From: a virus
Taxonomy: Duplodnaviria; Caudoviricetes
DNA length: 30,837 bases
IMG/VR virus record: IMGVR_UViG_3300031701_000010
Location: 1 to 30,837 of that record
Direction: 5' to 3' (one strand)
Position numbers and translations under genes: made by a program
Shown: piece by piece, positions 1 through 30,837 of the stretch
Numbering within the stretch: the first letter of the stretch is position 1
Layout of the letters: each line of letters opens with the position of its first letter
Notes under the pieces: model-generated
Databases searched by the model: none
What the model was told of the DNA's origin: nothing
What the model saw: only the letters and a program-made list of their open reading frames with translations

Positions 1-1
1 G

Positions 2-196
2 CACGGTCGGGGACATGTCCTCACCGCCGACTCCGTGACCGGCCACCCGGACATGAGGGATGGCTCTCCGATCACGGAGACATCCACCTTGGAGGACATC
101 AACCTCGTCCAAGGGTACGCCCTCACGGCCAATACCAACTACTCACTGGGGACACCCCGTGAGTCACTGGTAGCGACCGCTGTCCGGGCCATCTGA
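2..196 (+). CDS. 5'-truncated small phage hypothetical protein
   Basis: Frame +2 is open from the window edge to TGA at 194-196 (HGRGHVLTADSVTGHPDMRDGSPITETS...GYALTANTNYSLGTP...). The GHP..DG..I.TS..T.NT.Y.LG pattern resembles small phage proteins. Confidence 0.55.
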   Translation, partial: HGRGHVLTADSVTGHPDMRDGSPITETSTLEDINLVQGYALTANTNYSLGTPRESLVATAVRAI

Positions 197-341
197 CTCA
201 GACTCGGCGCTCGGGGGAGCGTGGCAACAGAATCCCCCCACCACTCCGTGGCCATGGAGTCGTCGATAACCAACGCCGACACGCCACTCACGGGGCTTCC
301 CCCTGGCGTCCCGACGCAACACGGATTCTCTCAATGAAGCC

Positions 342-370
342 TTGACATCGCCGTCTGGTTCCGGTAGGGT
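342..370 (+). promoter_or_regulatory. SigA/sigma70-type promoter
   Basis: TTGACA (342-347), 17 nt, TAGGGT (365-370). Confidence 0.7.
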
Positions 371-457
371 GGAGATACAACCAGATGGCCAGGGCCATCG
401 ACCTCCTGAGCATGAGGGAAAAGGCTCACCTACCTACGCTGAGAGGCACCCCTAAAT

Positions 458-871
458 ATGACAGAACCAGCCACCACGACACGCTACCCATGCGACCGCT
501 GCGCCGTTCCGACACGCTCCGTCTTCGAAGGCGAATCGACCTTGGAGGACTACAGCACGCAGTTGAACGGTGGCCTCCACATGACCGCCTCAGGGTATTA
601 CGGGGGTTACTGGGATACCGCCTCCTTCATGGGCGACGAGCCTATCGATTTTCACCTATGCCATGACTGCGCCACATGGCTGTCACGCGAGATCCCGAAG
701 ATGGCTCAGGCGGCAAAGGGTGGCCACTTCGCAGCCAACGTAGAAAGCGAAGGCTCCCGTCACGCCCACGAGGCACGCGAAGGAACCGACAAAGAGTGGT
801 GCAAAGAGGAGAAAGCCTTGGGCATCAAGGTCATCGAGCCATGCTGCGAGTCGGGTGTTCTTACTTCATGA
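458..871 (+). CDS. hypothetical protein with two CxxC pairs (putative Zn-binding)
   Basis: 137-aa ORF with CDRC and CHDC; its stop overlaps the next ATG (ATGA). Confidence 0.7.
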   Translation: MTEPATTTRYPCDRCAVPTRSVFEGESTLEDYSTQLNGGLHMTASGYYGGYWDTASFMGDEPIDFHLCHDCATWLSREIPKMAQAAKGGHFAANVESEGSRHAHEAREGTDKEWCKEEKALGIKVIEPCCESGVLTS

Positions 872-1266
872 CACCGCCCAGCGAACAAACGAACGCACAA
901 CGACAACTTCGGGCAGAGGCTGACAGGGAACGATGGAAGAACCGGCATGAGAAACTGCACAAACAGGAGGCTGCACGTCTCAAGTCGCAGCAACGCGACT
1001 TCGACGGGTTCCTCAAGGCCACGAAAACTTGGGAGTTCGCTGACTGGGTGCACGATCACCACGACGAGGACGACTGGGGCACCTACGCGCTGTTTGCCTT
1101 CGCGCAAGTTCTACGCAAGATGCTTCCGAACATGACGCTTTGGGAGTTCAAGAAGTTAGCGACCCAAGAAGTCGGCTGGGACAAAGAGAAGTCATGGATG
1201 TTGCGTGGGGGGCTATCCGACTACGCCACCGGGCAGTTCTCTCTAGCCAAGGAAGATCTGCGATGA
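868..1266 (+). CDS. hypothetical protein
   Basis: Likely start ATG 868 (MTPPSEQ...) within ORF 676..1266; ATGA overlaps at both ends. Confidence 0.65.
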   Translation: MTPPSEQTNAQRQLRAEADRERWKNRHEKLHKQEAARLKSQQRDFDGFLKATKTWEFADWVHDHHDEDDWGTYALFAFAQVLRKMLPNMTLWEFKKLATQEVGWDKEKSWMLRGGLSDYATGQFSLAKEDLR

Positions 1267-1433
1267 ACACCACCACGACAACCCGACCGGATCCCCTCGA
1301 TTGGCGCACGGTAAGGATCGCTGTCAAACAGCATCTGCCCACGATGAACCGTTACGTCGGGGCTCGCCGGCTCGTAGCCGATGCCCTTGGCGTTCATCCG
1401 GAAACACTTGACATCCCCTTGACGGGCGAGTAG
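1263..1433 (+). CDS. small hypothetical protein
   Basis: ATG 1263 overlaps the upstream TGA and follows AAGGAAG; MNTTTTTRPDPLDW... Confidence 0.6.
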   Translation: MNTTTTTRPDPLDWRTVRIAVKQHLPTMNRYVGARRLVADALGVHPETLDIPLTGE

Positions 1434-1442
1434 GATGGGGTC
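1408..1442 (+). promoter_or_regulatory. SigA-type promoter, leaderless transcript
   Basis: TTGACA (1408-1413), 17 nt, TAGGAT (1431-1436), 6 nt, ATG 1443. Confidence 0.8.
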
Positions 1443-1688
1443 ATGACCACCACCGAAGAGTTCGTATCCTGCTGTGGCTACTGCGGGTCGGCAATCGACT
1501 ACTGCCAAGGTCACGGAGAAGACGAGCGAGCCGAATACGGATTCGACTACGACTCCGATCAGTACGAGGCACGACGTGACGTGTTTGAGACTTCGCTGAA
1601 CTTCGCCGACGACTGGACCCGCTGGCAGTCACATACTGAAGCCGACGCTCTGAGGGCGACCCTTGACAACTCCTTGACAAACGGATAG
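1443..1688 (+). CDS. small Cys-rich hypothetical protein
   Basis: 81-aa ORF with CCGYC..C..H, starting right at the predicted +1. Confidence 0.7.
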   Translation: MTTTEEFVSCCGYCGSAIDYCQGHGEDERAEYGFDYDSDQYEARRDVFETSLNFADDWTRWQSHTEADALRATLDNSLTNG

Positions 1689-1697
1689 GATGGGATC
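1663..1697 (+). promoter_or_regulatory. SigA-type promoter, leaderless transcript
   Basis: TTGACA (1663-1668), 17 nt, TAGGAT (1686-1691), 6 nt, ATG 1698. Confidence 0.8.
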
Positions 1698-2033
1698 ATG
1701 AAGAACACCGAAGCAATCGTTTACTATCGCAAGAACGCCGACTGGCTGAGCGAGGCGCCGTGGCAACCACCGTCAATCACACGCCTAGACGAACTCGACG
1801 AGGTTCATCGCATGGACATCATGCCGATGCCAAGCGTGTATTGGCTAGAGCACGTCTGGAAGACGATGCAGAACATCGACGGCGGCGACCTACCCCAGCA
1901 GTTGGGCGTGCGTTCGATGATGGTCGGCGACATTGTCGTCATCGGCAACGAGGGCTGGCAGGTCGAAGCGACCGGCTGGTCTCCCGTATCCAGCGACTGG
2001 CTGACCAACGAACCCCTGTACGCAAAGCCCTAA
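1698..2033 (+). CDS. hypothetical protein (YodL-like RSMxVGDIV motif)
   Basis: Contains RSMMVGDIVVI...W.V...GW, a motif typical of YodL-like and related small phage proteins. Confidence 0.65.
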   Translation: MKNTEAIVYYRKNADWLSEAPWQPPSITRLDELDEVHRMDIMPMPSVYWLEHVWKTMQNIDGGDLPQQLGVRSMMVGDIVVIGNEGWQVEATGWSPVSSDWLTNEPLYAKP

Positions 2034-2246
2034 ATCTCACCGGCCATGTGCCCTTCGATACCCAAAGCCTTAGCGCCGGTTACAACCTCACCGTCCATGG
2101 CACAGCCGATACCCTTAGCCGATACGACGGTCACTCTCACCAGCCAAAGCCTTGAGCCCCTCCGAACTCGTCCCGGTACCCAATGAACCAGCGGGGGGTT
2201 CAATAATCTCACTAGCCAAGGCCCTCCCGATACCCAATCTCGACCC
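2033..2246. repeat. degenerate ~50-bp tandem repeat region at a transcription convergence point
   Basis: AnnCTCACnnnCCA at 2033, 2084, 2133, 2205; CGATACCC at 2056, 2107, 2228; CCAAAGCCTT twice. Confidence 0.5.
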
Positions 2247-2251
2247 GCTAG

Positions 2252-2419
2252 TTAGTCTGAGTCACCGAGGATGAGTGCATCCCGTGCGTGATCTGCGGCT
2301 GCCTGTTCACTGGACAGCAGGTCCGTCAGTCGATTGACCTCATCCACCAGATGTACGATCCTCCACATGTACCAGTCCATCCCCATGTCCTTGCCCGGCT
2401 CGTAGTCCTGCAAGTCCAT
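2252..2419 (-). CDS. small hypothetical protein (55 aa, not in ORF track)
   Basis: Manual translation MDLQDYEPGKDMGMDWYMWRIVHLVDEVNRLTDLLSSEQAAADHARDALILGDSD*; starts 2 nt after the upstream stop. Confidence 0.6.
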   Translation of the reverse strand: MDLQDYEPGKDMGMDWYMWRIVHLVDEVNRLTDLLSSEQAAADHARDALILGDSD

Positions 2420-2421
2420 GG

Positions 2422-2568
2422 TCAGAACTTCATGGTTGGATAGGAGGTCCGACCAGTCGGCGTCGCTTCTTTCTTGACTTTCTTCATCGCTCGCCGGTTC
2501 CTCTTCTTCTGGTACTCCGCTCGCTTCTGAGCCCGAGCCGTCTTGCGCTGTTCCTTGTGCTTCTTCAT
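2422..2568 (-). CDS. small highly basic protein
   Basis: MKKHKEQRKTARAQKRAEYQKKRNRR...; its ATG overlaps the HIT gene stop (ATGA). Confidence 0.55.
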   Translation of the reverse strand: MKKHKEQRKTARAQKRAEYQKKRNRRAMKKVKKEATPTGRTSYPTMKF

Positions 2569-2999
2569 GCCGGATAGTTGGGCATCGCCTGATAGCGAGC
2601 CTTCTCTGGGATCACCCATCGAACGCCCCCACGGGGATCCCTCGTATCTCCCTCTGTTCGTGGAATGACGTGAACATGTGCGTGCTCAACCGTTTGGCCG
2701 GCGAAAGCCCCGACGTTCGTACCGATGTTCATGTCGGTAACTCCCGAACTTCGAAGGTGGTCGGCGACCAGAGCGACCATTGCCCACAGGTCGTATCGCT
2801 CATCAATATCCAGTTGGAACACATTCATAACGTGCCTGCGTGGGACAACCAGCGTGTGTCCGGGTGTAACCGGGTAGTTGTCGGGGAATGCAGCAGATGA
2901 TCGACCGATAGTCGTGCCGGCACCCTTGGATTCCCACCCGTTCTCCAGCCCTGCGATCTCGCAGAACGGGCACTCCTCTACACGAACTCCGGATTCCAC
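2565..2999 (-). CDS. HIT (histidine triad) family nucleotide hydrolase
   Basis: CPFC, YPVTPGHTLVVPRRH, AGQTVEHAHVHVIPR (HxHxH) and a GD..DPRGGVRWVIP tail. Start uncertain (GTG 2999 or TTG 3029). Confidence 0.92.
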   Translation of the reverse strand: MESGVRVEECPFCEIAGLENGWESKGAGTTIGRSSAAFPDNYPVTPGHTLVVPRRHVMNVFQLDIDERYDLWAMVALVADHLRSSGVTDMNIGTNVGAFAGQTVEHAHVHVIPRTEGDTRDPRGGVRWVIPEKARYQAMPNYPA

Positions 3000-3709
3000 A
3001 GACGCTCCCACGTTTGAGGACCGACACACCCATCCTTAGTCAGTCCTTCCATCCTCTGGAACTTCTTGACCGCCCAATGGGTACGCCAACCGTATTGACC
3101 GGTGTTCTTCATTGTTCCGAAGAAGCCGAGCATGATGATGCGCTCTTGCAGAGTGCCGACGATGGGGCCACGCGAGTTCCGCCTTTTCGACAACGGTGTG
3201 GCTGCCACCTGATCTGCGCAAGCAGCGATGTAGGCCAGGATGGCGAGAAAGTCAGGTTTTATCTCGGTCTTCTCTTCTTTGGTTTCGCTCATCGCTGGTG
3301 CGTCGAACCAACCTTCGGCATCGCGAGGTTGATGATGCCACCACTCACGAGCCTTGATCGTGGGGACAACGCCATAGCGGGTGGCGATGTTGTTGACCTC
3401 CCACTTGGCGATCTTGTTGCTGACCATGTGCAGATCGACCGCGTAGCAGAATCCGTCGTCCTGCGTCATGTGCCAACTTCCTCTCCACCAGCCGCCGGCC
3501 CCGAAGCGGCGGTCTGGGTTGGCAGCGAGATTGCCAGTTCCTGCCTTGTATTTCTTGTAGAAGTACGCCTGCTTCGCGTAAGTGCGACAGGCGCTACTCA
3601 CCTTCACCCGACCAACGATCTGAGGATCTTGGAAGAAGGCCTCTAGTCGTTTGACGAAGCGCGGGTGGAGAAGGGAGAGGTCAACGTTCTTGCCTGTGAC
3701 TGGAATCAT
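2978..3709 (-). CDS. M15-family Zn peptidase with C-terminal peptidoglycan-binding domain (endolysin-like)
   Basis: S..RTY..Q, SWH, AVD and EWWH motifs of M15/LAS peptidases; C-terminal LQ..L...G.YG..T..AVKKFQ..GL..DG.VGPQTW of PG_binding_1. Confidence 0.85.
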   Translation of the reverse strand: MIPVTGKNVDLSLLHPRFVKRLEAFFQDPQIVGRVKVSSACRTYAKQAYFYKKYKAGTGNLAANPDRRFGAGGWWRGSWHMTQDDGFCYAVDLHMVSNKIAKWEVNNIATRYGVVPTIKAREWWHHQPRDAEGWFDAPAMSETKEEKTEIKPDFLAILAYIAACADQVAATPLSKRRNSRGPIVGTLQERIIMLGFFGTMKNTGQYGWRTHWAVKKFQRMEGLTKDGCVGPQTWERLWNPEFV

Positions 3710-3738
3710 CTAGCCACAGTAGCATCTGGTTTGCGGCT

Positions 3739-4041
3739 CTAGCGGATGGGTACGACTTCTGCCATCAGGCCATCGCCTTCGGTTGTCTCAGGTGTCGCTG
3801 GGTTCGGCTGGAACAAGGTAACCCAATCGGAGGAAGCGAGCATCCCGTCCTCTACGTCTGGACCATGCCATGCGCGCAGCATCTTCATCCATGCGTCCTG
3901 TAGACGAACACTGATGTAGCGACTGGCTGGTCGGTTCCCTTCCTCCATGCGCTTCTGCCACTCCGTAGAGACAGCACCCGCTAGGGCGCCAAACTCTTCG
4001 GCGGTCAGTTCGATGGTCATGGTCTTGGTCTTAATTGACAT
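3739..4041 (-). CDS. hypothetical protein
   Basis: 100-aa ORF whose start overlaps the LysM gene stop. Confidence 0.65.
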   Translation of the reverse strand: MSIKTKTMTIELTAEEFGALAGAVSTEWQKRMEEGNRPASRYISVRLQDAWMKMLRAWHGPDVEDGMLASSDWVTLFQPNPATPETTEGDGLMAEVVPIR

Positions 4042-4310
4042 TAGTTCTCCGTTGGGATCTGGACAGTCTGGCCGATCTGAAGGGTGGCCGAACCGTCATT
4101 GAGTTGGATCATGTGGTGGACAGCGTTCTGGAGGTTACCTTCGCAGTTGTCGGAGGCGATCTGCCAGATCGTGTCAAAGGCTTGGGCCACAACTGGCTCC
4201 GTTGAGCAGGTGAACTTGACGTGTGCTGCGTTGGCTGTGCCGAACGCCCACACTCCACCGGCTACGGCTGCTGCCATGAGTATTCCTGTGAGTCCCCTCT
4301 TTATGTTCAT
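4041..4310 (-). CDS. membrane-anchored/secreted LysM-domain protein
   Basis: N-terminal hydrophobic helix, then V...DTIWQIA...I.LN...LQIGQTVQIP (LysM). Confidence 0.8.
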   Translation of the reverse strand: MNIKRGLTGILMAAAVAGGVWAFGTANAAHVKFTCSTEPVVAQAFDTIWQIASDNCEGNLQNAVHHMIQLNDGSATLQIGQTVQIPTEN

Positions 4311-4316
4311 ACCTTC

Positions 4317-4358
4317 ATCCTACAACCTGTTGACACCGCTGTCAAGTGCGGCTATGCT
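4317..4358. promoter_or_regulatory. overlapping divergent promoters sharing the palindrome TTGACA-CCGC-TGTCAA
   Basis: Minus strand: TTGACA (4345-4340), 17 nt, TAGGAT (4322-4317), 6 nt, ATG 4310. Plus strand: TTGACA (4330-4335), 17 nt, TATGCT (4353-4358). Confidence 0.8.
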
Positions 4359-4364
4359 GGGTTC

Positions 4365-4477
4365 GGGAGGCCAAAGGTATGGTGTCCCCGGGTAATGTAA
4401 ATGCACAGCGTGGCGTATTGCAGCGTGAAACTGTGTAGCCCGGGTATCGCAGGGTTCAACTCCCTGTCCGCTCACTA
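4365..4477 (+). ncRNA. tRNA-like / mini tmRNA-like RNA candidate
   Basis: Begins at the predicted +1. Perfect T-arm CAGGG-TTCAACT-CCCTG (4450-4466), a long central stem and an imperfect acceptor stem. Confidence 0.5.
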
Positions 4478-4542
4478 CTGACTGGCGCAGCGTTGCCGAG
4501 CCATCCACGGGGCTTGCGCCCAGCAACTTGTTCAGACATGAA

Positions 4543-4574
4543 GAAACCCCCGCCCATTTGGGCGAGGGTGTTTC
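4543..4574. terminator. probable (bidirectional) intrinsic terminator
   Basis: GAAACCCCCGCCCA-TTT-GGGCGAGGGTGTTTC hairpin between convergent transcription units. Confidence 0.55.
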
Positions 4575-4589
4575 GATGGGAGTCGGAAC

Positions 4590-4817
4590 CTAAGCGGAGT
4601 GAACCTCCGACCAGTCCGGAACTCCCCACTTCGTCCGATGGAGCGAGGCGATCCATTCTGCCTGCTTCGGATCCTTGCATCGCAGCGAGAAAGTCTGCGA
4701 ATCGGACGAGTCACCGTCGGGAGACTGGAAGCACATCTCCACCATGTTTCCGGTGGCGAATGCTGCGACCAGCGATCCCTTCACGGGAAGCATGGGGCGG
4801 GTAGTCGTGTCTGTCAT
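4590..4817 (-). CDS. hypothetical protein
   Basis: 75-aa ORF with SD GAAAGGA and its own promoter. Confidence 0.7.
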   Translation of the reverse strand: MTDTTTRPMLPVKGSLVAAFATGNMVEMCFQSPDGDSSDSQTFSLRCKDPKQAEWIASLHRTKWGVPDWSEVHSA

Positions 4818-4843
4818 GGTTTCCTTTCGTTTGATGTACCCCC

Positions 4844-4872
4844 AGTCTAGCCGACCCCGGCCCGCCTGTCAA
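4844..4872 (-). promoter_or_regulatory. SigA-type promoter
   Basis: TTGACA (4872-4867), 17 nt, TAGACT (4849-4844). Confidence 0.75.
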
Positions 4873-4895
4873 GGGTTTGTCGAGTTTCTCAGGAC

Positions 4896-4971
4896 TGGCT
4901 CGGCGGGGAGGGATCGAACCTCCAACCTCCGGGTCCAAAACCCGGCGTTCTGCCAGTTGAACTACCGCCGA
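4896..4971 (-). tRNA. tRNA-Gln(UUG)
   Basis: Cloverleaf; anticodon arm CCGGG-TT-TTG-GA-CCCGG; GGTTCGAT T-loop; encoded CCA. Confidence 0.95.
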
Positions 4972-4972
4972 C

Positions 4973-5047
4973 TGGTACCCCCAACGGGGATCGAACCCGT
5001 GTTACCAGCGTGAAAGGCTGGCGTCCTAACCACTAGACGATGGGGGC
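4973..5047 (-). tRNA. tRNA-Glu(UUC)
   Basis: Cloverleaf; CCAGC-CT-TTC-AC-GCTGG; encoded CCA. Confidence 0.95.
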
Positions 5048-5048
5048 T

Positions 5049-5124
5049 TGGTGGGAGCGGCGGGAATCGAACCCGCAACCGTCGGATTAAAAGTCCGCTA
5101 CTCTGCCAATTGAGTTACGCTCCC
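5049..5124 (-). tRNA. tRNA-Lys(UUU)
   Basis: Cloverleaf; anticodon loop CTTTTAA; encoded CCA. Confidence 0.95.
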
Positions 5125-5127
5125 GAG

Positions 5128-5211
5128 TGGCGGTGGCGGGATTTGAACCCGCATGACTCAAGAGTCGGGAGATTTTAAGTCTCCTGTGTATGCCCGTTCC
5201 ACCACACCGCC
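5128..5211 (-). tRNA. tRNA-Leu(UAA)
   Basis: GGAGA-CT-TAA-AA-TCTCC; long variable arm (GACTC-TT-GAGTC); CCA not encoded. Confidence 0.92.
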
Positions 5212-5226
5212 TCGCCTGAATAGGAG

Positions 5227-5445
5227 TTACGTTTCCCGCTCCACAAACATGGCGTACAAACGCTCAAGCGCGTTGTGGGTCGTCGTCTTGAATAGGGGCG
5301 GGGCCACAGCATGCACCAATGCAGCGAAGGATGCCCACGCCATTATCGCTGAGGCCGACAACGCAAAGCGCGCATGTTCACCCCAAGTCTGACCAACCGA
5401 AGCCGGATGTTCGGTGAAACGGTTAAAGGTTGGTATCAGTATCAC
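5227..5445 (-). CDS. DUF6356-like small membrane-associated protein
   Basis: FTEHPASVGQTWGEHARFA...LVHAVAPPLFKTT pattern; GTG 5445 overlaps the whiB stop. Confidence 0.7.
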   Translation of the reverse strand: MILIPTFNRFTEHPASVGQTWGEHARFALSASAIMAWASFAALVHAVAPPLFKTTTHNALERLYAMFVERET

Positions 5446-5738
5446 GATGGTGTCTCCGTGGGTTCGGTGCGGAACATCTTTCGTACTCGCCGCAGACTCT
5501 GTCGCTCTTGTTCGTTCGTCCCACCCCAAAAGCCAAACTCCAGATTACGCAGTGCGTAATCCAAACATTTCTTTTGTACTGGACAGGTACCACAAACAAT
5601 CCTCAGAACATGTGGCTCCTCGGTATTAAAGAATACTTCGGTGTCCATATTCTTGCATAATGCGTCCACCTTCCAAGGGGTTGGCTCGAATTGAATAAGG
5701 TCGCCCAAATTGTTGCGAAATTTGTCAGGAACGTCCAT
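5442..5738 (-). CDS. whiB: WhiB-family Fe-S transcription factor
   Basis: W...ALC...D.EVFF...CGTCPVQKKCLDYAL...GFWGGTNEQER. Confidence 0.92.
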   Translation of the reverse strand: MDVPDKFRNNLGDLIQFEPTPWKVDALCKNMDTEVFFNTEEPHVLRIVCGTCPVQKKCLDYALRNLEFGFWGGTNEQERQSLRRVRKMFRTEPTETPS

Positions 5739-5899
5739 CAGTCAGCAGACTGATCCGTGTTGGTTCGTGACATCGGTGCTTCGCACATCGGACAAATATA
5801 GTCGCGGTCTTCTAGCATCTGTCGCCCGACGTACCATAGGCATTCCGTGCAACGGATTACTCCGCGTAATCGGTTCTTTCTTACCTTTTTACTAGGCAT
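5738..5899 (-). CDS. small Zn-ribbon protein (53 aa, not in ORF track)
   Basis: MPSKKVRKNRLRGVIRCTECLW...ICPMCEAP...; promoter TTGGTA, 17 nt, TAAGAT, 5 nt, ATG. Confidence 0.65.
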   Translation of the reverse strand: MPSKKVRKNRLRGVIRCTECLWYVGRQMLEDRDYICPMCEAPMSRTNTDQSAD

Positions 5900-5997
5900 C
5901 TTGTATCTTACCAATTCACTTGTGGATTACCAACGTCTAGTCAAAGTTGATGGGGTAGTTCCCACATTGAGAATTACAGCGGTGTTATTATAACGCC

Positions 5998-6450
5998 GTG
6001 TCCTTGACTCATTCTGCTGCCCGCCGCCTGTTCGGCAAATTCGTCGCATTCAATCAAATGCTGTCGGAACAGCAGGAAGTTGAAAACTACTACGGGCTGT
6101 CTTATCGTATGGACACTTGGCAAATGTGGTCAGAATGTGAAGGGAATCACGAACCCAACTCCCGAACGCAATGTCACCACTCTGGATTGCACTTGACCAT
6201 CAAGGAATGTGAGAAACCGATGGGGCAAGCAGAGTTCGCTGTGATGTACGGACCATTCGATCTGATGACAGGCGATGACCCGGAACTGCTTTATCGCCAA
6301 ATGAACAACAGCGTGAAAGCGGTACTCGCCACTGCCCAACTACATATCCACGCCCTCGGGTGGCCCTGCCATGACGAGTGTCAATGCGAACAGATTCTCT
6401 CAGAAGAGAACTACATGGGACCACCTGATCGCAATGGATTTGACGACTGA
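5998..6450 (+). CDS. hypothetical Cys/His-rich protein
   Basis: 150-aa ORF; extended -10 TGn-TATTAT lies 6 nt before the GTG. Confidence 0.65.
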   Translation: MSLTHSAARRLFGKFVAFNQMLSEQQEVENYYGLSYRMDTWQMWSECEGNHEPNSRTQCHHSGLHLTIKECEKPMGQAEFAVMYGPFDLMTGDDPELLYRQMNNSVKAVLATAQLHIHALGWPCHDECQCEQILSEENYMGPPDRNGFDD

Positions 6451-6539
6451 TGTTAGAAGTGTTTGAGTGGATTGGCTATGGCGCTATGTTCCTGCTCGCC
6501 ATAGTGCTGTACATGGGTTGGACGGATATTCAACGCTAG
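6450..6539 (+). CDS. 29-aa single-TM peptide
   Basis: MLEVFEWIGYGAMFLLAIVLYMGWTDIQR*; TGATG overlap with the upstream gene. Confidence 0.5.
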   Translation: MLEVFEWIGYGAMFLLAIVLYMGWTDIQR

Positions 6540-6746
6540 TTAGAACAGCGCCTCTTCTTGAGTGGCCTGCCCCTTGCGTTTTCTCATCTCTAGGTCAACA
6601 CAGAGTGGATGTGCCCATCCGGCAGCATCACTAATGAGTCTGGCCCCTGTGATCTTGCCCGGTTCCAACCAGCAAAGAACCCGTTTATACGATCCCTGAG
6701 TTCGTGGGTTCAGATTCTTTCCGCAGAACTCACACACGACTGTCAT
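6540..6746 (-). CDS. small Zn-binding hypothetical protein
   Basis: CEFC and HPLC motifs. Confidence 0.65.
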   Translation of the reverse strand: MTVVCEFCGKNLNPRTQGSYKRVLCWLEPGKITGARLISDAAGWAHPLCVDLEMRKRKGQATQEEALF

Positions 6747-6818
6747 TTGGTCAGTTCTCGGAGGACACTACTCGCCATGTGACGAGGATAGCATCCCCCG
6801 AGGTAACTAACTCCACGA

Positions 6819-7265
6819 TCAGGCAGGTGAATCACACGGCATGTACCGGGCATAGACCCGATAGTCGCCGTTGGCATCTACACGAACCACCGACTCGTAG
6901 GTATCGTTCATTCCAGCCACGATGCGTAACGCCTTCAACTCGTGCTTCACGATACGACGCTTGAGACCCACCGCGTGGGCACGGGCTGCCGGGGTGTCCG
7001 CCGCCTTGAAGATGCGGATCAACGCCCACTCACGCGGCTTGCTGGTCAGCCTCTCGGCAACGGTGTTCCAGAAGATGGTTGCAGGTGCGCTTGTCTTGCC
7101 TCGACCCATCTGGCTGTAGGACAGGCTGTCACCCGTCGGTTGCTCATAGCAAAGGACACTCAACAGATCGTTCAAGTTATCCTTGCTCATGGCGTTGGCC
7201 TTTGAACGGGTGGATCTCACAGACACCTCTGCGGCATCAATCGATCCGAACACTGGCTCACTCAT
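6819..7265 (-). CDS. hypothetical protein
   Basis: 148-aa ORF coupled to the upstream gene by ATGA. Confidence 0.7.
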   Translation of the reverse strand: MSEPVFGSIDAAEVSVRSTRSKANAMSKDNLNDLLSVLCYEQPTGDSLSYSQMGRGKTSAPATIFWNTVAERLTSKPREWALIRIFKAADTPAARAHAVGLKRRIVKHELKALRIVAGMNDTYESVVRVDANGDYRVYARYMPCDSPA

Positions 7266-7570
7266 ACCTGTACTCCATCCTCGTCGTAACTCGCAACAGA
7301 TGCGAGTACCGGGGGATTAGTTTCGGCTTCGGCGTCGGGTGAGTACGCCCTGATGACGACCGTCCGATTCTCCAAGTTGGTGTGGGTCCGAACCTTGACG
7401 CCACGACGCTTCGCCGTGCCGTGGCAATGAGCCACGAAGGTGCGGGGTTCCATCTCAAAATCTTCGCCCTGAGTTAGTTCCCAGTTCTTGCCGTTGAGAA
7501 TCTTGTCCCAGTTATATTTAGCATTGCCGCCCGCATTGCGAGCGAACTTGAACTGCTTTACTTCACGCAT
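7262..7570 (-). CDS. conserved actinophage-type hypothetical protein
   Basis: Start ATG 7570 with GGAGG SD; KYNWD..LNG..WEL..GEDF motif. Confidence 0.7.
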   Translation of the reverse strand: MREVKQFKFARNAGGNAKYNWDKILNGKNWELTQGEDFEMEPRTFVAHCHGTAKRRGVKVRTHTNLENRTVVIRAYSPDAEAETNPPVLASVASYDEDGVQV

Positions 7571-7692
7571 AGGTACTGTCCTCCAGTAGTTGCGTATTGG
7601 ATGACAAGCCAAGTTGGCTCGCCTCTGTCGTCCACTTGCTGGACATCTAGATCAATGTATCTATCGAATGTCGGAATACCAACCTATCTTGA

Positions 7693-8100
7693 TTAAACAT
7701 TTGCTCCCGTGTCTAGCCCTACCGTGGGTATCTGATAGGCCAGTTCTAGTTTGTGATTGTCGATGGTTCCTTCGTACTCGTAGGTCACGGTGTCCGCCTG
7801 CCAGAAGGAGTTGGGTCCGAGGTAGGCGTCGCCTGATTCACGGAGCAGGCTTGAGTCAAGGTCGCTCTCCTTGATGGCCCACACATAGATGCTGTCGTTG
7901 GGCACGATCGTCGGTAGCCATGTCTTCTCGCCGTTGAACTCTATCTGTGTGGGTTCGCCTTGCTCCGGGCGGATGTAGACGAACTGTGCGGCATGTGCGA
8001 AGGTTGGTCCGGCGAGATAGACGCATCCGTCCATGCCCGGCGTGAGCCCCTTTTCGAAGATGCTGCCGATCCGGCTCTCATATGTTGCGTGGTATAGCAT
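7693..8100 (-). CDS. ADP-ribosyltransferase-fold (Tpt1/KptA-like) small protein
   Basis: LYHAT....I.EKGL.PG...VYLA NAD-binding motif; start ATG 8100 with GGAG SD. Confidence 0.6.
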   Translation of the reverse strand: MLYHATYESRIGSIFEKGLTPGMDGCVYLAGPTFAHAAQFVYIRPEQGEPTQIEFNGEKTWLPTIVPNDSIYVWAIKESDLDSSLLRESGDAYLGPNSFWQADTVTYEYEGTIDNHKLELAYQIPTVGLDTGANV

Positions 8101-8104
8101 CGTC

Positions 8105-8497
8105 CTACTCCTGTGCATCTTTGGTTTGGTAGTTATCTATAATGTCATTCATCGAAGCATGGCGCTCCGGATGGGAGTTCCACGCCGTCACTGGGATGCG
8201 GTAGGAGTCGTCGGTTGCATCGGGATGCTCGCCATTCCGAAACCAGCAATCGACATCCTCTCCCTCCTTCGTGACCATGTGGACCCCGTAATGCTGCTCT
8301 GGTAGTTCACACCACAACCCTTTTACGTCGGGGTGTGGAGAAACGCATGGCACCTGAGTCATTGAACGACATTTCCTGCATGAGCCAACAGACTCACCTG
8401 TCTCCGCTGTCAGGTCCGGCGTCTGAGTAGCCATCTCAATCGTGGTCTTACTCTGACCGCAGTCTAGGCAAAGCCACTTCACTTCATTCGACATCAT
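8105..8497 (-). CDS. Cys/His-rich hypothetical protein
   Basis: Start MMSNEVKWLCLDC overlaps the GHKL gene stop; CxxC pairs. Confidence 0.65.
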   Translation of the reverse strand: MMSNEVKWLCLDCGQSKTTIEMATQTPDLTAETGESVGSCRKCRSMTQVPCVSPHPDVKGLWCELPEQHYGVHMVTKEGEDVDCWFRNGEHPDATDDSYRIPVTAWNSHPERHASMNDIIDNYQTKDAQE

Positions 8498-9960
8498 TTG
8501 CACTCCTGTGGGTCGATGCGCCACTTCATGGAACCGGTCCTGAACTTGGCACCCATCGCTGTACAGGCGGTGTAATACCTCGTCGTCAAATGGTCCGGTG
8601 CCTCCTTGTGGGCACACTCATGGATGATCAGGTCATCCAATGCCACTGCCAACTCCTTCGTGGTCATCGTGCCCCAACCTGCTCGCCTTAGTACAAGCCA
8701 GTTGAAGTCGATGCGACGGGTCATATGGATTGCCGCTTCCTTTTGCCACCGGTCATCGTCAATCATGTTGATCTCGAAATGGCTCTCGTCTTCCAAAAAC
8801 ATTGCAGCCTTCCTCGCGTATGCCTGTATCGCTTTCGTCAACTTCGTCGGCTTGGCATGTGCGTAACCAAGCCCCTGACCGTGCGTGGGCTTCAACGAGA
8901 AGTCGGTGGCTGACGATACGGCTGCGTCGTTTTCTTTGATGGCGGTCCAAACGTCCCTGTTATAGGTGCCACCGTTCACGACCTCTCTTCCGTGGGCGAT
9001 GGCGTTCTTGTCGGCTTCCCGATCTGCCGGAGTACCGATGACCCAGCCCTTTCCATGACGGGTGTTCATCACACTCACGACTGCGTCCTCACCGGCACCC
9101 GGAATGGCTTCGGTCACCCACACCGCTGATGTCTCTTCCTCGTTCAGCAGGCCGTGTGTCTCTTCCAACACCGCACCCAGTAATGCTCGCCTATAGGCAG
9201 GCGTCACGTTGTCACGGTCCCGGTTCAACGGCACCTTCTGATCCACGTTGATGTGCCACGGCGTGTCGATCTCCACCACGGGGATGCCCATTTCGTACAG
9301 GTGAGCCTGCTGGTGGATGCCATCTACCTCTGCTGCGATGATGTCCACGCAGGTGGTACGACGGGTCGGCTTCATCTGACCCTTCTCATCCATCCGCAAC
9401 GTGGGCAGACTGATGCCCATGATCCGCTTGATCGGCTCGCGACCTTCGATCACGAATCCGTTGACGGTCACGGTGAACCCGTCCGGCACCAGCACGTTGT
9501 TGATGTCACACAGAATCTCGTAGACCTCATCACGGTTCAGGCGCACCACACCGGAGAACACCGACCCACTCTCGCGTCGGTCATCGGTGACGGTACGTCC
9601 GCTCTCATCGAAGAAGACGCTGCCGGTCGTGGTGGAGATGCTCGCCTTGACGCACTGCGACAGTACGAACTTCTCACCCTCATTGAACCGACCCCGCTTC
9701 ATGGGGTCACCCTTCTTCTTCGACGGCTGGTACAACGTGTACGCGTCGGTGAGGTCGGAGAACCCTTCCGGGCAGTCGTCCTCAACAACGAGACTGGCAT
9801 GCTCATCGTCAATCGACTTGAGGCCCACGGATGCAACGGATGCGTTCTCATCAAATACATTCTGGAGCAGGTCGTGGACCATGGCAATCTTTGGGCGTGA
9901 AGCCATCAACTGGCCAAACCCATCTAGGTCAACGTCGATCCAATTGGTGCGGGTGTTCAT
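8494..9960 (-). CDS. GHKL (Hsp90/MutL/MORC-type) ATPase fused to a C-terminal HExxH zincin-like domain
   Basis: DLLQNVFDE (N-box), VEDDCPEGF (G1), SKK..D..KRGRFNEGEK (G2); C-terminal IIHECAH....DH. Start ATG 9960 with GGAGG SD. Confidence 0.75.
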   Translation of the reverse strand: MNTRTNWIDVDLDGFGQLMASRPKIAMVHDLLQNVFDENASVASVGLKSIDDEHASLVVEDDCPEGFSDLTDAYTLYQPSKKKGDPMKRGRFNEGEKFVLSQCVKASISTTTGSVFFDESGRTVTDDRRESGSVFSGVVRLNRDEVYEILCDINNVLVPDGFTVTVNGFVIEGREPIKRIMGISLPTLRMDEKGQMKPTRRTTCVDIIAAEVDGIHQQAHLYEMGIPVVEIDTPWHINVDQKVPLNRDRDNVTPAYRRALLGAVLEETHGLLNEEETSAVWVTEAIPGAGEDAVVSVMNTRHGKGWVIGTPADREADKNAIAHGREVVNGGTYNRDVWTAIKENDAAVSSATDFSLKPTHGQGLGYAHAKPTKLTKAIQAYARKAAMFLEDESHFEINMIDDDRWQKEAAIHMTRRIDFNWLVLRRAGWGTMTTKELAVALDDLIIHECAHKEAPDHLTTRYYTACTAMGAKFRTGSMKWRIDPQECK

Positions 9961-10079
9961 CGGTCCTCCCTCTGCTCCCTGAGGTACAGCCCTGCGGCGA
10001 TGCCAAGGCATAGCCCAAGGAGACCCCAACACAGGAGCGTTGTCGTGTGCATAGTAATGGTTGCTAGTACGGTATCCAT
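9957..10079 (-). CDS. 40-aa single-TM protein (not in ORF track)
   Basis: MDTVLATITMHTTTLLCWGLLGLCLGIAAGLYLREQREDR*; promoter TTGCAA, 16 nt, TAGACT, 6 nt, ATG; stop overlaps the GHKL ATG. Confidence 0.6.
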   Translation of the reverse strand: MDTVLATITMHTTTLLCWGLLGLCLGIAAGLYLREQREDR

Positions 10080-10136
10080 ATTGGCAGTCTACCGGCGTTC
10101 AAGTCAATTGCAACCTGCGTGACCGATGTCACACAT

Positions 10137-10349
10137 CTACTCCCAGTCGCTAGCGACGTGTGTGACCGGTCCCTGCGTCTCAATCCAGACGCGGGCACCG
10201 CAATGATCCGGGGTCTGCGAATGGATGATCTCACAGGGACCATCGATCTTGATCCTCGTCAGGTGGGTCGAACCCTTATACGTCCGGTCGATGATGGCAG
10301 GCTCACCCTTCTTGACCTTCTGCTGGTGGACATGGATGATGTGCTTCAT
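10137..10349 (-). CDS. conserved small phage protein
   Basis: IIHVHQ...P.I....I.GPC.I.....CGARVWIET motif; GGAGG SD. Confidence 0.7.
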   Translation of the reverse strand: MKHIIHVHQQKVKKGEPAIIDRTYKGSTHLTRIKIDGPCEIIHSQTPDHCGARVWIETQGPVTHVASDWE

Positions 10350-10353
10350 CGTG

Positions 10354-10590
10354 CTACCTCCGACCCTTACCTGAACGGCGATATGAACGACACCCATCGC
10401 ATCGACGGGCGGTCATCGTCTCACCCTTGTACTCATACAGAAACGATGTCAGCGGGTACCACTGACGGCAGTCAGCACACACGAACTCTTCACCCGTGCG
10501 GGCACGGGCTTCGGCTTCACGATCCGACTTGTCTCGGATGCGCTGACGGGTGTTCCTCTTGTTGACCTGTGCGAACCTGTCCTCAGGCAT
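10354..10590 (-). CDS. small basic Zn-finger protein
   Basis: CADC and CDGC; promoter TTGGCA (10625-10620), 17 nt, TAGGAT (10602-10597), 6 nt, ATG. Confidence 0.65.
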   Translation of the reverse strand: MPEDRFAQVNKRNTRQRIRDKSDREAEARARTGEEFVCADCRQWYPLTSFLYEYKGETMTARRCDGCRSYRRSGKGRR

Positions 10591-10659
10591 GTGACGATCC
10601 TACCCCTTCCCGCGTCCAATGCCAACCCTCACACCTTATCCACACCCAATCCCGGTCTA

Positions 10660-10905
10660 TCGGGGGAGGGGAGGCAGAAGGGCAAGGGGGTAGGGGCAGG
10701 GGGGTGGGGGTCGAAGGGTGAGGGCGCGGGGGCTTGGGCTCTGGGGGCCGGGGGTCGAAGGGCCGAGGGGCAGGACGCCGAGGGTCGGGGGGCAGGGGAG
10801 GGGGGAGGGGATCGGGCATGCCGGGGTCGGGCGAGGGGCCGAGGGCAGGGGGCGAGGGCAGGGGGGGCCGAGGGGGGTCGGACGAGGGGGGCAGGGGAGG
10901 TCGAA
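10660..10905 (+). repeat. extremely G-rich low-complexity tract (G-quadruplex-prone)
   Basis: Many G3-G7 runs with recurring GAGGGCAGG, GGTCGAAGGG and GGCCGAGGG units. Confidence 0.8.
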
Positions 10906-10906
10906 A

Positions 10907-11067
10907 TCGAACGGGCGTTCGATCGGAGGGTCGAACGGGTGTTCGATGGGGAGGCATGATCGAACGGGTGTTCGATGAGGGGGTCATGGACGAACGGGTG
11001 TTCGATGGGGTGTTCGATGGGGGTACAGGTGTTCGATGGAGAAGGTCATGGTCGAACGGGTGTTCGA
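10907..11067. promoter_or_regulatory. tandem array of LexA/SOS-box-type palindromes TCGAAC-N4-GTTCGA
   Basis: Perfect boxes at 10907, 10931, 10960 and 11052; one-mismatch box at 10990; half sites ending at 11017 and 11036. Confidence 0.7.
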
Positions 11068-11231
11068 TGAGGGGGGGGTACCCCTACCCCCCACCTACCC
11101 ACACGCAATTACCCCTATCCACCCGTAATTGTAAAGAGGTCCAACTTTCTGGTACCCCTGCGTGTGTGTGGGGGGGAGCGATTGGTTTTTTGAAGTTCGC
11201 TTTAGTTTAGATTGTTTTATCCGGCGGTGGG

Positions 11232-11399
11232 CTAGTTGGTGTGTGTTCGGGCGATTGCTCTGATGTCTAGTAGGTGGTTTTGGATTTCGGTTGCGGGGAT
11301 GTTTTGGCGGTTGGTGACTATTTTGAGGAAGTTGTCGATTTCTTCGATGAGTTGTTGTCCTGCGGTGGGTGGGATGGTTTCTTCGATTACTTCGGTCAT
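11232..11399 (-). CDS. small hypothetical protein
   Basis: MTEVIEETIPPTAGQQLIEEIDNFL...; AAAGGA SD. Confidence 0.6.
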   Translation of the reverse strand: MTEVIEETIPPTAGQQLIEEIDNFLKIVTNRQNIPATEIQNHLLDIRAIARTHTN

Positions 11400-11557
11400 G
11401 TCTCGTCCTTTAAGATTGTGGCCGTTTCGGGGATGATTGCTGCTAATGATTTTGGGGTGTGGTGTTTTTGTCCGTTTGTGTCTACCCAGTGTACCCACAT
11501 GTCTGGGTCGGCGAGGTTACCGATGATTTGGCTGAGTTCGTATTTTTCTCTAGCCAT
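11396..11557 (-). CDS. small hypothetical protein (53 aa, not in ORF track)
   Basis: MAREKYELSQIIGNLADPDMWVHWVDTNGQKHH...; overlaps both neighbours in coupling configuration. Confidence 0.55.
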   Translation of the reverse strand: MAREKYELSQIIGNLADPDMWVHWVDTNGQKHHTPKSLAAIIPETATILKDET

Positions 11558-11795
11558 ATCGAACGTCTCGATCTTTGTATGGGTTTTTCCATGCGTTGTA
11601 TGGGTTGGGGCGCTCTTGTGCCTGTCCGGTTCCGCCGTTCAGGTAGTTTACTCTGGCTGCTGCTTCTTTGATTGTTCTGTGTGTGGATTCTGTGTTCCAT
11701 GCTAGGTATGGTGTGTTGTCGTATGAGTATCTGGTTGTGTAGAAGCCAACTTGGTATTGGTCGTTTGCGGGTCCTGTTGTTATGTACACATACAT
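11550..11795 (-). CDS. conserved small phage protein
   Basis: Y.VGFY....W.TES.H.T..EAAARVNYLNGG motif; start ATG 11795 with GAGG SD. Confidence 0.65.
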   Translation of the reverse strand: MYVYITTGPANDQYQVGFYTTRYSYDNTPYLAWNTESTHRTIKEAAARVNYLNGGTGQAQERPNPYNAWKNPYKDRDVRYG

Positions 11796-11965
11796 GTTTT
11801 GATCCTCTGTTCTGAATAGGACTATCCGTAGGACGACTATGCCGCCCCTGTTTCCCGATTCCAAAAATATTTTTTAGAGGACCGCTTGGGGGGGGTCGGC
11901 CCGTGGGGGTAATGCTAGCGGGGGGCTAGTTGAAAGACAACCTGCCTATTGAGTTGTTGTTTTGT

Positions 11966-12160
11966 GGGCACGGGAGGGGACAGAGTTACCTTGACGGGGA
12001 GCAATCCCTGCCTTCAACCCTTTTGGTGGGAAAGGGGAGGCTGGGCAAAACCCGTCATCCTCGTGGGTACACGGTTAGGACTAATCCGTATACCAGTGAG
12101 GCAGGTAACTCCTTAACCCGGGTAGAAAGGAAGACCCCGGGCTTAGTCCCCTCCTCGCTC
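11966..12160 (+). ncRNA. multibranch structured ncRNA candidate (~190 nt)
   Basis: Two perfect nested 9-bp long-range stems plus several hairpins and a GCAA tetraloop; G-U pairs favour the + strand. Confidence 0.6.
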
Positions 12161-12174
12161 GTTGTGGGTTCCGG

Positions 12175-13023
12175 TTATTCTCCAGATTCCCATAGGTTAT
12201 CTAATCCTTTGATCTTTCCTCCGGTGCGGAGAAAGTCTACTGCTGTTGACAGGCGGAAGTGGTATTTACCGGGGGTACCGGGTGGATAACGTTCTTCCAG
12301 TAATAGAAGCGTCTGTTCAAACGGGTAGTCGTTCCATTCGGCATCGAACCAGCGTTCCACCCAATTGTTCGTTGGGGTGGGTTGCGGGAGGGGGATTGGT
12401 TCTGGAACGACATCTTCTACCACTGGACTTGTTGTGGTCGTGGGTGGAAGGGTTGTTGTTGGTTGATCGGGAACACTTGTTGTTGTGGTCGTCGCCGGGA
12501 TGTTCGATTCCCATACTCCGTCTTCGTTGATCTCCATGACCGGGATGGAGTACCCGTAGTTGCCCATGCAGAGCGACTGCCAGACGGTCCACGATGGGGT
12601 CATCGGGTTCGCCGCAGCCCAGTAGGGATCATTGAATCGGCGCACGGTCTTGTTGGCGTCCAGAATCCATTCGGGGATTAGACCTGAACTGAACATCAAC
12701 GCTTCGATCTCCGGATAGTTGCCGTTGGCCCAATCATCAATGGACAGAATCTGGCCGTCGGTCAGGTTTCTAGCCCACACAACCCTTGGGTCTTCGAGAC
12801 CTTTGCCGCCGTGGAGTGCTTCGTCGTAACGGAACACGACGCCGGACGGAATCGTTCCGTCAGCCTCCATCGTGGTGATGTGTGCGGCCCACTCGTCGTA
12901 GGTCATGTGTATGAACCCGTACTCGGTTCCGCAGGGCGAGTAGATCGTGTCATGGCTGGCGCTGGCTGGGGTTGCTGCTAGAACAGAGCCAAAGATTGCA
13001 GCGGCTACGAATGCCTTTAACAT
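12175..13023 (-). CDS. secreted protein with Thr/Pro-rich linker
   Basis: Signal peptide (MLKAFVAAAIFGSVLAATPASA); TTTTT/PTTT linker before a small C-terminal domain. Confidence 0.75.
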   Translation of the reverse strand: MLKAFVAAAIFGSVLAATPASASHDTIYSPCGTEYGFIHMTYDEWAAHITTMEADGTIPSGVVFRYDEALHGGKGLEDPRVVWARNLTDGQILSIDDWANGNYPEIEALMFSSGLIPEWILDANKTVRRFNDPYWAAANPMTPSWTVWQSLCMGNYGYSIPVMEINEDGVWESNIPATTTTTSVPDQPTTTLPPTTTTSPVVEDVVPEPIPLPQPTPTNNWVERWFDAEWNDYPFEQTLLLLEERYPPGTPGKYHFRLSTAVDFLRTGGKIKGLDNLWESGE

Positions 13024-13055
13024 ATTTAGTCCTAACTCGTGAGATTACATTATTG

Positions 13056-13400
13056 CTACGTTGTCTTGAGATGCGATCCTTTGAATTTGTATGACTCTGG
13101 GATTGGAAAGAGGCGACTGTTTTGAAACCTTTTGGCGAGTCGTTGTCTTGCTGCTGCACTAACAGCAACTTCCTCTATCGCTATGTCATATAAGCCTTGC
13201 TCAATGATTTCAACTAGGCGTTTGGGGTTGGGCAATCTTTGCGGGGGGCAATGATGCTCTTCGTTGATTTGATCTAGACGATTCAAGGCGGCGTGTCCCG
13301 CTGCGCAGGCAGCAGTCACCTGTGCTTTGGTGTCGAAATATCCTAAATGGATATCTTTACCCTTGTGTCTGATCTTGGCGCGTAGTTTGGTGGTAGTCAC
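13056..13400 (-). CDS. AP2-like DNA-binding domain protein
   Basis: RAKIRHKGKDIHLGYFDTKAQ..AA; promoter TTGTGA, 17 nt, TACCCT, 7 nt, GTG. Confidence 0.6.
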   Translation of the reverse strand: MTTTKLRAKIRHKGKDIHLGYFDTKAQVTAACAAGHAALNRLDQINEEHHCPPQRLPNPKRLVEIIEQGLYDIAIEEVAVSAAARQRLAKRFQNSRLFPIPESYKFKGSHLKTT

Positions 13401-13441
13401 AACCGAGAGGGTACCGGCGGATTGTGCGATTCACAACCTGC

Positions 13442-14137
13442 TCAGGTTGTGAGCCTTTCTGGCTTGGAGAAAACCAGTAGGGATTCATGGGGTATCCGGT
13501 GTTCGGCATTTTCTCCATGGGTTAGTCCAGCAACCGGAATGATGCGTGTGTCCTGCTGCGTGAAGCCCATGTTTTTACATGTTTCTGCGTGCCATTGCGT
13601 AACATGTTGTATCTGTCCACCTCTAATATGATCTTTGATGTTGATGATCAAAACACCTTCGGCTTTGAGAACCCGCTTGGCCTCTAGCCACGCTTCAGTG
13701 TGGAAGTGTTTGTACTCTTCACCCCATTGCATCGCCGCTGCACTACCTTTTGTCAATTCTCGACCGAGGTAATGCCGGTAAGTGTGCCGCTTACTGTCAT
13801 CCTTGGCGTCGTGATGATCAGCCATGCGGTTGCCGAAGCAAGGTGAAGTAACTACAGCATTGAAATATTCGTCCTCATACCCGGTTCGTATGGCGCTACC
13901 TACAGCGGTACCTACTCGTTGGTACGCCCATTCCGGTTCAATCTCTATACCCGTCGTCATGTATGGCAGATCGTGAATCGTGCCGATTCCGGCGAAAGGA
14001 TCCAAAATCAAGAGTGTGGGATTGTCCCCAAGAATTTCGATGACTTCATTTAAATGTTTGGCCGTGAATTTGGCTGGATGCGGAGGGGGTAACGGATGGT
14101 AGGCGTCTTGGTCGGGCCAGTTCGGGTCGATACTCAC
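13442..14137 (-). CDS. DNA amino-methyltransferase (N4-C/N6-A type), atypical SPCF catalytic motif
   Basis: HPAKF, ILDPFAGIGT (SAM motif I), GIEIE, VVTSPCFGNR (motif IV variant), RVLK..G.L..NIKD. Confidence 0.75.
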   Translation of the reverse strand: MSIDPNWPDQDAYHPLPPPHPAKFTAKHLNEVIEILGDNPTLLILDPFAGIGTIHDLPYMTTGIEIEPEWAYQRVGTAVGSAIRTGYEDEYFNAVVTSPCFGNRMADHHDAKDDSKRHTYRHYLGRELTKGSAAAMQWGEEYKHFHTEAWLEAKRVLKAEGVLIINIKDHIRGGQIQHVTQWHAETCKNMGFTQQDTRIIPVAGLTHGENAEHRIPHESLLVFSKPERLTT

Positions 14138-14328
14138 GAACGCCCCCGATGTTTCTTTTTTAGTTTTATCTGACGGGGGACTGGCTGACCCTCATGGAGG
14201 ACAGTGTGACTTGTTCCAGCCTTACCTCCCTGTGCTCCCGGTTCGTCCTGCTTGTAAACGGTGAGGACCCCAAAGGGGGTGCTGTAGACATCTTTGATCT
14301 CATCGGATTCGATCAGGTCTTTATTCAT
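14134..14328 (-). CDS. small hypothetical protein
   Basis: Probable start MNKDLIES at 14328 with AAGGA SD. Confidence 0.55.
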   Translation of the reverse strand: MNKDLIESDEIKDVYSTPFGVLTVYKQDEPGAQGGKAGTSHTVLHEGQPVPRQIKLKKKHRGRS

Positions 14329-15139
14329 GTGATGTGTCCTTCCAACATGATTTACTTGGATCCCAGTGATGAACTCCGCTGCTATAGAATAGCCATGCCG
14401 CCACAGCGACGTTGGCTCGTCCGTGGAACGGGTGGTAGTCACCCCACCCGGCTCTTTCGGATCTTTCCGCCCAGTATCTGGCGAGGTGTTGGAACCAGCC
14501 TACCGCGAGAGCGTCGGACACCACGTCTGAACCGATGTGATGGCTCTGCCCGCTGGATTCGCAGAAGGCGATCTTGAGTGCTAACACCCTGTCTTCGGGC
14601 TTGAAGTATTCGTTGATGAGTTCCTCCAAGGTGGGGAGTTCGTAGTGTCCGTCGCCCGGCTCGCACCCGTGTGAACACGGCGTCTCTATCTGCCCGAACT
14701 CCGGGTAGTTCTGAAGGAGGAGGGCGTGCGGCCCGCCCAGCGAGAGAACATGTGTTTTACGGGTCTGTGGTCCGTAGACGCCATCGACGGAATCCATCCC
14801 TAGTTCCATCTGGAGGGCGGCGACTTCTTGGGATCGTTCGAAATACCGGTACTGCTGGCCGGTCATGGAGTTGGAGTATTTCGGCAGAAGCGTCGTGATG
14901 GTTGTGGTCGTACTTGTTGTTGTACTCGTCGTGGTTACTGCCACAAGGGTCGGGCGCACAATCGCGATCGTGGTGCTGGTGGTGCTGGTGGTGCTGGTTG
15001 CCGGAGGTTTCGATATGGCGGTTACGACCTTGGTCTGGCCACTGATCGGAGTAACGTTTCCGGCAGTTGTGCCATCGAAGCAGGATGCCGTCCATGCAAA
15101 AATAGTTAGGAGTGTCCCAATGGCGATTCGTGAAAACAT
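14321..15139 (-). CDS. secreted lytic-transglycosylase (SLT/lysozyme-like) protein with Thr-rich linker and PG-binding-like domain
   Basis: Signal/lipoprotein-like N-terminus; V.ALQ..LG...DGVYGPQT; IAFCESSG...GWFQ...NV..AAWL....G..HW. Confidence 0.75.
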   Translation of the reverse strand: MFSRIAIGTLLTIFAWTASCFDGTTAGNVTPISGQTKVVTAISKPPATSTTSTTSTTIAIVRPTLVAVTTTSTTTSTTTTITTLLPKYSNSMTGQQYRYFERSQEVAALQMELGMDSVDGVYGPQTRKTHVLSLGGPHALLLQNYPEFGQIETPCSHGCEPGDGHYELPTLEELINEYFKPEDRVLALKIAFCESSGQSHHIGSDVVSDALAVGWFQHLARYWAERSERAGWGDYHPFHGRANVAVAAWLFYSSGVHHWDPSKSCWKDTSHE

Positions 15140-15276
15140 GATCGCTCCTCTCCAGTTGACCTGAGTCCTCTAAGTTAGGTATGCTGGTGTAAGCCTCTAC
15201 AGTGTACTCCTGCGGGCAAACCGTTTCTGGAGGGTATACGGAAAGGTCGGTCGATCACAACCTGCGAGGAAAATTC

Positions 15277-15654
15277 ATGCCAAGCACTAAAGAAGATAAT
15301 AGCAAATTGGAAATACCATCTGATTTGATTGAAGCCATTGAAATGTCATCTTTCGAGCGGCAACTACCCCGACAAGGTTGTACCGCAATACACAAATTTC
15401 TAATGGATCCAAATAATGAAGATGCTGAAGAACGGGCTAATGAATGGATTGAGAATCAAAAAGGACTATGGCCAGAAGTGGACCGGGTGGTGTATCGCTT
15501 ACACTCGCTTGGTGTACCCGAAGAAGATAGCCGTCCTCCTTGGCTTCGTGAGGCGTGGTGGATGCAACTAACTCTTCCGTGGTCAGACGGCTTGGACGCC
15601 GCTATCAAATTGGCAGACGCTTGGTGCGACTCACGCGATGACCAGTCCGCGTAA
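15277..15654 (+). CDS. hypothetical protein
   Basis: Start ATG 15277 after GAGGA. Confidence 0.6.
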   Translation: MPSTKEDNSKLEIPSDLIEAIEMSSFERQLPRQGCTAIHKFLMDPNNEDAEERANEWIENQKGLWPEVDRVVYRLHSLGVPEEDSRPPWLREAWWMQLTLPWSDGLDAAIKLADAWCDSRDDQSA

Positions 15655-16036
15655 CGCTCCGCGCAGGGAGACAGTGACCGTAACTAAACTTGGGAAGTAC
15701 GGGCATGTAATTTGGGCACATCAACTAGTGTGTGGACATACGGTAACTAGAAAGCGGAAATCGCCTACCGGCGTACTTGGTTGTGTCAAGTGCCTAGAAT
15801 CATTTGACTTTGAAGAACTTTCTCAAAGCCTTACCATCCCCGTCGAAGCCCCCATTGACGACGGTTTACCGGAGGCGGAAGCCAATGCTCAAATAATTCG
15901 AGCATTACTGGCCGGGCGCTTCAAGGTCCCACCAGAACAGGTGGATGTCGTTGTCAGACAGAGCCCGACTGGGATGATGGAAGTGGATTCGGCGACGATT
16001 TCACTCACCGGGCGACAACTTCGAAACCTGAGATAG
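15638..16036 (+). CDS. hypothetical protein with N-terminal CGH...CxxC Zn site
   Basis: HQLVCGH...CVKC. Confidence 0.65.
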   Translation: MTSPRNAPRRETVTVTKLGKYGHVIWAHQLVCGHTVTRKRKSPTGVLGCVKCLESFDFEELSQSLTIPVEAPIDDGLPEAEANAQIIRALLAGRFKVPPEQVDVVVRQSPTGMMEVDSATISLTGRQLRNLR

Positions 16037-16103
16037 CCCAGATCGCTCGAATGACACTGATGTAAGTTGCTATTTTTTTCGAGGCGACCTAGGCTTCCCC
16101 TTC

Positions 16104-16454
16104 ATGGAACCTTCCCTCGAAGACATACTAGATGTTTTTCATTGCTGGGTTTTGGCTTGTAGAGCATCCGCACGAGGTAGGAAACCTGTATTGGGTGACA
16201 AGCGACGACGCAAGATTAAGAAAGCAATTGAACTGTACGGTGTGGAAACTTGCAAGCAGGCCATAGAGGGAGTTCTTCTATCTCCGTGGCACATGGGTTA
16301 CAATCCCAGTGGCAAGAAGTATGACGATATAGAACTCATCTTGAGAGATGAGAAGCATATAGAACAGTTCTTATCTTACTATGATAACGCTGAAACAACA
16401 GAAGGCGAATTCAAAGTCATTGAATCGTATGCTAATGGTAAAGAGCCCTTCTAG
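16104..16454 (+). CDS. putative replication-initiator-like protein
   Basis: Lies just upstream of the helicase-loader-like gene and primase; C..AI.G...SPWHMG.N...KKYDDIELILRD motif. Function inferred from context. Confidence 0.45.
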   Translation: MEPSLEDILDVFHCWVLACRASARGRKPVLGDKRRRKIKKAIELYGVETCKQAIEGVLLSPWHMGYNPSGKKYDDIELILRDEKHIEQFLSYYDNAETTEGEFKVIESYANGKEPF

Positions 16455-16459
16455 TCGCT

Positions 16460-16927
16460 ATGGATAAAGACGACCTCGCTCGAACCGTGAAAAAAGTTTG
16501 CGTCAATTGGAATCTGCCTACTGCCGGTCCTCCTTTTCAAGAACGGTGTTTGCTTTGGTGGGATTTCTTAAACGATATTGAAATCGATTTAGCGGATAAA
16601 GCCATTAAACAAATCATTTCGTTAGATCAAAGGTATCCACCACGCGTGGGACAAATCCGACGTTTAGCAATAGACATGAGATTTGAGGGAGACCCCATAC
16701 CTTCTCCCCCGGAAGCGTGGGCACAATTTCGTCAGGCGATCGACGCCTCCGAGTCGGGGACTTCCTTCCGCAAACCCCATAACCTCGTTGGTAAGACCAT
16801 GAAGTCGTTTCCTAACAACGGTGCTGGATTGAGAACCAATTCTGACAGAGAACTGTTCCTTTCCGCTTATGGCAAAATCGTTGAAGAGGCGGAAAAAGAA
16901 AGGTATTTGAGTGGACCGGACACCTGA
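16460..16927 (+). CDS. putative helicase loader/inhibitor (G39P-like)
   Basis: W...L.DI....A..AI...YPP.V..IR...PS..EAW pattern; position before the primase-helicase. Confidence 0.5.
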   Translation: MDKDDLARTVKKVCVNWNLPTAGPPFQERCLLWWDFLNDIEIDLADKAIKQIISLDQRYPPRVGQIRRLAIDMRFEGDPIPSPPEAWAQFRQAIDASESGTSFRKPHNLVGKTMKSFPNNGAGLRTNSDRELFLSAYGKIVEEAEKERYLSGPDT

Positions 16928-18587
16928 AGTTGATCTCGTTCTCTCCAAACTGGACAGAGTACGACAGGCTGGTAGTGGCTGGGAAGCGTGTTGCCCAGCC
17001 CACGCCGATGATAAGCCTTCTCTTACTGTTGGAATCGGGCGGGAGGGGCAGGTTCTCCTGCATTGTCATAGCGGCGCCGCCTGCTCGTTCGCCGAAATCT
17101 GTGACGCTATAGACCTTAAGCCGAACGACTTGTGGCCAGAGTCGAATAAACCAAAACAGAAACTACGCAAAGAAGCCACCTACGTCTACGAAGATGCTGA
17201 TGAAAATCCCGTAATGCGGGTGATTCGCTTCAAGGATGATTTGGGTGCCAAAACTTTTCGGCAGCAGAGATATCAGAATGGTGGTTGGGAGTGGGGTACT
17301 CAAGACATAGAAAAGCCCCTCTATCGATTGCCGCAGGTTTTGGAGCGAATCTCCAATGATGAAATCGTCTACGTTGTGGAGGGCGAGAAGGACGTTCACA
17401 CGTTGGAATCGTTGGGTCGGGTGGCAACTTGCAATCCCGGTGGGGCAGGAGCCGAAGGGCAAGATAAGTGGTTACCTCAACACACCCGAGCCTTGGCCGG
17501 TGGGAAAATCGTCATCATCGCTGATGATGATAAACCCGGTTATGCCCATGCAGCCCATGTAGCGGCAGAACTTAGAAAGGTTGGAGCGAGGGTAAAGGTT
17601 TTTAAACCAGCACAAGGTAAAGACATTTCAGATCATATAGGTGTTGGATTGTCGATGAGCGATTTGGAAGTTGTCGCTGGTGAAATCAGAGACACGTTCA
17701 CTGATTTCATCGACTCTCTCAAGGATCTTGACCACAGCCAACCATTGAATGTCAGAGTAAATAAAGCCCAACGTTTACTGGATGCCTTTGGTCGTGATGA
17801 AAGCAGCACGGAACAAAAAGGCAGATTGATTGATTGGGCCACTCTGATCGGAGAAGAGTCAGATGATTCTTTCGATTGGCTCATTCCCGGTCTTTTGGAA
17901 CGTCAGGAGCGGGTGATTGTCGTCGCTGCCGAGGGTGTTGGTAAAACCTACTTGGCACGACAGGTTGCACTCATGTGTTCAGCCGGGATACACCCGTTTA
18001 AACGGGACAAGATGCCACCAGTTCGAACTTTATTTGTGGATCTTGAAAATCCTGAACGGATTATTAGAAGAACCGCTAGAAAAATCTATAAGAAAATCGA
18101 AGAGGTTGGGCGAGCAAAAGACATGGAAGCCCACCTTGTTGTCAAACCGGATGGATTAGACCTACTTAAATCAGATGATCGCAACAAACTAATCGAATGG
18201 ATAGACCAGACCCAACCGGAACTTCTTGTCCTTGGACCGTTGTATAAATCCTTTTTAGATCCCGGCGGAAGAACGGCTGAATCGGTTAGCACCGAAGTGG
18301 CTAAGTTTCTTGACTATATTCGCCACGAATATGGTTGTGCCATGTGGTTGGAACATCACGCTCCATTGGGATCTGGCCAGAGCAGAGAGATGCGTCCATT
18401 TGGTTCTGCTGTGTGGAGTCGTTGGTCGGAGTTTGGAATCTCCATTACTCCTGATCCGACCGATCCGGCTGTTATGGAAGTCAAGCATTACAGAGGAATG
18501 CGTGATGAAAGGGAGTGGCCGACTCGCATGCGTCGGGGAAATGAAGACGAGTGGCCATTTATTGTTCTCGAATTTCTTAAGTTTTAG
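16911..18587 (+). CDS. DNA primase-helicase (Zn-binding + TOPRIM + RecA/AAA_25 helicase)
   Basis: CPAHADDKPSL..HC; VVEGEKD and ADDD (TOPRIM); AAEGVGKT Walker A; LFVDLEN; LEHH; RPFGS. Confidence 0.9.
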   Translation: MDRTPEVDLVLSKLDRVRQAGSGWEACCPAHADDKPSLTVGIGREGQVLLHCHSGAACSFAEICDAIDLKPNDLWPESNKPKQKLRKEATYVYEDADENPVMRVIRFKDDLGAKTFRQQRYQNGGWEWGTQDIEKPLYRLPQVLERISNDEIVYVVEGEKDVHTLESLGRVATCNPGGAGAEGQDKWLPQHTRALAGGKIVIIADDDKPGYAHAAHVAAELRKVGARVKVFKPAQGKDISDHIGVGLSMSDLEVVAGEIRDTFTDFIDSLKDLDHSQPLNVRVNKAQRLLDAFGRDESSTEQKGRLIDWATLIGEESDDSFDWLIPGLLERQERVIVVAAEGVGKTYLARQVALMCSAGIHPFKRDKMPPVRTLFVDLENPERIIRRTARKIYKKIEEVGRAKDMEAHLVVKPDGLDLLKSDDRNKLIEWIDQTQPELLVLGPLYKSFLDPGGRTAESVSTEVAKFLDYIRHEYGCAMWLEHHAPLGSGQSREMRPFGSAVWSRWSEFGISITPDPTDPAVMEVKHYRGMRDEREWPTRMRRGNEDEWPFIVLEFLKF

Positions 18588-18593
18588 AAAGAG

Positions 18594-18926
18594 GTGGGGG
18601 ACATGGAAAGCAACGCTTTGGATTCGTGGATCCATCAAGCGAAATGCCAAGAAGAAAACACTGACCTATTTTTCATCCTCCGTGGCGATCCGCAGCAGAA
18701 GACGAAACGCACAGCAGCCTACGCTGTTTGTCAGTACTGTCCAGTAAAATCGGAATGCTTGGACTATGCGATCATCAACCATGAGGTTGGCATCTGGGGT
18801 GGGACGACCGACGCTGAGAGACGGTTCCTCCGACGATCGTGGACGCCAAAATCAGAGCCTAGAAAACGGGTTGTTTTTCAGAGTCTTGTACGAGGCGTAA
18901 CCGTCGGCGTTCCCAAATCAGAATAG
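18594..18926 (+). CDS. whiB: WhiB-family Fe-S transcription factor
   Basis: W..QAKC...DLFF...VCQYCPVKSECLDYA...GIWGGTTDAERR. Confidence 0.93.
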   Translation: MGDMESNALDSWIHQAKCQEENTDLFFILRGDPQQKTKRTAAYAVCQYCPVKSECLDYAIINHEVGIWGGTTDAERRFLRRSWTPKSEPRKRVVFQSLVRGVTVGVPKSE

Positions 18927-19026
18927 ATCCGCACTCACAAGAGAATCTAAATCTCCAAAGACCCGTTGTGTTGCCTCTATCGATTTGATCGTCTAAATCT
19001 GTATAACAGGTTGGGCAAATAGTCAT
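18859..19026 (-). CDS. small Zn-ribbon protein (55 aa, not in ORF track)
   Basis: MTICPTCYTDL...FSCECGSILIW...; GGAGGT SD; tail overlaps the whiB 3' end antisense. Confidence 0.55.
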   Translation of the reverse strand: MTICPTCYTDLDDQIDRGNTTGLWRFRFSCECGSILIWERRRLRLVQDSEKQPVF

Positions 19027-19127
19027 GCTGACCTCCCTGCCAAAAGCGTAGCACTACTACTGCTAGTAGTGGTGGAAACTCCTAGGGAAACAGCAATTCC
19101 CCCAAAGGGGGGTATGTTTCATTTTAT

Positions 19128-19652
19128 TTATTGAATAACTCGTTGGGGTTTCCATTCAAGCAAATGTTCTGCCGAAATAACCCTTGTTCGGCTTCCTTCT
19201 GATTCTGTGGCAGGATCTATGTAATGAGGTGTGCTTCCTAGTTCCCACGCCGTGTCGTAATCTAAATGACCTAAAATTTCCGCTTGGGTTAGTTCAGGTG
19301 TGGTGGTGCGGGCAACAAACAGGTGCAGGTCTTGTCCTAGTTGGTATTCCCTTACCGCAGCAGCGGTTTGGGTTCGTACACAACGAACTTCAATGTTGTA
19401 ACCGACATCAGCGATCCTGCGTTTGAACCAATCGTGTTTGCTTTTTGGCCATACGCTTCCTGACCAATATCGATTAGTTCCTTTTGCTACCGCAAGTTCG
19501 CAAACGCACGCACGCTGTTGGGCGGTGCGGTCGTCTTCCATTCGTTTTTTATCGTAATGAGCAGCATCTTGCTTACCCCAATTGGCGGTAAACCGCATGT
19601 TGCCGATGTTTAGGGCGTGTACCCATTCCCATTCGTTGAGATCAATGATCAT
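19128..19652 (-). CDS. hypothetical protein (possible PD-(D/E)XK-like)
   Basis: 174-aa ORF; E.AVA...W...ADVG.NIEVR resembles a D..E.K-like nuclease core (weak). Confidence 0.65.
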   Translation of the reverse strand: MIIDLNEWEWVHALNIGNMRFTANWGKQDAAHYDKKRMEDDRTAQQRACVCELAVAKGTNRYWSGSVWPKSKHDWFKRRIADVGYNIEVRCVRTQTAAAVREYQLGQDLHLFVARTTTPELTQAEILGHLDYDTAWELGSTPHYIDPATESEGSRTRVISAEHLLEWKPQRVIQ

Positions 19653-19671
19653 TGAGGTGTCTACAGTCCCA

Positions 19672-19971
19672 TCAGAAGTCGTTAAGCGATTTCAAGATGA
19701 TCGGGGTGCCTTCCCCCATCCACGCACTAAACGTGTTGAAGCACAAGAAATCGTATGCTTCCTCAAAGTCCCAGCCCTCAGTCCAGACGAGATGTTCTAC
19801 CATCTTTTCTTCGTCATAGACGAGGACTGGGTCTTTTGAGTATTGACAACCGATGCCGATAATGGCCTCATCAAAAGTTGGATCCACAAAACGCAACGCT
19901 TTGGGATTCAACTCTTGAAGGTGGTCCAACATCCAATCAAGTTGTGTTTTGGGATTTTCTGTCTCTGGCAT
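19672..19971 (-). CDS. conserved phage hypothetical protein
   Basis: FDEAIIG....VYD..KM...L......EEA.DF..FN...AW.GE.TP motif. Confidence 0.75.
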   Translation of the reverse strand: MPETENPKTQLDWMLDHLQELNPKALRFVDPTFDEAIIGIGCQYSKDPVLVYDEEKMVEHLVWTEGWDFEEAYDFLCFNTFSAWMGEGTPIILKSLNDF

Positions 19972-20975
19972 TAGGCCAAATCAAGAATCAGGTCTGCTGC
20001 CTTTATCTTCATGTTGTACGACTTGTTACCGATCTGCATGGACGCCTTAGCATTCCGGTCGGCGTCATCAAACCAATGATGGTCGTAAAATTCTCCGACT
20101 GCGTTGAACAGGCTCCAGCCGTTGTAGCCGTAACCCGCCGCGTTCTTGCGGTTGACATACAGTCCGCGAACTGTCATCAACGTATTGGCACGGTTCTCTT
20201 TCTTGCGGTCGGTGTCGGCGTCCTTTTCAGGCCATAGACCATTCAGGACCCTGTCAATCTTCTGACTACCGGCAGGAACCGGCACTGCGAGCAGACGTTC
20301 TGCGGTTTCCTTGAACGACTTCGCCCAGTTGGATGAAATCTGGAGAACCTCGTTTGCCTCTTCCAATGCCCTGTCATAGTTGGCCGTGTGTCGTGCCGTC
20401 ACGATTGACTTTGCCACGGACTGACCGAACCTGACGGTGTTCTTGCATACTGCCCGGATGTCGGTGTTGGCGTATGTGATTGGTGTGGTGCCATCGTGGC
20501 TCGTGTGTACAACGAGGTACCGAGCAATCGTGTCGTTGATGCCGACTGGGTCGATGATCAACGTGCCGAGGTCAATGGTGGCGAAGAATTCGCGACCGTC
20601 CTTGAGGACGCCACAAGTATCCATAATGGCGTCACCCTTCGACGCACCGCAGACGTTTAAAGCCTTTTCCAGAACAGTCTCATTCTGGACGACCCGATAC
20701 CGGTCCTTGACTACTTCAAATGGAACGACTCCACCATCATCATTCACGCGTGCCGTGATGTGCCTGTCTTCCATTTCCAGCAAGTCCCCATCTGGGGTGG
20801 TGTACTGCACTGGCAGCAAGGTGACATGATAATCGGCTCCTGCCATAGGCAGAATTGTTTCTGCCGTCTGATGGCCAGACACTGCCGTGCCGAGTCGATG
20901 CCACGGGGCACCACCCTCTTTGCGCCAAACAAAACTGGCTTCTCCTGCTTCATTCATTTCCAACTCGTGTGACAT
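19971..20975 (-). CDS. DUF932-family (TIGR03299-like) phage/plasmid protein
   Basis: MSHELE...PWHRLG, Y..VQN, G.L..G...F, SHDGT, RAVCKNT, RHT, W.LFNAV.E..DH. Confidence 0.88.
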   Translation of the reverse strand: MSHELEMNEAGEASFVWRKEGGAPWHRLGTAVSGHQTAETILPMAGADYHVTLLPVQYTTPDGDLLEMEDRHITARVNDDGGVVPFEVVKDRYRVVQNETVLEKALNVCGASKGDAIMDTCGVLKDGREFFATIDLGTLIIDPVGINDTIARYLVVHTSHDGTTPITYANTDIRAVCKNTVRFGQSVAKSIVTARHTANYDRALEEANEVLQISSNWAKSFKETAERLLAVPVPAGSQKIDRVLNGLWPEKDADTDRKKENRANTLMTVRGLYVNRKNAAGYGYNGWSLFNAVGEFYDHHWFDDADRNAKASMQIGNKSYNMKIKAADLILDLA

Positions 20976-21003
20976 ATCTATACCCTCCTTTGGGTTACGG
21001 ATA

Positions 21004-21065
21004 ATACTATCGGAAGAGGCATCGACTTACAACCCAGTTGGAAAATAAATCCGATGGTGTAGATT
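21004..21065. promoter_or_regulatory. divergent promoter pair
   Basis: Minus strand: TTGTAA (21032-21027), 17 nt, TAGTAT (21009-21004). Plus strand: TTGGAA (21038-21043), 16 nt, TAGATT (21060-21065), 6 nt, ATG 21072. Confidence 0.65.
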
Positions 21066-22991
21066 ATGTCCATGGACGATGAAAAGAAGATCCTTCTCCA
21101 CGATGACCAGATTGTCTTAAACAGCCCGTATGACGCCGACGAAGTTCGAGCCATCAAGAATATCGCTGGAGCAAGGTGGGACAGGTTGGGCAAGGTTTGG
21201 AGGATACCGGTGTCCAGTCTCAAACAAGTCAAGATGTACGCCGTTTCGTTCGACTACTGGTTGGACCCCGATCTCAGAGTATTAGACCTCCCCGACCACC
21301 CCTTCGAACGACAGGGACTAGAACTGTCTGAAGAAAATCTGATTATCAGATTCTCCTACGACTCTGTAAAGGTTGCTGCCATAAGGCTGGTGCCCGGCGC
21401 TCGTTGGGATGCGAAAAAAACAGTGTGGTGTGCTCCCGTGTCAGCCTTACCCGAAGCCATTAAGTTCGCAAAAGATTTCAAACTGGATGTCCCCGAAGAA
21501 TTGAAGGAGATGCAATCTGAGATTCAAGAGCGTCAGGCGGCTGGCATTGCAGCGTCTAGGTCTGTGGTATCGGACATTGAGATTCCTGACCTCAAGGGAG
21601 AGTTGCTCCCTTATCAGGCGGCTGGCGTTGAGTACATGGTCAAGAACAAGAAGGTCTTCTGCGCCGATGAAATGGGCTTAGGAAAAACACTAGAAGCATT
21701 GGCCTCTGTCCAATTCGAAAACGCCTACCCATGTCTGGTGGTCTGTCCTCCCAACTTGGCATTGAACTGGGCTACAGAGATAGAGAAGTTTTTACCGACT
21801 AGAACATGGCGGCGTGTTCTCAATCGATCTGAGTTTCCTGAAGAGGATGCCGACTACACCATTATCGGTTATTCCAATATCGACTATCACCCAGAAGCAC
21901 TCAAGAATTATAAATCTTACATATTCGATGAAAGTCACTATCTTAAAAATCCTAAAGCGAAAAGGACCAAGCGTGCTCAAAAACTTGCGAAAACGGTACC
22001 CAGTGACGGAATGGTTTTATGTCTTACTGGAACGCCTATTACCAATCGTCCAGCGGAGTACGGACCCCAACTGGAACTCATCGGACGACTCAAAGAGTTC
22101 GGCGGCCTCTGGGGGTTTTACAAGAGATACTGCGGAGCCTTCCAAGACCGATTCAAGCAATGGCATATTGACGGAGCCACGAACCTAGATGAACTAAACG
22201 ATCGTCTACGAGCGTCATGCTACATCCGACGAACCAAGCCTCAAGTTTTAAAAGACCTTCCACCTATCCGTCATTCAGAGTGGATGATCGACCCAGATCC
22301 TAAATATAAAAAGGATTATGAGGCTGCGGAAAACAATATCGCTCAGTTTGTTGCCGACAGGGCGGCAGAGTTGGCAGAGGAACTAGGGGAAGACCCACGC
22401 GGTGCCGCCGTGCGAGCGAGATTGGCGGCAGAGGCTCACGAGTACCTTATTAAATTGTCGGTATTGAAACGAATTGCTGCCAAGATGAAAATGAAGGCCG
22501 TCGATGAATGGGTTCAGAATCGGCTGAACGAAGGTCGCAAAGTTGTTTTGGTTGCCCATCACCGAGAAATTGTAAGTTCGCTGGCTGATCAGTATGGCGG
22601 ATTAAAAATCCAAGGTGGGATGTCTGTGGTTGAAGTTGAATCGGCTAAAAAGCGGTTCATGGAGGAAACGGTTGAAGACGCCCCCGTGATCGTTCTATCT
22701 ATTCAAGCCGCTAAAACCGGTCACACTTTGACTATCGCACAAGACATGCTTTTTGTGGAACATCCTTGGACCCCCGCAGATGTTGACCAAGTCTCTGCGC
22801 GAATCCACCGTATAGGAACTACGGGAGCAGTACAGATCACACATGCTTTGGCTGCTGGAACTATTGACGAACAGGTCTTTGCTCTGATTAATTCTAAACG
22901 TTCCGTAGTGAATGCCGCTACTGAAGGCACCATCGCTGATGAAGAAAAGGTAAATGCGGCAAGTCTTATGAAGAACTTTCTACCGGATTGA
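21066..22991 (+). CDS. SNF2-family helicase with tandem HARP-like N-terminal repeats (SMARCAL1-like)
   Basis: Two YD..V.AI..GARWD...VW repeats; ADEMGLGKT; DESH; LTGTP; WTPA..Q..ARIHRIG. True start may be 21072. Confidence 0.92.
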   Translation: MSMDDEKKILLHDDQIVLNSPYDADEVRAIKNIAGARWDRLGKVWRIPVSSLKQVKMYAVSFDYWLDPDLRVLDLPDHPFERQGLELSEENLIIRFSYDSVKVAAIRLVPGARWDAKKTVWCAPVSALPEAIKFAKDFKLDVPEELKEMQSEIQERQAAGIAASRSVVSDIEIPDLKGELLPYQAAGVEYMVKNKKVFCADEMGLGKTLEALASVQFENAYPCLVVCPPNLALNWATEIEKFLPTRTWRRVLNRSEFPEEDADYTIIGYSNIDYHPEALKNYKSYIFDESHYLKNPKAKRTKRAQKLAKTVPSDGMVLCLTGTPITNRPAEYGPQLELIGRLKEFGGLWGFYKRYCGAFQDRFKQWHIDGATNLDELNDRLRASCYIRRTKPQVLKDLPPIRHSEWMIDPDPKYKKDYEAAENNIAQFVADRAAELAEELGEDPRGAAVRARLAAEAHEYLIKLSVLKRIAAKMKMKAVDEWVQNRLNEGRKVVLVAHHREIVSSLADQYGGLKIQGGMSVVEVESAKKRFMEETVEDAPVIVLSIQAAKTGHTLTIAQDMLFVEHPWTPADVDQVSARIHRIGTTGAVQITHALAAGTIDEQVFALINSKRSVVNAATEGTIADEEKVNAASLMKNFLPD

Positions 22992-23074
22992 TTGCTGACT
23001 AGTAATATGAGGTGATCATATCCAAGGTTTCCTCGGCAGGGAACCCCGGCAGCAAAGAGGTGATCCGCTAGATC

Positions 23075-23115
23075 GTAAGGGGCGGGTCACCAAGCGGCCC
23101 GTCCCTTACTTTGTT
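23075..23115 (+). terminator. intrinsic terminator
   Basis: GTAAGGGGCGGGTC-N7-GGCCCGTCCCTTAC followed by TTTGTT, between convergent genes. Confidence 0.65.
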
Positions 23116-23657
23116 AGAGGGTCTACCTTGTCAACGTCAGTACCCCAGCAATCCCAACCCGGAACTGTTGTTCGGGCAAATAGTTCAATCTTTTTTTGCG
23201 TAGGGAACATCTGTTCGATTCTTGAACGCACCTCTTCCGGCTTTGCGCTATGAGTGCCGCGAGGACTACTTAAAAATTGTCGAACATTGCGGGCACCCCG
23301 TGGTTGTGGGATCCGACCACGTTTCCCTACCAGACATAGTTCGACTTGGCTCATCGTGTAATAGCCGGGATTGACTCGTTGTTTATCCCAAACAAAAGCA
23401 ACCGTGGCCCATTTGAAGCCCCACGCTTTCATAAGATCAAGTGCTTCTGGCAGGTGTGGGTTGCTTGTCCACATAAACAGCAACGATTGTTCGGGGTCGG
23501 ATATAGCAGGCACTTCGAGTGCCGCCAAATCGGCTCCATTCATCGTGGGGTAATGCGCTTTGGCCCCACCGGTTGTCTCCCCTTGGCTGCCGGTGTGTTG
23601 TAGTTGACCTCGATAATCCCAAGGGGGGTCAGCGTAAACGATCTGGTACAACGTCAT
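23106..23657 (-). CDS. MT-A70-family adenine methyltransferase
   Basis: IVYADPPW, HYPTM, LFMW, WGFKW.T..FVWDK, HSAKPEE, KIELFAR...GWD.WG. Confidence 0.92.
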   Translation of the reverse strand: MTLYQIVYADPPWDYRGQLQHTGSQGETTGGAKAHYPTMNGADLAALEVPAISDPEQSLLFMWTSNPHLPEALDLMKAWGFKWATVAFVWDKQRVNPGYYTMSQVELCLVGKRGRIPQPRGARNVRQFLSSPRGTHSAKPEEVRSRIEQMFPTQKKIELFARTTVPGWDCWGTDVDKVDPLTK

Positions 23658-24163
23658 TTGTCTGGCGTCGGTGGTCGCTCAATATTAAAGTCTTCGGTGG
23701 CTGAGGATTCAACGGGAATCCACGCTTGGTTGTAGTTGTGTTCTTTAACTTTTCTCTTTTTGATCAATGAACCATCTTCGAAGATGTCGAACTCGTCTTC
23801 TGACATGTTGAGGGCGTCCATGATTTCCCGATCGCCTACAACTTTAAGCAGGGTCCTGATTGCTTGACCCATGCGATGGGGAACCACTGACCCACGACAA
23901 CGATTCATTTGCAAGTGCAACAGAATCGCTTCTGCTTGGTTGCATTGGATTCTATTAACAAGCACATCTTTAAGATCCAATTCATGGGCTACCAGCCAGC
24001 GGGCGTATCCGTCGATAATGGTTCCGTCCTCCATGGCGATGATTGGTTGGAGGATTCCAAATGTCTTGATGGATTGCATGAGGCCCAAATAGTCGGGCTT
24101 CAGAATATAGGTCGTCCGCCAATTCGGCGTTTTAAGATTTTGTGGTTTCAAAGTTTCATTCAT
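23654..24163 (-). CDS. ParB/sulfiredoxin-like protein (IbrB/YbdM-like)
   Basis: SIK.FG..QPII...GTIIDGYARW, N..RG; coupled to the PAPS-reductase-like gene. Confidence 0.8.
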   Translation of the reverse strand: MNETLKPQNLKTPNWRTTYILKPDYLGLMQSIKTFGILQPIIAMEDGTIIDGYARWLVAHELDLKDVLVNRIQCNQAEAILLHLQMNRCRGSVVPHRMGQAIRTLLKVVGDREIMDALNMSEDEFDIFEDGSLIKKRKVKEHNYNQAWIPVESSATEDFNIERPPTPDK

Positions 24164-25314
24164 AAGAGGTCATCTATCTTGTCCATGTCGTCGGCGTCGG
24201 CTATAGCGGCCATTCTCATTCGATGTGCTTTCGTTTTCGGACCAACAGGAGATGGTGCCGTGTGGCGGAACTCGTTCAATAGCAAGGTTCGAATCAGGTG
24301 GTCTAAAGGATACCCGTATGGGTCGTTCTTTCTTTTCCGTCTGAATTCAGCAGCAAATTTCATAGCGTCCTTGTGTTTACCCGGCGAAAGCATGTTGTCA
24401 TCGATGCAGTGCCGAACGCCATCCCAGCGATCTTGGGAGTAAGACTTGATCAGGCTCTCAACGTTGAAATCTCCCCACAAGCGTCTTTGGGCGTCAATGT
24501 GAGGAAACGCTCGATAAAGATCGTCATAGAATTCTGGCTCAGTTATGACGACATCGTTAAGTCGGCGCGCAGCCACCGAGTGCAAGGGAATACCCACTCT
24601 GGTATTGGCTCCCGACATGGCAGCGTAGTCATAGTATTCACAATAAGGGAAGTCGTTATCCACTGCGACATATTTCAAAACGTCATCGGTTACCCAGTCG
24701 TAGATGGGTTTAACCAGCCTTAACGGAATGGCTTTACTGAGTCGGTATGGTCGGTTGATGTAATTTTCGTGGAGTTTCTGAACCACGGAGCGATACCGGA
24801 TCATAGATTCGTTGGCCCTAACCCCAGTCAGAAATGCAACCCGTCCCTCTTTGCCTTGCATGGTGTAGTAATCAACCGGCTGAGGCATGACTTTGCTGTT
24901 GTCACGTCCAAAGTGTTGAGCGGTGATTGCCCATGGCGGGATATCCCTGACAAGACGGTCCTCTTCTTGACGAGTTTTTGACCACAGTAGGCAGTATTCC
25001 CGACGACCTAGGACCCAGACCTCTTGTCCGTAGGGAAGGCAGTACCACTCCATATCAACCCAGTCCAAGCCCCTGACCCATTCCAGATAACGAATGACAG
25101 AAGGAGAAACCATCTCTTCGTCCCGAAAGATAACTTTGACAGGACCGAGACCGCGCTCTTCGTGAAGTTCCTTGGCAAGAAGGAGGACGGCAGAAGAATC
25201 CTTTCCACCGCTGAACTGAACACAGACCGTATCGAAGATGTCGTAAACGTGTCGCATTCGCGTGCGCGCCGCTTCCACAACGTTGACATCTAAAAAAAGT
25301 CGTCGTCTTGGCAT
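24160..25314 (-). CDS. PAPS-reductase-family PP-loop protein (IbrA/YbdN-like)
   Basis: FSGGKDS PP-loop, FRDEE, WYCLP, TGVRANES..R, KPIYDW..DDV. Confidence 0.88.
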   Translation of the reverse strand: MPRRRLFLDVNVVEAARTRMRHVYDIFDTVCVQFSGGKDSSAVLLLAKELHEERGLGPVKVIFRDEEMVSPSVIRYLEWVRGLDWVDMEWYCLPYGQEVWVLGRREYCLLWSKTRQEEDRLVRDIPPWAITAQHFGRDNSKVMPQPVDYYTMQGKEGRVAFLTGVRANESMIRYRSVVQKLHENYINRPYRLSKAIPLRLVKPIYDWVTDDVLKYVAVDNDFPYCEYYDYAAMSGANTRVGIPLHSVAARRLNDVVITEPEFYDDLYRAFPHIDAQRRLWGDFNVESLIKSYSQDRWDGVRHCIDDNMLSPGKHKDAMKFAAEFRRKRKNDPYGYPLDHLIRTLLLNEFRHTAPSPVGPKTKAHRMRMAAIADADDMDKIDDLL

Positions 25315-25330
25315 GCCGGGAGTTTACAGG

Positions 25331-25420
25331 AAAAAGCGAGGCGAGGGGTGGGGACAGGAGTCGAAGGAGGGAAACGCCTGAACCGACCCCCCGCCGCGCC
25401 AACTTGTACCTCGGCAGGAC
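25331..25420 (-). ncRNA. long hairpin with anti-SD loop and U-tract (sRNA or terminator)
   Basis: ~22-bp interrupted stem, loop UUCCCUCCUUCG, then UUUUU; TAGTAT -10 at 25431-25426. Confidence 0.45.
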
Positions 25421-25461
25421 AGATAATACTACACCGTAGTATTTACTAAAAAGAACTACTA

Positions 25462-26193
25462 TTAAGAACGGGCCTCTGTAATGGCCGTTATTAGTTCTGC
25501 TTTTTTGAGACTGGAATATGGAAGACCAAGTTCAGAAGCAATTTCTTTGAGTTCTGCAACCTTCAAAGAATCCAAATCTTCCGTTGCTGTTTCTTCTGCT
25601 ACTTCTGGCTCATCTTTGAAAATCAAGATTTCACCGTCATTGACAGTACCAACCTGTTCAGGCGTATCGTAATTCTGTAAGCCTTCTTCCAGTTTGTCCC
25701 AATCAACATATCCCGGCGTAGTCGTATGATCTTCACCGGGAAAAGCGTGCAGACAGACAATGCCCTCCATGGTACGAAGAGTTTCGTGGCCCATCTTTTC
25801 TCCAACCGCATACGGATGAACAATGGCGGGCACTGCCTCTACGTCGCACAACACGCGCAACAGGCGTCCAAGTTGAACCGTGGCATCTCCGCTAAGAGTG
25901 ATCGCCGTAGATTTGACGATGCCAACAAAAATGCATCTAGAACTACGATGTGGGGCAGTCGGGTGAAAATCTCCAATCGCTGAATACTCAGTATCCGCCA
26001 TTTTATAAATGGTAGACCCTTCTGGATCTATCACATAATGAGGGCGGTGGGATTTTGAATCCATCCCATACAGTTTTATGGCAGTTTCTGCCGACTGAGT
26101 ATCCGTCGCTTCTAAAACTAGTTTAGGAGCGAACGAGGGAAGCAGTGTTCCCGTTCGATAATCACCTGATGATTGATCAACTATTTCCAACAT
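25462..26193 (-). CDS. amidase-2-like domain (degenerate) plus C-terminal Rho-N/HeH domain
   Basis: PHYVID..G.IYK...I.VGI...L..L amidase-like pattern; LDSLKVAELKEIASELGL...LKKAELITAI tail. Confidence 0.55.
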   Translation of the reverse strand: MLEIVDQSSGDYRTGTLLPSFAPKLVLEATDTQSAETAIKLYGMDSKSHRPHYVIDPEGSTIYKMADTEYSAIGDFHPTAPHRSSRCIFVGIVKSTAITLSGDATVQLGRLLRVLCDVEAVPAIVHPYAVGEKMGHETLRTMEGIVCLHAFPGEDHTTTPGYVDWDKLEEGLQNYDTPEQVGTVNDGEILIFKDEPEVAEETATEDLDSLKVAELKEIASELGLPYSSLKKAELITAITEARS

Positions 26194-26221
26194 GGAAAAT
26201 AGTTTACATCAACACTTGTAT

Positions 26222-26674
26222 CTAAAAGTCCAATTCTTCATCAAAAGGACTAGTCGCTGGAGTGGGAGCCGCCTGCTTTGTCGGTGCAGATGAATTGTCA
26301 CCATCACGCTTTTCGCGCTTCACCCGAACAAGGCTTTCGATATCCTCAACCGGAATCAAAACCTCACGAGCATTCAGTTGGTAGGCGTACTTCTTTTCGC
26401 CTGCGTCGGTTTCCCAACTACGCTCTTCCATCTGGCCTTTGACCTCAATGCGCATGCCCTTCTCCACGATGCCAGCAGAGTGTTCGGCAAGATCGCCCCA
26501 GAGTTGAACGTTGAAAAACGAGGTGTTGGTTTTTTCCCAAGCCTCGCCAGACTTCTTCCACTTGTCTACGGCCAGTCGGAGTCGCAACATTGCTGTTCCG
26601 GTTTGGGTGTACTTCATCTCAACGTCAATGACGTTGTTTCCCCGAAGGGTCATCTGTGATTCTGAGCGAGCCAT
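26222..26674 (-). CDS. ssb: single-stranded DNA-binding protein
   Basis: L.GN...D.E.KYT..G....LAV...FFNV.LWG.LAE....KG..I.V.G....R.WET; acidic DEELDF tail. Confidence 0.93.
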   Translation of the reverse strand: MARSESQMTLRGNNVIDVEMKYTQTGTAMLRLRLAVDKWKKSGEAWEKTNTSFFNVQLWGDLAEHSAGIVEKGMRIEVKGQMEERSWETDAGEKKYAYQLNAREVLIPVEDIESLVRVKREKRDGDNSSAPTKQAAPTPATSPFDEELDF

Positions 26675-26733
26675 AATTTTCTCCTACTACTCGTTGGGTT
26701 GTTTGCTCGTGGAGCGCAGTGTATCATAGCGTC

Positions 26734-26955
26734 ATGGACGACTCTATCCTCTTGATCCGAGATCATTTGATCGACGTTTGCATGGACCTTGTTTCAACCA
26801 GTGACGACGAGGATCCAGAAGACGTGCGAGAGGATTTTACTGAGATGGTGGACATCTTGCTGGAAGCGACAGACCTGAAAGTTCAGAAGTCCAAGTCCGA
26901 CGGCAAGAGTACGTTATTCAATTGCACCGTGGAGTTAATCAATCCGTTTGACTGA
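26734..26955 (+). CDS. small acidic hypothetical protein
   Basis: TTGTTT, 17 nt, TATCAT (26722-26727), 6 nt, ATG 26734. Confidence 0.65.
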   Translation: MDDSILLIRDHLIDVCMDLVSTSDDEDPEDVREDFTEMVDILLEATDLKVQKSKSDGKSTLFNCTVELINPFD

Positions 26956-27655
26956 CATGCTTTCCTAGGAAGGCCAACACTTGAGCGGAAGTGGTGGGTA
27001 GCGCCACAAAGTCCGGATGCGCTTTCAGGTATCGCAAAAATGAATACCACGCTGCCTGTTGTTCCGCATCGTTGAATACCAGCGTATATTGAATGTTCGT
27101 TTTGGCTCCAGCCGAACGTGTCGCAGTTGCTCCCTGCGTAACTAATGATTGTATCGTTTCAGGATCTGGCTCAACCATGATGGGTGCGGTCCAACCATCA
27201 TTAGCGATTACAGCAGAACTGGCCCCAGCCGAAGGAGTTTCAATCGCAGCGATTTCAAAATCATCCCATCCAAGTCCCTCAAAGAATTCTGGCATCTCAT
27301 CAACTACAGACATGAGCATTTCATGGAGAAGCCCTTGATCGTCTTCTCCCAAATCTGATGTTCGATTATCAGCCAAAGCAAAAGCAATCGCTTTATCGTG
27401 GTCAAACGGAACGTACAGTACGGCGACGTGGGTCCAACCCAATCGTTTGGCAGCGGCTAGTTGGTGATTGCCTGCGATAACCGTTCCCGTGTCATCTTCG
27501 TTCTTTACGGCGACGATTGGTTTGACCTGTCCGAATTCGTTATACGAGGCGGCAATGGCGGTGATGTTGCCCTTGCGGGGGTTGCCCGGAAGGGTTTCCA
27601 GTTGCTCTATCGGAACAAGAAGATGCTCCAAGTCTTTGCTCACTTGGTGTTTCAC
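26939..27655 (-). CDS. ParB N-terminal (ParB/Srx) domain protein
   Basis: PGNPRKG, FGQVKPIV, VIAGNHQLAAAKRLGW, ALADNRT. Confidence 0.85.
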   Translation of the reverse strand: MKHQVSKDLEHLLVPIEQLETLPGNPRKGNITAIAASYNEFGQVKPIVAVKNEDDTGTVIAGNHQLAAAKRLGWTHVAVLYVPFDHDKAIAFALADNRTSDLGEDDQGLLHEMLMSVVDEMPEFFEGLGWDDFEIAAIETPSAGASSAVIANDGWTAPIMVEPDPETIQSLVTQGATATRSAGAKTNIQYTLVFNDAEQQAAWYSFLRYLKAHPDFVALPTTSAQVLAFLGKHVSQTD

Positions 27656-27987
27656 ACTTGCGCCCTGACGTTGGCGGCGAGCGTGCGCAAGGAGTCCAAT
27701 GCCGTTCGAATGGAGTTCAATTTCTCCTTCTTGGCTTTAAGTAGGGCGTCGGCGATTTTGACCTCGTAGTGTCCGTCGCTCTGCTTGTAGTCAGCCCACG
27801 ACTCTCGCTCTTTGATGGAACCGTTGGCAGAGAGGTATTCGTGAGCCCATGCCGATTTGTACCGGGCTTCTTTCTTTGCCTGATCCACCGCTAAAACTTC
27901 AAAGGCTTCGGTATGCTCTTCGAGTTCTTCAACCAGACGAACAATATTATCTTCAATATCAATAGGACTAATAGGAGAAGTCCTCAT
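27652..27987 (-). CDS. conserved coiled-coil phage protein
   Basis: All-helical 111-aa ORF with coupled overlaps; possible UvsY-like mediator (weak). Confidence 0.7.
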   Translation of the reverse strand: MRTSPISPIDIEDNIVRLVEELEEHTEAFEVLAVDQAKKEARYKSAWAHEYLSANGSIKERESWADYKQSDGHYEVKIADALLKAKKEKLNSIRTALDSLRTLAANVRAQV

Positions 27988-28343
27988 AGCAGTCCCTCTT
28001 CTTTAGCGATGGTGTTCAATCTTTCAGCCTCTTCTTCCCAATCGAACTTGTCGATAGAGTTTCTTTTTTGAATGAGTTCGTCAAACTTGTCATCACCGAT
28101 TTTGTCGATTGTGAAGATGCCGAACTCCACTGGATTGTCGGTGAAGAATCTGTGGCACGAGGCACAAAGGCAGAACGCATTTTCCAAGTCTGTTCTGGTC
28201 CACGAGTATTTTCTAGAGATGATATGAGCGCATTGTAAAACGTGTCCAGATCCACAGCGTTCACATCTGCCGTGCGATCTAATGATAAGGGCATGCAGTT
28301 TGGTGGCTTTACCCTTTGCGCCCTTGCCGTAGATGTTGCTCAT
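27984..28343 (-). CDS. NinG/Rap-like HNH-type endonuclease
   Basis: CERCG..LQCAHIISR....R.D.EN...LCASCH. Confidence 0.8.
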   Translation of the reverse strand: MSNIYGKGAKGKATKLHALIIRSHGRCERCGSGHVLQCAHIISRKYSWTRTDLENAFCLCASCHRFFTDNPVEFGIFTIDKIGDDKFDELIQKRNSIDKFDWEEEAERLNTIAKEEGLL

Positions 28344-29423
28344 TCATGTAACGCTTTCTAGTATTTCGTCTAACCTTAGCGCACCTCGTCGGACATCTAG
28401 GGATTGAACCGCTTCCCAATTCGCTATGGCCTCCGACTGTCGGACTTCCGCATCAGACAGATACTCTAAGTGCTTCTTCCAGTCTATGAATTTCTTAGCA
28501 AGCCGCCCCACCCCATACTGCTGTTGGAGGCGAGTGTATTCTGAAATTTTAGACGCAATGAAAGGAACTCCAGCAGCGATGTACTCCAAAGGTTTGATCC
28601 ATGATTTAGCGTGGTTGAAGGGAATGTCGGTAAGTGGGGCTACCCCAACATCAAACGTCAACATTCGTGGAATTTGAGTTGGTGAAACCATTGGGTACAG
28701 AGAGACGCGGCTTTGATCTACGTCAACTTCTTCCCAAAAAAGAGGGTTTCCAGAATTGTGTCCAGTGTGGTGGAAGGAAAATTGTTCTGGATCAGAACTT
28801 GAATATACGCCGCGCAGACAATCTAGATCGCCGCTGCGGTGTCCAGTTGAACCATGCCAGCCCACAACAATCGGACCATCATTATGCTTCCGACGGAAAG
28901 GTGCATAAGCGTCGAAATCAACACAGTTTTCCAACAAGGCTAGATTTTTAACGCCCAGTGACGTTTTCGCTCTATCCACAAGAAACGGAGTAGAAACTAC
29001 AACCAAGTCTGAAAGAGAAAGAATCTGTCGATAGAAATCACTGTTCTCTTGCGTGTTGTTCTTTGAGTTCAATACGTTCTTTGCTCTATGGCGATGATGT
29101 AATCCCCAATACCAATCATCCAAATCGTTTATTATGATTTGACCGTTGGCTTGAGCCTTGCGGATGTTGTCTGGGATATCCCGCATCATCCAACGTTGCA
29201 TATAAACTATGTCGCAATCAAGATGGTGTTTGCCAGATGTATCTGTAACGCCAAATATTTCTGTGTTTTTAGAATAAACTAAAGTTCCAATGACGTGATC
29301 GATTTTAAGATACTTCGAATATTGTCCGATACGGATCCAACCGGATCCACCCATGCAAGGAGTGCCGTCTTCTTCTACAACGCTTAAAGACCAATCTGCG
29401 CTAGCGAAGCCTACCTTTACCAA
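28344..29423 (-). CDS. glycosyltransferase (GT-B fold)
   Basis: DLDDW, D.V.VSTP.L, VGW.GS..H..DL, DVGVAPL..FN.AKS.IK.LEY.A.G.P.IAS. Probable TTG start at 29423. Confidence 0.85.
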   Translation of the reverse strand: MVKVGFASADWSLSVVEEDGTPCMGGSGWIRIGQYSKYLKIDHVIGTLVYSKNTEIFGVTDTSGKHHLDCDIVYMQRWMMRDIPDNIRKAQANGQIIINDLDDWYWGLHHRHRAKNVLNSKNNTQENSDFYRQILSLSDLVVVSTPFLVDRAKTSLGVKNLALLENCVDFDAYAPFRRKHNDGPIVVGWHGSTGHRSGDLDCLRGVYSSSDPEQFSFHHTGHNSGNPLFWEEVDVDQSRVSLYPMVSPTQIPRMLTFDVGVAPLTDIPFNHAKSWIKPLEYIAAGVPFIASKISEYTRLQQQYGVGRLAKKFIDWKKHLEYLSDAEVRQSEAIANWEAVQSLDVRRGALRLDEILESVT

Positions 29424-29908
29424 TTTTCCAGTTCGTTCTTCAGTCCAACAAAACCCCAGTCTCCATTGACGGCCTGCCAAAGGGCTTTATCTATAGGAGT
29501 TGGTTCGAAGTTATATTCTACCATTAGGATTTGATGTTCTTCAATAGCCCTTTTAAGGAAATCGGCCATTTTCAAATCTGGATCTTGACTGTCTTCTCCT
29601 AGGGCAAGCATCCTCTCGGCTTCAACTAGTCGTTGTTGAACGTAAAAGCGAAACCGATTGACCTTCGTTCGTTTTTCATCAGCAGTAATTTTGAAATCTG
29701 TAATCATGTGACTGGGAAGATTTCGAGTAGACGTAGTCTCGTCTTGGGCTAACCCGTTTATTTGTTCGTCCAGATTTTGCAGGAGTTTTAAAAGCGATTT
29801 CCGCCAAGCGTCTTGGTTGGAAGGTAGGCGTAGATATTCGGCTTTTTCGGGCGAGATTTGATTTTTAACGTCTTCCGAAACCAGTCGATCGAATTCTTGA
29901 TTATCCAT
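29417..29908 (-). CDS. helical hypothetical protein
   Basis: Start MDNQEF at 29908 with GGAG SD. Confidence 0.7.
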   Translation of the reverse strand: MDNQEFDRLVSEDVKNQISPEKAEYLRLPSNQDAWRKSLLKLLQNLDEQINGLAQDETTSTRNLPSHMITDFKITADEKRTKVNRFRFYVQQRLVEAERMLALGEDSQDPDLKMADFLKRAIEEHQILMVEYNFEPTPIDKALWQAVNGDWGFVGLKNELENW

Positions 29909-29918
29909 ATTTTCTCCG

Positions 29919-30677
29919 TTAAGACCATGCAGGGCAAATAGGTTTATAGGCACACCAGTTACATAGTGGGCCTGTCTTGGTGGCAAACACTCCAGTGTTG
30001 CACCCGGTTTGAACTCCGTCCCAAGTTTGGTCAATAAGTTTTAATACTGTCTTTCGCCTCTGTGGGGTGGGATCATATCTTTTTCTTTCCTTGAACTTGA
30101 CATACATGATTTCGGCATTATCCACTTGAATATTATTTAGTCGTTCAAGCATCTCCGCATAAAGAACAATTTGAAAAACTTTATCACCTTCATATTGAGG
30201 CTTAGAAACTTTTCCACTTTTATAATCCGTGACAGTTAGAGATCCGTCTTCTTCTTCGGTCCATCGATCTATAAATCCAACCAATGGAACATCGTTGATG
30301 GAAGCAGAAAACTGATCCTCTACCCCACGGATCTTAACCTCTGGCGGATTTTCCATCTCGAAAACATTTTCTATACACCACCACGCCCGCCACCGAAAAT
30401 CATTGATGTCTTTGATGGAAACCGTACTGGTTTCTTCTATGAATTTATTTTCCCAAAGTTCCCGAGCAATACGTCTAGCCTCTGGAAGTGTTCGTTGCTC
30501 AGAATCAAGACGATACAACTCTTCCAAAATCTCGTGAACAAATGTTCCCAAGATCATTGCCTCGGTTGTGGGTTCCGGTATTCGATCTATACGAGAAAAC
30601 CTGTATCGGAGAGGGCACTGCTCGTAGGTCGTAATACTGGATGCCGATAGGTGCGTAGGTAAAGGTAGAGCGGTCAT
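29919..30677 (-). CDS. PD-(D/E)XK RecB/AddB-like exonuclease
   Basis: LSAS....QCP..Y; G..VH..LE; E; GFIDR; DYKSG; Q..Y; C.WC....CP. Confidence 0.9.
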   Translation of the reverse strand: MTALPLPTHLSASSITTYEQCPLRYRFSRIDRIPEPTTEAMILGTFVHEILEELYRLDSEQRTLPEARRIARELWENKFIEETSTVSIKDINDFRWRAWWCIENVFEMENPPEVKIRGVEDQFSASINDVPLVGFIDRWTEEEDGSLTVTDYKSGKVSKPQYEGDKVFQIVLYAEMLERLNNIQVDNAEIMYVKFKERKRYDPTPQRRKTVLKLIDQTWDGVQTGCNTGVFATKTGPLCNWCAYKPICPAWS

Positions 30678-30835
30678 GGTAGGTAACCGTGCGAGAAACT
30701 AAAACCTACAGGCTTAATCGGATCGACGGTTTCGACCACCTTGAACATTTCTGAACCCTTCATCAAGTCTTCAAGGTCAGATTTAGAATCCAGCATCTTA
30801 GGAGTGATCTTTGCTCCATCAGTGGGCAGAGCATC
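30674..30835 (-). CDS. 5'-truncated hypothetical protein
   Basis: Open frame from the window edge (DALPTDGAKITPK...HGYLP*); stop overlaps the exonuclease ATG. Confidence 0.55.
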   Translation of the reverse strand, partial: DALPTDGAKITPKMLDSKSDLEDLMKGSEMFKVVETVDPIKPVGFSFSHGYLP

Positions 30836-30837
30836 GG

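Follow-up and report, generated by a model that had tools for sequence, protein, structure and literature searches.

Control by host LexA has hitherto been known for a few temperate elements. As described in the sections of the reports cited here, the Bacillus tectivirus GIL01 uses host LexA without integration, through boxes located in its promoter P1; the co-repressor gp7 is also required (PMC4551915, PMC6950372). In phage T5, the DnaA boxes of the injection stop signal are proposed to form a physical docking site, and as presented in that preprint they have a fixed eight-box geometry, involve DnaA alone and are located within a proven terminal repeat (bioRxiv 10.1101/866236). Many sites for a host master regulator have also been described in virulent phages, in CtrA lytic deferment and at the Spo0A sites of phi29, and these are proposed to time phage development by host state; the sites are described from promoter regions, the regulators and hosts are different ones, and the cited part of that report describes no interchangeable tandem arrays (PMC9437464). 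On the host side, the Streptomyces venezuelae SOS box is given as tCGAAC-N4-GNNCGa, and the boxes reported there are single or double, mostly imperfect and positioned at -199 to +91 (PMC9380542).

We describe here a five-copy array of perfect SOS-box cores in a marine phage contig, together with its counterparts in other phages. As with GIL01, this is an apparently non-integrating phage with several Gram-positive SOS boxes and a predicted use of host LexA, but the array is well removed from the promoter, its copy number among relatives varies from 0 to 7, DnaA-type boxes can replace it, and the phage is a tailed one of ~140 kb. The likeness to T5 is that boxes for a host protein cluster in a large untranslated, repeat-rich segment bordering an early module; unlike T5, LexA boxes dominate and the geometry is loose, and the paired DnaA arrangement of T5 is absent, the contig having one DnaA-type box and the relative L147 eight that are loosely spaced. 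Co-option of host LexA by phages is thus already known, and the swappable tandem arrays are a new variant of it; in the literature searched (mostly open-access, main texts) we saw no account of lytic actinophages with tandem LexA arrays in which the host sites can be exchanged. Our results suggest that swappable non-coding arrays connect many actinophages, apparently lytic and lacking a repressor, to the LexA and DnaA of their hosts. If so, such a connection would explain how lysis is delayed, or a carrier state maintained, in slow-growing actinobacteria of marine and fresh waters; alternatively, it would be a means of host reprogramming by DNA only.

Phage family and predicted host

The window (the whole stretch of 30,837 nucleotides analyzed here) is the complete 30.8 kb virus record, and the runs containing it are seawater metagenomes. 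It belongs to a family of ~130-150 kb WhiB-bearing tailed phages; CheckV values of 21-32% for the 31-47 kb records of its clade indicate a genome of about 145 kb. Besides four tRNAs, the window encodes SNF2, SSB and a PD-(D/E)XK nuclease, a rightwards-transcribed group of replication genes (an O-like initiator fragment, a helicase loader and a primase-helicase; 16104-18587, + strand) and two WhiB proteins, of which the first is at 5442-5738 and the second follows the replication genes (18594-18926, + strand). Six array-bearing records fall within the family (terminase 68-71% identical), including the complete genomes G010 and G013, the latter of a contractile-tailed phage. A blastn search with window positions 9000-13000 gave no match and no cultured close relative, and the identity of the terminase to those of deposited phages does not exceed 42%.

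WhiB genes are a marker of actinobacterial hosts, and here they point to a likely host in the Actinomycetota; WhiB, habitat and GC taken together indicate that it is probably a member of the Acidimicrobiales, and marine Acidimicrobiales encode LexA according to the cited part of PMC10205998. WhiB genes are present in 27 of 44 array-bearing records and in 12 of the 14 near-complete ones, the 44 having been hand-picked from at least 121 with long records favored. A histone deacetylase-family gene was observed in a sister phage (L123:4844-5932) and also in G013.

A tandem array of predicted LexA sites

The predicted host LexA-site array (10907-11067, no strand assigned) comprises five perfect cores, a degenerate copy and a half-site. 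The original prediction placed TCGAAC-N4-GTTCGA at 10907, 10931, 10960 and 11052 with a one-mismatch copy at 10990, and these positions are correct; within them, all five 14-bp cores CGAAC-N4-GTTCG (10908, 10932, 10961, 10991 and 11053) are perfect. The degenerate copy at 11021 was also properly placed and has three mismatches in 16, and an extra right half-site is present at 11009, inside the array. Start-to-start spacings are 24, 29, 30, 31 and 31 bp as reported, and TRF describes the segment as a 31-bp unit in 4.8 copies with 77% matches, with a 12-bp half-unit duplication at 10996-11022. Matches to the 16-mer average 0.15 in shuffled windows, and none of 100 shuffles reaches six. The boxes fit the actinobacterial LexA motif as expected from the prediction, the match to tCGAAC-N4-GTTCGa being above chance, where the consensus is that of S. 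venezuelae in the cited part of PMC9380542 and may not be that of the host of this phage. One contig of run X1, which is possibly the source sample, covers 10303-11288 with no differences.

Because the unit lengths are not multiples of three and the open reading frames spanning the array are of low complexity, the array is non-coding, in agreement with the earlier reading. It is flanked by a G-rich stretch of low complexity and by a short C-rich one, and Rfam finds no family over it; its folding score (z = -4.67) reflects the palindromes and was rejected as a signal of RNA structure. Among 15 distinct units from the clade of the window the ten half-site positions are invariant (15/15), while linker positions are conserved in 5 to 13 of 15, such that relatives retain the half-sites and the linkers drift, which was one of the comparisons proposed. 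The suggestion that the copies are helically phased did not hold up, with 40 in-phase and 37 anti-phase among 96 spacings (in the 90 independent loci among the matches listed; see below).

Genome context of the array

To the left of the array is a sigma-70-type promoter (TTGGCA-17-TAGGAT; 10597-10625, - strand) with an ATG 6 bp downstream, lying where it had been placed and with its nearest box 282 bp away. It heads a leftwards-transcribed module of small genes, tRNAs and a WhiB gene (2200-10590, - strand), which has strong promoters and a GC content at 4-fold sites of 0.62 versus 0.46, and which likely contains the early genes. The same promoter layout recurs in L136, L147 and L153. The only perfect DnaA-type box in the window, TTATCCACA (10636-10644, + strand; consensus as in the cited part of bioRxiv 10.1101/866236), lies 11 bp upstream of the -35 element of this first early promoter and is absent from L136. 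Between it and the array is a G-rich low-complexity spacer (10650-10900, + strand) with G-quadruplex-type motifs at 10680-10770 and 10782-10877, the sequence and length of which vary among lineages. Within the module, a GTGA-N6-TCAC sequence, which we take to be CRP-like, is found at 10119-10132, directly upstream of a -35 element at 10113 that precedes the gene of a 488-aa protein (8494-9960); this protein is conserved in the family, has no Pfam or PHROG match, and in a genome scan has three Acidobacteriota homologues at 32-36%.

To the right of the array, 76 bp from the nearest box, is a conserved non-coding anchor (11133-11191, no strand assigned) composed of AAAGAGGTYCAACTTT, a C-run/G-run and a T-run, which is present in relatives whose left flanks are otherwise unrelated. 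Three small conserved genes end beside it (11232-11795, - strand), the last of which (11550-11795) served as bait for relatives. The strongest G+T-rich stretch of the window (11151-11750, + strand) starts at the anchor and crosses these genes; the top 400-bp G+T window is at 11151, the three genes have 0, 1 and 2 G versus 13, 6 and 10 C at 4-fold sites, and the same bias from the anchor is seen in nine loci. In G011, G014 and G037 the biased strand instead enters a SNF2 gene, and the strand bias is therefore positional. A cumulative GC-skew minimum at 10,653 had suggested an origin, a candidate that was dropped after the 4-fold-site test: GC skew at these sites is -0.115 on the left and -0.123 and -0.119 on the far right, and since there is no genome-wide flip a bidirectional origin is unsupported.

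The array slot in related phages

Relatives were gathered through the flanking gene and the flanking DNA motif rather than through the boxes themselves. Left of the shared anchor their DNA differs almost completely, and perfect boxes are nevertheless kept there in seven of the eight lineages found in this way, with one to five in each. The window and L148 have five boxes (the same five in L148, with different flanks), L121 at least three, L136 three, L147 two together with its eight DnaA-like boxes, L140 one and a half site, and L137/L138 and L123/L153 one each; the group of L168, L171, L172 and L176 has none. L123 also contains five GTTAC-N6-GTAAC palindromes, spaced by 36-42 bp around its one LexA box (L123:12080-12260). 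In the array region, L134 and L135 match the window; they were not counted as independent. Also left out of the count were L122, L141 and L139, where the contig ends at most 56 bp from, or before, the anchor, and L143-L145, L154-L167, L169, L170 and L173-L175, where the bait gene is in another context; L177-L213 were scanned for the anchor alone and lack it, and the further contigs examined had no additional array.

Two features of this slot were overlooked in the original prediction. The boxes are spaced more steadily relative to the right-hand anchor than to the left-hand promoter: the gap between the anchor and its nearest box measures 54-112 bp in seven of ten lineages and 9, 226 and 393 bp in the other three (a count that includes G011, G014 and G037, found through boxes), and in the four loci that match the promoter pattern 282, 142, 310 and 604 bp separate the early -35 element from the last box. 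In addition, the slot is swappable, as sister lineages carry arrays of DnaA boxes or of other palindromes there. In G013 an anchor-like element recognized by eye at 119 kb is accompanied by DnaA-type boxes alone, with 17 kb separating it from the LexA array, and LexA and DnaA arrays head the leftwards-transcribed small-gene module of that genome.

Tandem boxes in other viral contigs

The scan of phage contigs that had been proposed, performed here as a census of two perfect boxes 8-22 bp apart, recovered clustered boxes with variable spacers. At least 121 tandem-box stretches were found (~250 estimated), compared with 24, of which 8 are distinct, for a reversed-motif control. Those among the matches listed reduce to 90 independent loci, seven of which have five or more boxes. 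We take RNRY, as given in the original prediction, to be the spacer consensus of the Gram-positive SOS box; among the matches listed it fits 144 of 182 distinct spacers, versus a 19% background and 2/20 in the reversed control, and 61 of the 90 independent arrays have mixed spacers, mostly RNRY. Similar clusters occur in cultured Gordonia and Mycobacterium phages, and the Gordonia phages Commandaria and Marietta carry arrays of this kind.

Sites resembling those of other host proteins accompany the arrays. Among the matches listed, 38 DnaA-type boxes are present in 11 of the 90 loci, versus 0 in a reversed control scored with the LexA boxes masked and 1.9 in shuffles, and motifs that we presume to be CRP-like and TTAGG-N4-CCTAA sites are enriched in five and seven loci, respectively. 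TGCAT-type motifs near arrays are not enriched (7 vs 5.4 in shuffles), and a terminase gene is located within 1.5 kb in 4/45 array loci (150/166 ORFs scanned), which by rough estimate is no enrichment. One DnaA cluster in G033, at 115.4-115.9 kb (L403:15399-15933), packs about 20 DnaA-type boxes into 530 bp, and 1.5 kb from it are eight LexA boxes, four of them perfect; further DnaA clusters occur in the small-gene region of this record, which has 31 perfect boxes versus 0 in the control. In G018 (48.2-49.9 kb; L410) a repeated cassette before small genes contains, in this order, DnaA boxes, a LexA box, TGTGA-N6-TCACA sites, which are presumably CRP-like, and a promoter.

Boxes outside the array

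A single box is also present in G001, G002 and G003 in a region beyond the right end of the window, 13, 24 and 12 bp upstream of a -35 element, respectively. The operon under it contains a Rad52/22-family gene and a PD-(D/E)XK nuclease gene. The box alone is kept within an unconserved AT-rich spacer and has three different box spacers in the three genomes, and it looks like a genuine operator in its sequence context; it has been lost in L235. Abutment of a promoter (12-24 bp) was seen solely at this recombination-operon box, in contrast to the array. By eye, boxes recur shortly upstream of small-gene units in G022, G018, G013 and G033. Perfect boxes also lie in coding regions, namely in the genes for histone deacetylase (L123-L125), SNF2 (G001) and ribonucleotide reductase (L160-L175), and were set aside as coincidence; several such chance boxes within genes also fit RNRY.

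Candidate binding proteins

The complete relatives G010 and G013, as would be expected of a GIL01-type system, encode no tyrosine integrase, no LexA DNA-binding domain and no autocleaving repressor (CI/LexA peptidase), which suggests that the protein binding the array is probably host LexA. A Peptidase_S24 domain is present in none of 48 array-bearing records (14 near complete), a tyrosine integrase in one of 14 near-complete records, and a LexA DNA-binding domain in two of 20 records, both of which have distant terminases; coverage of the window's own clade in these surveys is 21-32% of the genomes. No integrase, DNA polymerase or RecA was found among 150 of the 158 ORFs of G013, the ORF scan of this genome alone covering serine integrases, and PolA and DnaE were not found in G010 or G013.

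The two exceptional domains are stand-alone proteins of ~79 aa without a peptidase (L400:1622-1861 in G008, and G016:22639-22857), encoded by records that both carry SOS-box clusters, with seven boxes in G008; each is a candidate for a possible non-cleavable LexA mimic. A small winged-helix protein, a possible alternative binder, is common to four records of the family (G013, G022, G033 and G011), and is not found in G010.

Possible roles of the array

The original prediction gave prominence to a sponge. In the form considered here it would act in trans: multiplying arrays would titrate LexA, so that RecA and mutagenic polymerases are induced and division is arrested, and the arrays of relatives would titrate DnaA too, blocking host initiation and freeing the replisome. 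The perfect-consensus boxes of the array overlap no promoter, clusters in relatives reach 7-8 LexA boxes and about 20 DnaA boxes, the two kinds of site co-cluster well above the control, PolA and DnaE were not found in G010 or G013, and the ORFs scanned in G013 include no DNA polymerase or RecA, all of which would suit a sponge. Titration of LexA is buffered by autorepression of lexA. A pure sponge also fits poorly with three lineages keeping exactly one box and one keeping none, the retention of single copies arguing for a local role in cis. Five sites per genome are moreover few against the ~1300 LexA molecules of E. coli, where induction is a tenfold drop (PMC3159453, in the passage cited), and would matter only after some tens of copies or more; S. 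venezuelae has 175 LexA sites (PMC9380542, in the part cited). We consider the sponge unlikely on balance, and likewise doubt its wider form, in which non-coding billboards for several host regulators (LexA, DnaA, CRP-like and others) would amplify with the genome, sponge them up and be cassette-swapped between lineages, although if true this would be a protein-free takeover, with SOS functions turned on and host replication initiation off at once. A structural role at a genome end or at the border of a terminal repeat, where bound host proteins would stop, ratchet or shield entering DNA in the manner of the T5 injection stop signal, is rather improbable. The array does border a ~10 kb small-gene module, its host-type sites are interchangeable, and a sharp G+T strand bias begins at the anchor; against this, X1 contigs, which provide a weak measure from contigs only, show no depth step (18.1 to the left, 15.7 in the array and 12.8-17.1 to the right), contig ends near the anchor are scattered over 53-533 bp, the distance to the terminase gene is ~24 kb in G001, terminase genes are rarely close to arrays elsewhere, and the similar array of the cultured Gordonia phage Commandaria lies 8.6 kb within the deposited record, flanked by divergent genes.

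Neutral slippage around one functional LexA site, which would make copy number meaningless, accounts for the range of 0-5 copies among close relatives, the nearly constant GGGT spacer of the clade, the half-unit duplication and the repeat-rich surroundings, and yet we find it an equally improbable account, as the cores are invariant with adjacent linker positions about half conserved, most independent arrays among the matches listed mix their spacers within the RNRY consensus, and the reversed motif yields few tandems and almost no RNRY spacers. Least probable, and in our view quite unlikely, is that the boxes bind a phage protein (a repressor, initiator or terminase subunit) with an SOS-box-like site. 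The stand-alone LexA domains occur in two unrelated array-bearing phages, and the winged-helix protein and the O-like initiator fragment of the window offer further candidates, but neither the stand-alone domain nor the winged-helix protein was detected in the complete genome G010, where three boxes are present, or in the examined parts of G000-G003, and the motif recurs in 90 independent loci among the matches listed and in the cultured Gordonia and Mycobacterium phages.

The array is, as predicted, too distant from the promoter (142-604 bp) for simple steric repression, so any repression would require either looping or a target that is not the promoter itself. This distance speaks against a plain operator, and the single-copy lineages, the box-free lineage and the small number of sites relative to the LexA pool against a sponge; we therefore favor, tentatively and at somewhat less than an even chance, a modular docking segment for host proteins that would gate phage start-up on the SOS state of the host. 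From sequence comparison, the phage likely reads host state through host proteins. Host LexA would dock in cis on the array at the head of the early-gene module and hold back a start-up step, presumably either the onset of early transcription or the initiation of replication at the anchor, for as long as LexA is not cleaved in response to DNA damage or to single-stranded DNA of the phage. One box would appear to be sufficient, with extra copies tuning occupancy, and LexA titration at late stages of replication would be a by-product; in sister lineages DnaA may instead gate start-up by host state. Cis docking is supported by the single box kept in three lineages, and at least one in seven of eight, despite turnover of the surrounding DNA, by the narrow range of anchor gaps in most lineages, by the operator-like box of the recombination operon and by the boxes seen upstream of small-gene units; GIL01 is a precedent for the use of host LexA without integration. 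Set against it are the absence of a box in the L168 group and its loss at the L235 recombination promoter, the deviating anchor gaps (9, 226 and 393 bp) in three of ten lineages, the anchor-like element of G013 that lacks a LexA box, and the ~20-box DnaA arrays of G033, which exceed the needs of an operator. Neither contig depths nor 4-fold-site skew shows a terminus or origin at the array or anchor.

A conserved element downstream of the terminase gene

A conserved non-coding element of ~300 nt is located directly after the terminase gene in three contigs (L217:11000-11325, + strand; L215:5090-5400, - strand; L233:1020-1345, + strand). It has no Rfam or ARAGORN match. A long closing stem is predicted, and two-sided changes are seen in 10 of 86 predicted pairs among the three sequences only, making the element a candidate new structured RNA of phages.
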